A stretch of DNA of 64,000 nt from a virus (Duplodnaviria > Caudoviricetes). Below, in pieces: positions 1 through 64,000 of this stretch (the stretch's first letter is position 1; the number at the start of each line of letters is the position of its first letter). Position numbers and translations under genes: made by a program. The notes under the pieces are model-generated. The model made no database searches, was not told the DNA's origin, and worked only from the letters and a program-made list of their open reading frames with translations. The stretch lies in IMG/VR virus record IMGVR_UViG_3300028596_000001; one strand, given 5' to 3'.

Positions 1-1454
1 AGACAGGCGCTTCTCTGGGTATCGACCTGGTTAACAAACCAGAGTTGCTATCCGAAGACCCTAACGTCATGGCTCAGGTGGCGGTAGACTTCTACAAGAA
101 CTCCAAGCTCTTGCAGAGTATCACCCAAGATGGCGACTTCGGTAGAGCTGCTCGCGGCTTGAACGGCGGTAACGCACTGCCAGGAATGCCAGAGCGCCAC
201 AAACTGTACTTGAGTTACTTGGAACAGTTGGGTAAAGGAGAACTCAAGGCTGACGAAGAAAGTGCTGCAGCGGCGTCTAAGGATGCTGTAGGTAGTGCTG
301 GCTTGCCTCCACCATCTGCTCCGGCTGGCGGTGGAACTGGTCCGATGATCGGTGGTCCTGGCGGCACGCCTCCATTGGGTGCTGGTACTGCTCCAGGCTT
401 GCTCGATCAAAGTGGTGGCGGGAACTACTCCACTCCACCTGGTGCTAGTGGCGGTGGTAGCCCTGGGTATGGTGGGAGCTTGCCTCCCGGAGGTGGTGAT
501 ACCGGTGGTGGCGGAGGATTCGTTTCCTCTGGTGCTAACTCGGATAACTCCGGTCTGCGTCTTAAGAGTAGTGAGTCTGTAGCTGGTGGTGATGCACACC
601 CAGGTGTTAAACGTCTCGGTCAGTTGATTCAGACCAACGTTCGTACGTTCAAGCAGATCACTGCCATGAACGACCTGTACCACAAGCAAAAGAAACCTAA
701 CTCCAAACACGCTAAAGGGTTGGCTATCGACTTCACCCTGACAGATGGTGTTCGTAGTAGTGACCAAGCAACGGCTATTGTAAAACAGTTGTTGCAACAA
801 GCTGGTCTGCAACCTAATGAGTTCCTGGTACTCAACGAGTACAAGCGAATGTCTGCTGGGGCAACTGGCGGTCACATCCATGCTGGGTTTAACACAGTAG
901 CGGCTGCGGACAAGTTTAACCAAGCTGCCGGAGGTAATGCGACTAACGGGCAAGATACCACCGCTGGTGGCGGTCCCGTTCAGCCGAAAGAAGAAGAGAT
1001 GGCGGCCCCGCCACAAATGGGCGTGGAGCAAACGGTACCTCGTGGCATGGAAAGCCCAGGGGAAATGATGGAACCAGGCAATGCCCCTCCAGGAGGAGCT
1101 AAACCTAATATCCCGGGTCCTAAACCTCCACAATCTGGTGGCAATGCACCAAGTGGCGGATCCAGCAACAACGGATCTCCATTCAGCGGCGCTCCAGGTG
1201 CTGGCATGCAACAAGGTGGTGGGAATAACCAACCTGCAGCGGTTCCTAGTGGTCCAGCGGCCCAAGCGCCACAAGCGCAACAGCAGCAGCAAACCGCTTC
1301 GAACAACCCAGCGTTGGAAAGGCTGTTGACGGACATGATCGAAAACCTCGCTAAGCAAGGTGATAGCGGTAACAGGCTCTTGGGCGAAGCCGTTAAGCAA
1401 CTTATCGAGATGAACCGAAACATGAAACCGCAAACTCCTCGCGTTCCCGTTTAA
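1..1454 (+). CDS. 3' part of large tail-associated peptidoglycan hydrolase (phiKZ gp181-position protein): end of GH19 lysozyme-like domain plus M15/LAS-type Zn peptidase; runs off window start
   Basis: Frame is open from base 3 (GIDLVNKPELL..AVDFYK..AARGLNGG..ERHKLY = GH19 C-terminal pattern); SKHAKGLAID (H-x6-D) and GHIH motifs; G/P/Q-rich linkers. Confidence 0.8.
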   Translation, partial: TGASLGIDLVNKPELLSEDPNVMAQVAVDFYKNSKLLQSITQDGDFGRAARGLNGGNALPGMPERHKLYLSYLEQLGKGELKADEESAAAASKDAVGSAGLPPPSAPAGGGTGPMIGGPGGTPPLGAGTAPGLLDQSGGGNYSTPPGASGGGSPGYGGSLPPGGGDTGGGGGFVSSGANSDNSGLRLKSSESVAGGDAHPGVKRLGQLIQTNVRTFKQITAMNDLYHKQKKPNSKHAKGLAIDFTLTDGVRSSDQATAIVKQLLQQAGLQPNEFLVLNEYKRMSAGATGGHIHAGFNTVAAADKFNQAAGGNATNGQDTTAGGGPVQPKEEEMAAPPQMGVEQTVPRGMESPGEMMEPGNAPPGGAKPNIPGPKPPQSGGNAPSGGSSNNGSPFSGAPGAGMQQGGGNNQPAAVPSGPAAQAPQAQQQQQTASNNPALERLLTDMIENLAKQGDSGNRLLGEAVKQLIEMNRNMKPQTPRVPV

Positions 1455-1463
1455 CCATTTTAG

Positions 1464-1506
1464 GAGAGGGTAGGGGCTTCGGCCTCTACTCTCACCCTTT
1501 TCTTTA
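1464..1506 (+). terminator. Intrinsic terminator (TTCG loop)
   Basis: gagagggtaggggc-ttcg-gcctctactctc followed by T-run. Confidence 0.8.
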
Positions 1507-1524
1507 TAGCGGGTACTTAGAAAT

Positions 1525-3696
1525 ATGGCTACGGTATCTACCAGGGATAAAGACATTATCACTAAGTCTTTCCGCCTGCTGACTCGGGGTGTTCTACCTA
1601 CCGACGTGCTGGACAGGATGGACTGGGATAAGTACTTTAACGTATTTAGTAGCGCTACTGGCGACAACCGTTATGTTAACCCAGTGGCTCAATCGAGTCC
1701 TCACACCGACCCACGCTACGGGCGTTTCATGCAAACCCGTGAAGGCGGGATGGGTGCCTTTTATAAGAACCACATGGAAGACAACGTCACCCTGCTGACT
1801 ATTGTTCCTGGGGTTCCTCAGTTTGCTGGTTTGTTGCAATTCATCGCGAACATGTTTAGCCCTAGCGCTGCCATTATCGCGAACAAAGGTCGTGCTCCTG
1901 GTTTGGCTTTCTACATGGGTCAGGCCATCACGGCTACTGCGTTCTTCCCTATGCAGTTGCTGTCAGCTGGGTTGCAGTTCTTTAACTTCTTCCTGGACAA
2001 CCCGACTAACACCTTCTGGTCGGTAAAACCTGCGATGGGTGCTTACACCATGGCCTCCACAGGTGTGCTCAACGACTTGATGGTACGACTGGGTTATATC
2101 GACCCCATCCTACCTAAACGCGCTCAGGAGCAGAACGACCCGCTGTACGGTCTGAAGCCTGACTACGATAACAGTCATGCCATTGCTGACCTACGCATGT
2201 TGATCCCCGATTCGGTGAACGAAGACGGCACTATCGACTTGATGCGTCTGGTCATGAAGGGTACTCGTAAACACCGGGTAATGCTTCGTGAACTGGCCAA
2301 GCTGGATAACGAGACTATTACTTCGGTAGAGGACAAGATTACTCGTAGTCGCCAGATCCTCGAAGAGGTAGAGTTCGACGAAGCCACCTGGGCTGGTGAA
2401 CCTAGCCAGGCATTCGTTGAAAAGGAAATGAACACGGTTAGCCGTTTCCGCGAAGGCGAAGGTAACAACGTCGAGCAAGATTCGGCATACACCCACCGGG
2501 CAGCTTATGACAGCGCAGCAGCAGCGAAAGAGGCTGGTGCTTTGGGTGTGGGTAACGTGGACAACGCTGGTCGTTCCGTTGACACTATCATGCAGGAAAT
2601 CTCCAGCAGTGCTTCTCAGGGTAGCTACGGTACGGGTAACCCGAACGAAGCGGCTGGTCGACCTAAACCGGCGAGTGACAACAACACGACCAACAACCCT
2701 AACGTAGCTGGCGGGAAACAAGCTTACTATGAAGATAACCCGGACGATCGCAGTTGGGCAGGTGACATTTTCGACTTACTGCGCACTGCTGCTTATGGCG
2801 GTATGGACGGGATCACTTGGCGAGTTGATGGTAATGCGGGACCTACTACAGACTCCTTCTCCAACACTCATGCTCAGTCTCCGTTAGCCAGTAAGTTTAA
2901 CTCGGTAGTAAAAGCCGCGAACGACTTCCGCTTTGATATTGCCGGTGGTGCTACCGGTGTGGATATCATTGATGGCGTGGTCGATATGTTCAAAGAGTCG
3001 GCTATCGGCGCGATGTCTGGCACGGTAATCGGTAATATCCCTATGGCCTTGGTGAACAACTCGTACATCAAGATCCCGGATCACTGGGATGGTTCTACCA
3101 CCAACCTGCATAAAGAAAGCTACAGTATCTTCTTCAACTGCACCTACGCTCACCCGTATGAACAGATCATGAAGATTTGGGTACCGTTTGCTTTGTTCCT
3201 GCCGTTGGTTGCGCCATTCTCGGCTGGTGGTTCTTCCTACACCTCGCCGTTCATGTGTAAAGCTTTCTGCCAAGGTCGTTCGATCATTCGTACCGGCATG
3301 GTAGAGAACGCCACCTTTACCTGGGGTACTGGCGAACGTGGTTGGACTCGTGACCGTAAACCGTTGAACCTGCGTATCGACTTCAACATCGTCGATCTGG
3401 ATCCTCTGATCTCCGTACCTATTGACCGTTCGATCAGCTTGCTGGAAGTACCGAACATCTCGGGTATCGCTAACAAGATCCTCAGTGATGACACCGGTTA
3501 CAACAACTTCCTCGGTCGTATTACTGGTGTGACCTACCTGGATACCTTCCTCAAGTACAGCCGTCTTAACCGCGGTATGACCACTGTGGCTCAGGACATC
3601 CAGACCAGTATCCGTGCTGACAACATTGCTAGTAAAGTTTCCGACTCCATCGTCGGTTCGTTTGCAACACTCTTTGCTCGTCCTATGGCCCGATAA
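1525..3696 (+). CDS. Virion structural protein following the tail lysin (phiKZ gp182-like position)
   Basis: 723 aa ORF with core-gene codon usage; synteny recalled from phiKZ-like phages. Confidence 0.6.
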   Translation: MATVSTRDKDIITKSFRLLTRGVLPTDVLDRMDWDKYFNVFSSATGDNRYVNPVAQSSPHTDPRYGRFMQTREGGMGAFYKNHMEDNVTLLTIVPGVPQFAGLLQFIANMFSPSAAIIANKGRAPGLAFYMGQAITATAFFPMQLLSAGLQFFNFFLDNPTNTFWSVKPAMGAYTMASTGVLNDLMVRLGYIDPILPKRAQEQNDPLYGLKPDYDNSHAIADLRMLIPDSVNEDGTIDLMRLVMKGTRKHRVMLRELAKLDNETITSVEDKITRSRQILEEVEFDEATWAGEPSQAFVEKEMNTVSRFREGEGNNVEQDSAYTHRAAYDSAAAAKEAGALGVGNVDNAGRSVDTIMQEISSSASQGSYGTGNPNEAAGRPKPASDNNTTNNPNVAGGKQAYYEDNPDDRSWAGDIFDLLRTAAYGGMDGITWRVDGNAGPTTDSFSNTHAQSPLASKFNSVVKAANDFRFDIAGGATGVDIIDGVVDMFKESAIGAMSGTVIGNIPMALVNNSYIKIPDHWDGSTTNLHKESYSIFFNCTYAHPYEQIMKIWVPFALFLPLVAPFSAGGSSYTSPFMCKAFCQGRSIIRTGMVENATFTWGTGERGWTRDRKPLNLRIDFNIVDLDPLISVPIDRSISLLEVPNISGIANKILSDDTGYNNFLGRITGVTYLDTFLKYSRLNRGMTTVAQDIQTSIRADNIASKVSDSIVGSFATLFARPMAR

Positions 3697-3708
3697 ATAA
3701 ACCATAGC

Positions 3709-3748
3709 TAATACTCCCTACCTCCCGCAAGGGAGGTAGGGAGTATTA
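3709..3748. terminator. Bidirectional hairpin, perfect 18-bp stem, GCAA loop
   Basis: taatactccctacctccc-gcaa-gggaggtagggagtatta between convergent genes. Confidence 0.85.
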
Positions 3749-3754
3749 GGAGTA

Positions 3755-4876
3755 TTAACGAGGAAATTGTGGGGCGCCACGGAATTGGTTACGCAGTTCA
3801 ACCAAGCAGCTACCTTCGGTAAACTTACCCGCTGTACACAACAGAGGGATAATAGGTTCATAACCGCTGAGCAGAGTAACCATGTCCTTACTTACCCGCG
3901 ACATGATTGCCAGATTAAGGACCTGTCCGAATTCAGTGTAGGTCATCCACCAGTTCTGCCCGATAATCCGTTCGAACACTTCCAGCATCATAGCCAACAA
4001 GGCAGGATAGTCTTCCGGATACACACTGTCGTCGAAACGGAAGTTACTGAACAGGTTCTCTACGAAGTTCGGATACTTGGACATGATGATCTTGCGGTTA
4101 GCCCCCAGACCACCGTCGTCCTCATCCAACAACTTTAATACTTCATGGATACTTTCAATGTCACCATTGGTGATCATGAATTGCAACGCTTCGATAACAC
4201 CGTCGCGACGCAATACACCGAAACCTTTAGGGTAGCTATTCCACAGACTGCGGTAGCTATCCTTCATCCCCATCTGTGCAGCGTTCTTGTAGATGGAGTT
4301 ATACAGCGCGCCGGTAACACTACGGTCCAGATACTGGTCCATACCGGTGACCCGGATAATCATCCGCCCGGTCTCACCACCAACGATACCCCGCCAGTTA
4401 CGGTTGGCTTTAAAGGTAGAACCGTCGGTCTGTACCAAACCACCCATATTCAAGCCGGTGAGGCGGGTAAACTCTTTGTTGATGTCAGCAGCGACCTTAC
4501 GCATCGCCCCTGATTCACTGGATACCGGATAGCCCAACTGTTTAGAAGCAGCAGCCAGGATATTGTCGGTACTGAACGTAACACCGTCACGCCCTACCTT
4601 AATAGACTTGGAGATATCCTTGGTGTTCAACAACCCACCAGAGATAGCGCCAATAACACCATCGAGTACGTCTACTACGCTGTCACGGTACTCGGTGATA
4701 GTACCTTTGATACCAGTGTCACGCGCAGTCTTGGTAGCAATGCCGTCACCCATGCGCCGGCTAGTAACGTTATAAGGAGTAAGGTTATCCTCCTTAACTC
4801 GCTGCATGGATGAGTTAGTGGTTTTCTTGAAACTGTCCAGATCGGGAGCTAAGTTAATCCCCTCAAAGGCATCCAT
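3755..4876 (-). CDS. Probable virion structural protein (jumbo phage core)
   Basis: 373 aa ORF with RBS; position in core block. Confidence 0.55.
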   Translation of the reverse strand: MDAFEGINLAPDLDSFKKTTNSSMQRVKEDNLTPYNVTSRRMGDGIATKTARDTGIKGTITEYRDSVVDVLDGVIGAISGGLLNTKDISKSIKVGRDGVTFSTDNILAAASKQLGYPVSSESGAMRKVAADINKEFTRLTGLNMGGLVQTDGSTFKANRNWRGIVGGETGRMIIRVTGMDQYLDRSVTGALYNSIYKNAAQMGMKDSYRSLWNSYPKGFGVLRRDGVIEALQFMITNGDIESIHEVLKLLDEDDGGLGANRKIIMSKYPNFVENLFSNFRFDDSVYPEDYPALLAMMLEVFERIIGQNWWMTYTEFGQVLNLAIMSRVSKDMVTLLSGYEPIIPLLCTAGKFTEGSCLVELRNQFRGAPQFPR

Positions 4877-4917
4877 GGTCCTACCCTCGAAAATACAAAA
4901 AATAAAAGAGAAAGGGT

Positions 4918-4937
4918 AGGGGAGGCGAACCTCCCCT
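4918..4937 (-). terminator. Intrinsic terminator
   Basis: On minus strand aggggagg-ttcg-cctcccct followed by pyrimidine/T run. Confidence 0.75.
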
Positions 4938-4942
4938 GTAAA

Positions 4943-5404
4943 TCATTTCTTTTTGGCTTCTTCCGCAGCAAGCGATTCTTCGATCATCTTTTTGCGATCG
5001 CGACTCACCATCTTGATCTCATCTGAGACCCTTATGATGTTTCCGTGTATATCCTTGACTGTTATCTCGATGTGACACTCTTCAAATTCCAGGATACTCA
5101 ACCCCTCCAGGAATTTGTTAAAAGTTAAACTAGGTTTATGAAAATAAGTATCTTTGATATTACCAGTTCGAGTCTGCCTCTCGAGCTTGGCCTTCTCAGG
5201 ATCCTTGACCGTTACAATCCATTCCAGATATCGACCTAGATAACCTGCCCATTTAAATGGATTCATTTCCAGTTTGTGTAGAATACGTCTAAATAAACGT
5301 GCAGGTGGATCTTCGAGTTGATCGTCAGGAACGTACTTTTTGGAAATCGTGCTCAGCTTGTTAGCCGGCAGAGCACGTTTCTTCGAGTCAGTTCGCTTCT
5401 CCAT
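4943..5404 (-). CDS. Hypothetical protein (basic, possibly nucleic-acid binding)
   Basis: 153 aa ORF, RBS GGAGA, overlaps stop of upstream gene. Confidence 0.65.
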   Translation of the reverse strand: MEKRTDSKKRALPANKLSTISKKYVPDDQLEDPPARLFRRILHKLEMNPFKWAGYLGRYLEWIVTVKDPEKAKLERQTRTGNIKDTYFHKPSLTFNKFLEGLSILEFEECHIEITVKDIHGNIIRVSDEIKMVSRDRKKMIEESLAAEEAKKK

Positions 5405-5996
5405 TTATTCTCCTCACCTGGGAGTGAATTGACAGCTTCACCATGGTGATGAAATCGTCAAGCATTAAACGAAAGTGTTGAGAGTTGAAGAAAGCTATAG
5501 TGCTCTTATTCAACTCCCGCCGATTGTCTTCCCTGTATACTTCCCCAAGTTCTTCGTCTTTGGGGTTTTCAATACAGTATAATTGTAACAAGTACATGAA
5601 CTGATCGAGGAAGCCTTGCGTAGCTTCTATGTTGCTGTACCAAGCGAGAAACTCAGTTTCGCGAGAAGACACGTTCAGTTCTTTGAAGTATTCGTCGTAC
5701 TTGAAAAACTCGTTGTTCAATACCCTGGAAATGAACTCAGAGGCCAACCCTGACGTTTCCGTATAGGTGGTGATACCCAAGGTCATAAACCAGTCGAAGT
5801 CTTCATCTAGCTCTACCACAGGGCCTTGTAGGCAATCGTATAGAGCATGGATATTAGCGTCAAAGCTAACCATAGGTTTGTTAAATTGCTTTTCAACGAA
5901 TTCGAGTTTCTCGATGACTTGACGGTACTTAATAAGCTTAAGACCCTTCCCCAGTTTCGGCAATAGGCCAAAGATTGGGATACTGAATATCCGCAT
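5388..5996 (-). CDS. Hypothetical protein
   Basis: 202 aa ORF, RBS AAGGA, directly downstream of early-type promoter. Confidence 0.65.
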   Translation of the reverse strand: MRIFSIPIFGLLPKLGKGLKLIKYRQVIEKLEFVEKQFNKPMVSFDANIHALYDCLQGPVVELDEDFDWFMTLGITTYTETSGLASEFISRVLNNEFFKYDEYFKELNVSSRETEFLAWYSNIEATQGFLDQFMYLLQLYCIENPKDEELGEVYREDNRRELNKSTIAFFNSQHFRLMLDDFITMVKLSIHSQVRRINGEAN

Positions 5997-6025
5997 AAAA
6001 CAATCCTTTTAATTGATCTACACCA

Positions 6026-6040
6026 GTAATATAGGTTTAA
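6026..6040 (-). promoter_or_regulatory. Early promoter motif (TTAAACCTATATTAC)
   Basis: Contains TATATTAC, the published phiKZ early promoter core; recurs upstream of leftward blocks. Confidence 0.7.
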
Positions 6041-6046
6041 AAAATT

Positions 6047-6580
6047 ATGAGCGAGCCAGTAGTTGTGCCTCAGCCTGTTGAGTTCTCTCCTACCCCAGAG
6101 ATCGACAAGAAACATAGAGTAGATGACGAGAAGCTGAATGAGATCTTCGCTTTGCTGGGGCAAACACTCGAACGCAAAGAAGAAGACGTAGAACAAGTCA
6201 GCTTCGTTACCGCCTTGCAAAAGAACCGCCAGTTCCTCTTGCAGTACGCCATGCGTGCCTACATGGAGAAACCTGGTAGCGCCAGCCTGCTGGAAGGGGT
6301 TACCTCGCTGCTAGGCCACATGGAAAAAGCCGTACGGGATGACCGTAAGGAACGGGCCAAGAAGCAAGAGAACCAGGACAACGTAGTATCGTTCCGCCAG
6401 ATGATCGAAGCCATGTCGATGATCAAAACTGGTGCGCTGGTATTGCCTACCTTCGACGTAACCAGTTTCATGCCGGATCCCAACGTTTCCCTGGTAGCTC
6501 ATCTCGATGTGAAGCCAATCAACGACGAGGAGCTTGTCCAGGGCAACGCGGTTGTAGACATTGACGGTAACCCGGTTTAA
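6047..6580 (+). CDS. Hypothetical conserved jumbo phage protein
   Basis: 177 aa helical ORF between promoter region and hairpin. Confidence 0.65.
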   Translation: MSEPVVVPQPVEFSPTPEIDKKHRVDDEKLNEIFALLGQTLERKEEDVEQVSFVTALQKNRQFLLQYAMRAYMEKPGSASLLEGVTSLLGHMEKAVRDDRKERAKKQENQDNVVSFRQMIEAMSMIKTGALVLPTFDVTSFMPDPNVSLVAHLDVKPINDEELVQGNAVVDIDGNPV

Positions 6581-6622
6581 ATAACCAATATACAGTCTTA
6601 ACCGTTTAAAAATACCTGTGTA

Positions 6623-6650
6623 CCCTACCTGGCCCCAGGGCCAGGTAGGG
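6623..6650. terminator. Bidirectional hairpin
   Basis: ccctacctggccc-ca-gggccaggtaggg between convergent genes. Confidence 0.8.
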
Positions 6651-6667
6651 CATAGGAATATGCTTGC

Positions 6668-7450
6668 TTATTCGTCGTAGTCGTAGAGCGAATGTTCGAT
6701 CGGAAGGACCTTCAGAGCAGGACCCAGCCACAGATAACTGGCAAGCATCCAGTCCTTGACATTGCTGGCGAAAGTTCCGTCTTCCCGTGCCAGGATGTCA
6801 GGTACCACGAAAGCCGTGTCAGGAATCGGATTGGTCTTGAAGGTTTCCATCAACTGACGTGATGACTCGTCGATCAGCATGTTGTAACGGAACACGTAGT
6901 CGTACTGCTTGTAAAAGTTAGAGTCGTGGGTAGCTGGGTCAGACTCGATAGCTTTTACGTTGACGATACCACGCAGACCATAGCGGATGTTCTCCACCAA
7001 CTGCGCGGTAAGATCTTCCCCGAATTGATAAGGGAAGGTGTTTACCCACAAACGAACTTCTTTAATGTCGACCGGCTTATCAGTCAATCCCTCGATGTCA
7101 ATCACCCGGCTTACCATTTGGGTAATCAAACGACTCGGGTAAAACATACCAGTAGCCCAATGATCCACGCTACGCTTGTCGAAGATCTCTTTGAACTTGG
7201 CCTCATCAATACCGAGCTGCGGGAAGTTAAAGGTATCGAGACGACGTTCCTTATAGTTCTTCTCGCAGTGCAGAGTCCACAACCGATCGCCTTGAGCCTT
7301 GCGATCCTGCAAACGCTCCATAGCTTCCTTCGCAGAAAGCGGACTGGTAGGCTCTGGGAAATCCTTTTCTGTCATCAGGTACTGTAACAATGCCCGACGA
7401 TAATCAAAGAAGGCATCAGCATCAGCATAGATATTCAGTACACGATTCAT
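6668..7450 (-). CDS. Conserved jumbo phage protein with HAD-like N-terminal DxD pattern
   Basis: 260 aa; VLNIYADADAFFD resembles HAD motif I; other HAD motifs not confirmed. Confidence 0.5.
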   Translation of the reverse strand: MNRVLNIYADADAFFDYRRALLQYLMTEKDFPEPTSPLSAKEAMERLQDRKAQGDRLWTLHCEKNYKERRLDTFNFPQLGIDEAKFKEIFDKRSVDHWATGMFYPSRLITQMVSRVIDIEGLTDKPVDIKEVRLWVNTFPYQFGEDLTAQLVENIRYGLRGIVNVKAIESDPATHDSNFYKQYDYVFRYNMLIDESSRQLMETFKTNPIPDTAFVVPDILAREDGTFASNVKDWMLASYLWLGPALKVLPIEHSLYDYDE

Positions 7451-7465
7451 TCAATTATCCGTTAA

Positions 7466-7978
7466 TTAACTAGTTGATTGATCTGGAACAGGAACACCAC
7501 GAATACCACCGATGTAAACACGGACAGCCAACAAGATCACGTAATCCATACCACAGCCCACAGTTCTAGGACCATGAGTAGGAGCAACGTTGCCGCTTTC
7601 TAGTTTACGCAGATACAACTGCTGACCGCCAGGGGAATCACCCATGATGCGCTTCACCATACTGATGAAGTCACCGAAGATCTTTTCCCGGGTTTCGTCC
7701 ATCTCGGTGTAAACCATCATCTGGAATACCCGCCAATGGTCGCCGACGACGTTGGCTTTGTCACGGGTAGAGCAGGATTGGTTGAACAGCTCGTAAGCTT
7801 TATCGAAGTTAACGATAGGTTCGCGGAAGATTTCATTAATCGAAGCAACGAAATCTACTACACTCGTATCTTGATCGACGGCCCATTCATGGTACATGGT
7901 AACGATCAAGTTACGGAACATCGGCAAACCACTGAGAATTTCTTCACCAATGATTTGCGGTTGTGGAGTCAAGTCCAT
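7466..7978 (-). CDS. Hypothetical protein, co-transcribed with RNAP fragment
   Basis: 170 aa ORF, 2-bp gap to upstream gene. Confidence 0.6.
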   Translation of the reverse strand: MDLTPQPQIIGEEILSGLPMFRNLIVTMYHEWAVDQDTSVVDFVASINEIFREPIVNFDKAYELFNQSCSTRDKANVVGDHWRVFQMMVYTEMDETREKIFGDFISMVKRIMGDSPGGQQLYLRKLESGNVAPTHGPRTVGCGMDYVILLAVRVYIGGIRGVPVPDQSTS

Positions 7979-7980
7979 GG

Positions 7981-8667
7981 TCAGCCCATACGCAGGTTGA
8001 AGTTGGTATCGATGTGACGAGCACGGAACAAGTAATGTACAGTGGAAAGCACCTTAGCAATAGTGCCTTTGCGCAGGCTGCTATTGGTGTTGGTACGCCC
8101 GGTAGTCAAGAGATCGTTCTTGTATGCCTTCAGAGCTTCCAAGTCACCACCCTTAACGTTGTATAGTTCGTTGGCCATGATGTCCAACCCCAGGTTACGC
8201 AGAACCGCGATCTCTGGCTGGCTGATACCTGTCGAACGGCTGTCGCCCATTACCTGACCAGTAAGGTCGTCGATGCTGTAGTCGTTCGCTGCAGCGCCGA
8301 ACTTGGTAACCTGCATCTGCCGTTGCTTACGCAGACGAACGATACCAGTAATGGCGGTGTGCGGAGTCATCGACTTGATGCCGGTGTCGGCGTCGTGGAT
8401 GATCAGTTGCTGCTCGATCTTCACCCCGTACTTCTTGGCCAGCTTGAGTATCCGCTCGTAGTTGATCATCTCCTTACGGTTCCAGTTGCTCACCCAGATG
8501 CTGAGGGGCATGCCCTGTTCCATCTGTACGACCATCTGTTCGATCTGCTTGTCGTTCAACTGGGCGAAGAGCTTACTGTAGATAACCTTGTTACCCCCGC
8601 CTTCAGTAACCTCGCCCATGAAGTTCAGGACGAAGTCTTCGAAACCTTTACGGTTAGCTGCGGCCAT
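7981..8667 (-). CDS. Virion RNA polymerase beta subunit, C-terminal fragment (phiKZ gp149-like)
   Basis: DDLTGQV..DSRSTGISQPEIAVLRNLGL...ELYNVKGGD aligns by eye with RpoB C-terminal GGQRFGEME..ALEAYG..QEMLTVKSDD; adjacent to UvsX as in phiKZ. Confidence 0.8.
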   Translation of the reverse strand: MAAANRKGFEDFVLNFMGEVTEGGGNKVIYSKLFAQLNDKQIEQMVVQMEQGMPLSIWVSNWNRKEMINYERILKLAKKYGVKIEQQLIIHDADTGIKSMTPHTAITGIVRLRKQRQMQVTKFGAAANDYSIDDLTGQVMGDSRSTGISQPEIAVLRNLGLDIMANELYNVKGGDLEALKAYKNDLLTTGRTNTNSSLRKGTIAKVLSTVHYLFRARHIDTNFNLRMG

Positions 8668-9041
8668 TACTGTTTCCTCTGATAACCAAAGGTGGTGATG
8701 GTCTTCTGAGCATTGCCCAGTACTTCTTTGGCCACCGAGATGAACGGATCGGATACAGTGTTGGTCAGCGCCAGCAGTTCATCGAACATGCTCGCAACGT
8801 TTTCCAGGTTCTGTCCGAAAGCCGTCTTGTTCTTGTCGTCAATCGGCAGTACTTTAACCGACGCATCAACACCGCTGATGCCATAACGGCCACTAACGGT
8901 CATCAGAGTTACTTCGTTCTGGCGTTGTCCCAGAATGGTACGCAAGCGAGTAATGTACTCGGTTGGATCCTTACACAGATTAGCGAAGTTGCTGTCTGCT
9001 ACTACCAGAATGATATTCGAACTTTGGACAGGAGGTACCAT
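8667..9041 (-). CDS. Hypothetical protein
   Basis: 124 aa, TAATG stop/start overlap with RNAP fragment. Confidence 0.65.
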   Translation of the reverse strand: MVPPVQSSNIILVVADSNFANLCKDPTEYITRLRTILGQRQNEVTLMTVSGRYGISGVDASVKVLPIDDKNKTAFGQNLENVASMFDELLALTNTVSDPFISVAKEVLGNAQKTITTFGYQRKQ

Positions 9042-9120
9042 TCCTTTAATCCCCTAATGCAAAAAATTGTGTATAGAGAGACCCGGGTTGAATTCCAGAT
9101 CCCTCTATAAAAAGTCGGTG

Positions 9121-10599
9121 TTATTTGATCCAGTACGGCTTACGCTCGCCCAAAGCGATCTTCAGCAGCTCCATTGTCGATACGGAGTGTTTCAGAATAC
9201 GCGGGTTGGTGTGCCAGTAATCAACGGTATTTTCCAGAATGTCATTCCAGTCATACCCCTGTTCTTTGATCTTCTCGTACAACTCTTTTGGAGTGATACG
9301 GTACTTCCGATCGAGGTCCAGCCAGATCTGTTGCATGTGCGCCATCTGGTAGCAGATGGTCAAGGCACGGTAGAACTTGGGATCGTTCATCGCCTTATCC
9401 CACGCAGTAGTACGACCTACCTTCAGTTCTGGATACAGCACGTTCCAGTGGCTGATGGCGGTGCCGTCAAAACCCCAGTACTTGGAAGTCTTGCACGCGT
9501 GGTACATGGTCAGACCAATCTGTACTCCGAGGCTTTGAGAGCCAATAAAGAAAAAGTCGCCACCAGAAAGGCCACTCTTATTACGGAATACGTTAAATGG
9601 GTAGAAAAGAAGATCAGGGTTTTCTTTTGCATTGGGGTCAAGAACTACATCGTTGCCGAATGGGTTAGGGTACATCCACTCTTGGCCGTTCTTCAATGCA
9701 CTGCCGCTAACGATACGAATACCGGTTTGCGGGATACGCAGCATGGAACGAGGAGCTTTGAGTTTCTTACCAGGAGAGATGAAGACTGTTTCTTTTTCCT
9801 GGGGACGACCGGAGATGTTAATCACATCAGTGATCTGGGCGGTCCACCATTGAAGCATGCCGATCTCACCACCGAGGTTGTCAGCATCTTCAAAAACGAT
9901 ACGGCGCATGTTGCCGATCTGCATGTCACGAGTACGCTTCTCGCCACCTTCGTCCACGTCACCTTCTTGGAAGTGAGCGGATACCTTGTGGAAAGGCATT
10001 TCCGAGATCGAGTCGACGAACGACATGATCGGAGTAATGTGTTGGAGTGGCTTACCGTCGTTGCCCAGATAAGGCAGGTCCATGTAGATACCTGGCTTCT
10101 TAGCCTTGATATCTGCCTTAACCATTTGGTTGAGGTCTTTGAACAGATGGTGAACCCAGGTGCCATCGACACCAGAGATACTGCCCATCAGTGCAGGGTT
10201 CTTGAATGGGTTCGCGCCAACGTCGTTCTTGTTGAAGTAGAAGAAGCGCTTGTTGAACACGTGCTCCATGAACTCGCCTTGTACGCCACAGTGCCGGTCG
10301 TATGCCTTGGCAATACGAGTCACTTGCAGAGTGGCTTCGATATCCACCACGAAAGCAACCGAGGTAGGGATACGCCAGAGAACAGTTACAATGTCCTCGA
10401 TGCTGCTGCCGGTTTTCTGAGTGTTGCTACCACCGGTCTTCGCGTTGTTGTGTACAGCACCCCCGTTGAGGTAAGTAATACCACCTTTACCTACAACGTA
10501 TTCCCCATTGATGATGTCGGAAACTGGGTTGATATTAAAAGCCGGAATGATGGAATCCGACGATTCAACCTCGTCCATAAAGCTAAAAGGGGTGGTCAT
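9121..10599 (-). CDS. uvsX: UvsX/RecA-like recombinase (phiKZ gp152-like)
   Basis: YLNGG..TGGSNTQKT variant Walker A, VVDIEAT, IMSFVDSISE Walker B; 492 aa. Confidence 0.8.
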   Translation of the reverse strand: MTTPFSFMDEVESSDSIIPAFNINPVSDIINGEYVVGKGGITYLNGGAVHNNAKTGGSNTQKTGSSIEDIVTVLWRIPTSVAFVVDIEATLQVTRIAKAYDRHCGVQGEFMEHVFNKRFFYFNKNDVGANPFKNPALMGSISGVDGTWVHHLFKDLNQMVKADIKAKKPGIYMDLPYLGNDGKPLQHITPIMSFVDSISEMPFHKVSAHFQEGDVDEGGEKRTRDMQIGNMRRIVFEDADNLGGEIGMLQWWTAQITDVINISGRPQEKETVFISPGKKLKAPRSMLRIPQTGIRIVSGSALKNGQEWMYPNPFGNDVVLDPNAKENPDLLFYPFNVFRNKSGLSGGDFFFIGSQSLGVQIGLTMYHACKTSKYWGFDGTAISHWNVLYPELKVGRTTAWDKAMNDPKFYRALTICYQMAHMQQIWLDLDRKYRITPKELYEKIKEQGYDWNDILENTVDYWHTNPRILKHSVSTMELLKIALGERKPYWIK

Positions 10600-10680
10600 C
10601 CTACAATCATCCTATATTTTATGAAAATTCCGCAACAGGGCAAAATGCCCTACCCGACATATACCTATAACGAGGTAGTT

Positions 10681-11547
10681 ATGAAACATCCCGCTCAGGG
10701 TAAGGCAAACCCGTTTGCTCCTAAGCCGTTTGACGCCGAACGTAACGAGTTAATCCAGGCAGTCAAGTATCCGAACCACATGTCAGTAACAGGCTTCGAA
10801 GCTCTGAGCATTGGTGAGTCTTTCAACCTGTTCTTCAACGAGCTTTCCGTAACAATCGACAAGCGCATGGCGACTCTGTCGAAGAGTATCCACGTTGTTG
10901 ATTTCAACCAGGTCAAGAAGCACCTGGAAAAGAACAACATCTATTATGTCAAAAATACGGCAGTCGAGATCCTGACCCCGGAAGGTTACCACCCTGGTAT
11001 GGGCAACATGATGGCGCACACCAAGGCGGTAACTGATGCAGTCTACATTATCTGTAGTCTCAAAACTGAAGCGTCGAGACTATATGATTGGATGAAACAA
11101 ATCATCCAGAAAGGTCGTATGGAATCGCAGTTCAAGTGGACCATCGGTGAGTTCGGTATTGCTCTGAACAAAGCCGAAGACTTCATCAAAAACCTGCCGG
11201 ACAACTCGCGCAGCCTGCGTTATAACCTGGGTCAGGTTTACGTTAGCTACGACGAAGTATGGGCGGTAATGAACGTCCATAACAATGCCGTACGTACCAT
11301 GGGTAGCCGTGATATCGAACTCACTGCTAAAGTCCTGACCCAAGTCTACGAACTGGGACAGCTCCTGGTCAAGAAGATCCACGCTAACGATATCCTCCTG
11401 TCCAAGGAAGCTATCAGCGATATCGAACACATCGTCAACAAGTTTGCAGAACTCACCAACGTCAGCGGTGCGATGATGGTCCTGCTCAACGAACTGACCG
11501 CTGTGTTCAATGCCCAGCTGGAAGTCCTCGGCGAACTGAAGTACTAA
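10681..11547 (+). CDS. Probable internal head protein (phiKZ gp153-like position)
   Basis: True start at 10681 (GAGG RBS); the 826-aa ORF call is an antisense extension; G-F-E motif near N-terminus fits prohead protease S/A/G-x-E site. Confidence 0.6.
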   Translation: MKHPAQGKANPFAPKPFDAERNELIQAVKYPNHMSVTGFEALSIGESFNLFFNELSVTIDKRMATLSKSIHVVDFNQVKKHLEKNNIYYVKNTAVEILTPEGYHPGMGNMMAHTKAVTDAVYIICSLKTEASRLYDWMKQIIQKGRMESQFKWTIGEFGIALNKAEDFIKNLPDNSRSLRYNLGQVYVSYDEVWAVMNVHNNAVRTMGSRDIELTAKVLTQVYELGQLLVKKIHANDILLSKEAISDIEHIVNKFAELTNVSGAMMVLLNELTAVFNAQLEVLGELKY

Positions 11548-11557
11548 GCAGCTATAA

Positions 11558-11595
11558 CCCCTACCCCAGCCTCCTGTAAAGGGCTGGGGTAGGGG
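11558..11595. terminator. Bidirectional hairpin
   Basis: cccctaccccagcc ... ggctggggtagggg between convergent genes. Confidence 0.8.
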
Positions 11596-11605
11596 CATGA
11601 GCCTT

Positions 11606-13108
11606 TTATTTGCTTCGGCCTTGATCTGCCAGACTGAGTACCTTAAGGTTAGCTGCAGCTGACATATGGATATAAATCCAGCCGTTGGTTTCTACCAGAG
11701 TACAGAAACGAATACCAGCAGGATTGCGTGTGTCAGTAACCACCCAAACTTTTACGTCTGGATCTTCCACCGAGTTAAACGCATTTCGTTCCGGAATATC
11801 GTAACCAACACTCAACGTGATCGTTACAGGTTTGGCTGCCTTTGGATGAGCAACGTCTACCTTGAACACCGTTTTCAGCGGATTGAAGTCGGGATTAAGT
11901 TTGACCTTAATATCACCCTTCTTGTTAGCCTCTTTGGTGTAGACCATGTCGGTAATATCGTAGAACGTCGAATGCTTAAAGACGTTGTGTGCATCCCGAG
12001 CTTTAAAGGCATCCAGGATAACGTCAATGTCGTTCAACTGTTCACGGATCCGATAACTCATAAGCACTGGCTGAATCAACTCAATAAGAATTGGTTTGCC
12101 ATTGCCTTTAGTTACCGGAGAAACCAGGTTGTTACCTTCCCGGATAGCAGGATGCGAATCAATCATCCGCGCCACTTCTTTACTGGTCAGGTGATTGAGA
12201 TCACCGGCCAACAAATAGCCATCAGGGTTGTCGATCTTGCGTCGGGTAAAGTCATACAACTTATCCAACAAGACGATCGGTTCTTTGGTGTACAGTGCCG
12301 AATACGTTACATCAGGAGTAATCTTGCCGTAATAGTTCTTATCGGGCTCGACCTTACCGAAGCCGTATTTACGATACCCGTGTTTGAGATCGTAGAACTC
12401 TTCTTCCTTGACGTTCTGAAAGTACCAACGAGAAGCACTGACCATCTTGTTAAAGTCAGACTCTGGGTTCTCATACTCCTTACGGGGAGTGATAACAACC
12501 TCAGGATCCTTATCGTCACTAAACAAGGTCACTACTTCAGCAATTTCCATTTGCTTGTGGGCTCGGTTGTTACCCGCACCACCCTCAGCACTACCGGCGA
12601 AGTCGAACAGTACCTTGCTGTCATCCAGAGCTTTGAACCGCTCGATAACACCCAAGGTTTCAATCAAGACTTCCCTGTCACCTTCCGTGAGTTCAACACG
12701 ATTGATGCGCATGCCTTCCTTAACAGATTCCTTCTTAAGCTTGAAAACCTCCTGCAGTTCCTTATGCGGGGTAATCAAGCACAGATTCTTGTAAGGGCTA
12801 CCAGTCGTGGTGTACAAATCCAGTATTGCACTAAAACCTTTCAATACAGCTTGCAACAAAGTACCAGAATTCGGAACGATCAAACCCAGGATGTCATCGA
12901 CCACTACTACGGTGTTAGCCTTCTGGTTGTTACCAGTGTAGTACCCGTTGGTAGTAGCGACATCCTTAGCCAGTTTCTTCTTGCCTTCATTGGCAATGGT
13001 ATAACTGTAACCGTGGCCTCCTAGATAGTGCAGATGCTGCTTGCCTCGTTGCAATGACCTGGCGACCATATAGACCACCAGATTCATTCCAGGTTTATTC
13101 TCTTCCAT
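11606..13108 (-). CDS. RNase H-like protein (phiKZ gp155-like), probably catalytically inactive
   Basis: Synteny after UvsX/head protein; VVY..GGHGYSY, GN..A patterns fit the RNase HI scaffold but the acidic residues are replaced. Confidence 0.6.
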   Translation of the reverse strand: MEENKPGMNLVVYMVARSLQRGKQHLHYLGGHGYSYTIANEGKKKLAKDVATTNGYYTGNNQKANTVVVVDDILGLIVPNSGTLLQAVLKGFSAILDLYTTTGSPYKNLCLITPHKELQEVFKLKKESVKEGMRINRVELTEGDREVLIETLGVIERFKALDDSKVLFDFAGSAEGGAGNNRAHKQMEIAEVVTLFSDDKDPEVVITPRKEYENPESDFNKMVSASRWYFQNVKEEEFYDLKHGYRKYGFGKVEPDKNYYGKITPDVTYSALYTKEPIVLLDKLYDFTRRKIDNPDGYLLAGDLNHLTSKEVARMIDSHPAIREGNNLVSPVTKGNGKPILIELIQPVLMSYRIREQLNDIDVILDAFKARDAHNVFKHSTFYDITDMVYTKEANKKGDIKVKLNPDFNPLKTVFKVDVAHPKAAKPVTITLSVGYDIPERNAFNSVEDPDVKVWVVTDTRNPAGIRFCTLVETNGWIYIHMSAAANLKVLSLADQGRSK

Positions 13109-13159
13109 TGCCGTCGCTCTTTAGATGGCCTACACTTAAGATAACGCGTAGGGTAAAGT

Positions 13160-13630
13160 TTAATTAGGTTTAGGAGGAGGGTGTTTCTGTTTCAGGAGCA
13201 AGGCATCGTTATTATCTTTAAGCCTTTTCATTTCCGCCATTTGTTTCTTGAGCAACACCTGTAACCAATAGTTTTCATGAACCAGTGAGATATTAGACTC
13301 AGACAGTTCCGCGTTTTCCTTACGCAAGGTGTTGCTGTTGGTATCAATAGAGGTAGACAGCTTATTGAGTTCGTCGGCCGTGCTAGAAGCGTTTTCTGGA
13401 TTCAACAAGAATCCCACTTTGCTAGCGACCGATTCATAGTCCTTCAGCTGAAACCGCAAATTGAAGTTATCTACTACCAAGCTAATTAACGCAAAAACCA
13501 ACACACTAATCAGAAAGACCGTAGACTTCAAAACAGACGTCAGTCGTGCCTCTGGACTGTCGCCTTGAGTGATGTGCAGGAGGAATTCTATGAATCTGTC
13601 AACCAGCTCTTTTAAGAGCGTAAAAAGCAT
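13160..13630 (-). CDS. Membrane protein with one TM helix and coiled coil
   Basis: Hydrophobic TVFLISVLVFALISLVV followed by heptad-rich segment. Confidence 0.6.
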   Translation of the reverse strand: MLFTLLKELVDRFIEFLLHITQGDSPEARLTSVLKSTVFLISVLVFALISLVVDNFNLRFQLKDYESVASKVGFLLNPENASSTADELNKLSTSIDTNSNTLRKENAELSESNISLVHENYWLQVLLKKQMAEMKRLKDNNDALLLKQKHPPPKPN

Positions 13631-13660
13631 ATATGTTCCTTATTTCTTGAGGTGTAAGTG

Positions 13661-15004
13661 ATGGCTGCTAAGAATTTCTTATCTTTCGCTGCGATTGCAG
13701 AATTCGCTAATAATGGCGTTGCAAGTGTATCACCAATTGGCGAAATCTCCAACAAATCTAAAACGTACTCGAAAGACCAAGGGATCTTCACGTTCAACGA
13801 CCAACCATCCGCCACCGTACTGCACAACTTCGTAAGCCTGGATGGCGAAACCGAAATCGTGATGCCGGTAGCTATTGCTAATAAGGAACTGGAAATTAGC
13901 AACTGGCTGGTCGCCCAAACTAAAGCAGGCAATATCTCGAACAGTCGGCCGGGTTGCCTTGCTCTGTTGAAGACCCAATTTACTGCTGGTGTCGAGATTC
14001 TCGATATCGGCGAAATGGTAACCAACAATCGTTATTGGATGCCAAGCTTTGTAACTGGTAACCATATCGTCGGTGCTGAGAAACAACGTTTTTACTTGTG
14101 GTTCGCAGACGAATACTTTAAGCGGGAATACCCGCGCGTAGCGTTTGCCATTGTTCATCCAGTCGCGCTCGCCGACATGGATTCGTTGATGAACATGAAC
14201 TACCAGGAAATGGCAGCACGTCTGGCTTTGGAAACGCCTGACGTTATTAGCAAACGTATGCATGAAGTTAATGACAATGCCGCATGGCCAGTCACTGACG
14301 AAGAACCCATCTCCTTCGAGATGATGGACCTCATCAATACCCCCCGGTCGGTAACTGGCTGGTGGCACTATGCCTGGTGGGGTAACGGTGTCGATGCCCA
14401 GGATATTCTCTTTGAGCAGATGCGCAATGAGATTCTGAAGGATTCCAAATTTCCTCTGGCTAAATGGGAAGAGAAGATCCCCGACCTGTTCAACCCGATC
14501 GAGTTCTACGTCCTTCCATTCTTCAACCGTAAGGGCCTGTTGAACAAAACGAATGGGGCTCGTGAATACTCCCCGATCGTCGATAACGAAACCCGCATGG
14601 CCTTGGTAGATAAGTACCTCACCCCCAATATGACCCAGGATCACGTCATAAAATCTACCCAGTTCGTGCCGTTCTTGTGGAAATCCATCGCTGCTGCTTT
14701 TGTCGGCAAGGTAAACAACCGCGAAGGTACTAAGAAGATCTACGATCTGTTCTCTGACTACAGTCTGCGGCCGTCCGGTGACAGCTCTTTCGGTCAGATG
14801 AACCTGGCTACGATGGAGTTCGTTCGTCAAATGGAAAACCTGCTGGCGGCTGCTGAAGTCATGACCGATATCAGTCTGCCTCTGCCAGGCATCACTCGTG
14901 TGACGCGCTTCGGCAAAATGTACGCAGCTCGCCGAGTCGGCAAGGTCAAGTACCTGGTTATGACCAAATGGCAAATGCAAACTGATGGAGTAGCAGGTAT
15001 CTAA
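13661..15004 (+). CDS. Virion structural protein (jumbo phage core)
   Basis: 447 aa, GAGG RBS; synteny recalled from phiKZ gp157 region. Confidence 0.55.
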   Translation: MAAKNFLSFAAIAEFANNGVASVSPIGEISNKSKTYSKDQGIFTFNDQPSATVLHNFVSLDGETEIVMPVAIANKELEISNWLVAQTKAGNISNSRPGCLALLKTQFTAGVEILDIGEMVTNNRYWMPSFVTGNHIVGAEKQRFYLWFADEYFKREYPRVAFAIVHPVALADMDSLMNMNYQEMAARLALETPDVISKRMHEVNDNAAWPVTDEEPISFEMMDLINTPRSVTGWWHYAWWGNGVDAQDILFEQMRNEILKDSKFPLAKWEEKIPDLFNPIEFYVLPFFNRKGLLNKTNGAREYSPIVDNETRMALVDKYLTPNMTQDHVIKSTQFVPFLWKSIAAAFVGKVNNREGTKKIYDLFSDYSLRPSGDSSFGQMNLATMEFVRQMENLLAAAEVMTDISLPLPGITRVTRFGKMYAARRVGKVKYLVMTKWQMQTDGVAGI

Positions 15005-15005
15005 T

Positions 15006-15656
15006 ATGCCATCGAACAACATTATCCCGTCGATTGACGCTCGTGGTCGTTTCGAAGCGGAAGCACCTTTTGATCGCGTAGTTAAACCAGAGGTTTACTA
15101 CAAGGTCGAGGCCGTCCGAAACATCCACGAAATGGAAGCCCTCAAGCTCGACCTCTATGGATTGGTTTTCCAGCCTGTAGGGATCACGGTTGATGAATTC
15201 CCTGCTGTACTGGAACGTGCTCGTACTGCCGGGGCTAAAGTACTTAGCCTCCTGGATCGCCAAGACACCGCTACTTATGTCTTGACTACCTACCTCACCA
15301 GTTGGCCTCTGGTGGATGGCGTTAGTTACGAACGCATGTGTATCGTGGCAGACCTTGGTCCCTGCCCACCAAACATGAAGGACATCATCTCTAAGGAGAT
15401 CGAGCACTTCAAGAACCACATCGAAGCCAGTGTTGGTATCACCACTACTGTGACCCTAGGGACCATTCCTACTTTGGGTTACGTTAGTGCTGATCAAGCT
15501 GCTGCATACGAACGTATCAGGCAGACCAAGATCACCAACAGTGGTAACGATGTGGCACGTATTCGGGAACTCGAATCAGGGAACGCCAAGAAGGACGCTT
15601 ACATCCTCGAACTGGAAGCAGCCGTGGCGGCCCTTACCCAAAGACTCAACCCTTAA
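15006..15656 (+). CDS. Conserved jumbo phage protein, probably structural
   Basis: 216 aa, 1-bp gap to upstream gene, C-terminal coiled coil. Confidence 0.55.
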   Translation: MPSNNIIPSIDARGRFEAEAPFDRVVKPEVYYKVEAVRNIHEMEALKLDLYGLVFQPVGITVDEFPAVLERARTAGAKVLSLLDRQDTATYVLTTYLTSWPLVDGVSYERMCIVADLGPCPPNMKDIISKEIEHFKNHIEASVGITTTVTLGTIPTLGYVSADQAAAYERIRQTKITNSGNDVARIRELESGNAKKDAYILELEAAVAALTQRLNP

Positions 15657-15670
15657 CTAGGAAGTAGGAA

Positions 15671-16816
15671 ATGTCGGAAGTATTCGATGTAGTAGATAGT
15701 GAATACACGGAAGTGGCCGAACCGGAACACTTCGACATGGTGCTTCAAGGCACCTTGGATACCCTCGAAGGTATGGAAAGTCTCCGTACCACTTACACCA
15801 AGGCCCAGGAGTACCTTTACAGCTGTTTGAATACTTCCGAGTCCCTGAGCTACCAGCAACGTGTCGACGGCATGGAGAGTGTGTTCAGCAACATCGGTGA
15901 AGGTCTCGGTACCGCGTGGGAATACATCAAGAAACTCTTCAAGACCGTTTGGGAGTACTTCTTCGGCAGTGGCGACAACACGGTAGAAGCGAAAGCTGAA
16001 AAGACCGAGAAGGTCATCGAGAAAAACGAGAAGCAACTCAAGACTCTCGCTGGCAGCGGTAAGACCGAAGCCCAGGTAGAAGGCATCCGTAAGAAGGTTA
16101 AAGAGAAAGCCAAGAAGATCCAGGCTGACCCTCAAGCGTCTTCTTCCGACAAAGCCGTGGCTACCGATGTAATCAAGAAGATCGACGAAGGCAACGTCAA
16201 GTCCACTTCCCAAAAGGAAATGGACATCGGGGCAATGTGTGAACGCCTGGCCAAGATCGACAAGAAGAGTCGTCAGGCTCTTATCAAGCGTATTGGTGAG
16301 ACCGAGAACCTGCGTAAGTCTTACGCCGGGTATGTAGAGAAAGACCGCTCTGATGACATCGGTAATGGTCGCTTCAAGTCGATGTACAAGGTATTCCGTG
16401 AAACCCTCAAACAAGGGACCTTCACCACCAAGATCCCTGATCTGATCAAAGTGGATAGCATCACCACTATCCTCAATGCAGCGACCACTCAGGACAAGCT
16501 GCTGAAAGCAGTGGAAGATCACGGTAAGTTCGCCAAGTTCATCGCTTCGGAAAAGACTGAGTTCCAAACCGAGATCAAAGCTTTGGAAGAAGCCCTTGCC
16601 AAGAAAGGTAAAGGTTCCGGCCAAGGCGAAGTCAACGGAGAAGCGTACAAGAACAAGGGTGAGGTCAGTGCGCGTCTTAAAGCTGCTAACGCCGCGCTCA
16701 GTATCGTTAACGCCACTGCCGGCTACCAGACCAAGATGTTGGATTCCCTGGAGAAACTCAGTGACTCCGTTAAAGACATCTTCGGTGATTACAGCAACGT
16801 AATTGCCGTGGTTTAA
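15671..16816 (+). CDS. Internal head protein, paralog A
   Basis: Acidic propeptide with two GMES motifs (G-x-E protease sites) followed by WEYIKKLFKTVWEYFFGSGD. Confidence 0.7.
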   Translation: MSEVFDVVDSEYTEVAEPEHFDMVLQGTLDTLEGMESLRTTYTKAQEYLYSCLNTSESLSYQQRVDGMESVFSNIGEGLGTAWEYIKKLFKTVWEYFFGSGDNTVEAKAEKTEKVIEKNEKQLKTLAGSGKTEAQVEGIRKKVKEKAKKIQADPQASSSDKAVATDVIKKIDEGNVKSTSQKEMDIGAMCERLAKIDKKSRQALIKRIGETENLRKSYAGYVEKDRSDDIGNGRFKSMYKVFRETLKQGTFTTKIPDLIKVDSITTILNAATTQDKLLKAVEDHGKFAKFIASEKTEFQTEIKALEEALAKKGKGSGQGEVNGEAYKNKGEVSARLKAANAALSIVNATAGYQTKMLDSLEKLSDSVKDIFGDYSNVIAVV

Positions 16817-16826
16817 AAAGCGGCCA

Positions 16827-16866
16827 TATACTACCCCTAGCCCCGTCAAGGGCTAGGGGTAGTATA
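16827..16866. terminator. Bidirectional hairpin, 17-bp stem
   Basis: tatactacccctagccc-cgtcaa-gggctaggggtagtata. Confidence 0.85.
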
Positions 16867-16877
16867 GCTGCTACTGG

Positions 16878-18449
16878 TTATTCTGGATCTTTTACTTCTA
16901 CTACGTCTTGCACAGGCTCTTTCACCTGACGGATGCTACCGATCGCGATACCGTCGCTCATATCCGCTACAACCCGGTGGGTGTACGGACGGATGTACGG
17001 GCTCTTCAGGTTGATCATGTACATGTACAGGATTTCCATGAAGCGGTCGGTGTGGATGTCGTAGATCGACTTCTTGAAGTTCAGCTCGTCGATCACCAGC
17101 GGCACAGGAGGCATGCCATCGTCTTGATACTGGTAAACCTTCCAGGTGCTCAGGTCGAGACCGATGTTGCCACCGTGGTTGTTCAGAGCCACTACGATGT
17201 CGTTAGCGATCTTTTCGACGTAACCCTTGACGTCAGACGGCTGCATCAGGTAAAGCTCTTTGATCAAGTGGCTGGAGGCCAGGAGACGTTCTTTCAGAGC
17301 ACGCAGCCACAGATTGTCGGCATACGGATGATCCGGCAGCTCTTTGCTGGTTTCCAGGATCAGTTGGTTGATCCAATCCTGGGTCTTCTTGATCTTGCGC
17401 ACCAGCACAACCACCGAGTTACCATCCTGGTGCCAGTCTTCCAGGTTGATCGGGTTTTCACCCAGGTGGTATTCACCGTTCTCCAGCTTGGCAGGAACTT
17501 TGTCCAGACCAACGACGATACCGTTAAGTTCCTTGTTGCCCTTGAACACCAGAACCAGGTTGTGGTCGCGCTTCTTGACCTTGGTCGCCAGCTTCTCGCC
17601 GTACTTGGTCGCCAGAGCGATGTAACGGTCGAAACGAGCCTGGAAGGTTTCGATGGTGTTGTCGATCAGTTCGAAGTCGCCGTTGAGCAGGCCGTCGTAG
17701 GGGTGGGTGGTCTCGGTACGACGGATCCAGGACAATGGCCATTCCTGGGATAGCTGGGTGATACGACGGCGCATACCGGACTCTTGCAGTTCCGGGGTGT
17801 TGTTTTCTTCGCGGCACCAGTCAATAGCGTTCTGCTGACGTACCACAGACTTGATACCGTCAAACCAGGAATTGATGAAGTACACATAACTATCTGCGCG
17901 CAGGCAGAAGGTCATTGGGTTTCTGTGGTCGCCCTCGAAGCGGATGTAGGTAACCGGGCAGGCGCCTTTGTAACCCTGGTAGACCATCACGCACCCGACA
18001 GCGTGAGCGTTTGGCTTGACAGTGGTAAGGAAGTTGTGGAGAGCCATCGCCACCTTCATGTGGTGCATGACCCGTTCACCATCCGCCTTGATGGTGTCCT
18101 GGTATTCATCGTCGCTGTTATCCAGGAACTGGATTTTCAGGAACTGGATGGCGGAGATAACGTCCGGAGTAAATGGATAGTAGTGGTCGAAACTACCAAA
18201 ATCCATGTTGCTGACGAAGAAAGGATCTACGTACTCATGGACATTACCCGCCCACTGGTAAGCACCACCAACGATTCCTTCAGCGATTTCTTCAGCTTTA
18301 GCGACCGCTACCGCCTCAGGAGAAGTTTCCGGGAACCGCGGCAGACCGGGCATTCCGCCGTAGTTGGGATCGACCACCGGTTTGACAGAAGGATCCAGCG
18401 CCTCTTCGAAAGGATCGCGAGGGGTTTCTTTGTTCGGAGTATCAGACAT
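16878..18449 (-). CDS. Hypothetical protein (about 523 aa)
   Basis: Start moved to MSDTPN (AAGGA RBS; overlaps stop of upstream ORF). Confidence 0.65.
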   Translation of the reverse strand: MSDTPNKETPRDPFEEALDPSVKPVVDPNYGGMPGLPRFPETSPEAVAVAKAEEIAEGIVGGAYQWAGNVHEYVDPFFVSNMDFGSFDHYYPFTPDVISAIQFLKIQFLDNSDDEYQDTIKADGERVMHHMKVAMALHNFLTTVKPNAHAVGCVMVYQGYKGACPVTYIRFEGDHRNPMTFCLRADSYVYFINSWFDGIKSVVRQQNAIDWCREENNTPELQESGMRRRITQLSQEWPLSWIRRTETTHPYDGLLNGDFELIDNTIETFQARFDRYIALATKYGEKLATKVKKRDHNLVLVFKGNKELNGIVVGLDKVPAKLENGEYHLGENPINLEDWHQDGNSVVVLVRKIKKTQDWINQLILETSKELPDHPYADNLWLRALKERLLASSHLIKELYLMQPSDVKGYVEKIANDIVVALNNHGGNIGLDLSTWKVYQYQDDGMPPVPLVIDELNFKKSIYDIHTDRFMEILYMYMINLKSPYIRPYTHRVVADMSDGIAIGSIRQVKEPVQDVVEVKDPE

Positions 18450-18807
18450 CTTCTTTTTCCTTAGCCATGGTGTAAGCGGTTGGGTACAAAGTAAACTTGG
18501 TGTTGCTGCCTTCACTCGGGCTTACATAAACGATCCCGGTGTCAAATTTCTTGTCGACGTGAGCACGAGACAAATCTGGATAATGTTCGTTGATGTTCTT
18601 CACATCTTTTTGACTGAGCCAGTATTGATATCGTTCATTGGTCTCAGTGTAGATGGTAAACGACATACCTTCTTGATACTCGCCGCCCACCTTATGTACA
18701 GCAAGTGAAGCTGACATAGTTCTGGTAACTTCTATGTCTCCTTGCTCCAATGCTACACGAAACAGAATTCGAAAACTGGTCAAATCCAATTGATCAGGGA
18801 ATACCAT
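18442..18807 (-). CDS. Hypothetical protein
   Basis: 121 aa, AAGGAG RBS at good spacing. Confidence 0.55.
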   Translation of the reverse strand: MVFPDQLDLTSFRILFRVALEQGDIEVTRTMSASLAVHKVGGEYQEGMSFTIYTETNERYQYWLSQKDVKNINEHYPDLSRAHVDKKFDTGIVYVSPSEGSNTKFTLYPTAYTMAKEKEDV

Positions 18808-18833
18808 CTCTTACTCCTTTAAAAGGACTTACT

Positions 18834-21617
18834 ATGTTTGATTTGTTTTCGGTAAAGGTAAAACAAACAGGTAATTATGTTCATATCACCGGCGTGCCAT
18901 TCAACCTTTTCCAAGTCGACATCGGTAAACTATACAATACTTCCCTAGTTACCAAATGGATGATTCGGCGTGAATCGTGGAACACTATCAAGGTCCACAA
19001 CTTCTTTCTGGTCGAACTCAAAGAGATCCTGAAAGAACTCCTGATGATGTCTAATCTCAGGAGCCGGAGACGAGATCTTAATGATCTTAAATTGCTCCTA
19101 GAATCAGAGACTTGGTTAAAGGATACTGTGAACCCAGTAGGAAGAACCTTTGACTTTAAGAAGCTGAGCCGGTTCAACACCACTCTGTTCCCCAAGCAAC
19201 GCGAGTTCCTGGAACAGTACCCGATTATCGTCAGCAGCTACCACTTGAAAGGTTTGTTGCTGGATAGCGCGGTAGGTAGTGGTAAGGCAATGCCCTACAG
19301 CACGCCAGTGAAGGTTCCTGGCGGCTGGAGTACACTTGGCGAACTCAGTGTAGCGGATAAGGTGATCGGTCCTCAGGGGAACGTTGCGGAGGTTACAGCG
19401 ATATACCCACAGGGTGTAACCGATTGCTACAAGTTCCTCTTCGAAGACGGACGGGTAGCCGAGTCTCACCCATTGCACCAATGGGAAGTTTACGAAGACA
19501 ACCAAGGTGAGTCTTACGTTACTACTACCCAAGACATCATCAACCACTTCAACGAGTTCGAGTACTCCATTCCTTTGGTCGGTCGGATCAGTGGTGTGGA
19601 AGCACGTCTCAGTGAAGAAGAGTTGGCTAGCGCAGCCATAGGCTTGCTGAGCGGTGACCTGGAGGTACGTGGGGTAGTAGAAGAACTCCACTACGAAGAC
19701 CGCCTGGAAATCGTCCACATCATGATGGAGTACGAGGGCGGGACTTACAGTGAAACCGGCGTTACCTTCCTCACCAAGAAAGAGGTAGCGGCAGATAACC
19801 TACAGCAGTTGATCTGGAGTCTGGGTGGTATTGCCTTTAAACAAGGTGACGGTACTTACACTGTTGATATCAAACAACGTGACATCCGTAACCACGGTAA
19901 TATCGTAAGCGACACGATTATCCAGAACACCAAAAGCCTGAAGATTATCGGCATTACCAAAGAGGCTCCTGTAGAGACACTGTGTATCTCCATCGACAGC
20001 GAAGATTGCTTGTACATCGTCGACAACTGGGTAGTCACCCACAACACCTTTACCGCCATCTGCTGGGCCGAGCTGGTCACAGATAACAAGAAGATCGTGG
20101 TGTGCCCGCTCAACATCGTCGAGAAGGTCTGGGTTACCGAATTGCACAAGCATTACAAGAACCCTCCACGTATTTGGCGAAGCGACGGCAACCGTGCACT
20201 GACCGCCGACTATGACTGGTATATCGTGCATTACGACTACCTACAACGAGAAGGGTACGAAATACTCAAACGCTTCCTGGAGAACCTCAAGGCAAAACCG
20301 GTTTGCATCATCGATGAATCTCACAACATGAATGAGATCAAGGCCAAGCGTACCCAACGCATGATTGAACTGGCCGATGCGAACGTATTCCAAGATATGT
20401 TGCCTATGTCTGGAACCGCCCTGAAGGCTCAAGGTAGCGAGATCTTCCCAATCGTGTGCATGATTGACAGACACTTCGATCGGGTCGCCAGAGAGTTCTT
20501 TATGGCCTCCTATGGCCGTAATAGACCAGCATTGATCAAGTTGTTGGAACACCGTATCGGTCGTGGCAAGTTTACCATCCCCGAACTCAAAGGTTTGGGC
20601 AAGCCGCCACCCTTCGAGATCATCAAGATCAAGGTACCTGGAGCAGAACGCTTTACGTTGGACGCCATTCGTTTGCAAATGCAGACGTACATCAACGACC
20701 GGCTAGCCTTCTACCACAAGAACCTACCAGAGATGATCAGGTTCTACCAAGACACTGTCGAGGCCTATGCCAAAAGTGTTAAGGACCAAAAGAAAGAAAC
20801 CCAAGAGTTGCTGCGTTATAAAGAGATCGTCAACAGATTCAGGAGCAAGGGCTACAACAACTTCACTGACTCTAGCGATAGCATCTTTTGTAAGTCCGTG
20901 GAAGAACGGATTGAAAAGCGCCTCAAGGGTAAAGAGCTGGCTGATTTCCGTAACGTTAAGTCTGCGGTTAAATACCTCGGTCTGAAACTGCGCGGGGAAG
21001 CCCTGGGTAACGTTCTTGGTAAGGCCCGGATTGACGCAATCAAATCCATGATTGAGTTCGCTGGGTTGCCGGAGATGATCAACAACGTGGAGAAGAAGAC
21101 GCTGATCTTCACCAGTTACGTTGAGGCGCTCCAGCTTACCGAAAACTACCTGACAGCCCAAGGCTTTAAACCTGTTACCGTCTATGGGGAAAACAACCAT
21201 GAGCGTGAGGCTACTGTTAAGCGGTTTGAGTTGGAGCCAGATGTAAACCCGCTCTCCTCGACTTACAAAAGCCTTAAAGAAGGTTATCCGCTAATCATGG
21301 CTAACCAGCTAATCTCCCTGGACGCCCCTTTCCGGGATTACGAGATTCAACAAGTGCAAGGTCGGATTTGGCGTACAGGCCAAGACGCCCAGTGCTTCTT
21401 CAAGATGCTCGACATGGATACCGGTGACAAACTGAACATCACCACTCGTAGTCTGGATATCTTGAGCTGGAGTAAAGAGCAAGTTGATTTGCTTCTCGGA
21501 CGTGTTGAAGGGCACGCCATCTTGAACAACATCACCGGACAGGAGATGTGGGACATGGGCTTTGAACCAGCTACCCGACCAATTAAAGCCACTGGGACAG
21601 CAATGGCTGTTTTCTAA
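18834..21617 (+). CDS. SF2 (SNF2/DEAD-like) helicase with intein
   Basis: DSAVGSGK|T motif I split by intein; IIDESH motif II; MSGT motif III; QVQGRIWRTGQ motif VI; start at MFDLF (AAGGA RBS). Confidence 0.9.
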   Translation: MFDLFSVKVKQTGNYVHITGVPFNLFQVDIGKLYNTSLVTKWMIRRESWNTIKVHNFFLVELKEILKELLMMSNLRSRRRDLNDLKLLLESETWLKDTVNPVGRTFDFKKLSRFNTTLFPKQREFLEQYPIIVSSYHLKGLLLDSAVGSGKAMPYSTPVKVPGGWSTLGELSVADKVIGPQGNVAEVTAIYPQGVTDCYKFLFEDGRVAESHPLHQWEVYEDNQGESYVTTTQDIINHFNEFEYSIPLVGRISGVEARLSEEELASAAIGLLSGDLEVRGVVEELHYEDRLEIVHIMMEYEGGTYSETGVTFLTKKEVAADNLQQLIWSLGGIAFKQGDGTYTVDIKQRDIRNHGNIVSDTIIQNTKSLKIIGITKEAPVETLCISIDSEDCLYIVDNWVVTHNTFTAICWAELVTDNKKIVVCPLNIVEKVWVTELHKHYKNPPRIWRSDGNRALTADYDWYIVHYDYLQREGYEILKRFLENLKAKPVCIIDESHNMNEIKAKRTQRMIELADANVFQDMLPMSGTALKAQGSEIFPIVCMIDRHFDRVAREFFMASYGRNRPALIKLLEHRIGRGKFTIPELKGLGKPPPFEIIKIKVPGAERFTLDAIRLQMQTYINDRLAFYHKNLPEMIRFYQDTVEAYAKSVKDQKKETQELLRYKEIVNRFRSKGYNNFTDSSDSIFCKSVEERIEKRLKGKELADFRNVKSAVKYLGLKLRGEALGNVLGKARIDAIKSMIEFAGLPEMINNVEKKTLIFTSYVEALQLTENYLTAQGFKPVTVYGENNHEREATVKRFELEPDVNPLSSTYKSLKEGYPLIMANQLISLDAPFRDYEIQQVQGRIWRTGQDAQCFFKMLDMDTGDKLNITTRSLDILSWSKEQVDLLLGRVEGHAILNNITGQEMWDMGFEPATRPIKATGTAMAVF
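19287..20045 (+). mobile_element. Class 3 (Ala1, W-C-T) intein, 253 aa, with degenerate LAGLIDADG region
   Basis: Starts AMPYSTPV; block B HPLHQW; block F TLCISID; ends VTHN|T; in frame in Walker A. Confidence 0.9.
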
Positions 21618-21637
21618 CCACAACTGGAGTTAAAAGA

Positions 21638-22723
21638 ATGACTGACGTAATGGCCCTTGTAGAAGGCTACGAAGGATACATCGATCCAGAACATTTTGAA
21701 CATGTGATGGATGGTGTTATCGACACGGTTGCTGGCGCTGAAAGTCTGAACGGGACTTACACTTGGGCGCAGAACTACCTGTACGGCTGCCTGGACGCCT
21801 CGGATGTCCTGAAAGAGCAGAAGATCGGTGGTATGGAAAACATGATCACCGACGGCCTGAAGGCCATGTGGGATTACATCGTCAGACTGTTCAAGAACAT
21901 CTGGGGCTTCTTCTTTGGTAGCGGCGATGATAGCGCTGGCGGTAGTGTTGCCAAAGCCGAGAAGAAAGTTAAGGAAAACAAAGCAGAGCTCGAAGAAACC
22001 GTTGCTCCGAAAAACGAAGAGCAAGTCAAGAAAGCAACTGGCCGAATCAAGGCTAAAGCGGCAAAGATCAAAAACGATCCTAAAGCCTCTAGCGCAGATA
22101 AGGCCAAGGCCGAGAAGATCCATCAGCGTATCGTCGATTCCGCTACCGGCAAAGGCAACGAGCCAAAAGGCGCTGCAATGCGGGAGATGTTGGTAGAACT
22201 GGCTACTGCTACCCAGGAAGCAGATACTCAGAAGCTGCAGGGTGCTCTTGATGGTCTCGATGCCCGAGTCAAGACCATTATCAAGATGTATACCGTCGGT
22301 AGCAAAACCGACCACGCCGGTGAAGTTAAAGATACCCAACTGGCTATGAAGTACCAAGGGGAACGTAATACCCTCGGTGAAACCTTCCAGCGTCTGATGG
22401 ATAGCTCAGGGTACAAGGCTTTGATGAAAGCGTCTACCCTGGACCAGCTGCTTGCAGGGCAGAAAGAAATCCTGACCATGCTGGAAACAGCCAAAGCTAA
22501 TAATGAGTACTATAAACGTCAGAAGAATGACGCTGACCGCGAAGTAGGTGCTTTGAAATCTTTGATGTCAATCGGCACCCCTAGCGAAGAACTCAAGCAG
22601 AAGCTCCGCGAAATGAAAACTTGGGGTAGCTTGATCTTCTCCGCCAAGCAACAAATGGAACTGTACGTCAAAGCCTGTGAAAAGGTTAGCGACGCACTTA
22701 ACGTTTACGCAGGCGTGAAATAA
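21638..22723 (+). CDS. Internal head protein, paralog B
   Basis: GYE/GAES/GMEN motifs, then MWDYIVRLFKNIWGFFFGSGD; clearly homologous to 15671..16816. Confidence 0.7.
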   Translation: MTDVMALVEGYEGYIDPEHFEHVMDGVIDTVAGAESLNGTYTWAQNYLYGCLDASDVLKEQKIGGMENMITDGLKAMWDYIVRLFKNIWGFFFGSGDDSAGGSVAKAEKKVKENKAELEETVAPKNEEQVKKATGRIKAKAAKIKNDPKASSADKAKAEKIHQRIVDSATGKGNEPKGAAMREMLVELATATQEADTQKLQGALDGLDARVKTIIKMYTVGSKTDHAGEVKDTQLAMKYQGERNTLGETFQRLMDSSGYKALMKASTLDQLLAGQKEILTMLETAKANNEYYKRQKNDADREVGALKSLMSIGTPSEELKQKLREMKTWGSLIFSAKQQMELYVKACEKVSDALNVYAGVK

Positions 22724-22738
22724 AAAAAAAATAGTCAG

Positions 22739-22778
22739 GTAAACCTACCTCTAGCCCTAGGGCTAGAGGTAGGTTTAC
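22739..22778. terminator. Bidirectional hairpin, 19-bp arms
   Basis: gtaaacctacctctagccc-ta-gggctagaggtaggtttac; A10 run at 22722-22731 is the U-tract for the minus strand. Confidence 0.85.
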
Positions 22779-22945
22779 TTGTCTGGATGTTTCTTAAACG
22801 CGCTTACCAAAGCAGCGTATTGCTTTACTTGAGCTTCCACCAAATAGACTAAATCTTTGTCTGAATTGGGTGACAACTTAGCGCGATGATCGAGAGCCTC
22901 TTCCATGTGATGGACTGCTTCCTCGTAAGTCATACGCCTTCTCAC
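22775..22945 (-). CDS. Small protein (56 aa from GTG; MTYEEAVHH...HPDK), absent from ORF track
   Basis: AAGGAG RBS, open frame to TAA at 22775, fills gap in leftward operon. Confidence 0.6.
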   Translation of the reverse strand: MRRRMTYEEAVHHMEEALDHRAKLSPNSDKDLVYLVEAQVKQYAALVSAFKKHPDK

Positions 22946-22962
22946 AACAGTCTCCTTGCTTT

Positions 22963-23307
22963 TTAAGCGACAGTGACTTTGTCGATGCTGCGTTGCAGGA
23001 TTTCCACGCTCACCACGCGACCTTGCAGAGGACCCGATGCAAAAGACTCCAGGTCCCTCATCAGTTTGGCCGCTCTGATAACCCCGGCGATGTCGGTGGA
23101 ATAGATAACGAAATCTTCTTCCTTGGCGGTGTCACTCACGGTCACCCAAAACGAGTGATCGAATTTATCTGGGGCAAACGTTTCAACACCTTCGGGAATA
23201 ACCCCCAGTGCATTGAGGTCTTCAATAAGACCGATGAAGGTGGTGCCTTGAACCAGAACACCAACCATTTTCTTACGACGCTGCTCTGCTCTGCTTCTGA
23301 ACATCAT
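22963..23307 (-). CDS. Hypothetical early protein
   Basis: ATGA overlap with upstream gene, GAGGAG RBS. Confidence 0.65.
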   Translation of the reverse strand: MMFRSRAEQRRKKMVGVLVQGTTFIGLIEDLNALGVIPEGVETFAPDKFDHSFWVTVSDTAKEEDFVIYSTDIAGVIRAAKLMRDLESFASGPLQGRVVSVEILQRSIDKVTVA

Positions 23308-23651
23308 TCCTCTCCTTTATTAAGCGTTACTTTGGACAGCCCGTTTATATTGATGGTCAAACCACCGTTAAAGTCTGTACCCATAGTGCCACTACGGCTC
23401 CATGCGATGTACTTCGTACAGAAGGTGTAAGGCTCTTTTAACTTATCAGTTAATTTAAGCGCTTCATCGGTTACCTTCAAATACTTCTTGTAGATAACCA
23501 TGCCAGCCTTACGTGCTACAGATCCTACAACAGCATCAGGGTGTTTAGCCCTGTATGCGTTGTATTCGTCCATGATCTCTTCAGATTCCTTTAAAAGTTT
23601 CTGGATCTTGGCACGGATCTGGCGTTCGGCGAAATCAATTACGACGCCCAT
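23304..23651 (-). CDS. Hypothetical early protein (N-terminal VVIDF motif)
   Basis: 115 aa in packed operon. Confidence 0.65.
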   Translation of the reverse strand: MGVVIDFAERQIRAKIQKLLKESEEIMDEYNAYRAKHPDAVVGSVARKAGMVIYKKYLKVTDEALKLTDKLKEPYTFCTKYIAWSRSGTMGTDFNGGLTININGLSKVTLNKGEE

Positions 23652-23659
23652 AGAGACAC

Positions 23660-23857
23660 CTACAGTTCGAATTCCACTTCGAGAGCTTCGATCAGTTCTT
23701 CGAAGCCATCACACGGATCGGTCAACAGTTCGTCGTGATCCCAGGCTTGCCACTTGTCAGCGGTTGGATCGAAATCCAGACTGAGGGGGATGTGGTCTTC
23801 GCGAGCACGATCTTGAATTGCTTTGAAACGATCTTCCAACGATTTCTTATTACTCAC
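23660..23857 (-). CDS. Small acidic hypothetical protein
   Basis: 65 aa in packed operon. Confidence 0.6.
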   Translation of the reverse strand: MSNKKSLEDRFKAIQDRAREDHIPLSLDFDPTADKWQAWDHDELLTDPCDGFEELIEALEVEFEL

Positions 23858-23869
23858 ATCAATTACTCC

Positions 23870-24214
23870 TTAGCTAGCTTTCTTCATAGCGGAATTAACC
23901 AACGGGCTATTCCAGTTAGCGTCTTCGGTCATGAGTTTAAGCAGTGACGGACTGGCCTTAACCAGCGGGTTCATGTCCACCTCAAATCGCCCACCTTTGC
24001 GGACATGCAACACACCCAACTGGAAACCGAGTTCCGTGCTACTGAACTCAATGAAGTCACCTTCGTTACAGTAGTTGATTGCCAGTTGCAACATGCGAGG
24101 CATCGCGGTGTCGAAGTAACTATAGCGACGAACCATGATTACTTCCTTGGACTTGCCACGAGTCATTGTGGCAACAACACGACGCTTCACAGGGTTGTTA
24201 ATTGCTTTACTCAT
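23870..24214 (-). CDS. Hypothetical protein
   Basis: 114 aa in packed operon. Confidence 0.65.
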   Translation of the reverse strand: MSKAINNPVKRRVVATMTRGKSKEVIMVRRYSYFDTAMPRMLQLAINYCNEGDFIEFSSTELGFQLGVLHVRKGGRFEVDMNPLVKASPSLLKLMTEDANWNSPLVNSAMKKAS

Positions 24215-24264
24215 ACCGAATACCTTACTATAATGTACAAAGGAAAAGTCCCGAAGGACCAGAT

Positions 24265-24546
24265 TTATTTCTGACGCTTGAACAGCGACTTAACGATCCG
24301 CCACCAGGTAGGCTTGTTTATCTTTTCGCGGCACTCGTCGGCAATCGTGCGGTAAGGCTGGATGATCTTGTCAAGGAAATCGGCCTTCTCACGCAACTCC
24401 TTGGCTCGCTCCCAATCCGACGTGTCCCTGGTATATCGTGATTCACGATCGTTGGCTTCAGCACGCAGTTCTTTGATTTCGACCTCTACCGGACCAATGA
24501 TAGAGTTCATCAGTTCCAATCGATCACGCCATACTGCACGACTCAC
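24265..24546 (-). CDS. Hypothetical coiled-coil protein
   Basis: 93 aa, GTGA overlap with upstream gene. Confidence 0.6.
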   Translation of the reverse strand: MSRAVWRDRLELMNSIIGPVEVEIKELRAEANDRESRYTRDTSDWERAKELREKADFLDKIIQPYRTIADECREKINKPTWWRIVKSLFKRQK

Positions 24547-24755
24547 CGCATGATCCCCAGCTTACGAGAACGCTCTGCCACTTCCATCTTCAATTCCAGC
24601 GAGCGAATAACCGCACGCTCACGCTCACGGACACTGGGCGAAGTATGGAGCAGACGATCGCACTCAGCAATTTGCCGTTTAAGCGATTCGATGGTTTGCA
24701 GTTCACCGATATTGCGGCGACGTTTGAAAGCTACGAAATCTACTACTTGACCCAT
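24543..24755 (-). CDS. Small coiled-coil protein (N-terminal VVDF motif)
   Basis: 70 aa, GGAG RBS. Confidence 0.6.
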   Translation of the reverse strand: MGQVVDFVAFKRRRNIGELQTIESLKRQIAECDRLLHTSPSVRERERAVIRSLELKMEVAERSRKLGIMR

Positions 24756-24767
24756 GGCACTACTCCG

Positions 24768-25070
24768 TTAGATAGAACTGCATGGGGTGAAGTCGTCATG
24801 GAACGCGTATTCCCCCAGCAAGGTTTCAAGAGCACTGATAACACCGTTGCCTTCAGCTACAGCCAGATCAGCAATCTGTTTAAGTCGCTCGTGGTCCTTG
24901 GCAATCACCTGGATGTTCTCCCAGTGAACCAGCGCTGCTTTCTGGGAGTTGATAGTTACCCAGATAAGATCAGCGATCACCGCGTTAGGTAGTTCACCGT
25001 ATTCAGTGAGCTTCCTGTTTACCAACCGTTTGGCCTTAGCACGCCAAAAGTCCAGAACTTTAGCAGTCAT
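24768..25070 (-). CDS. Hypothetical protein (N-terminal VLDF motif)
   Basis: 100 aa, GAGGA RBS. Confidence 0.6.
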   Translation of the reverse strand: MTAKVLDFWRAKAKRLVNRKLTEYGELPNAVIADLIWVTINSQKAALVHWENIQVIAKDHERLKQIADLAVAEGNGVISALETLLGEYAFHDDFTPCSSI

Positions 25071-25362
25071 GGTCTTTCCTCATCCACGGACAACTCGGAG
25101 CAATATAAGCCTGGGGGTATTTGTCCCAGAACTCACCCTTTACTTCATCGGCACGATTAATCAGTGCCTGGGCTTGCTGATGTAGCGCAGAAGCCATTGC
25201 AGGGGTACTACAGCACGCGCTCCTTGCGAACAACAGATTACCTTCACCAGTGAGTGCATAGACCTGGGAGGTCAACCGTGCGCGTTCACGTGCTTCTTCA
25301 ACTTTAACCGAATCCATCCCAACCAACTCCTTAAACGTAGTAGCGTTTGTGGTACATAGCAA
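25060..25362 (-). CDS. Hypothetical protein
   Basis: About 100 aa; start uncertain. Confidence 0.5.
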   Translation of the reverse strand: MLCTTNATTFKELVGMDSVKVEEARERARLTSQVYALTGEGNLLFARSACCSTPAMASALHQQAQALINRADEVKGEFWDKYPQAYIAPSCPWMRKDHDC

Positions 25363-25579
25363 AATAAGTAAGATTGACTTCCATGCGACGCATGTTCATA
25401 TCTTTCTTAAGCGCGTCACCTTGCATCAAGAGAGCATGACGTTCAGCGGGATCAGTACACTCAGTAGATCGAATGTAGTAATCATGAACCCGGCTTGCAA
25501 ATTCTTCGGCGATTGCCAATTGGGTTTCAAACTTACCTTTCAGGATTTCGTATTCAGATTTCTGTTTACGGGCAGCCAT
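25331..25579 (-). CDS. Hypothetical helical protein
   Basis: 82 aa, AAGGA RBS. Confidence 0.6.
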   Translation of the reverse strand: MAARKQKSEYEILKGKFETQLAIAEEFASRVHDYYIRSTECTDPAERHALLMQGDALKKDMNMRRMEVNLTYFAMYHKRYYV

Positions 25580-25636
25580 GTTGTTTCCTTACCTAGCACA
25601 GTGGGGGAGGGAAAGCCTCCCCGAATTAATAAACGA

Positions 25637-25888
25637 TTACTTCATCTCGTCAAGTTGGCGCTGGAGCTCAGCGGCCTTCTTGAGTTCTTCCTGAGCAAAC
25701 CCGTTGGCGATAAACTTGTCCGCCTTGTTGTCAGACTTGTTGCCGACTTCGGTGTAGATCTCGGCTTGCTGTTTGTGCGTTTCAATTGCACGACGCAGAC
25801 TGATCATCTGCCCACGCTTGATAGAAGCAGTACGACGTTCAGCTTTACGAGCCAGTTCGAGATCGTTGATACCGGTTACTTTGCACAT
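25637..25888 (-). CDS. Small helical early protein
   Basis: Start moved to MCKVTG (AGGAG RBS), just downstream of early promoter. Confidence 0.65.
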   Translation of the reverse strand: MCKVTGINDLELARKAERRTASIKRGQMISLRRAIETHKQQAEIYTEVGNKSDNKADKFIANGFAQEELKKAAELQRQLDEMK

Positions 25889-25947
25889 GGTGTTACTCCT
25901 GTTGGTGTGTGGGTAGTTTAAACAAACTACCATTACGTGTCAACAGG

Positions 25948-25962
25948 GTAATATAGGTTTCA
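25948..25962 (-). promoter_or_regulatory. Early promoter motif (TGAAACCTATATTAC)
   Basis: Exact TATATTAC core with conserved flank. Confidence 0.7.
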
Positions 25963-25975
25963 AAGTACCTAGAAG

Positions 25976-26212
25976 TTAACGTGGCCTGTTCCAGATAGCA
26001 CGGTACTCATTGAGCAGATCAGTCGCTGCGCTACGACAACCTTCCGCCAAGAACAAGTAGTGTTTGCGTTTGCGTGGGTGCCACCAATAACGTTTAGCCA
26101 TCTCCAAATTGACCATAGCCAACCCTTGGTGATGCGCGATGAAACCAGAAAGCTCTGCACGATAAGCCTTGGTTTCCTTAGTACCTATTGCAGTAACCTT
26201 TTCCATAGTCAT
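25976..26212 (-). CDS. Hypothetical protein
   Basis: 78 aa, AAGGA RBS. Confidence 0.6.
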   Translation of the reverse strand: MTMEKVTAIGTKETKAYRAELSGFIAHHQGLAMVNLEMAKRYWWHPRKRKHYLFLAEGCRSAATDLLNEYRAIWNRPR

Positions 26213-26255
26213 CCTTAAATGCGTTCAAACCTAGATAATAGTGACTCAGTGACAA

Positions 26256-26289
26256 TATACCCTATCCCGGTTTCCCGGGATAGGGTATA
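26256..26289. terminator. Hairpin, 15-bp stem
   Basis: tataccctatcccgg-tttc-ccgggatagggtata downstream of kelch gene. Confidence 0.8.
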
Positions 26290-26293
26290 GAGA

Positions 26294-27223
26294 TTATGCA
26301 AATTTGATAGAGTCAGACAAACCGTTAGCACCACGGATCCCGGAGAAGTAATAGATAGTAGTACCTATCGCCGCAGACCCTCCGAAGCCCCGCATGATTC
26401 CAGCATTAGCACCCCATTCTTCCCAGGTGTTTTTATCTGGATCGTACCGGTAGCACTTCTCGTTACTTACCGCCGGTGTCTTAAATCCGAACAGACTAAC
26501 CAGATAACCACGGAAGCTGTGGAACGATCGTCTGCAACCAAAAGCAACCGGTGGCGGTTCCTTAGCCACTAACTCCAGTGACATCGGATCGAATTGATAA
26601 AGCTCCTTTTGGTAAACGCTTGAACGACGCCCTCCCAAAATGTAGATCTTTCCTTTATGGGCAACCACCCCACAATCCAATCGTCCTGAGATAGGAAGTC
26701 CGAGCGCTGCCCACGTATTGGTAACCGGGTCATAAACGTGGTTAACGAATGACGTCGGAGTTTCTTGATCTCCGGAGGCAGCAACAATCCCACTGAAATA
26801 ATACAACTTGCCGTTGACCACACAACCGTCACCATGTCGATGTGGTACGGGGCATGGAGCTAACGTTTCCCACAGCCCTGTTGCAAAGTCATAGCTTTCC
26901 AGAAGCCCAGTAACCGCAGTAGTGTTACCGAGGGTCCCAGCACAGATATAAAGCTTGCTACCGAGCATCAAGGAAGTGTGGCCCATTCGCCCCTGACGTA
27001 GTGAACGAGTGCTGCCCCAAGTGTTGGTAACTGGGTTATAAGTAGCAAAAGTGCTAAGAGGTGCTCCTCCCCCGTACCCACCAATCCAATGCGCCTCACC
27101 ACCATAAGCAATTGCGTCGTGGTGAAACCCGTACGCTAAACCGGCGATACCAGTCCACGTCATTCCAGAGATGTCTGGTTTTTCTGCCGAACCGCCGGAA
27201 CTAGGAACCATTAGCTCTAACAT
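26294..27223 (-). CDS. Kelch-repeat beta-propeller protein (putative virion appendage)
   Basis: About six repeats: KLYICAG/KLYYFSG/KIYILGG ... YDPVTNTW. Confidence 0.85.
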   Translation of the reverse strand: MLELMVPSSGGSAEKPDISGMTWTGIAGLAYGFHHDAIAYGGEAHWIGGYGGGAPLSTFATYNPVTNTWGSTRSLRQGRMGHTSLMLGSKLYICAGTLGNTTAVTGLLESYDFATGLWETLAPCPVPHRHGDGCVVNGKLYYFSGIVAASGDQETPTSFVNHVYDPVTNTWAALGLPISGRLDCGVVAHKGKIYILGGRRSSVYQKELYQFDPMSLELVAKEPPPVAFGCRRSFHSFRGYLVSLFGFKTPAVSNEKCYRYDPDKNTWEEWGANAGIMRGFGGSAAIGTTIYYFSGIRGANGLSDSIKFA

Positions 27224-27237
27224 AATCGAATTCTCTT

Positions 27238-27855
27238 TTACACTTCAATTAGAATAGGTCTCCACCCAGCGTTAGTGTTACCGATGCTTTTGGTGGATAC
27301 CGAGATGCCAGTCGGACCAGTGTAACCGCGGTTAACGCAGTAGGAACCGGATTGTTTAGACGTTTCCCTACAGTAGTTAGACCGTCCCTGTGAGTTAGCT
27401 GTGCTGTCGATACCTAATTCCGCATTTGTGAAGTTAGCGTATATAGGGCCTGTATACGTGACATCCCTATTAGCAGCTACCGAATAAATGAGGTCGTTCC
27501 ATTCCCCGCCAGCAGTATCACTAGGGTCAGCTACCGCCCCGGTCATAAGGCGGATCAAATAAGTTTTACCACCTATGTTTACGTTACGACCAAACACCAG
27601 GTTTAGGTTGTTTAACGCGACCCAAGAGAAGCTAGTGCGACAAGGCTTCTGTGGAACCCAGACTGTCTTCCCATTTACAGTAAACTGCATCCATGGCGAA
27701 GCAGCGTTTATAACAGTACCTGCGGACAACCCAACCGCTGTAGCGAGATCAGCATAAGTAATGAATTCTTCTGGGTTTACTAAACCATTAAAACCTTCTA
27801 CCCCTGGATCTACACCAGAGGATGCTCCCGCATTTGAAAGATGCAATTCTAGCAT
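27238..27855 (-). CDS. Virion structural protein, phiKZ gp131-like paralog family
   Basis: FITYADLA..GL..G..WMQF..GK...PQKP.R..SW; C-terminal GWRPILIEV; start at MLELHL. Confidence 0.7.
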   Translation of the reverse strand: MLELHLSNAGASSGVDPGVEGFNGLVNPEEFITYADLATAVGLSAGTVINAASPWMQFTVNGKTVWVPQKPCRTSFSWVALNNLNLVFGRNVNIGGKTYLIRLMTGAVADPSDTAGGEWNDLIYSVAANRDVTYTGPIYANFTNAELGIDSTANSQGRSNYCRETSKQSGSYCVNRGYTGPTGISVSTKSIGNTNAGWRPILIEV

Positions 27856-27964
27856 AATCCTACCCAATTATCCGTTTAGGGTTAATACATAAAATTTACT
27901 GCGGCCCCTATTCTATTTTTATTGATTTTATGCCCTCACCAAAGTACACTTTCAAGGACCACCT

Positions 27965-28543
27965 ATGGATATCCCGAACTATGAGTTATTCCTGAAGCGG
28001 TTCATCGAAGTAAACGTAGAAGTATACAAAGATGATCCCGCTTTCGTGGCTCAGCTCAATGCGCTGACGCTTGACACTCTCGTAATTACCAACCTGCGTA
28101 AGGCCGATCTTGAGGGTAAGGTTTACCACACCGTGGACGTAGAGAAGGTCGGTTTGCTGAAAGGCTTCGACCAGCACTACTACCCGGCGGACTACGTAGA
28201 ACACCACGCTGCCAAACTGGAAGACCCCGAACCGAAAACGGTAGAGGTTCTCCAGACCCGTACCCTGCCAGGCGTTTACCTGGTGCTCGTGAACGAGACT
28301 GATCACAAGAGCGCCCTGCTGGTAAACCACGGGGAAAAGACGATTGAAGCACTGACCGCTTTGGTCAAGGCTAAATCTAAAGTCGTACTGACCGACGAGC
28401 AGATCACCGTTAGCGAAGATCTGTCCACTGTGACGATCGACTCCCCTACCGTCATTGGTTTGTTGCAAGTATACGAAAGTATCTACGACGAACTCCCTCG
28501 CTGGAATGGGGAATACGTTTACGACGGCACGTTGACGTATTAA
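27965..28543 (+). CDS. Virion structural protein preceding tail fibre
   Basis: N-terminus paralogous to 50082..50666; ends in WNGEYVYDG tail-type motif. Confidence 0.6.
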   Translation: MDIPNYELFLKRFIEVNVEVYKDDPAFVAQLNALTLDTLVITNLRKADLEGKVYHTVDVEKVGLLKGFDQHYYPADYVEHHAAKLEDPEPKTVEVLQTRTLPGVYLVLVNETDHKSALLVNHGEKTIEALTALVKAKSKVVLTDEQITVSEDLSTVTIDSPTVIGLLQVYESIYDELPRWNGEYVYDGTLTY

Positions 28544-28590
28544 CACCACCGACACGGACGGAACTTTAAATCCTTTTAGAGGAAAGAAAC

Positions 28591-31530
28591 ATGGTTGATT
28601 TTGTAGAAACTCCCAACTTCGATGAGGCCATTGCCATCATCGAGACGGGTGAAAAAGTTCTGGGTGGCGCTGGCGGTCCTGCAAACCGTCCGCTGCAAGC
28701 CCTGGCTAACCGTACTCGCTACCTGAAAGATTTCCTGGATGGTATCGTCAGCGGTGGCATTGGTGGCGTTATCCTCATGGGCGTTCTGGAAACCCAGGCC
28801 GAACTGGATGCCATCCCTACTGAAGGTCTGAAGGTCGGCACCGCCTACTTCCTGAACTTCGAGATGCGCGTGTGGAACGGCACCGAGTGGGGTAACTCCG
28901 GTTCCCTGCGTGGTGAACGCGGCCTCAACATCCTGGGTGTCTGGCCTGACGCAGTTCCACTGCCGGACCACACTCAGAACGTCATCGGTGACGCTTACCT
29001 GTGGAAGAACGACATTCACGTTCTCGTGCCTTCGTTCGATCCTGAAGATCCGGAAGCCTCCGACCTGCCTCCTATCTGGGAAGGTCTGGGCATCCGTGGT
29101 CCAGACGGTAAGAGCACCTTCGACATTTACCGCGAACAACCAGGTAACGCCAACAAGACCCAAGCCCAGTTCCTGGCTGAACAGAAAGGTGAGCAAGGCG
29201 ACGACGCCTATGAAGCCTGGCTGAAGATCCCGGTGAACGAAGGCAAGTCTCGTGAACAGTGGGTTGAAGAAACCCGTGGTCTGCAAGGTGAAGTCGGTCC
29301 TGCCCGTGGTGCGTTCGTTGTAGCTGGTTCGAAGGCCAACGCTGGTCAACTCCCTACCCCGGGCGATGAGACCAAAGCCTGGTACGTAGGTATCGATCTG
29401 TACGTTTGGGTCGAAGCCGACCAGAACTACATCATGATCCCTGGTATCGCTGGTAAGTCGGCGTACACCATCTGGCTGGAATCTGATCCAGAGCATGAAG
29501 GTCAGACCGAAGCTCAGTTCCTGGAGTCGCTGAAAGGTGCTAAAGGTAATGACTCTGTCGTACCTGGTCCAAAAGGTGACGACGGTCGTAACCTGCGTAT
29601 CCTCGGTACCGTTGGTACCAGTTCCGAACTGGCCCAGCTCGAAGACCCAGTAGACCAGGATGCCTATGCCACCCTGGACACTGGTCGCCTGTGGATGTTC
29701 CTGCCTCTGGAAGGTGGCTGGAAAGATCTCGGCCCATGGCGTGGTGTGGATGGTAAGTCTGCCTTTGAAGTATGGCAAGACAACGGCCATCCAGAAGGTA
29801 CCCCAGCTGAGTTCTTTGCTTCGCTGAAAGGTAAAGACGGTATCAACATGGAGATCCGTGGCGTTGTTGCCACTCTCGCCGCGTTGCCAGCCGTTCCGCA
29901 AGAGCAATGGCTGTATGCCGTTCAGGATGAGCGTTCGTTCTACCTGTACCTCGATGGTGCTTGGGCGAACATCGGTACCTACGGTATCGACGGTGTTGAC
30001 GGTAAAGACGGTAAGTCTCTCGATATCGTCAAGATCCTCACCGAAGAAGACGACGTTCCGCCTGCCGCTGATGCCAACACCAAGGGCAAAGCGTATATCT
30101 CCTGGAACCCACGTGATGTCTACGTGAACGTTTCCGGCGGTGCATGGGAGAATGCCGGTCCGTTCATGCCTCTGGGTCAACAAGGTATCCAGGGTGTTGC
30201 CTTCCGTCCTAAGGGTACCGTCATGGCCCTGGGCGACCTGCCTCCTATTGGCGGCGATGGTAACGCGGTAGAAGGTGATACCTACTCGGTTATCGAAGAA
30301 GGCAAGAAGCTCTACACCGTTGTTGACGGTCAGTGGAGCGGTCCTCTGGACATCGTCGGCCCTATGGGTAAAGACGGTCCTCAGGGTATCCCTGGTGCGT
30401 TGATGCCTATTAAAGGTGTCTACAAGACCATGGCTCTGCTGCGTGCGGCTCACCCTACTGGTGCGCTGGGCGACGCATACATGATCATCGATCCGGATGC
30501 CTTGCCAGAACCTATCCGTAACCTGGCCATCTGGTCGGTTGAGGGTAACGACTGGGTTGACACCGGTCCGTCGGGTATCAAAGGTGAGCAAGGTAATCCT
30601 GGTAACGACTCCACCGTACCAGGTCCTCAGGGTGAGAAAGGTAGCCAATGGCTGACCCTCGCTACCCAAGATGCTCCTTCTGCTGCGTTCAACGGTCGTC
30701 CTGGTGACTGGGCGGTTAACCAACTGCTGCGCGTCTACTACAAAACTGTTAACCAAGGCTGGGTGTACTGGGGCCAACTGGTCGCGGGTGATGTTAACTC
30801 GCCTCTGCTCGCCGAAGGTAAAGTGGTACGTCTGGGTAATACCTGGATCCCACTGCCTGTAGACGAAGTAGAGAGCCCAGTTGAAGGTGAGTTCTACGCT
30901 CGTAAGAAAGTTGGCGAAGATCAAGGCAACCCAGTGATGGCTTGGGCCGCGCTGCCTGACATCATCGCTGACCTGCAAACCAAACACGACACCAAGCAAT
31001 TCGTCCGGGTCTACAAGACCACTGACTCGGTGCCTGTGTGGGCTGAACTGCAGCTGCCTGCGGCTGGTATCTCCGATATCGCCAACCCGAAAGACGGTGC
31101 TCTGTACCTGCGCTTCGCCAAGAACGGTACCTGGGTCGAATACATCCCGGCTCCGAACGACGCCAAGCAATACGTACAGAAGGGAGGTAACTGGATTTCC
31201 TTCGACCGTTATGACATGCCTGTTAAAGCCATGTCCGCTACCGGTTCCGTGGATCCGACTGTCGACCAGGTTGTAGCGCTGGATAACTCCGCCGTTGCTG
31301 CCAAGACCATTACCCTCGGTGACGGTCCTAAAGGTGCGAACGCTCGGGCTCAAACCCTGATCGTAACGGTTACTGGTTCTGCTGGCGTTGTTAGCTTCGC
31401 AGCTACTGGTGCAACCACCCTGAGCTGGCACGGTGGTACTCCGCCTACTCTGTCGGGTTCCGTTACCAACATCGTGTTCTGGTGGACCGGTAGCCGTTGG
31501 ATCGGTCAGCTGGGTGCGGTAGTCCCTTAA
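28591..31530 (+). CDS. Collagen-like tail fibre protein
   Basis: N-terminal IETGEKVLGGAGGPANRPLQALANRTRYLK fibre anchor; repeated G-X-Y triplets alternating with GDAY/DLP modules. Confidence 0.85.
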   Translation: MVDFVETPNFDEAIAIIETGEKVLGGAGGPANRPLQALANRTRYLKDFLDGIVSGGIGGVILMGVLETQAELDAIPTEGLKVGTAYFLNFEMRVWNGTEWGNSGSLRGERGLNILGVWPDAVPLPDHTQNVIGDAYLWKNDIHVLVPSFDPEDPEASDLPPIWEGLGIRGPDGKSTFDIYREQPGNANKTQAQFLAEQKGEQGDDAYEAWLKIPVNEGKSREQWVEETRGLQGEVGPARGAFVVAGSKANAGQLPTPGDETKAWYVGIDLYVWVEADQNYIMIPGIAGKSAYTIWLESDPEHEGQTEAQFLESLKGAKGNDSVVPGPKGDDGRNLRILGTVGTSSELAQLEDPVDQDAYATLDTGRLWMFLPLEGGWKDLGPWRGVDGKSAFEVWQDNGHPEGTPAEFFASLKGKDGINMEIRGVVATLAALPAVPQEQWLYAVQDERSFYLYLDGAWANIGTYGIDGVDGKDGKSLDIVKILTEEDDVPPAADANTKGKAYISWNPRDVYVNVSGGAWENAGPFMPLGQQGIQGVAFRPKGTVMALGDLPPIGGDGNAVEGDTYSVIEEGKKLYTVVDGQWSGPLDIVGPMGKDGPQGIPGALMPIKGVYKTMALLRAAHPTGALGDAYMIIDPDALPEPIRNLAIWSVEGNDWVDTGPSGIKGEQGNPGNDSTVPGPQGEKGSQWLTLATQDAPSAAFNGRPGDWAVNQLLRVYYKTVNQGWVYWGQLVAGDVNSPLLAEGKVVRLGNTWIPLPVDEVESPVEGEFYARKKVGEDQGNPVMAWAALPDIIADLQTKHDTKQFVRVYKTTDSVPVWAELQLPAAGISDIANPKDGALYLRFAKNGTWVEYIPAPNDAKQYVQKGGNWISFDRYDMPVKAMSATGSVDPTVDQVVALDNSAVAAKTITLGDGPKGANARAQTLIVTVTGSAGVVSFAATGATTLSWHGGTPPTLSGSVTNIVFWWTGSRWIGQLGAVVP

Positions 31531-31538
31531 CTGAATAG

Positions 31539-31566
31539 CTACGGGGGTCTCTAAAGACCCTCGTAG
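31539..31566 (+). terminator. Intra-operon hairpin
   Basis: ctacgggggtct-ctaa-agaccctcgtag then ttt. Confidence 0.6.
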
Positions 31567-31595
31567 TTTCCCCACCAAAGATTTTAGGAGACAGT

Positions 31596-32249
31596 ATGAC
31601 TACTGTTACTCGCGACACCCGTTTGATCCACATCCCGACTGGCGATTACCCTGTATACCTCCGGGACCTCAACACCCGTATCGAGAACGCGTGCATCAAC
31701 CCTGATCGCATCGATTCGGAAGCATTGGTAGATTTCGGCTACGCTCCTGTAGTAGAAGTCGACATGCCACCAGGCGACGTGGTTAGTGAAGGTGCCCCAG
31801 AGCTCGTAGACGGTGTTTACAAGCGTACCTGGATCATCCGTGAGCATACCCCTGTTGAAGAAGCTGCGTTGCTTAAGCAGGCCAAAGACACCGCGCTGGT
31901 TGCCATCGAACAGCTGCGTGTCAACGAATTCCGTGATGGCGTTCCTTATCAGTTTACTGAAGGCGTCTACCACGTACAGATTCGTAGTGAAGACCGCATC
32001 AACATTGTTAGCCTGCGCATCATGGCTAAAGAAGCGTTAGCTGCGGGCAGTCCTTTCGCGATCAAGTTCCGTGTGGCTGAAAATGTCAGCGTGGACCTGG
32101 AAGCCGAGGAAGTGGTTGCAATGTCCGATGCTGTTGCTGCACAAGTGCAAGCAGGTTATCAGGCTATCTGGGATCTGAAAGACCTCACCGAACTGGCTGA
32201 GACCATCGCAGAGATTCCGGAAATCCCGACTTCCATCTTCTCCTTGTAA
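31596..32249 (+). CDS. Tail fibre assembly chaperone (DUF4376-like C-terminus)
   Basis: GYAPV..P.GDVVSEGAPELVDG..W; C-terminal FRVAENV.V.L.AEEV.AM...W.LK. Confidence 0.75.
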   Translation: MTTVTRDTRLIHIPTGDYPVYLRDLNTRIENACINPDRIDSEALVDFGYAPVVEVDMPPGDVVSEGAPELVDGVYKRTWIIREHTPVEEAALLKQAKDTALVAIEQLRVNEFRDGVPYQFTEGVYHVQIRSEDRINIVSLRIMAKEALAAGSPFAIKFRVAENVSVDLEAEEVVAMSDAVAAQVQAGYQAIWDLKDLTELAETIAEIPEIPTSIFSL

Positions 32250-32253
32250 CGTA

Positions 32254-32288
32254 TAAGGGACTAGGTGGTAACCCCACCTAGTCCCTTA
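32254..32288 (+). terminator. Intra-operon hairpin abutting RBS of next gene
   Basis: taagggactaggtgg-taacc-ccacctagtccctta followed at once by GGAG. Confidence 0.7.
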
Positions 32289-32298
32289 GGAGTTTCTC

Positions 32299-33357
32299 AT
32301 GCTCGAACTTCTACACGGAGGAACCGGGGGCGTACGCCCTACGTACCCTAACTCTGGTCCTGGTACTAAGGTTTTACAATACGGCAACGAGGAGATCGGT
32401 TACTTTGGCGAGGTTACAGGGGCACAGTTGTTTACCCCCAAAGAGTACATGACTCTTGCCAGAGCGTATTTCGGTAACCATGATAACACTGCCGATGCTT
32501 TGTCCAACATCTGGCTGAAGTACTTCTTTAAAGGTAAAGTTGTTTTCATCGCCAAAATTCCTTTTGCGGCCAACGTCAACTGGAATGAAATTTATTTGTC
32601 CGGTTTGGTTTACGGAACTCAGAACAATGGCAAGTACCCTGCGGGCAACGAACCGACGTGGCAATACAACCCGTTGTTCAAACAGGAAGGCCAGCGCAAT
32701 TGGGCTTTGATCCCTCGTCTGATCAAAGGTGTGGCGACCGATCCGTTTACTACCTTCAACGACGCGGCGTATACGGGTAGTGAATGGACGGAGTTGGTGG
32801 GTCGCTGCTTCGTTGGTCCTAACCCACCGGTTAGTGAGAAGTGGGCATCGTTCTCGGTTGCAGATCTTCGCTTCGACACCAACCGTTATTTCTGGGCTCA
32901 AGAAACCGACAACGCTAACGTCAACAATGCGTTGTACCTAACCAACGGTTCTGCCACGTTCTTTACCCGCACTAGCTTGGTTAAGACCTACCAGGCCATG
33001 TGGTATCGACCAGTGCTGGAATTGGTTGATGCTGCAAACGGTGGTGTGTTCCCTGCTGCTAATATTAAGATCAAGCCGTCTGAGGATATCGCGGATATCT
33101 GGTTGCTTGATACTGATATTGAACCAGGCGACCCCGATCTCAACTTGGGTATTAACAACATCCGTATTGAAGACCAAGGCGTTAAAGACCTCCTGGTTAC
33201 TTACTCCTTCGATCCAAGCACTCCTAGCCGGCCAAACAACATCAATGGCATGGTAGAAAGCAGTGACTGGAAATTGTTTGGCATTACTGGCGTTTATGTT
33301 GAGCCAAGCAACTTCGAACTCCCGCCAACGTATTACGAAATCCTGAAAGGCGAGTGA
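32299..33357 (+). CDS. Virion structural protein, gp131-like paralog family
   Basis: SGPGTK.L..G.E..GYFGEV, WLKYF.KGK, WYRPVLEL. Confidence 0.75.
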   Translation: MLELLHGGTGGVRPTYPNSGPGTKVLQYGNEEIGYFGEVTGAQLFTPKEYMTLARAYFGNHDNTADALSNIWLKYFFKGKVVFIAKIPFAANVNWNEIYLSGLVYGTQNNGKYPAGNEPTWQYNPLFKQEGQRNWALIPRLIKGVATDPFTTFNDAAYTGSEWTELVGRCFVGPNPPVSEKWASFSVADLRFDTNRYFWAQETDNANVNNALYLTNGSATFFTRTSLVKTYQAMWYRPVLELVDAANGGVFPAANIKIKPSEDIADIWLLDTDIEPGDPDLNLGINNIRIEDQGVKDLLVTYSFDPSTPSRPNNINGMVESSDWKLFGITGVYVEPSNFELPPTYYEILKGE

Positions 33358-33358
33358 T

Positions 33359-34306
33359 ATGAAAAACATGATTAAGTGGGATAACCTCACTCAAATGCCG
33401 TTCACCACTAACGTCTACCGTGGTAACGCCCCGCTGGACCGGGCTGCATTGTCCAACCCCATTGCTACGTTGACTGCTGGTGAAACCCAGTACGAAGACG
33501 ACGTGGTTCGTGGGCAGACTTACTACTACGTGCTCGAAACCGTAAAGGGTAGCGACAAGGTCCCTAGCAACAACATCCAAGTAGTTGCCTTGCCGAAAAA
33601 AGGTCCTGGTCCTATCGCTTTGAAACAAGGCGATTACAACTACGGCTATTACGGTACGATCCCTACACGTGACTTCATTGGCACGCAGGGCATCCTCGAC
33701 CAAACCAAACTTGTACTCAACGCCGGCAGCGCGATCCTACAACTTTCCCCTACCTGGCATAAATACATCCGTAACGGTAAGGTGTTGTACGTACCTAACG
33801 GCCCGCTGATTTCCGGGTTGTGGTATAAAAACGTCTATGACGCTGGATGTGTATTTGGTGTCGCCGGTCCTGGTCCTTACAACGCTGGCGCTGATGTACC
33901 ACAGAGCAAAACTGTGGATATCGGTGGTACCAAGTTCAAAGTACGTCTGATGAAAGGTTGGAGTGATGATGTAACGGTTCAGCCACCATCTTCCCCGGCT
34001 TCGTCAGAACTCCTTAACCCGCTCCTTAACGAATGGGACGACCTGGTCTACCCGTTGTATGAGTACGTACCTACGTCCCAGCGGATGGCCAACGTGCAAC
34101 AGCAGACCCGCACCCAACTCAAACTCGACGCTACTAACGTCGGACGGTTTATGTGTCAAGAACGTTGGCAGGGTAGTACACCAATTTTCCGTGGTATAAC
34201 TGTCGCTGGTCGCCCAGCAGTAACCACTATCGGTGTTGACGGTAACGTTAGCATTACTGCTAACTTCATGTCGTGGTGGCCTGTACTGGAACTCGTCGAA
34301 AACTAA
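33359..34306 (+). CDS. Virion structural protein: FN3-like N-terminus plus gp131-like domain
   Basis: IKW..TNVYRG..QYEDDVVRGQTYYY; GPGP..GDY.YGYYG; WWPVLEL. Confidence 0.75.
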   Translation: MKNMIKWDNLTQMPFTTNVYRGNAPLDRAALSNPIATLTAGETQYEDDVVRGQTYYYVLETVKGSDKVPSNNIQVVALPKKGPGPIALKQGDYNYGYYGTIPTRDFIGTQGILDQTKLVLNAGSAILQLSPTWHKYIRNGKVLYVPNGPLISGLWYKNVYDAGCVFGVAGPGPYNAGADVPQSKTVDIGGTKFKVRLMKGWSDDVTVQPPSSPASSELLNPLLNEWDDLVYPLYEYVPTSQRMANVQQQTRTQLKLDATNVGRFMCQERWQGSTPIFRGITVAGRPAVTTIGVDGNVSITANFMSWWPVLELVEN

Positions 34307-34316
34307 GGAGATCTAA

Positions 34317-35288
34317 ATGAGCATTAAAATCGCTTGGTCTCCTTTCGGCAGTGTGCCCGACCAACTGACGTTGTTTTGGAGTGATTCCCCGTTCACTGCC
34401 GAGACCCTACCACCTGACAGTGTAAACATCCCGCCAGCTAACGTTGATTACGTGGACGATGGTGTAGCGGAACGTGCTACACGGTACTACATGCTGCTGG
34501 CTAAAAAGGCTAACAAGCCAGATCATTACAGCCAATGTCTGTGCTATGCCAACTGGAAGAAGACCGGTCCAGGGCGTAGCACTATCCTGCGTGGCGACTG
34601 GAACATTGGGTTGATGGACATTATTACTAGTAGTCAACTCTTCACCGCAAGTGAATTGAAAACGGCACTAGGATTAGGTGTGGGCTTTGGCGGTAACGTA
34701 AACGATGCGGTGGCTGGTCATTGGTATAAGTTCATCCGCAGGGGTAAGATTATTTTTATCCCTACCGCGCCACTTTCCAATACCGGCACCATACGTTGGA
34801 CTGATTTGTATAACGCGGGTCTTGTGTACGGCGTGGATGGTCCTGGGGCGGCTCCATTTAATTTAACGACTGCCGGTTTAACACCTCCAGTAACAGCTCC
34901 AGTCAACCAAAAGCGAGTAGTCGTTAAAGACGGGCACAGCTTCTTGGTGCGTACTCCAACCCTCAGCACGCTACCTACCGACCAGTTCATGGGAGCTAAC
35001 AAGGATACGTTCCCCGGTGGTGAGTGGTGGGAAACCATGGTCATGGTGACCCTTAACCATATAGAGGCGGATGACGTTAGCAAAATACCACCGCTCAGGT
35101 GGGGTGATTCTGCTGGGGCACCAGCAAACTGGTGGTCTTGTGGTGCGACACCGCACTTCAGGCCAAACACATTCGCCACCTGCCTAAGTGCCAACAACTG
35201 GTCTGGTTATACCCCTCGTGACGCTAAGGGGACCTTGGCATCTAACTGGGTCAACTGGGTGCCTGTACTCGAATACATTCCTGAATAA
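34317..35288 (+). CDS. Virion structural protein: FN3-like N-terminus plus gp131-like domain
   Basis: IKIAW..DYVDDGV..ATRYY; GPGR..LRGDW; WVPVLEY. Confidence 0.75.
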   Translation: MSIKIAWSPFGSVPDQLTLFWSDSPFTAETLPPDSVNIPPANVDYVDDGVAERATRYYMLLAKKANKPDHYSQCLCYANWKKTGPGRSTILRGDWNIGLMDIITSSQLFTASELKTALGLGVGFGGNVNDAVAGHWYKFIRRGKIIFIPTAPLSNTGTIRWTDLYNAGLVYGVDGPGAAPFNLTTAGLTPPVTAPVNQKRVVVKDGHSFLVRTPTLSTLPTDQFMGANKDTFPGGEWWETMVMVTLNHIEADDVSKIPPLRWGDSAGAPANWWSCGATPHFRPNTFATCLSANNWSGYTPRDAKGTLASNWVNWVPVLEYIPE

Positions 35289-35299
35289 AGGTAAACACC

Positions 35300-36217
35300 A
35301 TGGGAATCAGAATTGAATGGGTTGACCCTAACCAGGCCAACGCCCCCGTCAGCATCTATCGGTCTGAAAACAAGATGCTTGACGACAACAATCTGCCTGA
35401 ACCCATCGCGGTAGTTCCTAGCAACACCGGATTCTACCTCGATGAGGACATCATCCGTAATAAACTGTATTACTACCGTGTGGCTACTCCTGGCGTAGAG
35501 GGGAGCGGTGAGCTGGTCATTACCCCTAACAAGGGGTTGATGTTCATGCCGTACACAGGCCCGGGTCCCAAGAACATCATTCGTGGTGATTACGAGTTCG
35601 GTATCTTTGGTCGCATGCCCATGGGTAACTTGTTCAGTGCCCAAGAGCTCGTTAGTTGGTCCGGTATCGATGTTATCACCGAAACAGTTCCAGGCATCCC
35701 TAACGAATGGGTTAAGTTCATCCACAAGGGCAAGATCTATTTCACACCGACGATGCCTATTGCAACCAAGGTATCATGGCTCAGCCTGTATAACGCTGGC
35801 TTGGTTTACGGGGAGATCCCGAAGGTTGAGTGGCCGCCGCTCGTCAAAGATACTTACCCATTCGTCCCGCAGAACAAAACGATCTCCCTAAGAGAGCATT
35901 TGTTCGGTGTTCGTTTCCCTACGTCGCGTAAGAATTCGCAAAGTACCGCCGGGGATCAAGCCAGTCTGATTGGGGGAGAATGGGATCAGTTCATTGCCAG
36001 CCTGTATGTGGTAAGGACTTTCCCCGACGCTAACGGTAATCCACAATTGGACGACAACGGCAACCCACCATACGCCAGCTTCACTACCGACGTTAGCGTG
36101 GCCGGTTGTTTGAACCGCGGGTACTCCACCGCAGGGGATAGTACATTTAACTCATTGCCTAGTGGCACCACCGATGCTGTAAACGGCTGGCGTCCGTTGC
36201 TTACACTGATCCTTTAA
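35300..36217 (+). CDS. Virion structural protein: FN3-like N-terminus plus gp131-like domain
   Basis: IRIEW..SIYRS..FYLDEDIIRNKLYYY; GPGPK..RGDY; GWRPLLTL. Confidence 0.75.
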   Translation: MGIRIEWVDPNQANAPVSIYRSENKMLDDNNLPEPIAVVPSNTGFYLDEDIIRNKLYYYRVATPGVEGSGELVITPNKGLMFMPYTGPGPKNIIRGDYEFGIFGRMPMGNLFSAQELVSWSGIDVITETVPGIPNEWVKFIHKGKIYFTPTMPIATKVSWLSLYNAGLVYGEIPKVEWPPLVKDTYPFVPQNKTISLREHLFGVRFPTSRKNSQSTAGDQASLIGGEWDQFIASLYVVRTFPDANGNPQLDDNGNPPYASFTTDVSVAGCLNRGYSTAGDSTFNSLPSGTTDAVNGWRPLLTLIL

Positions 36218-36228
36218 AGGAACCGCAT

Positions 36229-38229
36229 ATGGAGATTTTCCTAAGTGTCCTGGATGGGAAAAAGGAATATCCCTACCCAGATGACAAATATCTGGGGGAA
36301 GTGGCCAGCGGTGATTTCATTGACGGTGTTACTCTGGCTGCCAATTTGGGTCTTACTGCGGGCATCTCCCAAAACGCTACAACCAGCTGGCTCAAGTTCC
36401 AAGCCCAGGAAGGCTATACGTTCCTGATTCCTAAGAAGAGTTTGCGCTATCGCCTCTCTTGGGATTCCTTGAATACGGCTAACGTAATCAATGGAGTCAA
36501 GACGGTCCTGGTTCAGGGCAACCTTTATAAGGTCCGGGTGCTCAAAGGCGCTGAAGCGAATCCAACTGGATGGACTTCAGCGCTGGGCCAGGATAACCCA
36601 GCTATTGCGAATCCTTCAGAATGGAACCGCTTCGTGCACAGGGTCAGTGCAAACAATCCTGGACTTGCCTCCAACTGGGAAAGTTTCAGCAATACTGACC
36701 TGGGTGTTGCCAACGGTACTACCATCGGGCGAATGAGCATCTGTACGGAAGAAGTTGCTGCCATGTCTGGCTATGTGATTGGACGTGGTAATACAGCGTT
36801 GTCGGAATTCAACTACTTCACCAAGCTCGATGGAACGAGCACTGCGCAAAACCATTACGGCTGGCGCCCGGTATTGGAGTTGATTGGCCCTGCACCTTAC
36901 TACCCTGATTCAGGTCCAGGTAGTAAGTACCTAATAACCGGTGACGAGCAATTGGGTTACTTCGGTGAAGTTAGTGCCGCTGATCTGATGACCCACATCG
37001 AACTACGTAACCACCTTAATCCGGCAATGGTTGCGGACATTCGCGTTCAATCTGATTTGGGTTGGTTCAAGTTCTACCATAAAGGGAAGGTGAAGTTCAT
37101 CGGCAAGGGTAGTTTCTCTACCTACCTGTCCTGGAACACGTTGTATGCTAACGGCGGTGTCTACGGCACTAACGATAACGGCAAATACCCGGCCTCAACT
37201 CCGGTTAACCAATATCGTCCTGTGACGTTGGTTCGTGAAGGTGTTGATTGTAAGTTGGTTCCTCGGCTGATTACCGGCGGTCCAGACCCTTACACATCAG
37301 CTACCGCCTACCACACGGATAACGAGTACGGTGATCTCCTTTATCGGATGGTTACTGGCGCGCATCCTAACGCAGGTTTGTGGGCTAGCTACACAACTAC
37401 TGCGCTGCGACTAAACCAAGCCCACACGTGTGTTAGTACACAGGACACTAACTCAGCTAACTCCATGATCCGTGGTTATTCTGGTAACCTACACGCCGGC
37501 GCACAAAACTTAAGCAAGGCCGATATCAACGGCTACAGTCAACACATCCGCATGGTGTTGGAACTGGAGAGTATTGTTAGACGACCTTTGTTGGCTTTGG
37601 ACCCTTCTGATCAAACAGCAGGTTCTACGGTTATCGAAGATAAATCCGGTCGTGCCCTCACAGTAAGCAACGTTGGTGTGGTGGTATCTGATGACGGTCC
37701 TAAACCAGGCGTTAAGTCGATGTACTTCGACGGTACTGGATGGAATTATCTGCGTATCCCGCATGCGCAAGTACCTAACATCCTCCGTGGTGATTTCACC
37801 ATTGAGTATTGGTACAAACCGCAAACTAATGCCAACGGCTTGAGTGCTGTATTCAACCAATGGCAGCAAGCTGCTGGCCTGGGCGGTGTGGTTTGCTCGA
37901 CGGCAAGCCCGACAGCTCAAACCTGTCACTTCGGTCCATTCAACGAGAACGGTGCGTTAATAACAGCAAGCGCTCCTCCACCAGGTTGGGTGCATGAAGC
38001 GATTACCCGTAAGGGTGATACCTTCACACGTTGGCGTGATGGTAAGTCTGTGGGTACAGCTCTCAGCGCTACGTCCAGAGACAAGATAGCTATTGACTGG
38101 ACTGTCGGTGCCTACTTTGGCCCTGCCGGTACTGTACCAGCTAACGGGGCGACTGTGTTGAATGGTTGGGTGGCTAAGCTGGCTATTACTGGCTATTGCA
38201 AGTACACTGCGGAATTTACCCCTGAATAA
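36229..38229 (+). CDS. Virion structural protein: two gp131-like domains plus LamG/ConA-like domain
   Basis: Two GEV..WLKF/WFKF units; C-terminal GDFTIEYW, WVHEAITRKG, CKYTAEFTPE. Confidence 0.75.
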   Translation: MEIFLSVLDGKKEYPYPDDKYLGEVASGDFIDGVTLAANLGLTAGISQNATTSWLKFQAQEGYTFLIPKKSLRYRLSWDSLNTANVINGVKTVLVQGNLYKVRVLKGAEANPTGWTSALGQDNPAIANPSEWNRFVHRVSANNPGLASNWESFSNTDLGVANGTTIGRMSICTEEVAAMSGYVIGRGNTALSEFNYFTKLDGTSTAQNHYGWRPVLELIGPAPYYPDSGPGSKYLITGDEQLGYFGEVSAADLMTHIELRNHLNPAMVADIRVQSDLGWFKFYHKGKVKFIGKGSFSTYLSWNTLYANGGVYGTNDNGKYPASTPVNQYRPVTLVREGVDCKLVPRLITGGPDPYTSATAYHTDNEYGDLLYRMVTGAHPNAGLWASYTTTALRLNQAHTCVSTQDTNSANSMIRGYSGNLHAGAQNLSKADINGYSQHIRMVLELESIVRRPLLALDPSDQTAGSTVIEDKSGRALTVSNVGVVVSDDGPKPGVKSMYFDGTGWNYLRIPHAQVPNILRGDFTIEYWYKPQTNANGLSAVFNQWQQAAGLGGVVCSTASPTAQTCHFGPFNENGALITASAPPPGWVHEAITRKGDTFTRWRDGKSVGTALSATSRDKIAIDWTVGAYFGPAGTVPANGATVLNGWVAKLAITGYCKYTAEFTPE

Positions 38230-38239
38230 GGAATGATTG

Positions 38240-38698
38240 ATGAGTACATTCACTAAGTTCTCCGGTGAAGAAGCATTGGTGTATAACCACGAACTCAGCG
38301 AACAGGCTGGTAAAGATTTGTGGAACACCATCCCAGGGTTTCGTTACTACCTGGGTAAAGAGAATTCGAACGAATACGTAGACGTCGAAACTGGCTTTGT
38401 CACGGACGGCGCTACTATTCCTCGGATCCTCTGGTGGTTGCTGCCTCCCATCGGCGAATATTCGCAGTGCACCACGCTGCATGATAAGTTGTGCACGACG
38501 TACTACTATATCCGCTTTGTTGATGGCGTGGAAGTCAAGGTTGCGCTCACCCGCAAACAGATCGATGAGATCTTGAAAGAATCCATGGATGTGAAGAAAG
38601 TGACGTGGTGGAAGAAGAAGGCTATCATGGCCGGCGTAAACTTGCACCGCATCTTGAGAAACCCCACCGCTCCTAAACCGGTTTACGAACTGGCTTAA
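38240..38698 (+). CDS. DUF1353-family protein
   Basis: GFVTDGATIPRILWWLLPP.GEY....LHD.L signature. Confidence 0.8.
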   Translation: MSTFTKFSGEEALVYNHELSEQAGKDLWNTIPGFRYYLGKENSNEYVDVETGFVTDGATIPRILWWLLPPIGEYSQCTTLHDKLCTTYYYIRFVDGVEVKVALTRKQIDEILKESMDVKKVTWWKKKAIMAGVNLHRILRNPTAPKPVYELA

Positions 38699-38716
38699 GA
38701 CAAAAAAAGAAAAGAC

Positions 38717-38757
38717 TATTAGTACCCCTAGCCCTTAACGGGCTAGGGGTACTAATA
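38717..38757. terminator. Bidirectional hairpin, 18-bp stem
   Basis: tattagtacccctagccc-ttaac-gggctaggggtactaata. Confidence 0.85.
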
Positions 38758-38762
38758 CCTAA

Positions 38763-39257
38763 TCAGCGCAGATCATCCCAATGTTCATCTGGGATATCAT
38801 CTCCCTCTTCTTCGTCGAGAGCGTCATCCTCGACTTCGTCATCTTCATCTTCTGGTTCATCTTCTTCGTCCTGACGTTGCTCGTAGATCACCGCATCGTC
38901 ATAACGTTCAACACGAGCTATGTGTACATCACGTTCTTGGCAGCACTTACAAACAATCAATGGCTCATCGCCAGAAGAAGCACAGAAGTCATACCACCGC
39001 CAGTCGATTGTGTCTTTAACCTTAACGGTCTGCAGACAATCGACGCAAGTGGTATCTTGCTCACCAGCTGCTGTTTCACAGCTAACGCGACACTCCTCGC
39101 AAACAATGTGCGCGAATACGAGACCACTGTCGTCTCGCTCGTAGAAGTAACCGACAGCTTTACTCAAATCTTCTTTAGTGCAATGCTCGCAGTAATCGGC
39201 ATCGTCCACGATAGTGTTGAACGATTTAGTGTGACGGAACCCGGTAGTATTAGCCAT
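38763..39257 (-). CDS. Cys-rich (Zn-binding) protein with highly acidic tail
   Basis: CEHC, CEEC, CVDC, CKCC; C-terminal D/E tract. Confidence 0.7.
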   Translation of the reverse strand: MANTTGFRHTKSFNTIVDDADYCEHCTKEDLSKAVGYFYERDDSGLVFAHIVCEECRVSCETAAGEQDTTCVDCLQTVKVKDTIDWRWYDFCASSGDEPLIVCKCCQERDVHIARVERYDDAVIYEQRQDEEDEPEDEDDEVEDDALDEEEGDDIPDEHWDDLR

Positions 39258-39269
39258 GTTCAGTAATCC

Positions 39270-39791
39270 TTAAGCAGCTTGAAAGTTATTAGCGATGTTC
39301 TCCAAATGGAGAGCAGTAGCTTCTTCAATAGAGATACCTTTAATAAAGGCAATCTGTGCAGCATACGCTTCTACTTCCCAAGGAGTAGCAGCATAAGAAG
39401 TCAGGTCAGCAGACAGGTTAACTTCTTCACCTTCCCAGAACAACTGAGTAGCGGTACCAGTCAAACGACCTTCCTCATGTTGGATGAGGTGAGTACGTTC
39501 GTGTACCAGAAAGCTTTGCAGAGCACGCTGACGACGACCAGCATCAGCTTGTTCCAGCATGTTCAAAGTGCTAACGATTTTGGTAGGGTTAATGATCAGA
39601 GCGACCACTGGACCTTTGCCATCTTCGAAGTCGTAACCAGTAACACAAGCCTCATAACCAGCAGCATCGAATACAGGCACCATACCTTCTTCGACTACTA
39701 GTACGTGAACATCATGAGGAATCAACATATCATAACCTTCTTTACCGAAGATAGTGATGAAGTCCTCAATCGAAATATTGCGCAGTTCCAT
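39270..39791 (-). CDS. Putative zincin-like metallopeptidase
   Basis: LVHERTHLIQ (HExxH) and Y..TPWEVEAY downstream. Confidence 0.7.
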   Translation of the reverse strand: MELRNISIEDFITIFGKEGYDMLIPHDVHVLVVEEGMVPVFDAAGYEACVTGYDFEDGKGPVVALIINPTKIVSTLNMLEQADAGRRQRALQSFLVHERTHLIQHEEGRLTGTATQLFWEGEEVNLSADLTSYAATPWEVEAYAAQIAFIKGISIEEATALHLENIANNFQAA

Positions 39792-39850
39792 GACCAATTC
39801 CTTTTTAAAGTAGTTAGTAATCCAAATGAATTACTGTTACATTCATCCTG

Positions 39851-39865
39851 GTTATATAGGTCTGA
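39851..39865 (-). promoter_or_regulatory. Early promoter motif variant (TCAGACCTATATAAC)
   Basis: One mismatch to TATATTAC, conserved flank. Confidence 0.6.
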
Positions 39866-39895
39866 AACACCCCAGAAATTAAAAGAAGTATAATA

Positions 39896-39929
39896 ACCTC
39901 CTACTACCCCGTCAAGGGTAGTAGGAGGT
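39896..39929. terminator. Hairpin, 14-bp stem, loop CGTCAA
   Basis: acctcctactaccc-cgtcaa-gggtagtaggaggt. Confidence 0.8.
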
Positions 39930-39935
39930 GTATCT

Positions 39936-40313
39936 TCAGAAGTTGCGAACAGCCGATTTATCAGTGTCGTCCAAATCGGCATTGTTTTGCCAAACAGTAC
40001 GGGTGATGACCCCCATCAATTGATAGAAGTCAGTCATGACCTTGTAGTTCTTTAGGACTTCTTTCTCCAGTACATCATGAGAACGAATAGGCACAATCTC
40101 CAACTTGGTCTTGGCCTTATTGTCTTCCTTATATACTTTCGCCTGCACACTGTAACACAGAATGCCGTGATGCTTGTAATGGAGAACCACCGAGTTGTTT
40201 GGTTTATCCCACTCCAGGTACACTTCTGCCTTACAGTATTCGTAACGAAGGTACAAAGGACACAAACGCAAAATGCTCAGCGTCAATGCCATGATTTCCT
40301 GTTCTTTAGTCAT
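39936..40313 (-). CDS. Hypothetical protein
   Basis: 125 aa in leftward operon. Confidence 0.6.
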   Translation of the reverse strand: MTKEQEIMALTLSILRLCPLYLRYEYCKAEVYLEWDKPNNSVVLHYKHHGILCYSVQAKVYKEDNKAKTKLEIVPIRSHDVLEKEVLKNYKVMTDFYQLMGVITRTVWQNNADLDDTDKSAVRNF

Positions 40314-40328
40314 AACCTTTACCCAGCA

Positions 40329-41315
40329 CTAATTAGTTGGTTGTTCCAGCCCGATCTTGTTAGCGTATTCGCCCAGGACCGCTTCAGTGGCCAGCATACG
40401 CGCTTCGCCCTGCTTGTTGGAGTTACCACCCGGAACCCACGGTACCCAGCCTTCTACGTCCTTCCAGGAGTCGTAGATAGTCTCGGCCCGCTTCTCGATC
40501 TCGGCTTTACAGCGAGCCGCTTCCATCTCCATGAGGTATTGCTTGTCCTCGGAGTACGTACCTTCAGGGATGAGGTTCAGAGGCTCAGTAGCCTGACCAG
40601 CAACCCAGGCCCGAACAGTGTAGACCCGACTGGTGTTGTAGTACTTGGACTTGGCGATAGTCAGCACGTTCTTCGCACCGACATCGAACTCGTCATCCCA
40701 GAATGGAATGTACACGCCTTGCTTCAGCAAGTCGCGCGCCAGTGCCACATACGCATGCCAGCGTTTGGTATACTGCTCGGTCAGGAAGTAACCCAGAGCA
40801 ATACCGACCTTGGACGGATCGACCCGGAACTTCTTCTCTTCCAGAATGCGAGGAAGATCAGTGAACTTGTTCATGGCAGTGAGGCCCAGCAAAGCCACCA
40901 GCAAAGGTACCTGACGTTCCAGGCGCGCTTCAGCCACGGCCTCTTCGTACGGATCACGCTTGTCACCAGCTGGGAGCACGTTAGTACCCTGTTGTTCAGC
41001 CACCGTGTTAGGGTAACGGCCTTCCAGCACAGCCACACGACGCGACAGCCAGCGGATACGATCCTTGGCGATCTCGCCCAGCAGGCTCTTGTGGATGTAG
41101 GCACCGTCGGTGCGATGCGACTGCATCATGCGCCGAGTATCTTCTTCGTCGCTGATAGTCGACATCATTGACAGACTGTAGGCGAGTTCATCATCACTGA
41201 GGAGATGTGCACCAGCCAGATCTTCACGCTGGATTTCAACATAACGCGGGTGTGGATCTTTCTCGCCGGTGGCCAGCCACTTCAGGTCAACAACTACGCG
41301 ATCTTCTTTAGACAT
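40329..41315 (-). CDS. Mosaic hypothetical protein
   Basis: About 328 aa; N-terminal SDDELA module and C-terminal IY.SW...GWVPW..GGNS.KQ module; start uncertain (41315 or 41330). Confidence 0.65.
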   Translation of the reverse strand: MSKEDRVVVDLKWLATGEKDPHPRYVEIQREDLAGAHLLSDDELAYSLSMMSTISDEEDTRRMMQSHRTDGAYIHKSLLGEIAKDRIRWLSRRVAVLEGRYPNTVAEQQGTNVLPAGDKRDPYEEAVAEARLERQVPLLVALLGLTAMNKFTDLPRILEEKKFRVDPSKVGIALGYFLTEQYTKRWHAYVALARDLLKQGVYIPFWDDEFDVGAKNVLTIAKSKYYNTSRVYTVRAWVAGQATEPLNLIPEGTYSEDKQYLMEMEAARCKAEIEKRAETIYDSWKDVEGWVPWVPGGNSNKQGEARMLATEAVLGEYANKIGLEQPTN

Positions 41316-41348
41316 TTTCTTAATTCCCAAATACGAGTTAGTGGGTCA

Positions 41349-41376
41349 CACCTCCCCACCCTTAGGTAGAGAGGTG
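41349..41376 (-). terminator. Hairpin
   Basis: Minus strand cacctctctacc-taag-ggtggggaggtg (two G-U pairs). Confidence 0.6.
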
Positions 41377-41396
41377 TTCGCCGGAAAGGGTGTTAC

Positions 41397-42341
41397 TTAG
41401 GCAGTAGCTTTAGCCTTGGTCTTGCCTTTAGCCGCAGGTGCAGCAGCTTTGACCGGAACCTTGGCGGCACGTTCAGCTTCGCGACGAGCGTCGCCAGCTT
41501 TTTCGGCCTCGGTACGTTCGTGAACCTTCAGGTGCTCGCTCAACGGCTTCAGATTGAGGTTCGAGGTATCAGGTCGCTTCTGAGGCCGTTGCTGCTTCTT
41601 TTGCTTGTTACCAGGCTTGACCAGCAGGCTGCCGATGTTGACCACACCGCTACGGTCGTTGCGCTTGCGCTCGTCAGCAGTCCACAGACCCATGCCCTTG
41701 TTGATCGCTTCACGCGGGAACACATCCAGGTCCAGGTTGTAGCAGTAACCGCCAGCGGCCAGAGTGTTCAACTGTGGCTGCTCTGGGTAGAAGTACACAC
41801 GCGAAGGAACGTACTGCTGTTCCTTGTTACGCAGGCCGACTTCGATGATGGTCGGTTCTGGGTAGACCAGGCTCAACGCCTCCTGCCAGAAGTTGGCGAT
41901 CATGGTGTTGTTGTTGTCGTACGCTCGCGGCCCACGCAGTAGGCTGTCGTTGTACATGGTGCGGATCGCACCCTTAACGTCCTGGGCGGTACCTTCGATC
42001 AGGAACGACCAGACCTTCTTGCCGACGATCGCAGTGAAGAAGATGAACTGCTGGCAAGCGGTGAACATCAGACGGAACTCACCGTCTACCGAGGCGATGA
42101 CACCGAACGCAGTGATAGCGCCCTTGATACGTACTTCATGCCAGTTGCCGTAACCAGCAGTTTCTTTGTCCGACGGACGATTCTTGTGGATGTCCAGGGT
42201 CAGGATACGCTCGCAGGTCTCGCGCTGGAAGTCACGAGGGAAACCTTGTTCTTCGAGGCGCTTCTCGTTGGCGCCGGTATCGACGATGACGACCAGAGAC
42301 TTCTTGGAAACGGCTTTTACTTCTTTAGTAGGCTGCGACAT
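41397..42341 (-). CDS. Hypothetical protein with basic low-complexity C-terminus; strongly biased codon usage
   Basis: 314 aa, AAGGAAG RBS. Confidence 0.7.
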   Translation of the reverse strand: MSQPTKEVKAVSKKSLVVIVDTGANEKRLEEQGFPRDFQRETCERILTLDIHKNRPSDKETAGYGNWHEVRIKGAITAFGVIASVDGEFRLMFTACQQFIFFTAIVGKKVWSFLIEGTAQDVKGAIRTMYNDSLLRGPRAYDNNNTMIANFWQEALSLVYPEPTIIEVGLRNKEQQYVPSRVYFYPEQPQLNTLAAGGYCYNLDLDVFPREAINKGMGLWTADERKRNDRSGVVNIGSLLVKPGNKQKKQQRPQKRPDTSNLNLKPLSEHLKVHERTEAEKAGDARREAERAAKVPVKAAAPAAKGKTKAKATA

Positions 42342-42457
42342 GATTACAACTTCCTTTTAACAAACCGATTGAACAGTGAATTACGATTGAAATAGATTGT
42401 GGAGGGGACGACTTCTTTCTCCTCCACGTAGTTATTGAAACGCCGTAACTTTTAAAG

Positions 42458-42985
42458 TTAGTAACGGCCACAGTAGTAGCTACGCGCCAACGATTCGTAT
42501 TCCCGCGATGCCTGCTCGGACATGACACGTTCTTCGATGAGACGTCCGCCCTGGTCACAGATGTACACAGAGATCAGGCCGTTCTTTTCGTTCTTCACGT
42601 TGAACGTAACGATCGCGCCGGCGTTTACCACACTGGAATCGACCAACGAGTATTCGTCAGCCTTACCAGTAGGGACCAGGTATTTCCACATGGACAGGTC
42701 GACGTTGGTTTGGGCCAAACGAGCGGCTGCAACACGAACAATGTCCGATCCCTGACCATTGCTAAGACCGTAGGCCGCCAGCTTGGCGAGTTCGATAGCC
42801 AGCGTCTTGTTATCGACTTCACGCAGTTCCGAACGGGATTCGATACTCTGGCCGATAGCGATGAGCTTTTCTACGTCGACGCTACCGAGTTCACGTTCAC
42901 GTTCAGTGACTCGACGTGAACCAGCGGCTGGTCTGGCGACGTGTTCTTCACGACGAGTTTCGGATGGATCACCTTTTACTGGCAT
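42458..42985 (-). CDS. Hypothetical protein
   Basis: 175 aa, AAGGAAG RBS. Confidence 0.65.
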   Translation of the reverse strand: MPVKGDPSETRREEHVARPAAGSRRVTERERELGSVDVEKLIAIGQSIESRSELREVDNKTLAIELAKLAAYGLSNGQGSDIVRVAAARLAQTNVDLSMWKYLVPTGKADEYSLVDSSVVNAGAIVTFNVKNEKNGLISVYICDQGGRLIEERVMSEQASREYESLARSYYCGRY

Positions 42986-42997
42986 AGTCTTACTTCC

Positions 42998-43546
42998 TTA
43001 TTTAAATTTGTCGATCCAGGACCACTTAATAGTAGCTGGTCCTACACTTTCCAGAGGGTTCTTTGGATCGCCGAATGGATGAATGAACATGGTGGGGGAA
43101 GCGTTAGTATTAAAGATCCTCACACGCCCTACGAACTGCATATGAACAGGATCCAGGATGCAGGTCTCCTCGGTCACACACGCATCCCAGATCATGCGCT
43201 GCGCCGTCAGCTCGGCAGGAAGGATGATGTCCTCCTTACCGGTGAAACGCGGGCGAAATACCGAGTACTCCATATAGGGGTAGTTCTTCTTCTCGAACAA
43301 ATGAGCCACATTAGGGAACACTCCCCTGAAACACTGCTCGATAGTAGGAGAACAAGAGATACGTGGGAGATTAGGCTCAGGGTAAGGGAAACTGATATCC
43401 CCTATTATTTCCTGAGCTTCATCAAAACCATCTGGGTTGTTAGGATGCCACATCCCTTGGAACGTAGAGTTCTTGAAAGAGATGTGGAACATTTCCTTAA
43501 ATCCAGGTTTGGACTTCACCGTCCGGTACTTGAGTTTATCGCCCAT
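42998..43546 (-). CDS. Putative ADP-ribosyltransferase-fold protein
   Basis: FHIS (strand 1), PRISCSPTIEQC (S-x-S), WDACVTEETCIL (late Glu). Confidence 0.5.
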   Translation of the reverse strand: MGDKLKYRTVKSKPGFKEMFHISFKNSTFQGMWHPNNPDGFDEAQEIIGDISFPYPEPNLPRISCSPTIEQCFRGVFPNVAHLFEKKNYPYMEYSVFRPRFTGKEDIILPAELTAQRMIWDACVTEETCILDPVHMQFVGRVRIFNTNASPTMFIHPFGDPKNPLESVGPATIKWSWIDKFK

Positions 43547-44102
43547 GGTCAATGTGTCCTATGGTCCCCACGTTGACGTATGCGGACCGGTCTTTAGAGG
43601 TTGGTCGATAGTTACTACGTGGCATCTTTGCACGCCACATGGCTTCCTCTACCCACCCCTCACGATGAAGATTACGAGGGACCGGGTCCTTTGTATGGTT
43701 ATCCCGATCCCCATTAAAGAGATAATCACTGTACGTCCTACCAATGATCTCCTTGATGTTGCGAGCAGCGATCTTCCAGTGGTTGATCTGGTATTTCAAC
43801 AGACAGCCTACCCGCCAACCAGCTACCTTTATATCAATTCCATCCACTGTCACATATGGGGCGAATTTAGGCATCTGGATGGCGCGTACAAACGGATTGG
43901 TGACGTTAGTGACAGGAACGTGCATGTACTGGACCCAATCGTCCACTTCGGCACCACAGGGTACGTGGCGATACGCCGCCGGAGGTTCCCAGCGCAATGT
44001 CACCTTCGCAGGGCGGTACTCCCGGGTGATTGGATCCTGGCGCATGAAACTTATTTCTTTTTCAATAGCCACGCTTCGTTTCCTTTTCTGGGTATCTGGC
44101 AT
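43536..44102 (-). CDS. Hypothetical protein ending in EF-Tu N-terminal/P-loop peptide
   Basis: C-terminus [18 protein letters not shown], read codon by codon at 43539-43592. Confidence 0.7.
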   Translation of the reverse strand: [188 protein letters not shown]

Positions 44103-45330
44103 CGTTCAACCGCTGACGCGTCTTAACGATGTGGTTACGCACCCTAGACATGCAACTGGTGTGGGTTAGTCTAACCAGGAGGTTGCCGTTGCGATCACGG
44201 CCAGGCATACGCCCGTACAACTGGATGTGGACCAAAGACTCTACCGCACGTTCAGCCCAAGGCTCCAAAGGAAGAAAAACCTTAAGGGGTTCCATGGCGT
44301 GTTGGTACATGTATTCGACGTCACGATCTATAATCGCTCCGCTGGAACTACTCTGAGCGCGCATAGCGGCTCGAAGTGTTATCGAGTCACAGATCCAACT
44401 GTCTACGTCACCACGCACCATCCTGGCCGGGAAAGTATGTATCTTCTTTCCACCAACATAGAGAGTATTGTACTCGAGTTTGATATATGTTGGATTGGCA
44501 TTAGCGCTGAACTCTTCCACGGCTTTGGCGAAGAAAGAGCTGAACACTGGTACAGAAAGAGAGCCGGTGTAAGGCCAGTCTTCGTAAGTATCGGAAAAAC
44601 GTAGCCCGCTGAACAGATTGCGCTCACGTTCGATCCCGTCCCTGTAGTGGTTAATGAAACCACTGTCCTCCAGGCAAAGGAACAGAGCGTTCTTACGTAG
44701 CCCGCCGAGGAACGAATTACGCCAGATGCCTGGGTGACGATAACGGCTTGGGTACAGGTAAGGGCTTTGGGGCAATGCTAGTTCACCACGACGGAAACCG
44801 CCACCTTTTGCCTGGCCATGCCTCACGGTTTGCCACATGTGGTGGCCCATGATCATTTCCTCCGAGGTGAGTGGTGTTCTGGCGGCTGTAAGGCAGTCCT
44901 TGGTCATGGAACTATGACCAGAATAGCGACTGAAGCTACCCAGCGGTAAACCATTACGAAGGTGCTTGTTCAGAGCATCAAGTCCGGTTGGCATTTCGGT
45001 TCCACAATTACCAAAAGGAGCGCTCACAACCACCGGAGCGCGCGTCAATAATGTACGTCCTCCGAAATAATCCCGGCATCTCTGGAGCATCTCCTTCCCT
45101 GCTGATGTTACCGGCGGATGACTGATTGTGCAGGTGAGGGGACCTTTTAATCCATCGGTTAACAACACCGCCCTGGCAGCAACATTTTTGGCATGGTCTT
45201 CGGCAGTAAGGTACTCGATCGACGGGTTCTTGGCGTTTTCCAGATGCTGGATTGCTTCTTCTACCGACATAGCTGGCAGATCCAGGAGAGTACGATCAAT
45301 CAAGCCTGGTGTAGGGGTTTTCTTGTCCAT
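44062..45330 (-). CDS. Hypothetical protein with degenerate RecA/DnaB-type motif relics
   Basis: Start moved to MDKKTP (GGAG RBS); PTGLDALNKHLRNGLPLGSF..SG.SSMTK and GGGFRRGEL. Confidence 0.65.
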   Translation of the reverse strand: MDKKTPTPGLIDRTLLDLPAMSVEEAIQHLENAKNPSIEYLTAEDHAKNVAARAVLLTDGLKGPLTCTISHPPVTSAGKEMLQRCRDYFGGRTLLTRAPVVVSAPFGNCGTEMPTGLDALNKHLRNGLPLGSFSRYSGHSSMTKDCLTAARTPLTSEEMIMGHHMWQTVRHGQAKGGGFRRGELALPQSPYLYPSRYRHPGIWRNSFLGGLRKNALFLCLEDSGFINHYRDGIERERNLFSGLRFSDTYEDWPYTGSLSVPVFSSFFAKAVEEFSANANPTYIKLEYNTLYVGGKKIHTFPARMVRGDVDSWICDSITLRAAMRAQSSSSGAIIDRDVEYMYQHAMEPLKVFLPLEPWAERAVESLVHIQLYGRMPGRDRNGNLLVRLTHTSCMSRVRNHIVKTRQRLNDARYPEKETKRGY

Positions 45331-45406
45331 CTTGAATTGCTCCGAACGATTATGGAGGTGTGTAATAGACCGACCTACGTCGTATGGAATTACTACATCG
45401 TCATCT

Positions 45407-45985
45407 TTAGGCACAGAGCATTTCCTCCAGCGGGTGTTTGCCGAAGTCACAGGTACGTGTACACTCACCAACAGTAACAGTAACTTGCTTGTTCATGAAA
45501 GGTAGCTTTGCCACACGGATGTGTGCCAGTGTATCCTTCCATTTGCCGCTCAGGTCGTACTCGAACTCTCTGTCCCCGAGGGTTTTCAGGAATTCCAGCA
45601 CGAAGTGTTTCAGGATGTCGTACATTTGCATTGTAGAAGGACGTCCGTCCAACATGAATGCTTTGAAGAGGTTCATCCACGCCTCATCAAGATCGTGGCT
45701 CCCCGCCGCTACAGTGTAGGAGTAACGACGACTACGGGTAAACCAGTAATACTTGGTAGCACTGCCGCTGCTGAACACAACCATTTTGGTGTGCTGGGCA
45801 TGAGTAACACCGAACAGGGTGATGTTGCTACCCAGATTCGGTTTGACGACATGAACACGACCCGAAGCCATCGCACTCGCACGATGCTGGGTGGTAGGGA
45901 TCAGTTGATCACGGTCAAGTACAACAACACCTTCCGACATATCGAAAGGGAATTCGTGTTTCAGTTCAAAAGCCTTAACCAACAT
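45407..45985 (-). CDS. Hypothetical protein (paralog of 46038..46499)
   Basis: 192 aa; shared LIP.T...S.L..NI.....T.Y.W core. Confidence 0.65.
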   Translation of the reverse strand: MLVKAFELKHEFPFDMSEGVVVLDRDQLIPTTQHRASAMASGRVHVVKPNLGSNITLFGVTHAQHTKMVVFSSGSATKYYWFTRSRRYSYTVAAGSHDLDEAWMNLFKAFMLDGRPSTMQMYDILKHFVLEFLKTLGDREFEYDLSGKWKDTLAHIRVAKLPFMNKQVTVTVGECTRTCDFGKHPLEEMLCA

Positions 45986-46037
45986 GGATCTTCTCCTAAA
46001 AGAACATCGGGGATCTAAGTCCCAATTAAAAGTGTAA

Positions 46038-46499
46038 TTAACGTGAGTAGTTATGCAGAACTTGGCGACTAGCCATGTTGCGTAACTTGAGAGCCAACCA
46101 CTGTGTAGATGTTTGGTTCTTGTAAGCGAGCGACTGGCTCAAACGAATGAAGTTAGCCGCGGCTGCCAATAAAGAGTTACAACCTACCGGGTAAGTTGCT
46201 TGCATTTTAGGCAGAATGTCTCGAGCACTACCCAACCAGAAGTAGGTTGTTTGCACCCCATCACTTGCTACAATGATGATGCCGCCGTCCCCACGTAGCG
46301 CAAGATAAAACCCAATGTCATTCTTGAGCGACGTGGAAATACAAATGTGTCGTTTCAGAATGGTGTGCGGTATCAATTCCGCTGATTGCCCGGTAGCCCA
46401 ACTAACTGGTTCACCAGTCATGCGGTCAACGAAGAAACGTTTCTTCACGAGCCCGAGCATCTTGGCTTTATGGACGTCGAGTTCCTTTAAGTCAGACAT
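46038..46499 (-). CDS. Hypothetical protein (paralog of 45407..45985)
   Basis: About 153 aa, AAGGA RBS. Confidence 0.65.
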   Translation of the reverse strand: MSDLKELDVHKAKMLGLVKKRFFVDRMTGEPVSWATGQSAELIPHTILKRHICISTSLKNDIGFYLALRGDGGIIIVASDGVQTTYFWLGSARDILPKMQATYPVGCNSLLAAAANFIRLSQSLAYKNQTSTQWLALKLRNMASRQVLHNYSR

Positions 46500-46551
46500 G
46501 GTCATTCCTTAAGAAGATAGCCCCAGTTGTATTAACCTGGGGCGAGTGTTA

Positions 46552-47352
46552 TTAACCCAGGTAATCAGGTTTGTTGCCGGCGAAGTTGATGACGTTGAGA
46601 GGGTTACACTTCAGGTGTTCACCTTCTTTCGGGGCATCCGGAACAACAATGAAGTCGAGCAGTTTGTTGGTGTCCTGGACGCTGAAACTGGTGAAGTCCA
46701 GTTCGCACTCAAACGCACTGTCAGTAGTCATGGTGATCAGACCACCTTCATTGATCACCAGGCCAATGTTTTGACCGCAGGCTTCCACACCAACATGTAC
46801 CGCGCCGTTAACCGCACCCAACGAGAAACTACCTGGAACGCTGAAACTGAAAATCACTTCCAGCCAGTTACCGTCACGGCGGTTCCAAACACACCATTTG
46901 TCGTCGCGTTTCTCGAAACGCACCGGCCGTGCAAATTGCCGATGGAAAGTAATTTGGAAAACGGCATGTTGGGTATAGACCTGGTGCATCATGACATCAT
47001 TGCCATAAGGCCCTTTAACAACTTCAACTTCGGCCTCTTCCCCATAGCTCCGCGCGAGGAGTTTGACGAGGTTGGCAAAAGTATCTACCGCAACATCAGA
47101 GCCGTCTGGATTTAATGTAAACAGCCCGTCTTTGTTGAGGTGCATTGAGGCTGGTAGAGCGGACACCCCGCCCATGTAGCCGAACATCGGTTGCATCCCC
47201 CCAACAACATTGGAGATACGGTGTCCCATGGAAATAACACCCACTGGCGTGGTGAGTGGATTTTTCGAATAACCTGGGCTGTAGATCTCTTCGAGCGAAG
47301 GTTGTGAAAATTGAGCGCCTTCAACCAGAACATTCAGCATAATCTTTTTCAT
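46552..47352 (-). CDS. Hypothetical beta-rich protein
   Basis: 266 aa, AAGGA RBS. Confidence 0.65.
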   Translation of the reverse strand: MKKIMLNVLVEGAQFSQPSLEEIYSPGYSKNPLTTPVGVISMGHRISNVVGGMQPMFGYMGGVSALPASMHLNKDGLFTLNPDGSDVAVDTFANLVKLLARSYGEEAEVEVVKGPYGNDVMMHQVYTQHAVFQITFHRQFARPVRFEKRDDKWCVWNRRDGNWLEVIFSFSVPGSFSLGAVNGAVHVGVEACGQNIGLVINEGGLITMTTDSAFECELDFTSFSVQDTNKLLDFIVVPDAPKEGEHLKCNPLNVINFAGNKPDYLG

Positions 47353-47382
47353 AACAATTTATCCTTGGTAATTAATAGAACG

Positions 47383-48711
47383 TTATCGACAGAAACCGTT
47401 GTAAGGTACCAGTGCAGTCTTTTCTTTCTCGCCTACGAACCAGTACTTGTCCGAGGGTTTCAGCTTGGCCGTGCCGAACTCACCTTTCGTGAAGTTCTTA
47501 CGCCACCATTTGTTCTTGGCTTCGTCGTAACCCAGAACAGTAAGCGTGTCGCCAGGCAACTTGAGCTCGGTAACTTCTGTTACTCCGCCTTCATCAACCA
47601 GGTGATATCCGAATAGGGATTTGAAGGGATACGTGTAATAACGTTTACCTTCGAGCTGCCCGCCAGCGAAGTCAACTGAGCAGTTAGCTACAACGGTGTA
47701 ACGACCAACTTGCATTTTGGTCAGCCCCCATTGCCACAGGCCATAGCCAATAGCAGCCAGGATGATCAAAGCAAGAGGCCAGAAAATTAGCCGACGGATC
47801 TTCTTCTTGCGTTTTTCTTCTTGCACACGTTCGAGTGCCGCCAGAGCCAGAATAGCCGGATCCTGAGAAACTTCGCCTTCCTGTGGATTCAATTGCTCTA
47901 CATGTTGCTTAAGCGCATCGATAAACTCAGGGACGGTGAGGTCTTTGTTAGCCAGCAGGGCACCACGAATGTTGCCTTGACGTACGTGTTCTTTGCTACC
48001 TGGGCGCGGCGGCGCCTGGAGCGGGTCACCGGTCAAGAAATTCCCGCCGCGAGGCCATTCGCCGGTACGTGGCCACGGAGTATCAGGCTGCACCCCACGA
48101 GTGAATTTGGAGTAGATCTTGTGCTCGTCGAAGTAGTTCATCAGGGTCAAGTAGTGACTGTACATGTACCCTTGTCGAGCCTCTTCATCCATAGGCCCGA
48201 CTTCTTGAACGAACACACCGTCACCCTGGTACTTCAACCCAGGCATGAGCTTCTCGATTCCGGCGATATGCTCAGGCGCCAGACCGAGTTCGGTAGTGAT
48301 GCGCATTTGATGATTGTTTTCTTTACGACCCATAGCTACTCGCGTTGATGGTGCATCAGATCCAAAATGCATGTGCTCATCAATTTGATCCAACGCTTTG
48401 AGGTTAATGACAGAACCATCCGGCAACCACTGGACGATACCGCCGATGTCGGTGATCTCCCAACGACAGGCAATGGCGACATCACCGGTATCCAACCACG
48501 TCCAGCCTTCCCCACGACGAACGTAATACCGCATCCCCTGCTTGAGGATGTCACCCTCTACTGCCCCAGGAATTACAAACCCCATCTGGGCTTCTGGTTC
48601 CGGTCGAGGAGTCTTAACCGGAGGCATTGCCGTTCCCACCGCTACATCTGGCAGACCAGGAATAGCGCTCTCCAAAACAGTTGTATCGTCAGTACCATTA
48701 TTATCTTTCAT
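47383..48711 (-). CDS. Membrane-anchored protein with probable periplasmic C-terminal domain
   Basis: KRKKKIRR followed by TM LIFWPLALIILAAIGYGLWQW; C-terminal beta domain with two Cys. Confidence 0.7.
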   Translation of the reverse strand: MKDNNGTDDTTVLESAIPGLPDVAVGTAMPPVKTPRPEPEAQMGFVIPGAVEGDILKQGMRYYVRRGEGWTWLDTGDVAIACRWEITDIGGIVQWLPDGSVINLKALDQIDEHMHFGSDAPSTRVAMGRKENNHQMRITTELGLAPEHIAGIEKLMPGLKYQGDGVFVQEVGPMDEEARQGYMYSHYLTLMNYFDEHKIYSKFTRGVQPDTPWPRTGEWPRGGNFLTGDPLQAPPRPGSKEHVRQGNIRGALLANKDLTVPEFIDALKQHVEQLNPQEGEVSQDPAILALAALERVQEEKRKKKIRRLIFWPLALIILAAIGYGLWQWGLTKMQVGRYTVVANCSVDFAGGQLEGKRYYTYPFKSLFGYHLVDEGGVTEVTELKLPGDTLTVLGYDEAKNKWWRKNFTKGEFGTAKLKPSDKYWFVGEKEKTALVPYNGFCR

Positions 48712-48742
48712 GCAGCCCCCATTACAAATTAAATAAACCTAA

Positions 48743-48770
48743 CCCTACCTGCCCCCGGGGACAGATAGGG
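48743..48770 (-). terminator. Hairpin
   Basis: Minus strand ccctatctgtccc-cg-ggggcaggtaggg, then T-rich. Confidence 0.7.
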
Positions 48771-48776
48771 CCAGAT

Positions 48777-49331
48777 TCAACTTACCAACCGAGTACGTTT
48801 AAAAGGTATGCTGATACGTTTATCAGGCTGGTCCATGTCTCGGAAGTACAGAACAGCGTGACTGGTAGTCGGCGAGAAGTCCTTGTTGACGTACAACATG
48901 TAGTTCTTACCGTCCACCGGTACCGGCAGGTGTGGCCGCAGATGCATCAACACGTAGTTGAAGATCCGCAGATACTTGTGCTCGTAGAACTCGTCGATGA
49001 TCGCTGCAATACGCGGACCTACCTGGCAACCGAACAATTCGGGTTTCTGCTCAGTGCGGGCACGGTGTTGGCAAACAAAGATCAACTGTGAGTCTACGTC
49101 TTCGTTGTTGAGGAATTTCTTGATTGGTGTTTCTGGATTGTGGATCATTTCGATCAGGCAGTCCAGGCCGAACAAGAATTCACGAATAAGGTATTTTGCA
49201 TCCCGCCCAAAAATGTCTACCAACTCCTGGGTCAACTCCGGACCGAATACTTGGTCGTAGTAATTCTTGGTGATAGCCCCCAACAGGTGATGCCCGTGGA
49301 AACTAGCTTCCATCTTCTTAGCCCCTTTCAT
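48777..49331 (-). CDS. Hypothetical protein (paralog of 49400..49966)
   Basis: Shared EF..GLD and [VL]DG[KR] segments. Confidence 0.65.
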   Translation of the reverse strand: MKGAKKMEASFHGHHLLGAITKNYYDQVFGPELTQELVDIFGRDAKYLIREFLFGLDCLIEMIHNPETPIKKFLNNEDVDSQLIFVCQHRARTEQKPELFGCQVGPRIAAIIDEFYEHKYLRIFNYVLMHLRPHLPVPVDGKNYMLYVNKDFSPTTSHAVLYFRDMDQPDKRISIPFKRTRLVS

Positions 49332-49399
49332 AAAGGTCGCCTCTACTAAAACTGTTTAACGTCTCCCCCTAGTAATGTAGCTTTGAATATGTGTAGAAG

Positions 49400-49966
49400 T
49401 TAAATAGCACCAGCCATCTGAATGACCGAACGTCTTGCCCCCGCTGCCTGGAGACTCTTGCCCAAACGATTCAGGAAGAAAGGCAGTTTAAGAACCTTGT
49501 GCTCTGTAACGTCCACATACTCAAAAACTGCAAACATGGGGTGTGGTGTTTTGATCTCTAATCGCAATTTGCACTTACGCCCGTCCAGCGTGAACTCAAG
49601 CTGGTTATTACCCACAGCGTGCATAACCCGGAAGAATACGTTTAAATAATCCTGCTTAAGAAACTCGCCAATAGCTGCCCATGTAACCGGACCCACTGAC
49701 TTTATTTTCCAGGTAAAGTCATTCTTGTGGAGTTTACATTTGTTAAAGACGCGATTAGCCTCGGTGCGCACCGAGTAGGTATCGTGGGTTTCCAGAATAC
49801 GGTTGGACTTGAAATGTTCGCTTTCGGTGATCTCGTGCATGTGATCCAAACCGTAAACAAATTCTGGAAGCATTTTGATCGGCAGCAATCCGTTAACAAA
49901 AATGCTCGAGATGTCATCCGACAAGTAAGCGGCATGACGATCGTAATACTCTTGAAGGGTTTCCAT
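49400..49966 (-). CDS. Hypothetical protein (paralog of 48777..49331)
   Basis: Shared EF..GLD and [VL]DG[KR] segments. Confidence 0.65.
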   Translation of the reverse strand: METLQEYYDRHAAYLSDDISSIFVNGLLPIKMLPEFVYGLDHMHEITESEHFKSNRILETHDTYSVRTEANRVFNKCKLHKNDFTWKIKSVGPVTWAAIGEFLKQDYLNVFFRVMHAVGNNQLEFTLDGRKCKLRLEIKTPHPMFAVFEYVDVTEHKVLKLPFFLNRLGKSLQAAGARRSVIQMAGAI

Positions 49967-50041
49967 TACCACAATTCCTTTATGCGTAAATGCGCAATAT
50001 ATTAGCAGGTTTGTTATATTTTACCAAAATGCAGCCATAAC

Positions 50042-50071
50042 CCTACCCTAACCCGTTAAGGTTAGGGTAGG
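50042..50071. terminator. Hairpin, 12-bp stem, loop CGTTAA
   Basis: cctaccctaacc-cgttaa-ggttagggtagg. Confidence 0.8.
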
Positions 50072-50081
50072 TGGCTACTAA

Positions 50082-50666
50082 TTAAACGTTTTCAGCATCC
50101 AGCTGACCGTAGTCAGTTTCTGGGATGATGACTACCGGCGCGGTACCAGCTACCCATTCCAGGGTACCTTCGAAGGTATCGCCAACCAGGACAGCGGTGG
50201 TGCCACCTGGAGCAACGGTAACGGTCGGGATATCGTATTTCAGGTTGGCACGCAGCATTGCTTCTACTGCGGCCGGAATACCTGCTTCTTCGATACCCGC
50301 GGCGATGACGATACCGACTTTGACGTCAGGACCATCAACGTAGGAGTACAAGCCGGCTTCGGTCTGCGCTTCGAGAGCATTCAGATCAGCCAGGGCTTCG
50401 GTGTTCTTCAGGGTATACAGTTCCAGGTCGGTTGCGGCAGGTGCCGGAGTCCAGGACTGGTTGATACCGCGGAAGTTACGCGAAACCGAAGTAACGGTGG
50501 AAGAACGACGGGTGTCACCGTCGGTTTTGACGATAGCGCTGATAGTTACATCAGCGAAAGTCAGATCGGTGAACAACGCCAAATAAGTTGGGTTGCTCTG
50601 ATAACGATCCAGGTTAAAACTGAGGAAGCGTTCGAAGAACAGTTCCAAGTGCTGTTTAGCAGCCAT
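50082..50666 (-). CDS. Probable virion protein, paralog of 27965..28543
   Basis: ELFFERFLSFNLDRYQSNPTYLA vs ELFLKRFIEVNVEVYKDDPAFVA. Confidence 0.65.
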   Translation of the reverse strand: MAAKQHLELFFERFLSFNLDRYQSNPTYLALFTDLTFADVTISAIVKTDGDTRRSSTVTSVSRNFRGINQSWTPAPAATDLELYTLKNTEALADLNALEAQTEAGLYSYVDGPDVKVGIVIAAGIEEAGIPAAVEAMLRANLKYDIPTVTVAPGGTTAVLVGDTFEGTLEWVAGTAPVVIIPETDYGQLDAENV

Positions 50667-50719
50667 GACACACCCCTTTGTGAGTACCTTACCCAGACAA
50701 AGTGTCTAGGTATAAGATC

Positions 50720-50923
50720 TCACTGGTATATCAATGTCAGCACTACACCAATAGGCAAAGTTGCCAGGAAACACGTGTTGCGACTAAAATTAGTCAGTAG
50801 TACTAGTCCGGACAAAGCCAATGCAAAAAGATAAGGCCCCTTCATCTGAATAGCGTAACCGACAATCATCCAGAATGTAAGGAACCACTTATCTTCCCAC
50901 AACAATCTCATACGTTCAGTCAT
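50720..50923 (-). CDS. Small two-TM membrane protein
   Basis: 67 aa hydrophobic, GGAG RBS. Confidence 0.55.
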   Translation of the reverse strand: MTERMRLLWEDKWFLTFWMIVGYAIQMKGPYLFALALSGLVLLTNFSRNTCFLATLPIGVVLTLIYQ

Positions 50924-50939
50924 TTAAACTCCCTAACTA

Positions 50940-50963
50940 CTGGGAGGAGTTTCCCCCTCCCGG
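50940..50963 (-). terminator. Hairpin downstream of chaperonin
   Basis: Minus strand ccgggagggg-gaaa-ctcctcccag. Confidence 0.6.
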
Positions 50964-50975
50964 CAGTCTTACTTA

Positions 50976-52643
50976 TTAATTGCCCAGGCTAACAGAGTCC
51001 AGTTTGTTGCTGACCATGATGCTCGACATGTTCGCCAGGATCTTGGCAGTCTGCATACCACCTTTCAGAGCGGTGATGGACGCGTAGGCCGTGTCGTAGA
51101 TCCCGAGTTCTTCAGGCTGGCCACGACGACCGGTTGCCAGATCGAGTACATCTTTCTGCTCGTTGGCGTCCTGGAAGATACCTTCCATGAGGATTTCGTT
51201 TTGCTTGTGCGCAACGTCGATAACCCCACCGAGGATAGCCTTCCATTCGTTCGGGAACCAGATGGTTTCCGGGCCGGCGACTTCCTGCTCCACGAGCACC
51301 GCTACGGTGTCCATTGCCTTGATGAGGGTAGTACCAACCCCAGGCACGATACCGTTCACCAGCGCGCTCTTGACCGCCTTGATGACGTCTTCGAAACGGT
51401 CCTTACGTTCCTTCACGTCAGATTCGGTTTCGCCACCGACCCAGATGGTGATTACCTTACCGGTCATATTCCGGATACGGGTTTCGTCGAAACGAGCACG
51501 ACGGTTGAAACGGTTCAGTCCGTCATAGTTACCCAGCGCTTCACTGATCTCTTCCACACGCTCAACGATACGCGCCTTGGCTGCTTCACCAGGTTCGAAG
51601 ATCGAACGTACGTTGTTGGTAGTGAGCGGATCGGTAACCATGGTGATGTCGGTGTGCAGTACCTGGTCCAGGTTGGCGAACATAGGAACACCGAACATGA
51701 TAGCCAGGTCTTGCATCATCAGGCTCCCTACCGAGCCACCAGCACCGTTTACACGGCAACCGACGAACTGCATGTTCAGAGGAACCTGTTGCTGGGCTGC
51801 CCGCTGTTGCAGAGCGCCGTTGAAAGCGATCACCACGTTGTCCATGTTGGTCTCGATCGAACGAGTGATCAACAGGACCGTGACCAGACCTTCTTCGTGT
51901 TTGACGTCCTTGAAATGTTCCAGTACCGCGAACAGATCTTTCGGATCGTTACCACGAATGTAGTCATCGACGATTACCGGAATATAACGATCATAGGTAA
52001 CCTGGGTACGGTTCTTACCGGCATACAGCGGGTTGCTGTAGACGATGCCCAGATTCAGACCGTCGGTACGCACGACTTTGTCTTCGGCTTCCACACCGTG
52101 AACCAGTTCGATTGATGGGAACGAGTCTTCGTTTTCACGATACAGGTTCACCACCAGCGACGACAGCTTGACGTCGTTGTTCGACGAGGTGCGGGCCATG
52201 TCGTACAGGCGCTTGTCAGACACGTCGATGTGGATGGTGTTGTTCTGGAGCTCGGTGATCCACATCTGGCAGAGCTTGTCGATGAAAGCTTGTTCCTGGT
52301 AGGTATCGAACTCGCGATACAGCTTGAACAGTTCAGCCATCAGCAACGTGGTAGTGGTGGTACCGTCACCGCACTCTTCATCGGTCTTGATCGGTGCTTC
52401 GGTAGCCACCTTGTTGACCAGCTCTTTACGCGGGTCATTGAACTTGATGGAACGGGCAACGGTTACCCCGTCTTTGGTGACCTTGGGTTTGGTACCAGTG
52501 CTGATGACCGCCAGCTTACCGTTTGGGCCCATGGTCGCTACTACGGCCTTACGTACATCTTCGACCACTTCCGACACCAGTTCACCAGTTTGGGCGATGG
52601 TCAGGAAATCAACAATACCAGTGCTATTATCAAAACCGCGCAT
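50976..52643 (-). CDS. groEL: Phage chaperonin (GroEL-like, phage EL gp146 type)
   Basis: TMGPNG, TKDGVTVARSI, EECGDGTTT, VGGETESDVKERKDRFED, GIVPG.G, GIYDTAYASITAL; no GGM tail. Confidence 0.95.
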   Translation of the reverse strand: MRGFDNSTGIVDFLTIAQTGELVSEVVEDVRKAVVATMGPNGKLAVISTGTKPKVTKDGVTVARSIKFNDPRKELVNKVATEAPIKTDEECGDGTTTTTLLMAELFKLYREFDTYQEQAFIDKLCQMWITELQNNTIHIDVSDKRLYDMARTSSNNDVKLSSLVVNLYRENEDSFPSIELVHGVEAEDKVVRTDGLNLGIVYSNPLYAGKNRTQVTYDRYIPVIVDDYIRGNDPKDLFAVLEHFKDVKHEEGLVTVLLITRSIETNMDNVVIAFNGALQQRAAQQQVPLNMQFVGCRVNGAGGSVGSLMMQDLAIMFGVPMFANLDQVLHTDITMVTDPLTTNNVRSIFEPGEAAKARIVERVEEISEALGNYDGLNRFNRRARFDETRIRNMTGKVITIWVGGETESDVKERKDRFEDVIKAVKSALVNGIVPGVGTTLIKAMDTVAVLVEQEVAGPETIWFPNEWKAILGGVIDVAHKQNEILMEGIFQDANEQKDVLDLATGRRGQPEELGIYDTAYASITALKGGMQTAKILANMSSIMVSNKLDSVSLGN

Positions 52644-52696
52644 TACGAGTACTCCAACTAATAAAAGAATTCTTTAATGTGCCTCTGCACACTATA

Positions 52697-52711
52697 GTAA
52701 TATAGGCTTCA
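52697..52711 (-). promoter_or_regulatory. Early promoter motif (TGAAGCCTATATTAC) upstream of chaperonin
   Basis: Exact TATATTAC core with conserved flank. Confidence 0.7.
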
Positions 52712-52712
52712 G

Positions 52713-53336
52713 TTATTTCTCAGCCGCATCGAATACTTCGCGTTCAAAGAACTTACGAAGCTGATGAATAGCTGCAATAGCTTTACCTACACCCTTAACT
52801 AACTCGTCGATCTGCTTAGCAGAACGGTTGGCCAGATCATGCCGACCAGCATAGGGCACGGGCACCCAAATGACGATGGTCTTGTGGCAATCACCGATGC
52901 TGACACTGCCGGTACCGTTCCGCTCCAGGTTGTAGGAGACCAGACCGGTGTAGCGACTGTCTTCTGGATTCAGCCAGTGCTTGGCCACTACCGGATCTTT
53001 CTCCTCCTTCCCCCAACCTTTATACAGCTTGAGGAACTCCTTGAGCGTGTCTTGTAGCAGTTGTAGCTTGCTTTCCTGCTTGACCAAACCCACGTCGTCA
53101 TCGATGTTGTGCAGGTGGACACGCACGCCGTCGATACCGATGTTCAGATGTCCATCCCAACTATAGTTGTAGTTCTCTGGAGCACCTTTCTTACGCTTCT
53201 CGTCGCTGATACGACAACTGGCGGTGAAACAGTAGTCCCAGTACGAAGTAGCCAGCGGATTAGTCGTACTGACGAACTCACGACCAATAACCGTTAACTG
53301 ATCAAAGCAAACTGTGCCTTTATCATAACCTTTCAT
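52713..53336 (-). CDS. Hypothetical protein with internal two-fold repeat
   Basis: 207 aa; REF...NP...Y..NIG vs KHWLNP...Y..SIGDC. Confidence 0.65.
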   Translation of the reverse strand: MKGYDKGTVCFDQLTVIGREFVSTTNPLATSYWDYCFTASCRISDEKRKKGAPENYNYSWDGHLNIGIDGVRVHLHNIDDDVGLVKQESKLQLLQDTLKEFLKLYKGWGKEEKDPVVAKHWLNPEDSRYTGLVSYNLERNGTGSVSIGDCHKTIVIWVPVPYAGRHDLANRSAKQIDELVKGVGKAIAAIHQLRKFFEREVFDAAEK

Positions 53337-53369
53337 AACAGTTGCCTCAAAAATACAAAAAGATGAAAA

Positions 53370-53400
53370 CTAACCTCTACCTTATTCGGGTAGAGGTTAG
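53370..53400 (-). terminator. Hairpin, 12-bp stem
   Basis: ctaacctctacc-ttattcg-ggtagaggttag with T-run on minus strand. Confidence 0.8.
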
Positions 53401-53410
53401 AATTTACTTA

Positions 53411-53680
53411 TTACGCTGCCTTCCGTACGAGGTAGTAGGTACCCTTGCGGTCCACGAACTTGTAGTCGGCTTTGCCCTCGATCGGACCCATCGCTACCAT
53501 AGCCTCGATCTTCGAACCGAGGTTGAAGGCATTGTGGACCTTGCCCAGGACGTCGTCGGTAGTGAGGGCGTTGTCACCTACGTCTTTGACGATACGCACA
53601 CCCTCGGCGCCTTTCACTTGTTCCATCAGCCGCTTGAATTCAGCAGTGCCCAGCTTTTGTTGTACTTTGATAGTAGCCAT
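53411..53680 (-). CDS. Small hypothetical protein
   Basis: 89 aa, AAGGAG RBS. Confidence 0.7.
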   Translation of the reverse strand: MATIKVQQKLGTAEFKRLMEQVKGAEGVRIVKDVGDNALTTDDVLGKVHNAFNLGSKIEAMVAMGPIEGKADYKFVDRKGTYYLVRKAA

Positions 53681-53689
53681 TGTGGCTCC

Positions 53690-53956
53690 TTAGAAATAAT
53701 GGAAGAGGCAAATAACCGCGTAGATACCCAGATAAACCCAACCGATCTTGTACAGCACGTGGAGTCTTGCTAATAGCTTGACCTCTTGGGTCTCCTTCAT
53801 CTGGAAACCTTTACGACTAACCATATGAAGGAACACAATGCTAGGCCCACCAGACTGTTGGATGATGATGTCCACCAAAATGTTCCTGATAACCAAACGG
53901 TAGATTATCATCCAGACGACAAGCGCCCCGGTCAGGATATGGATACCGACCATCAT
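53690..53956 (-). CDS. Small membrane protein
   Basis: Two hydrophobic helices; ATGA overlap. Confidence 0.6.
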   Translation of the reverse strand: MMVGIHILTGALVVWMIIYRLVIRNILVDIIIQQSGGPSIVFLHMVSRKGFQMKETQEVKLLARLHVLYKIGWVYLGIYAVICLFHYF

Positions 53957-54351
53957 TCGACCAGCCTTTTAACGAAGTCTACCAACTTCTGCAAGTCGTA
54001 AACCTGGAAGTTGTCTGGCATCATCCCGGTGATGTCGAACTCCTCTTCACCATTACGGTAGAACACCTGGATGCCACGGTGGCGTTCGACGTACATGTAG
54101 AACCGACCACCCTTGTCGTCCGGGTTTTCTTTGTCTGCGTGGATAGTGACATCCGCGAACGAGTTACCCAGGCAGTAGGTGTAGGTGATCGACCCCAGTT
54201 TGTCGAAGATCGTGCCAAAGCTGGTCTTGTGGCCGTAAGCTTCTTTGTCCCAGACGAACTTGTTGTCCTGCACCATTGTCAGCCAACGCAGGAAGACATC
54301 TTGCTCTGCCATGGTTGGGGTGTGAGTTACTTCTGCTGCTGTTGTTGTCAT
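53953..54351 (-). CDS. Hypothetical protein
   Basis: 132 aa, GGAG RBS. Confidence 0.65.
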   Translation of the reverse strand: MTTTAAEVTHTPTMAEQDVFLRWLTMVQDNKFVWDKEAYGHKTSFGTIFDKLGSITYTYCLGNSFADVTIHADKENPDDKGGRFYMYVERHRGIQVFYRNGEEEFDITGMMPDNFQVYDLQKLVDFVKRLVE

Positions 54352-54365
54352 TACCGATTACTCCA

Positions 54366-54581
54366 TTAATACGAAAGGTTTGAGAAGGTACCCCAAGTGA
54401 TGATTACCTGCATGGTAAACAAACAACCTAGAACTACCTTCCCCCAGAAATCTTCCCGCCGAAAGAACTTAGTATAAGTCTTCGGTGAAAAATTGTACCC
54501 AATGTAACGATGCAACCACAACCGCACCAGGAAAACATAAACGGCAGTCAGTGCCATTAACCCAAGGTGGAAGTAGAGCAC
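54366..54581 (-). CDS. Small two-TM membrane protein
   Basis: 71 aa, GTG start, GGAG RBS. Confidence 0.6.
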   Translation of the reverse strand: MLYFHLGLMALTAVYVFLVRLWLHRYIGYNFSPKTYTKFFRREDFWGKVVLGCLFTMQVIITWGTFSNLSY

Positions 54582-54590
54582 GTTTACTCC

Positions 54591-55355
54591 TTATTTGAAA
54601 TGGCCACGTTTAATGGCTTCGGTAGTAATAGCCACACAACGGGCAAAGTCTTTGTGGGACAACAACCGTTTAACTCGGTGGATCTGGTCCATATACTCGA
54701 ACGCACCCCCGCGTTGAACTGCGGCCAGACGGAAGTCTTTGTAGTACTGGTGGTCCTTGAACTCGGCGAAGTCTTTGTCAAAGTCGCCCTCGTATGTAGA
54801 CAAGTAAGGTTCGTGTTCGGTAGCCAGTCGTAGGATCGGTCGCACATCGATTGGCCTGGCCACCCCGCTCTTCTCGCACACCGGAATCTTTGGGACATCC
54901 CAGAGTACGTTAATTGGAATACCTGCCCAGACGTCATCAGTCAAGTGCTCCAAGAACTCCCCACGGTTCAACGGGTCCTCGCAGGAGAGATCTCCTGGAT
55001 CTTCACCGAACTGCACCGGTAACTGAATTGCCCAGTTGAGGAGTTCTTCACCGAAGTACAGGGCCTCACTTGGGTCACTACCTTGCTGGTGACGGCCCCA
55101 GGCTTCCACTACTTGCAAGAAACCAGCAAAGGTACAACGACCGAAAGCATTGATGAGGTCATCAGCCATTTTGTAAGCAGGGGCCATGCGATCAGAACAA
55201 GCCTTCCGACAGACCAGATCGCTGGCGATCATCATGGTGTCGCCACCGTAAGCCTGCACCACGATGGACACCTGTTCAAACAGATCCCGAGCAATTGGGT
55301 TTTTACGGATCAGTTCGATTTCTTCAACGATGTTTTTATCATATTTACGAGACAT
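54591..55355 (-). CDS. Hypothetical protein
   Basis: 254 aa in packed operon. Confidence 0.65.
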   Translation of the reverse strand: MSRKYDKNIVEEIELIRKNPIARDLFEQVSIVVQAYGGDTMMIASDLVCRKACSDRMAPAYKMADDLINAFGRCTFAGFLQVVEAWGRHQQGSDPSEALYFGEELLNWAIQLPVQFGEDPGDLSCEDPLNRGEFLEHLTDDVWAGIPINVLWDVPKIPVCEKSGVARPIDVRPILRLATEHEPYLSTYEGDFDKDFAEFKDHQYYKDFRLAAVQRGGAFEYMDQIHRVKRLLSHKDFARCVAITTEAIKRGHFK

Positions 55356-55827
55356 GGCCTTTCACCATTTCCAAATATCGAACAAAGTCTTCGGCAACTT
55401 TAGCAGCTACCGCCCAACCAGCTTCACGATTGAACTCTGGCGTAACCTTCCAGTGTAGGTTCCATACCGGGAACCAGAAATGTTTGCCGGTCTTCGGGTG
55501 CGGCTGCTTGAGGAAGTTGATCCGCGACGTCTGGGTGATACCCATGAGGTGTTGCTGTTCCCCTAGGTGGTGACGGAACAAGCGCGACAGCTCGTCGATA
55601 TGGTCTGGATCACGCACACCGATCATGATGTACGGTTCATCCCACCCGCTGTTGTCATCATGACCTTGGCAGGACCAGAGGGTAACCAGTTCCGGTGACT
55701 TGTTGATTGCCAATACCAGAGACTGGATCTTTTCGTCAATGGCAGACAAAGGCAGGTGATCAGCCCGATTACGCATCACACGGAAATCAGTTGCGTGCAT
55801 GCGGTGGTTCTTGTTGAATACAGTCAT
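55345..55827 (-). CDS. TYW3-like (wybutosine methyltransferase fold) phage protein
   Basis: IDEKIQSLVLAIN....T.WSCQGH matches TYW3 N-terminal D..I..L...IN....T.SSC.G pattern. Confidence 0.5.
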   Translation of the reverse strand: MTVFNKNHRMHATDFRVMRNRADHLPLSAIDEKIQSLVLAINKSPELVTLWSCQGHDDNSGWDEPYIMIGVRDPDHIDELSRLFRHHLGEQQHLMGITQTSRINFLKQPHPKTGKHFWFPVWNLHWKVTPEFNREAGWAVAAKVAEDFVRYLEMVKGHVS

Positions 55828-55837
55828 TACTGAGCCC

Positions 55838-56041
55838 TTAATAAAGAGTTCTTGAAATTAAATAGCCAGCCACTAGTGCCAAAGAAATCACCAGTGAACC
55901 GCTAAACAAAGAAAACATACACAGCTGTAGATCGGTTAGCTTGCCCAGTATGTATTGACCACGATACGTACCGAACCAGCCGACAAACCACAGTACTACT
56001 AACACAGTGAAGCAGCTAAACATCACATCTAACCAGTCCAT
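55838..56041 (-). CDS. Small two-TM membrane protein
   Basis: 67 aa hydrophobic. Confidence 0.55.
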   Translation of the reverse strand: MDWLDVMFSCFTVLVVLWFVGWFGTYRGQYILGKLTDLQLCMFSLFSGSLVISLALVAGYLISRTLY

Positions 56042-56059
56042 GTCGGCACCTATTCGATG

Positions 56060-56107
56060 TTAGTTACCAAGGAGTCCTAACGAACCCCATCCGGTTACAT
56101 TACCCAT
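56060..56107 (-). CDS. Possible 15-aa peptide MGNVTGWGSLGLLGN
   Basis: GAGGA RBS at normal spacing; lies in operon gap. Confidence 0.3.
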   Translation of the reverse strand: MGNVTGWGSLGLLGN

Positions 56108-56268
56108 TACACAATCCTCAAATAAACATTGGTTGGTCTTTGGGGACTAACAATCCCTTATGGAACTGCAACGTCTCACCCACTCGCAGATTATTCTGCC
56201 CAGCCTTTATGAAAAATAAAAGGGTCCCACATGCAATGACTGCACCGGAACCCCTTATCGCCTTTACC

Positions 56269-56739
56269 TTAAAAGACGTAAACCGGGAGAGAATCAGATA
56301 CTCCTCTCTGGCTAGTTCTAAGTATCGACTTGGAAGGAGCATCGACAACCTCTTCTTTGAAGTTGCAGTCCCGGAAGACTGCTTTATCTTGGAAGATGGT
56401 GTCGGAATCGTTCTCGATCGAACTTATTCCAACCTCCCGATCCCCCTTCTCATTCACATAGAGATAGAGGACCTTGTTAAATTTATCCGTGTGGTAAGTG
56501 ATGGCCAGCCCATCCAAACCTACCCAACCCGGATTAACGGTGTCGTACTTATCGCCGTTGTACATTACGTACTCGGAGGTCAGATCAAACACCGTTTCTT
56601 GCTGTACGGTTTGGATCTCGTGGAAATCCTCAGCCCGATCGGTGAAACCGTATTGCTTGCAAACGAGGGAATCGTCGGCTACAGCAGAGTTAGCCAACAA
56701 AGCCAGAGAACAAACTACAACACTGAACATCCCTTTCAC
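56269..56739 (-). CDS. Secreted/periplasmic protein
   Basis: Signal peptide MKGMFSVVVCSLALLANSAVA; ATGA overlap. Confidence 0.7.
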   Translation of the reverse strand: MKGMFSVVVCSLALLANSAVADDSLVCKQYGFTDRAEDFHEIQTVQQETVFDLTSEYVMYNGDKYDTVNPGWVGLDGLAITYHTDKFNKVLYLYVNEKGDREVGISSIENDSDTIFQDKAVFRDCNFKEEVVDAPSKSILRTSQRGVSDSLPVYVF

Positions 56740-57284
56740 GCTACTTCTCCTTGCAGGACCAGACGGCTGTTGATGATTTCGTTGATTGGCATGGCATCGA
56801 GTTCTTTCAGGTGTTTACGGTAGTGTTCCGCGATAGCGCTGATGCGCTCACCGAAAGGAGTGGTCTCGAGGCTACGGGTGTTCTTGCACTGGAGTTCCAG
56901 GCTGTGCAAGGTAGGACCAAAAGCACTGAAGCTAATCTTGTCCTTGGTCATCTTGCCGTGGAAGAACAGTGGACTTTCCTGGTCGACGAACTGGGAGAAG
57001 GTTACCGACTTATCACCTTTCAACCATTCACGGAAGTTTTCCAGCCCGTCAATGATTTCCAGGATATCAGCCTGGTATTTACCGATCTCGGTAGCAATGC
57101 TGAAAGTGTGCAGCGAGTCAGTGCTAATAATAGCCTGACGTTTGATACAGCCGTTGTCAGCGAACTCTACAACCGAACGGAGAATCAGATCACCGTTCTT
57201 TGCAACCGAAGCAGTGGATTCGAACACTACGTTACGGGTCTTGAATTCGTCAACGATAGCGCGGGAAGAAAATACGATAGCCAT
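56736..57284 (-). CDS. Hypothetical protein
   Basis: Start moved to MAIVFSS (AGGAG RBS). Confidence 0.65.
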   Translation of the reverse strand: MAIVFSSRAIVDEFKTRNVVFESTASVAKNGDLILRSVVEFADNGCIKRQAIISTDSLHTFSIATEIGKYQADILEIIDGLENFREWLKGDKSVTFSQFVDQESPLFFHGKMTKDKISFSAFGPTLHSLELQCKNTRSLETTPFGERISAIAEHYRKHLKELDAMPINEIINSRLVLQGEVA

Positions 57285-57347
57285 AACAAAAACTCCTATT
57301 AGGTGTCTACACAGACGACCTGTCAATAATGGTAGGCTTAGCAGCCG

Positions 57348-57569
57348 TTACATCCGATAAAACTGCGAAGCCAATTCCAGGATCATGTAGACGTCCCAGA
57401 GCAGGATTCCAGCCGCCACTGCTATCCCCAAGCAGCAAGCGTTGTATTCAGCGGAATACTCTTCCGTTTGACTTAGACTGCGATTGCAGAACCGTATCAC
57501 CCAAATGCAAAATGCAATGGTTACAACGAAGAAGAGTACCCCAAGTATTATAATCTTTGCGGCGGTCAT
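57348..57569 (-). CDS. Small two-TM membrane protein
   Basis: 73 aa, AAGGAG RBS, first gene after early promoter. Confidence 0.65.
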   Translation of the reverse strand: MTAAKIIILGVLFFVVTIAFCIWVIRFCNRSLSQTEEYSAEYNACCLGIAVAAGILLWDVYMILELASQFYRM

Positions 57570-57630
57570 GCCAGTTACTCCTTGTGGTTATGCAATGCTT
57601 ATTAAAAACATCTACGTGCATTACACCCAA

Positions 57631-57645
57631 GTAATATAGACCTGA
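57631..57645 (-). promoter_or_regulatory. Early promoter motif (TCAGGTCTATATTAC)
   Basis: Exact TATATTAC core. Confidence 0.7.
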
Positions 57646-57658
57646 CCGCCTCTAGAAG

Positions 57659-58159
57659 TTAAACGGTTAGTTTAAGCCTGGTGTAGATACCGGTCTGGTC
57701 AATTACCTGGAAGCCCAAACGCTGGTAGAAGTTCAGTCCCCGTTTGTTATCACGGTAGCACTGGACCTCCAATGGTTGCTTGAAGATCTCCATGTGGTTG
57801 TTAACCAGGTAACTACCGCTAGTCCACCCCCGACACCATTCCTCGAAGTAAATAGAAAGGAGTTGGTCTTCTGCCACTGCCATAAAGCCAACCGGTTCAC
57901 CGCTACGTTCGAAGACATATACCCAGTCGAGTAGCTTCAGGTATTCATCGAACTTCTCGTCCATGAAACCAGGTTTACGGCACTGGGCGATCTGGTCTTT
58001 GAACATCTCACTAACTGCCTCACAAGAGAGCAGTAAACTGAGTTCATAGCGCGTCAGTTCATCCCAGAGACGTCTAACACTTTTAATGATCTCTTCGGTA
58101 AGACCGGTCTTGGAATACATCTTGACGATAGCACCACGCAGTTTCCCGTCGTTTCTCAT
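57659..58159 (-). CDS. GNAT acetyltransferase 3
   Basis: EPVGFM..LLSIYFEEWCRG..G..L; N.RGLNFYQRLGF. Confidence 0.8.
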   Translation of the reverse strand: MRNDGKLRGAIVKMYSKTGLTEEIIKSVRRLWDELTRYELSLLLSCEAVSEMFKDQIAQCRKPGFMDEKFDEYLKLLDWVYVFERSGEPVGFMAVAEDQLLSIYFEEWCRGWTSGSYLVNNHMEIFKQPLEVQCYRDNKRGLNFYQRLGFQVIDQTGIYTRLKLTV

Positions 58160-58785
58160 TCAGTCAGTTCCTTACGGGCTACAGTCAAAATAGCTTCCAA
58201 CTGAGCCAATGTGTAATGACCATCCACAACAGCATAACTCCCACGAAAATCGACATACCCAGCCCAGTTGTCGATAATACTCTTTTGTAGCTCAATGTTC
58301 TCCGGGGTGTATGCCGTGGTACGGGAGCCATTGAGAGCTGCTGGATCGAACTCCGAAGTGACACTAAAGCCACATTTAAGAGCCAACTGCACCATTCCGA
58401 CGACTTCGCCGCTCCAAACCATCTTGAGTTGTGCATAAGTAACACTAGCTGCCGCCTTGTATTCACGGAGCATGCTGAAAGCATGTCCGCAATGGCGAAA
58501 CGCTTCCAGCACAAAGATCTCCAGCACTTGGTTAGCGCCGGCCATCAGGTAGCCTACAGGTTCGCCATCATGCAAGCCTTCAATAATGGTGATGTAATCT
58601 ACCCCATGATCGATAGCCTCGCGGAGTTCTTTTTCCGCTTGCTCTTCTTCAGAAAGTTTCAAACCATGCAGTTCCCGATACATGAAAAGCAATGTTTGGA
58701 ACGGGCCTCCGTAAAAAGCTTGAGAGAAATCTGATTTCTCTGGTTTGCCGTATTTCTGAGTAAAGAAGGTATGTGAAACTTGCAT
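58156..58785 (-). CDS. GNAT acetyltransferase 2 (with C-terminal extension)
   Basis: GEPVGYL..VLEIFVLEAFRHCGHA; ALKCGF. Confidence 0.7.
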   Translation of the reverse strand: MQVSHTFFTQKYGKPEKSDFSQAFYGGPFQTLLFMYRELHGLKLSEEEQAEKELREAIDHGVDYITIIEGLHDGEPVGYLMAGANQVLEIFVLEAFRHCGHAFSMLREYKAAASVTYAQLKMVWSGEVVGMVQLALKCGFSVTSEFDPAALNGSRTTAYTPENIELQKSIIDNWAGYVDFRGSYAVVDGHYTLAQLEAILTVARKELTE

Positions 58786-58806
58786 AAATAAAACTCCTAA
58801 GGTAAT

Positions 58807-58834
58807 GGGTAAGCTAGCCTAGGCTAGCTTACCC
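58807..58834. terminator. Palindromic hairpin between GNAT genes
   Basis: gggtaagctagcc-ta-ggctagcttaccc. Confidence 0.7.
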
Positions 58835-58845
58835 TACACCGGTTG

Positions 58846-59430
58846 TTAGTTAATGTCTTTAGCCAGACGCCAGATGAGATTGGTGATCGCAGTATTCGTT
58901 GGATACGCTGTCTGTTCGGAATCGTCCTGCACGAACCCCAACCGGTCGAAGAAAGCTAATGCATCCGGACTCTGATACCCGACGGCTGCAGTTACTTCCT
59001 TTACATCGAAACGATTAATGTACAACTCCAGCAAAGACAACCCAATGCGGTCCTTACGGAAGGCTGGCATGATGTAAAGCGCCAGCACATGGTTTTGGAC
59101 ATTCATAGCCAGGTAACCAACCACCATGCCAGTATTGGCTTCCATGGTGATGAGCTTTGCTGTCTCTTCCATTTCCAAGGAGAACATTTCGCTACGCTGT
59201 ACAGGATCCAGTGCCCAGTCGAGCTTCCGCTTGAAGCGCGGATCTTTCATGAACACCGGCAGCTGTTCATAAATGCTCATGTTGTAAAGCTCTTTAACCA
59301 TGCCATAAATGGATGAATCTATCGCATTACCGTCCATCATGATCAAACGAGCCTGGAAATCGTTTGCATGCTTAACTTGGCGACGAGGAAGACCGAACAC
59401 ATTACGCTCAAACAAATTCTTATTAGACAT
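58846..59430 (-). CDS. GNAT acetyltransferase 1
   Basis: VVGYL..VLALYIMPAFRKDRIG.SLL; ALAFFDRLGF. Confidence 0.8.
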   Translation of the reverse strand: MSNKNLFERNVFGLPRRQVKHANDFQARLIMMDGNAIDSSIYGMVKELYNMSIYEQLPVFMKDPRFKRKLDWALDPVQRSEMFSLEMEETAKLITMEANTGMVVGYLAMNVQNHVLALYIMPAFRKDRIGLSLLELYINRFDVKEVTAAVGYQSPDALAFFDRLGFVQDDSEQTAYPTNTAITNLIWRLAKDIN

Positions 59431-59442
59431 ACCAAATACTCC

Positions 59443-59874
59443 TCAGCTGCGGGTGCAGTCTGCCAAAAACACGCCGCGGTTGATTTCGCGATCATCGTTA
59501 GTGAGATAAACAATGAAATACGTTTTACCATCATCGTCAACACGACGGAACAACATATCGCGTTGATTGCCAGCCACACCGCTGATAGCCCCACCCTCGG
59601 GGATACTCAGCTTGAGTCCTTCCTTGAAAAGATCATTCTTTTCGACGGTGAACTCGTACTTGGTTTGCTCTATTACGATTTCCTTTTGAATAACCGGGTT
59701 ATCAGTCAGGAAACCTTGAGTCATGTTCATTGCGTTGTCAGTGTACTTCTGGCACGTGTAGGTCTTCAGGACCTGGGCGCCAACGGTAGGGTCTACCGCA
59801 ATAAAAGGCTGTTGGTTCATAGCAGCAAAACCAACAGTAGGAATCAGGGACAGTACCAGTGCAATCTTCTTCAT
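59443..59874 (-). CDS. Secreted/periplasmic protein
   Basis: Signal peptide MKKIALVLSLIPTVGFA; Cys pair near both ends like 56269..56739. Confidence 0.7.
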   Translation of the reverse strand: MKKIALVLSLIPTVGFAAMNQQPFIAVDPTVGAQVLKTYTCQKYTDNAMNMTQGFLTDNPVIQKEIVIEQTKYEFTVEKNDLFKEGLKLSIPEGGAISGVAGNQRDMLFRRVDDDGKTYFIVYLTNDDREINRGVFLADCTRS

Positions 59875-59918
59875 GAAACACTCCTAAATGAATCGAGTGC
59901 AAGTAGACCAGAATTGGC

Positions 59919-60203
59919 TTACTTGTTGAAACGGGCTTTCAGTTCTTCCAGCTTACGCAGTTTGGTCTTGCCCGCCTTGCGCGCTTTCCACACAGCAGTA
60001 CCATGTACACGGCAGTACCAATCAATCCACTTGGGGTTCAGACCGAAGGTGGTATCACCGCGAAGCTCTGGTTCTGGATCAGGCCCGAGTTTAGCTTCCA
60101 GTTTAGGCGGTGTACGATTAATAGCGTCGTAGATAGCCTGATCCATACCTGGCATGATCCCGTCGAAGTCGGCGTTCAGGGATTTCAATTTATCATTAGT
60201 CAC
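59919..60203 (-). CDS. Hypothetical protein with NP.W..WY module
   Basis: Start moved to GTG 60203 (GGAG RBS; overlaps upstream stop). Confidence 0.6.
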   Translation of the reverse strand: MTNDKLKSLNADFDGIMPGMDQAIYDAINRTPPKLEAKLGPDPEPELRGDTTFGLNPKWIDWYCRVHGTAVWKARKAGKTKLRKLEELKARFNK

Positions 60204-60594
60204 GGGGATACTCCGGATACATTGAGAGACGTTCGGTATGTTTCCTGTAGAGGCGAGGACGTACCTTAACCAATCTAGAGAAAACATCCTTGGTGGTAAA
60301 GAAGTAATCTTCGATCACGTTGAAACCGAGGATACGCAAGCCTTCATCGACCGTAAACAACGGGGCTTTCATGTAGCAGCGATCGCCGTCAAAATCGATC
60401 ATTGCATAACCACGGTTCAATGCAATCTTGCGTGGCACACCGGTTTGACGCATGTGCCATTCGACCCAGTCGTTGGACAAGAGATTATCCGGACCAGCGG
60501 TGAGTTTGGGCTCTGGGTCAGTAGCCAGTTTAATACGTGTCAACACATTGGTCGCATTATGACCAAGAGTACTGGTTAGAGCTTTATGTTTCAT
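60196..60594 (-). CDS. Hypothetical protein with N.W..W module
   Basis: 132 aa, ATGA overlap. Confidence 0.6.
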   Translation of the reverse strand: MKHKALTSTLGHNATNVLTRIKLATDPEPKLTAGPDNLLSNDWVEWHMRQTGVPRKIALNRGYAMIDFDGDRCYMKAPLFTVDEGLRILGFNVIEDYFFTTKDVFSRLVKVRPRLYRKHTERLSMYPEYPRD

Positions 60595-60818
60595 GCTATC
60601 CCCATTTCACGATGGAATACACGCAGCATGGCCTTGTGTACCTTTTCGCCTTCGTCCCGTGGTACGTCCGCCAGGAACTTGGCTTTGTGCGTTCCGGCAC
60701 TTCTTTCGAAAGCATCGGAAGCGTTGTTGAAGCGATAAGCTGGATCAGCTTCTTCAGCTTCCTTGGCCTCCAGCTCGGCAGCCATTTGCTGACGGAAACG
60801 AGTACTCATGATGCCCAT
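60591..60818 (-). CDS. Small helical protein
   Basis: 75 aa in packed operon. Confidence 0.6.
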   Translation of the reverse strand: MGIMSTRFRQQMAAELEAKEAEEADPAYRFNNASDAFERSAGTHKAKFLADVPRDEGEKVHKAMLRVFHREMGIA

Positions 60819-60820
60819 GG

Positions 60821-61315
60821 CTATTCCCCTTTGACTTTGAAATGGACGTCATTTTTGATTACAACACGCCCGTCTTCTAAAGCTTCTGAACGAACACCGC
60901 CAGCCAGCGTACGAATTGGTTTCGTTACCCCTTCGATTTTTTCTGGTTTACGTGCGGCATGATACTGCTCAGCCGCTTCCACTTGATGCGGGTGCTTACC
61001 TTTTTCTGCAGACGGCTGCAAATTCAAAGCAAGATTGTTATACAGCTTGAGACCGCCATTGTCCGCTTTGATTTCTGGAGTGATGGCGTAAGACTTACCG
61101 TCTACAGTTACCCACCCGTTAGAGTAGGCAATGCCGCAGAGTTCCCAGAACGACTTGACCACTTTGCGTATGTGGCCAGCTAGGCTTTCAATACCCAGGA
61201 TAATCGCTTTACGATCTTCATCGGAAGCTTGTTGCCAGAAGTCTTTGACGTACTTCTCCAGCGCTTCCTTACCTTCTACGTCAGCCAGGCCACTTACAAA
61301 TTCGTCGAGAGTCAT
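60821..61315 (-). CDS. Hypothetical protein
   Basis: 164 aa, 1-bp gap to upstream gene. Confidence 0.6.
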   Translation of the reverse strand: MTLDEFVSGLADVEGKEALEKYVKDFWQQASDEDRKAIILGIESLAGHIRKVVKSFWELCGIAYSNGWVTVDGKSYAITPEIKADNGGLKLYNNLALNLQPSAEKGKHPHQVEAAEQYHAARKPEKIEGVTKPIRTLAGGVRSEALEDGRVVIKNDVHFKVKGE

Positions 61316-61316
61316 A

Positions 61317-61628
61317 TTACCACCATGCCTTGAGATCGTTAACTACTTTGCCTTCTTGTAAAGCTTGGATACGGATACGGGCAGTAGCCTTAGCCACATT
61401 AGAAGACACCTTTTTCTGCAACCTGTACCAAGCGATCCATACCGGGTTTGCTTTACCTTCAGCGTTGGTCAAACTAGGTTCGTTCATGCACTGAACGACT
61501 TCATTAAAAACCTTATGCGCTCGCAGGTAGCTAACCCCGTGTTGTTGCATATACCACTTGGTCCAGGGTGCAACATTTAAAACACCCTTACTGGTAATAA
61601 GGGATGGCTCTTTGTCATTCGTTATCAT
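61317..61628 (-). CDS. Hypothetical protein with two W..WY modules
   Basis: PWTKWYMQQHGVS and NPVWIAWYRLQKKVS. Confidence 0.65.
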   Translation of the reverse strand: MITNDKEPSLITSKGVLNVAPWTKWYMQQHGVSYLRAHKVFNEVVQCMNEPSLTNAEGKANPVWIAWYRLQKKVSSNVAKATARIRIQALQEGKVVNDLKAWW

Positions 61629-62106
61629 TGTGTTTCAACCGATCCATGGAGCCAGGGGTACGGATAATGGTCAGGTGGGTGGCCTTATCGCTAAAGACGT
61701 CCTTATGGAAGATGGCACCACCGTCCGCCATCACCCTTTCCCGATTAAGCCGAATCCCGACTCTTGTAGGACCTTTAAAGCCAAGGCAAGCCACCCAGGC
61801 TCTGTACAACAAACGTCGCGTGCCCGGACTGTTGGACACCAGGCGAGTGACGCGGTCCTGGAACGGGTCGAACTTGGGGATGGTGTAAAACCCACCTCGC
61901 GGGCCACCTTTAAAACGATCACCAGTGATTTGTGGCATCGTTTCATGCAGGGTGGTTAGAAAGCTGAAAGCAGGAGTAGACGGCACTGGGTATCCCTGCT
62001 GATCCACCACAATGAACGGTGCGCCACCACCAGGATGAGTAAGGACCTCATCCAAAGTTGGTTTTGGCATTTTCTTCAAAAGTTCGTCTACCAATTTCTT
62101 ATCCAT
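61615..62106 (-). CDS. Hypothetical early protein
   Basis: 163 aa, AAGGAG RBS. Confidence 0.65.
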   Translation of the reverse strand: MDKKLVDELLKKMPKPTLDEVLTHPGGGAPFIVVDQQGYPVPSTPAFSFLTTLHETMPQITGDRFKGGPRGGFYTIPKFDPFQDRVTRLVSNSPGTRRLLYRAWVACLGFKGPTRVGIRLNRERVMADGGAIFHKDVFSDKATHLTIIRTPGSMDRLKHNDNE

Positions 62107-62146
62107 TACCGATTACTCCTTAAAAACTAATGTACTATACACACTA

Positions 62147-62161
62147 ATAATTTAGGCCTGA
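62147..62161 (-). promoter_or_regulatory. Early promoter motif variant (TCAGGCCTAAATTAT)
   Basis: Two mismatches in core, flank conserved, upstream of leftward block. Confidence 0.45.
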
Positions 62162-62221
62162 GTTCTTGCAGAAATTAAACACTCTATAGGGTACTATATA
62201 CCTACTACAGTGAGAAATAAT

Positions 62222-62938
62222 ATGAAAGAGTTACTACTCTCTGGGGGAGCTCCGAACAATCCTGAACCTACCGGCGATGTGTTGTTTTTGTACGATCCCG
62301 AGACAAGCAAAGACCTTATCTCCGGACAAGTCTGTGTTGCACTATCCGGCGGAGCCGCTGTAGACAATATTACCAAGATTGATGGCAAAGGAACGCTAAA
62401 GTTGGTAGGCGGTGGTAGCCAGGGATTGATTACATTCCCCACCCCGCTCAGCCTTGAAGTATTGTCTGAATGGACAGTTGAATGGGTATCTCGCCCGATC
62501 TCCATTCAAAGTGGTTACGTTACCGAGATGTTTATTGACACTAGCCCTAGCTCAGGTTACCCCATTGGTTGCCGCTGGCCAGATGGTGGTTATGGTAACC
62601 GTGCGCAGTTCAACCTGTCTAACTGGGCGAACGAAAACATTTGGCACCCGCCATTTGCCAAAGCTGCGGCGGAAGGCAATACCATTCGGTGGGCGATGGT
62701 TTATAAAGGTGGGTTGATACGGATCTACAAAGACGGGATTAAACAGTCTTTGGCGGCCGGCACCAGTGGGATCTACGACAAGGACTTCATTTCCAAAACT
62801 GTGTCATGGCCTGTGTACCACAAAATTTACTTGGGGTACTTCAACGGTACTAACTCTGCTTGGACCGGTAACTTCGGCCGTTTACGGATTAGTAACTTTG
62901 CTCGTTATCTCGCCAACTACACACCAGTGCCGTTCTAA
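62222..62938 (+). CDS. LamG/concanavalin A-like lectin-fold virion protein
   Basis: EWTVEW, IRIYKDG, GRLRISNFARY..NYTP.PF; start at MKELLL. Confidence 0.75.
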   Translation: MKELLLSGGAPNNPEPTGDVLFLYDPETSKDLISGQVCVALSGGAAVDNITKIDGKGTLKLVGGGSQGLITFPTPLSLEVLSEWTVEWVSRPISIQSGYVTEMFIDTSPSSGYPIGCRWPDGGYGNRAQFNLSNWANENIWHPPFAKAAAEGNTIRWAMVYKGGLIRIYKDGIKQSLAAGTSGIYDKDFISKTVSWPVYHKIYLGYFNGTNSAWTGNFGRLRISNFARYLANYTPVPF

Positions 62939-62950
62939 TAGGAGGCGTGC

Positions 62951-63670
62951 ATGATTGAGTTACTGAACGGACGCGGGCAACAAATCGTGGAACCAACGGG
63001 TGATGTCGTTCTGTTGTTCGATTACGATACCATGACCAACTTGGTCGATTATCCGATCACTGCGTCTTTGGTAGATGCTTCTATCGATCGCGTTAACTTG
63101 ATTGATGGTGTTCCGGTGTTGTCCAAAGATAACATGAGCACTAGTCGGCTAGTAATCAATTTTGGTATACCGTTAGATTTCTCTGTAGGTAATTGGACCT
63201 TTGAATGGTCTACTTTTACCACTCAGCTGTACGGTGGGTACAGCGGTGAAATGTGGTTCGATGGCGGTAATGTAAGTAATGCGGGTTTCGCTAGTTTCTT
63301 TGGGGACTACGGTTTTGGTAACAGAATTATGCTTGCCGACGGCCAAGCACCGGATACTGCGGACTTGTGGCGGCCCCTGCATTATAAAGCTGATATGTTA
63401 AACAAGTTAGTGCGTTACGCCTGCGTTTATAGAAATGGGTTTTTCTCCTTCTTTATCGATGGTAAGAAACAAGCCATGGAAAACGGCGTTACCAACGGTA
63501 CAGTCAAGACCGACGTTCCGTTGCGTGGCCTAGGTAAAGGAATGACCCGTCTGGAGGTGGGTCGAGTGACCGGTTACAGCCACATCCTCCCTAACATCGG
63601 ACGAGTAGGCAGAATACGTGTTAGCAAATTTGCTCGCTACTCATCGGACTACACACCAACACCATTCTGA
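62951..63670 (+). CDS. LamG/concanavalin A-like lectin-fold virion protein (paralog)
   Basis: NWTFEW, FSFFIDG, GRIRVSKFARYSSDYTPTPF. Confidence 0.75.
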   Translation: MIELLNGRGQQIVEPTGDVVLLFDYDTMTNLVDYPITASLVDASIDRVNLIDGVPVLSKDNMSTSRLVINFGIPLDFSVGNWTFEWSTFTTQLYGGYSGEMWFDGGNVSNAGFASFFGDYGFGNRIMLADGQAPDTADLWRPLHYKADMLNKLVRYACVYRNGFFSFFIDGKKQAMENGVTNGTVKTDVPLRGLGKGMTRLEVGRVTGYSHILPNIGRVGRIRVSKFARYSSDYTPTPF

Positions 63671-63682
63671 TAGGAGGTGGCT

Positions 63683-64000
63683 ATGATCGAAATGTTCCTA
63701 CCGCAGAATACCATTAGTGAACCACCTATCCCAGTTATTGGTGGAGTCTATAAACAACTTGCCAGCGCGGTCACGCCACGGAGTTCCCACTCCGTCGTTG
63801 CCATTGATGGGAAGATCTACGCATTCGGCGGTAGTTATGGTGCTCTCAACAGCACCATGGAAGTTTACGATATCGAAACCAACACTTGGGCACCTGTTGT
63901 TGCTCAAGGCATGCCAAGCCCTCGTCATGGTTGTGCATGCTGTGTATTGAACGGTAAGTTTTATATCTTCGGTGGGTCCACTGGCAACGGCTGGGGGCCG
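63683..64000 (+). CDS. Kelch-repeat protein, 5' part (runs off window end)
   Basis: GGAGG RBS; MIEMFL..PRSSHSVVAIDGKIYAFGG..YDIETNTW..PRHGCACCVLNGKFYIFGG. Confidence 0.85.
   Translation, partial: MIEMFLPQNTISEPPIPVIGGVYKQLASAVTPRSSHSVVAIDGKIYAFGGSYGALNSTMEVYDIETNTWAPVVAQGMPSPRHGCACCVLNGKFYIFGGSTGNGWGP

What the first reader, a model, noticed from the sequence alone, without database searches (positions are those of the whole stretch)
43536..43595. Early phage protein terminates in a copy of the host EF-Tu N-terminal/P-loop peptide
Seen: the 188-aa ORF 43536..44102 ends [19 protein letters not shown]. Known: EF-Tu begins ...[16 protein letters not shown] (G1 box); as I recall, fluorescens/putida/syringae-group EF-Tu reads [20 protein letters not shown], so the upstream DRS would match too. 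11 of 12 core residues are identical, and the rest of the ORF shows no GTPase similarity. The codons (GGG, ATA, GGA) are unlike a highly expressed tuf, which suggests retention at protein level. The motif also overlaps the RBS/start of the next (ART-like) gene. Inference: a short linear mimic used as a decoy or docking tag for something that recognises EF-Tu (defence sensor, modifying enzyme, EF-Ts/ribosome partner), or a phosphate-binding peptide. It also overlaps the elf18 epitope region seen by plant EFR. I know of no description of such a tag.
Basis: partly seen in the sequence, partly recalled or inferred. Interest (0 to 1): 0.85.

Follow-up and report, generated by a model that had tools for sequence, protein, structure and literature searches.

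The report
Phage protein copying EF-Tu's N-terminus
A jumbo soil phage protein ends in a stretch that copies the first strand and phosphate loop of the bacterial translation factor EF-Tu. The copy is kept by selection in related phages and recurs on many unrelated phage proteins, so it probably has a job, but that job is still unknown.

Summary
ORF 43536..44102 (-) ends ...[19 protein letters not shown], matching EF-Tu [14 protein letters not shown] at 11 of 14 positions; 60 shuffles of the window gave at most 7.

It is not a one-off capture:
- The ORF belongs to a small family (about 20 representatives) found only on 229-244 kb metagenomic jumbo-phage contigs, in conserved synteny.
- P[YH]VNVGT[IV]GHxD is kept in 15 of 18 aligned members and ties as the best conserved block.
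- Synonymous sites in the motif are scrambled among 7 orthologs, so selection acts on the protein.
- A family profile searched against the PDB hits almost only EF-Tu, residues 5-29.

The phosphate-binding residues (G23, K24, T25) decay, so the protein is not a GTPase. The motif sits at the very C-terminus only in this phage; relatives continue for 5-90 residues.

"Early" is unverified.

At least 13 unrelated groups of phage ORFs carry the same motif, including cultured Erwinia, Salmonella, Pseudomonas, Vibrio and Burkholderia phages. This scan noted the same motif on other DNA (e1-4036604, e1-5360898, e1-3430320).

A mimic or docking role is my best guess (about 0.4) and is untested. I found no paper describing the motif.

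The parts
43536..44102 (-). ORF of 188 aa (more likely 178 aa from GTG 44072). It belongs to a small protein family specific to jumbo phages. The N-terminal two thirds are predicted beta-rich plus one long helix, with no assignable fold.
   Evidence: identical copies in soil metagenomes; homologs only on 229-244 kb contigs; AF2 pLDDT 67, pTM 0.27.
43539..43595 (-). EF-Tu-like block [19 protein letters not shown] (residues 170-188). V176-G182 corresponds to EF-Tu strand beta-1 (V12-G18). H183, D185 and R188 correspond to EF-Tu H19, D21 and K24.
   Evidence: family profile against the PDB: EF-Tu residues 5-29, E 8e-7 to 1e-4; codon table.
43599..43688 (-). Second conserved block of the family, [30 protein letters not shown] (residues 139-168). 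It is a predicted helix plus linker just before the EF-Tu-like block and is not EF-Tu-like itself.
42998..43546 (-). Downstream gene (182 aa, phrog_10766) with an ADP-ribosyltransferase fold. Its ATG lies inside the last codons of the motif ORF. It is a homolog of Yersinia phage phiR1-37 g082, annotated 'phage structural protein'.
   Evidence: pLDDT 83, pTM 0.80; nearly all of the 50 rows listed are ART-fold chains; best Z 5.8.
44062..45471 (-). Upstream gene (469 aa by ORF, 450 aa as called). It overlaps the start of the motif ORF, is syntenic in all relatives, and is possibly a very distant paralog of the family.
   Evidence: searches (BLASTP E 0.007, shared GGGFRRGE; hhalign probability 11%; no HMM hit): weak.

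Best explanation
Shown: the ORF belongs to a small protein family of uncultured jumbo phages (the window's virion-type genes and GroEL-like gene resemble phiKZ/EL-type phages). Its C-terminal module carries a copy of EF-Tu residues about 5-24: part of the N-terminal arm, strand beta-1 and the start of the P-loop. Selection on the protein holds the copy in place: N, V, G, T, G, H and D are invariant while the codons vary freely. The residues EF-Tu needs to bind GTP (G23, K24, T25) are allowed to decay. D185, the equivalent of EF-Tu D21 whose side chain points outward, is kept, and so is H183 (EF-Tu H19). The protein is therefore not a GTPase.

Inferred: the block works because it looks like EF-Tu. 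It would present this EF-Tu segment to a factor that normally recognises it, and so act as a docking piece, pseudo-substrate or decoy.

The most concrete candidate partner is an ADP-ribosyltransferase aimed at the P-loop aspartate, as known for the toxin TreTu, which modifies EF-Tu D21. The gene that follows this ORF in every clade member examined encodes an ART-fold protein, whose distant homolog in phage phiR1-37 is annotated a virion protein. The ORF could hold that enzyme in check in the producing cell or guide it. A second candidate partner is the sarcin-ricin loop of the ribosome, which encloses D21 of EF-Tu.

The position of the motif at the extreme C-terminus is a local accident. This phage lacks the tail and the small gene that relatives have between the motif and the ART gene.
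For: - Family and conservation. The motif is kept in 15 of 18 aligned members, and VNVGTIGH ties with EEWVEKAM as the best conserved 8-mer.
- Protein-level selection. Every degenerate site in the motif uses 2-4 codons among 7 orthologs.
- EF-Tu specificity. The 59 best PDB hits are EF-Tu and the only other one shown is EF-1 alpha at E 0.017; profile positions 157-181 align without gaps to EF-Tu residues 5-29.
- Not a GTPase: plus the stop codon directly after the G1 position.
- Likely exposed: in the AF2 model the motif is coil with block-mean pLDDT 53-66, which fits an exposed segment.
- Recurrence: at least 13 groups that are unrelated outside the motif carry it. Isolates include Machinavirus gp215-type proteins, PaBG, and Burkholderia FLC9, Vibrio, Pseudomonas and Shewanella phages. 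In FLC9 and Vibrio 1.244.A the GK part is destroyed while KFxRTxPHVNVGxIGH is intact.
- ART link: the downstream gene has an ART fold. The motif gene lies 0-0.9 kb upstream of it in all clade members examined. TreTu ADP-ribosylates the outward-pointing EF-Tu D21, which sits in a 23S rRNA pocket on the ribosome (PMC9825190). In Machinavirus phages a macrodomain gene lies four or five genes from the motif gene (as annotated in the records).
Against: - No partner is shown. The complex prediction of the ART with ORF residues 125-188 gave no verdict.
- The ART adjacency is inherited synteny within one clade, so it counts as a single observation. Distant phages with the same ART family (phiR1-37, Centimanus, FBKp24, L107, L108) have no motif within 4 kb.
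- Neighbours of other motif-bearing ORFs have no Pfam hits.
- In folded EF-Tu, strand beta-1 is buried, so a linear copy does not mimic a surface of native EF-Tu. TreTu recognises folded GTP-bound EF-Tu.
- Three or four lineages of the family have lost the motif but kept the gene: P0008, P0016, L124 and the truncated P0011.
- There is no expression or virion data for this phage.
Confidence: 0.4

Rival explanations
1. The block is an exapted structural piece. An old capture of the 5' end of tuf supplied a strand-loop unit that is now simply part of the fold or oligomer interface of these phage proteins. It is conserved for packing reasons, and its function does not depend on looking like EF-Tu.
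For: Beta-1 is a buried hydrophobic strand in EF-Tu. In many carriers an amphipathic helix follows the motif, as alpha-1 does in EF-Tu. The motif can be lost without loss of the gene. No partner was found.
Against: The invariant residues include polar ones (N, T, H, D) that a generic core strand need not keep. The same 12-16 residues are retained in at least 13 unrelated protein contexts, N-terminal, internal and C-terminal. The AF2 model does not pack the block against the rest of the protein (low confidence).
Confidence: 0.3
2. The block is a minimal phosphate-binding loop. It would bind a phosphate-bearing ligand (GTP, ppGpp, NAD+/ADP-ribose or RNA), perhaps feeding or regulating the neighbouring NAD-using enzyme.
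For: The pattern G-x-x-x-x-[G]-[KR] survives in many members. The neighbour is an NAD-dependent type of enzyme. From my own knowledge, short beta-(P-loop)-alpha peptides can bind nucleotides and nucleic acids (work of the Tawfik laboratory; not checked here). Many other carriers have very basic tails that suggest RNA or DNA binding.
Against: The ligand-binding residues are the least conserved. The second glycine is P, S, A or E in 6 of 15 members and the Ser/Thr is lost. Lys is replaced by Arg in 8 of 15, and by His or Thr in 2 more. In FLC9 gp386 and Vibrio 1.244.A the loop is destroyed while the preceding EF-Tu segment is intact. In this window the protein stops before any alpha-1 helix.
Confidence: 0.15
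3. The block is a decaying relic of a tuf fragment with no present function, or a chance resemblance.
For: The motif is lost in a few lineages. Function is unknown.
Against: It matches at 11 of 14 positions against at most 7 in shuffles. It is conserved across orthologs whose synonymous sites are saturated. It ties as the best conserved block of the family.
Confidence: 0.05

Closest known systems
Bacterial EF-Tu (tuf), N-terminal arm, strand beta-1 and G1/P-loop, residues about 5-24 (for example PDB 1EFC, 1OB2, 4IW3)
   Same: The family profile aligns without gaps to [25 protein letters not shown]. F5, P10, V12-H19 and D21 are shared. The wording is that of EF-Tu and not of EF-G, IF2, LepA or SelB; the only non-EF-Tu hit shown in the PDB search is EF-1 alpha at E 0.017.
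   Different: There is no G domain. G23, K24 and T25 are not kept, G2-G5 are absent, and the block sits at the C-terminal end of an unrelated phage protein. The protein cannot be a GTPase.
Small phage proteins of phrog_12626, phrog_27465 and phrog_28329 (for example Erwinia phage ChrisDB gp215, annotated 'putative elongation factor Tu', and Salmonella phage pSal-SNUABM-04 gp195, annotated 'putative GTPase')
   Same: They carry the same EF-Tu-like core ([13 protein letters not shown][SG]R) with Lys replaced by Arg, have no GTPase domain, occur in jumbo phages and have unknown function.
   Different: There is no similarity outside the motif: phrog_12626 hits only residues 171-188 of the window ORF, at E 0.0085. 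The architecture and the neighbours differ (a GNAT gene just upstream and a macrodomain gene four or five genes away there; an ART-fold gene here).
TreTu/TriTu of Salmonella (Rhs toxin that ADP-ribosylates EF-Tu D21 in the P-loop; PMC9825190)
   Same: An ART-fold enzyme is associated with the EF-Tu P-loop. The aspartate at the D21 position is invariant in the phage motif. The small partner gene lies next to the enzyme gene.
   Different: TriTu is a lid over the active site, not a copy of the target. The phage ART-fold protein matches TreTu only weakly (Z 4.0, rank 22). No activity, target or binding is shown here.
Fragments of translation factors encoded by phages, for example the truncated EF-Ts of Caulobacter phage Colossus, gp247 (PMC3556154)
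   Same: A phage keeps a short piece of a host elongation-cycle factor without the rest of the protein, and the function is only guessed.
   Different: A different factor and a different piece are involved. That case is a free-standing domain, not a short block grafted onto another protein.
elf18, the EF-Tu N-terminal epitope sensed by plant EFR (my own knowledge, not checked here)
   Same: It overlaps the VNVGTIG end of elf18.
   Different: The acetylated N-terminal SKEKFER part is absent. The block is internal or C-terminal, and the carriers are phages of soil and water bacteria. I reject this link.

Membership tests
Translational GTPase / EF-Tu (Pfam PF00009 GTP_EFTU) | G1 Walker A motif GxxxxGK[ST] | tested here: not met
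   The window reads GHIDHGR followed by a stop. Across the family the second Gly is G, P, S, A or E, Lys is K/R (H or T in two members), and no Ser/Thr is conserved.
Translational GTPase / EF-Tu (Pfam PF00009 GTP_EFTU) | G2-G5 motifs and a whole G-domain match to the family model | tested here: not met
   There is no Pfam hit for the ORF at E <= 0.1. One of 13 members hits at E 0.055, on the motif only. The ORF ends at the G1 position, and the downstream genes are not GTPase-like.
phrog_12626 / phrog_27465 (small phage 'EF-Tu head' proteins) | Match to the family profile over most of its length | tested here: not met
   phrog_12626 hits at E 0.0085, covering only residues 171-188 against profile positions 31-48 of 109. 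With the motif masked, BLAST links the window family to no other motif-bearing group.
Short linear mimic of a host protein (decoy or pseudo-substrate) | Sequence copy of a defined host segment, conserved by selection on the protein | tested here: met
Short linear mimic of a host protein (decoy or pseudo-substrate) | Binding to a factor that recognises the host original | tested here: inconclusive
   The complex prediction with the neighbouring ART-fold protein gave no verdict. Other partners could not be tested.
ADP-ribosyltransferase fold (neighbouring gene 42998-43546) | ART fold (split beta-sheet core) | tested here: met
   The model has pLDDT 83 and pTM 0.80. Nearly all of the 50 rows in the exhaustive PDB alignment are ART-fold chains: pertussis S1 Z 5.8, PltA 5.7, Scabin 5.7, TreX 5.7, Arr 4.9, TreTu 4.0. 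The Z values are modest but the list is uniform. Atlas look-alikes are Arr, RES, Pertussis_S1/Scabin-like and DUF3990.
ADP-ribosyltransferase fold (neighbouring gene 42998-43546) | Catalytic triad (R-S-E or H-Y-E) and NAD+-dependent activity | tested here: inconclusive
   H21, R62, S64 and E127 are invariant and Y91 nearly so, all in or immediately flanking predicted strands.
Toxin-antitoxin or toxin-immunity gene pair | Adjacent, co-oriented, translationally coupled genes kept together | tested here: met
   The stop and start overlap here. The order is conserved in all clade members, with one extra gene in between in most. This is a single lineage, so it counts as one observation.
Toxin-antitoxin or toxin-immunity gene pair | Toxicity of one partner, neutralised by the other | not testable with these tools
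   This needs co-expression assays.

The most novel reading that the evidence does not exclude
EF-Tu residues about 4-21 would be a portable module that many unrelated phage proteins carry in order to engage a factor that recognises EF-Tu. In this phage clade the module would act as a target-copy pseudo-substrate or guide for the adjacent virion-type ADP-ribosyltransferase, which would be aimed at the P-loop aspartate. In other phages it would act as a decoy against EF-Tu-directed toxins or as a ribosome-docking piece. That would be an undescribed class of target-mimic regulators or counter-defence proteins built from the most abundant host protein.
Probability: 0.22. Interest if true: 0.85.

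Novelty: new variant of a known kind. Interest (0 to 1): 0.66.

Why it matters
EF-Tu sits at the centre of several phage-host conflicts. The Lit protease and the type IV Thoeris caspase cleave it, Avs7 builds it into a sensor complex, and TreTu ADP-ribosylates its P-loop. A short copy of EF-Tu's N-terminal segment, kept by selection and grafted onto at least a dozen unrelated phage proteins, suggests a host or phage factor that reads this segment and has not been identified.

Cultured carriers exist, so the question can be tested directly: Erwinia and Salmonella Machinavirus phages, Pseudomonas phages PaBG and Jeremy, Burkholderia phage FLC9 and several Vibrio phages. If the ART link holds, it would also give a first target hypothesis for a widespread virion-associated ART family of jumbo phages (phrog_10766).

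Tried and rejected
- Complex prediction of the ART-fold protein (A6) with ORF residues 125-188 scored 0.00, with no controls run. This is no verdict either way.
- The pre-motif block REEWVEKAMW looked like the EEWVEKIM helix of one EF-Tu (6i8r, residues 183-201). That suggested a circularly permuted G-domain piece. The block alone does not find EF-Tu in the PDB. It scores no better on 42 EF-Tu sequences than on their reversed copies. Rejected.
- DNA or RNA element (RBS of the next gene, tuf mRNA mimic, att or homing site). Synonymous sites are scrambled among orthologs, and in relatives the next gene does not overlap the motif. Rejected for this family.
- Split or fused GTPase, or a fusA-tufA relic. 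No GTPase remainder lies nearby, and the 411-aa downstream gene of L099 is an ART fusion. Rejected.
- Intein or intron exon. No intein blocks follow the motif (reading). Rejected.
- Known EF-Tu-directed defences as the reader of the motif. Lit cuts at G59-I60, the type IV Thoeris caspase cuts after R45 and R59, and Avs7 binds domains II-III. None touches residues 5-24.
- Fold of the ORF itself. The AF2 model is poor and Atlas gives no look-alike.
- Relatives in curated collections. I found none in 50,697 phage records by DNA or protein search, none in 185,579 species genomes, and only the same lineages in IMG/VR and JGI metagenomes.
- Expression. No RNA run holds the locus.
- ADP-ribosylation genes next to other motif ORFs. 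Ten neighbours from six cultured phages have no Pfam hit.
- Literature. Seven full-text searches found no description of the motif in phage proteins.

Full report
**The observation**

The minus-strand ORF 43536..44102 encodes 188 residues ending [19 protein letters not shown], followed by TAA. The site matches the EF-Tu wording [14 protein letters not shown] at 11 of 14 positions. It is the only such site in all six frames of the window, and 60 shuffles of the window reached at most 7 identities. The last 29 residues searched alone against the PDB return mostly EF-Tu chains, with a few eIF2-gamma chains lower in the list. One hit is the EF-Tu chain of 4iw3, which reads [19 protein letters not shown].

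The rest of the ORF has no Pfam match. The next gene starts at ATG 43546, inside the last motif codons. The true start of the ORF is probably GTG 44072, giving 178 aa. That start has an AAGGAA Shine-Dalgarno sequence, is the start used in two public gene calls, and gives the same 11-nt overlap with the upstream gene as in most relatives.

**What genome this is**

The window has no close relative among 50,697 phage records. Its tail-fibre-like protein is about 37% identical to those of Pseudomonas phage EL and other phiKZ-type phages. It also carries virion-protein paralogs, a helicase and a GroEL-like gene. Identical copies of the ORF lie on contigs of up to 233 kb. The DNA is found in soil and wastewater metagenomes, and no RNA run holds it. 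No whole genome is held, and the host is unknown. 'Early protein' cannot be checked.

**The ORF is a member of a family and the motif is conserved**

An exhaustive phmmer search of 1.8 billion representatives found 13 homologs (E 5e-21 to 9e-5). A profile search added more. All the long contigs are 229-244 kb. Gene order around the ORF is conserved: an overlapping upstream gene of 314-469 aa, the ORF, then the phrog_10766 gene.

In the 18-sequence alignment A2, P[YH]VNVGT[IV]GHxD is present in 15 members. VNVGTIGH ties with EEWVEKAM as the best conserved 8-residue block. Among 7 orthologs every degenerate codon position in the motif uses 2-4 different codons, while N, V, G, T, G, H and D never change. 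Selection is therefore on the protein, the capture is old, and a DNA or RNA role is excluded.

Three or four lineages (P0008, P0016, L124 and the truncated P0011) have lost the block but keep the gene. Most members continue for 5-90 residues after the motif. Most relatives also have a 57-64-aa acidic gene or a 266-aa gene between the ORF and the phrog_10766 gene. The window has neither. 'Terminates in' is thus a local, derived state.

**How EF-Tu-like the block is, and which part**

The family profile searched against all PDB sequences hits almost only EF-Tu (E 8e-7 to 1e-4). The only other hit shown is EF-1 alpha at E 0.017. Profile positions 157-181 align without gaps to EF-Tu residues 5-29. 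Shared positions are F5, P10, V12-H19 and D21. V20, H22 and G23 vary, K24 is K or R in most members, and T25 is not kept.

The block before it (DPVPRN..REEWVEKAMWEMGMSRSNY) is not EF-Tu-like. The AF2 model of the ORF is poor (pLDDT 67, pTM 0.27) and leaves the motif as low-confidence coil. The protein cannot be a GTPase.

**The neighbour**

The downstream 182-aa protein (phrog_10766) is a homolog of phiR1-37 g082, annotated as a phage structural protein. Its AF2 model is good (pLDDT 83, pTM 0.80). Foldseek hits are weak, but nearly all are ART toxins. An exhaustive alignment to 48,161 PDB representatives returns ART-fold chains in nearly all of the 50 rows listed: pertussis S1 Z 5.8, PltA, Scabin and TreX 5.7, Arr 4.9, TreTu 4.0. 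Atlas look-alikes agree.

H21, R62, S64 and E127 are invariant, and Y91 nearly so. I accept an ART fold. Activity and target are unknown. Distant phages with this ART family have no EF-Tu-like motif within 4 kb, so the pairing is a trait of one clade.

**The same motif on unrelated phage proteins**

A degenerate DNA pattern for [VI]N[VI]GTIGH[VI]DHG found 91 IMG/VR loci. Many are full-length EF-Tu genes. Thirty are ORFs that end within 250 residues of the motif. With the motif masked, they fall, together with the window family, Machinavirus gp215 and PaBG gp294, into at least 13 unrelated groups once truncated genuine tuf genes are set aside.

PHROGs holds three 'unknown function' families built on the motif. 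One carrier is fused to an HNH endonuclease, and one to what I read as a SEC-C-type zinc motif.

A tblastn search of cultured phages found further carriers:
- the 110-aa 'putative elongation factor Tu' or 'putative GTPase' of Erwinia and Salmonella Machinavirus phages, which reads [13 protein letters not shown][SG]R. A GNAT gene lies just upstream and a macrodomain gene four or five genes downstream;
- PaBG gp294;
- proteins of Burkholderia FLC9, Vibrio 1.244.A and henriette, Pseudomonas Jeremy and Shewanella 1/4.

In FLC9 and Vibrio 1.244.A the GK part is destroyed while KFxRTxPHVNVGxIGH is intact. Many carriers end in very basic tails. The common denominator is therefore EF-Tu residues about 4-19/21, not the phosphate-binding residues.

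Earlier notes of this scan describe the same kind of motif on other DNA (e1-4036604, e1-5360898, e1-3430320). I checked the Machinavirus proteins myself.

**Mechanism**

Shown: a protein-level, EF-Tu-specific, non-GTPase block, conserved in this family and recurrent elsewhere.

Inferred: it works through its likeness to EF-Tu. TreTu ADP-ribosylates the outward-pointing D21 of the EF-Tu P-loop, and on the ribosome the same side chain sits in a pocket of the sarcin-ricin loop (PMC9825190). The phage family keeps exactly that aspartate while letting the nucleotide-binding residues drift. Together with the ART-fold neighbour, this makes a P-loop-directed ART the most concrete candidate reader, and the ribosome a second.

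The evidence against is real:
- beta-1 is buried in folded EF-Tu;
- TreTu needs folded GTP-bound EF-Tu;
- the ART adjacency is a single lineage's synteny;
- neighbours of other carriers are unannotated;
- the complex prediction gave no verdict.

Other EF-Tu-directed defences act elsewhere on the protein (Lit, type IV Thoeris, Avs7). I put the mimic or docking reading at about 0.4, a purely structural exaptation at 0.3, a mini phosphate-binding loop at 0.15, and a relic or chance at 0.05. The remainder is for readings I have not thought of.

**Novelty**

Records annotate some carriers as 'putative elongation factor Tu', and PHROGs lists them as unknown. Seven full-text searches found no paper describing the motif or a function for it. 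The nearest published parallel I found is a truncated EF-Ts in phage Colossus (PMC3556154). I file the finding as a new variant of host-factor mimicry, with an open and testable function.

Noticed in passing
window 42998-43546 (-): An ART-fold protein of phrog_10766 with invariant H21, R62, S64 and E127. Its distant homolog g082 in Yersinia phage phiR1-37 is annotated a phage structural protein. The family is unannotated in the phage records I saw.
   Followed up: yes
L098:5700-5894, L100:5536-5709, L104 and L106 (gap before the ART gene): Relatives carry a conserved 57-64-aa acidic protein (..MRHMAWER.KGEL...FIKHVEDEGLHE) between the motif gene and the ART gene. It could be the real inhibitor or partner of the ART. 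It is absent from this window.
   Followed up: partly
L099:5604-6839; L096:5629-6429: In one relative the ART domain is fused to an N-terminal domain of about 225 aa. In another relative that domain is a separate 266-aa gene at the same place.
   Followed up: partly
window 44062-45471 (-): The upstream gene shares a GGGFRRGE stretch and a weak overall similarity with the N-terminal extension of the long family members (P0007 type). It is possibly a very old tandem paralog (BLASTP E 0.007; hhalign probability 11%; no HMM hit).
   Followed up: partly
L102:2872-5095 (Erwinia phage ChrisDB), L103 (Salmonella phage pSal-SNUABM-04): In Machinavirus jumbo phages the 110-aa EF-Tu-motif gene sits directly after a GNAT gene annotated 'ribosomal-protein-alanine acetyltransferase'. 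A macrodomain ('Appr-1-p processing') gene lies four or five genes further downstream.
   Followed up: partly
L087:3319-3873; L069:6238-6462 (-): An EF-Tu N-terminal head ([24 protein letters not shown]) is fused to an HNH endonuclease (phrog_131, E 1e-43). Another head is fused to what looks like a SEC-C-type zinc motif (CPCRSGKKFKKCHG, my reading of the sequence).
   Followed up: partly
L125:1498-1821, L126:1495-1896, L127:1489-1668, L043:2586-3209, L129:1279-1650: Several unrelated motif-bearing proteins end in strongly basic tails with a Trp close to the C-terminus (..KRRNWWE, ..QYKHWR, ..NRRNRWS, ..YHKGRW). This hints at a shared second function such as RNA or ribosome binding.
   Followed up: no
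window 50976-52643 (-): A GroEL-type chaperonin gene (phrog_5725, E 5e-107). From my own knowledge, Pseudomonas phage EL also encodes a chaperonin.
   Followed up: no
window 32299-38229 (+): A run of paralogous virion structural protein genes (phrog_3589, phrog_1062, phrog_16120) lies next to a tail-fibre-like gene at 28591-31530.
   Followed up: no

Follow-up and report, generated by a model that had tools for sequence, protein, structure and literature searches.

The minus-strand gene at 44062-45330 was found to encode a protein whose middle part, on sequence comparison, is probably copied from the first part of the motor of the phage's own DnaB-type helicase and has since decayed to a non-catalytic form. 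The window, which is the whole stretch of 64,000 nucleotides that was analysed (IMG/VR virus record IMGVR_UViG_3300028596_000001), was found to belong to a soil jumbo phage which is uncultured and related to Pseudomonas phage EL. With moderate confidence, the gene product is read here as a non-catalytic binding protein which would contain the relic of a phage DnaB-like helicase core together with a domain of the type present in the neighbouring gene; its fold, its lack of activity and its binding role we infer.

Nucleus-forming jumbo phages contain many unnamed genes, and one such family would here be given an origin, namely as a decayed piece of a replicative helicase. The helicase origin together with the link to the neighbouring EF-Tu-tail gene would unite two orphan genes in a single testable module, of moderate present value in a family that is rare and uncultured.

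The gene, its locus and its family

The features located in and around the gene were as follows.

44062..45330, minus strand: the gene studied here, 422 aa with the stop codon included (open reading frame list and translation; homologs in conserved synteny)
45340..45343, minus strand: GGAG ribosome-binding site, 9 nt before ATG 45330 (sequence reading)
44899..44991, minus strand: motif 1, residues 114-144, lineage-specific and outside the putative ATPase relic (partly kept in the homolog P0003 only)
44773..44805, minus strand: motif 2, residues 176-186, with the family-invariant GGGFRRGE core (alignments A4 and A11)
44677..44712, minus strand: motif 3, residues 207-218, lead-in to the strand ending in a conserved Glu (family alignment and helicase comparison)
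44650..44811, minus strand: putative degenerate DnaB-type ATPase-core segment, residues 174-227, which contains motifs 2 and 3 (hhalign against the chimallivirus DnaB-like profile)
44233..44532, minus strand: C-terminal domain, residues 267-366, with a VGG beta-hairpin and then an E.WAE.A helix, common to the gene and its neighbour
44065..44118, minus strand: conserved basic C-terminal tail R.RL..A..P...KRGY-COOH (invariant or near-invariant columns in alignments A2, A4 and A11)
43536..44102, minus strand: neighbouring overlapping gene, 188 aa, ending in an EF-Tu-like peptide, tandem paralog of the C-terminal domain of the gene studied here

The three strings quoted in the earlier, sequence-only reading of this DNA were found in the minus-strand translation of the open reading frame 44062-45330, which is a real gene. 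The frame was found to remain open upstream as far as TTG 45471, with ATG 45330 as the likely start. The Cpn60 gene of the window (50976-52643) was found to have 38% identity to EL gp146, and the gene order from the chaperonin onward was found to be that of EL gp143-gp150. At the DNA level no match to the region was found in the phage collection by megablast, and three family members gave no match by tblastn against 50,697 phage records. The syntenic slot of phage EL is occupied by gp151 (L006:16770-17633), which was found to have no detectable similarity to the family (E 0.3) and could be a very distant counterpart of it. The start of gp151 was found to contain a GG turn followed by a hydrophobic strand and a P-loop-like H-P-G-K-S.

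The genes 45407-45985 and 46038-46505 (both minus strand), the next two upstream of the gene studied here, were found to be diverged paralogs of each other and to cross-match 8089-8766, 8763-9278 and 9332-9910 of locus L003. The first of them is homologous to EL gp150, and the stretch around 45407-46505 was found to be a series of duplicated small genes. A strong hairpin with a 20-bp stem was found at 48735-48778 (minus strand), directly past the gene 48777-49331, and is likely a terminator by which the transcription unit containing the gene studied here would be bounded on its 5′ side. The 'putative phage promoters' annotated in phage EL have a consensus which the site at 49372-49386 (minus strand) was found to match with two mismatches; sites of this kind were also present at 6026, 25948 and 26225, and the overall count of 11 was barely over chance (mean 5.1).

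About 16 members of the family were found, so far only in EL-like (nucleus-forming) phages that are uncultured; the homologs in conserved synteny were P0003-P0010, L001-L005 and L019-L021, the L loci being contributed by metagenome and IMG/VR scans. Few relatives were found by HMMER over 1.8 billion representatives and by a word-indexed search over 5.8 billion proteins, and the window protein gave no relative when IMG/VR was first scanned with it. In every locus, the homolog was found to be flanked by the same 192-aa gene on one side and, on the other, by the EF-Tu-tail gene and then a phrog_10766 gene. The identity among the family members was 20-34%, often over the C-terminal part only, and that of the flanking genes was 55-71%.

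The window protein was found to contain the whole signature of the family, namely GGGF[RK][RKS]G[EQ] followed by I..(7-9)..V[GA][GD], E.WAE.A and a C-terminal R.RL with a basic tail (alignments A2, A4 and A11). On these alignments it is a new family, defined by GGGF[RK][RKS]G[EQ], the V-G-G hairpin, E.WAE.A and the basic KRGY tail. A four-Cys knuckle, C-x2-4-C-G-x-C-x2-C, was found N-terminal to the GGGFRRGE core in P0005, P0007, P0008, P0009, P0010, L019 and L020; the window protein, P0003, P0004 and the L003 group were found to lack it.

The helicase-like segment

The earlier reading had described three relics of a RecA/DnaB ATPase entry motif, in a protein built from repeated P-loop fragments. 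One DnaB-type entry segment, residues 174-227, was recovered, not three. The pairwise local alignments of the motifs, scored against 2000 shuffles, gave P 0.79 (motif 1 vs 2), 0.29 (1 vs 3) and 0.05 (2 vs 3), and the internal-repeat hypothesis was rejected by this shuffle test. The motifs were found to differ in conservation. The core of motif 2, GGGF[RK][RKS]G[EQ], showed little or no variation in about 15 homologs whose identity is otherwise 20-30%. Motif 3 was retained in two sub-branches as R[KP]N.L....ED, terminating in the nearly invariant Glu E221, and was rejected as a second entry motif, being the lead-in to the Glu strand. Motif 1 was retained in the closest homolog P0003 only, in which PTG and 'MTK' were both altered; it was rejected as an entry motif because the family alignment pairs it with a separate upstream helix in the other members.

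In the segment, a GG turn and a strand were found to be followed by an eroded P-loop, then by a helix and by a further strand which terminates in E221-D222. With the window protein as master, hhalign against a profile of 10 chimallivirus DnaB-like sequences gave Prob 59% and E 9.3e-5, and the alignment paired window residues 174-227 with residues 213-274 of EL gp76; other runs against the same profile gave E 2.9e-4 (73 columns) and 7.8e-4, these values being somewhat inflated in significance, since the helicase family was picked after the motif had been seen. All the hhalign comparisons reported here were made without secondary structure and from shallow alignments (Neff 1.6-3). The hhalign scores of 40.2 and 41.8 were compared with column-shuffle maxima of 28.1 (82 shuffles) and 24.4, and none of the 182 shuffles came near the real score. 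On enriching the helicase profile from 3 to 10 sequences the signal grew from E 0.006-0.012 to E 9e-5 to 8e-4, as true homology would predict. As controls, the same 10-sequence profile gave E 0.35 with T4 UvsX, E 0.24 with the neighbour family and E 2e-7 with bacterial DnaB. A diverse bacterial DnaB profile, which was not selected for GGGFRRGEL, matched the family at E 0.003-0.006, a score reached by none of 140 shuffles. On the hhalign helicase matches, motifs 2 and 3 are read as successive elements of a single decayed core segment, the pre-P-loop strand coming first and then the helix with the Glu-ended strand.

In gp76, the DnaB-like replicative helicase of phage EL, and in the orthologs of gp76 from two complete contigs of jumbo phages that also contain family members, GG[LF]RR[GS] was found, followed by an NRGKS Walker A and then by a strand ending in S-A-E-D. 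The Glu-Asp of this S-A-E-D, in the H1a catalytic-Glu strand of EL gp76, was aligned with the nearly invariant E221 (L-E-D) of the family. The helicases of two phages which also bear family members (G001 and G002) were found to contain GGFRRG at the aligned turn; GGFRRG is the reading in the DnaB-like helicases L075 and L076. The family thus resembles these SF4 helicases, which have a RecA-like C-terminal domain and co-occur with it in the same genomes, in the GG[LF]RR turn, the hydrophobic strand, the position of NRGKS, the helix and the Glu-Asp strand. It differs from them by having no Walker A GK[ST], no detectable Walker B, H3, H4 or arginine finger and no N-terminal DnaB domain, by being about 90 aa shorter and by another C-terminal domain; on these sequence features it is not a member of the DnaB_C/SF4 helicase family.

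The DnaB proteins L022-L026, found in an IMG/VR scan, had 49-50% identity to the family over about 42 residues. They are ordinary DnaB helicases of unrelated small viral contigs, and were found to contain the exact GGGFRRGEL, in which they differ from most bacterial DnaB proteins, with a canonical Walker A after it. An unbiased feature search of the ESM Atlas returned viral RecA-superfamily clusters only, at a score of 0.83 which is a lead only.

The profile comparison that had been proposed for the segments gave a divided result: the 13 members tested by HMMER contained no match to Pfam DnaB_C (PF03796), RecA, KaiC or AAA at E up to 10, whereas the match to the chimallivirus helicase family was obtained profile to profile. 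PHROGs, NCBIfam and PDB sequences gave no match with single proteins or with profiles. A Pfam RecA/DnaB_C profile search in EL, phiKZ and related contigs also gave nothing, such a search being too insensitive for genes so diverged. The AlphaFold2 models from 8- and 15-sequence alignments were of low confidence (pLDDT 35.7 and 42.7) and contained no clear alternating beta-alpha core.

The strongest competing explanation, although unlikely, is that the protein has an unrelated fold in which the GG turn is a common glycine-rich strand-turn-strand element resembling the helicase by chance or convergence and not by descent. It is entertained because only about 50-78 residues were aligned with the helicase; the hhalign probability was at most 59%, and the negative HMM library and PDB sequence searches and the AlphaFold models would also agree with it. 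Against it, the alignment was found to extend well past the GG turn, up to 73-78 columns, across the P-loop position and as far as the SAED/LED Glu strand, with no shuffle of the 182 near it; the profiles of bacterial DnaB, chimallivirus DnaB-like proteins and T4 UvsX all selected the same region in the same order, and the ESM feature search independently indicated the RecA superfamily.

Under the preferred reading, descent from a helicase core, most of the catalytic equipment has been lost. The Walker A motif G/A-x4-G-K-[ST] was absent from the window protein at either possible register, where H-P-G or W-R-N was found, and the main subgroup was found to contain an elongated loop ending in R-F-K-S at this position. 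The earlier reading was therefore right in that the Walker A is destroyed, with no GK[ST], but the 'SSMTK' it had named is not the remnant. Its further statement that no Walker B follows agrees with the present analysis, in which none was detected: regional hhalign tests of Walker B (H2) and H4 were not significant, and the aligned Walker B position was variable. A Walker-B-like match in one alignment was rejected as neither robust nor reproducible, and a correspondence of Walker B and H4 to DnaB, suggestive by eye and in one alignment, was likewise rejected as not robust. No H3, arginine finger or other helicase motif was detectable in the protein beyond the Glu strand. With the Walker A lost and the Walker B, the arginine finger and the other helicase motifs undetectable, the protein should not hydrolyse NTP.

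The neighbouring EF-Tu-tail gene and the proposed role

The overlap with the EF-Tu-peptide gene that had been noted earlier was found to be 41 nt in the window and 4-11 nt in the relatives, and the tie proposed between the two genes gains an evolutionary basis in their common C-terminal domain. The A4 profile matched the neighbour protein at 14.3 bits, a score reached by none of 1000 shuffles, and a 6-sequence profile of the neighbour was aligned with residues 267-366 by hhalign at Prob 64-78% and E 1.8e-5 to 6.3e-5. In locus L021, the slot of the two genes was found to contain one 345-aa gene (2863-3900), which carries the N-terminal helix and the GGGFRRGE of the target family together with the C-terminal domain and the EF-Tu-like tail of the neighbour. 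From the common C-terminal domain and this single gene, the two genes are concluded to be tandem paralogs; the single-gene form of L021 may be either ancestral or a recombinant between the two.

The neighbour family resembles the target family in this C-terminal domain of about 100 aa, and the two genes were adjacent, overlapping and co-oriented in all loci. It differs in that it has no helicase-like segment and ends in a copy of the EF-Tu strand and P-loop, whereas the target ends in the KRGY tail. The EF-Tu-like peptide, N-V-G-T-[IV]-G-H, was found to be invariant in six diverged members of the neighbour family and matched EF-Tu profiles at positions 5-25.

In the preferred reading, the central segment would descend from the start of the ATPase core of the phage's own DnaB-like replicative helicase and would have inherited the pre-P-loop strand, the P-loop, the next helix and the catalytic-Glu strand. 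The Gly-Lys-Ser of the Walker A has been lost, and the helicase relic is joined to the C-terminal domain common with the EF-Tu-tail gene. The partner of the protein would be the helicase itself, or a factor which normally recognises the GGFRRG region of the helicase, and the binding would be through the GGFRRGE turn and the KRGY tail, two short motifs which stay invariant although the scaffold that bears them varies. By analogy, we infer that binding to the helicase or to such a helicase-recognising factor is the most likely role. Dead paralogs of RecA-superfamily ATPases, such as the Rad51 paralogs with degenerate Walker motifs, are kept for binding or regulating the active paralog. The likeness of the family to these Rad51-type proteins is one of concept, with no sequence relationship, and its core is only partly recognisable. 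A helicase-derived dead paralog in jumbo phages was not found described in the literature. Binding to the helicase or to its partners, if it occurs, could make the protein a missing loader or regulator in the replication of jumbo phages.

The fast divergence, the indels and the tail swapping of the family agree better with a gene for host interaction than with a cofactor of replication. In an improbable alternative, which is close to the NTPase mimics proposed earlier, the paralogous scaffolds would display strand-plus-P-loop copies of the phage DnaB-like helicase and of the host EF-Tu, by which a host factor (a defence sensor, a protease or a toxin) would be baited or blocked. It is kept in consideration because of the invariant short motifs on a fast-changing scaffold (20-30% identity in the target vs 55-71% in the flanking genes) and the link to an EF-Tu mimic, whose peptide matches EF-Tu profiles and does not vary within the neighbour family; the presence of both elements in the single gene of L021 and the identical GGFRRG in the helicases of two phages that carry the family also speak for it. 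In the RecA fold, however, the GG turn adjoins the nucleotide site and forms no obvious recognition surface, and most of the P-loop element that would be mimicked is gone from the window protein. Still more doubtful is the particular form in which the tandem paralogs, or the single gene in some phages, would be a mimicry module against a host factor attacking P-loop NTPases, with the helicase and EF-Tu elements on a fast-evolving scaffold. If the protein does act as a mimic, it would represent a new counter-defence principle.

Comparison with UvsX and RecA

The profile of T4 UvsX was aligned with that of the main subgroup by hhalign at E 0.0045 over 132 columns, and none of 90 column shuffles reached the score. 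The likeness to T4 UvsX and RecA consists of a co-linear but weak match at the profile level, obtained for the main subgroup only and including F-K-S-N after the entry strand, and the ESM feature neighbours of the protein were viral RecA_N clusters. In contrast, the protein was found to have no Pfam match to RecA/UvsX (PF00154) and no similarity to the chimallivirus UvsX-like family, which includes the window gene 9121-10599; the hmmsearch score with the UvsX profile was no better than those of shuffles.

The possibility that the family is an active NTPase with a non-canonical P-loop, in which the N-R-F-K-S of the main subgroup would recall the F-K-S of T4 UvsX, is hardly credible: it would agree with the hhalign match to T4 UvsX, with the Lys-Ser pair kept after the entry strand in the main subgroup and with the nearly invariant Glu at the catalytic-Glu position, but the loop exceeds every Walker A in length by 3-4 residues, the Lys-Ser pair is missing in several branches besides the window protein, E, K, Q or T is found where the Walker B Asp would be aligned, and the chimallivirus UvsX-like family is not matched.

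The window gene 9121-10599 (minus strand) was found to be a canonical chimallivirus UvsX-like recombinase, with 27% identity to phiKZ gp152 (tblastn E 6e-37) and 57-62% identity to the EL-type and RisingSun orthologs (alignment A7), and the phage therefore keeps a normal recombinase besides the gene studied here.
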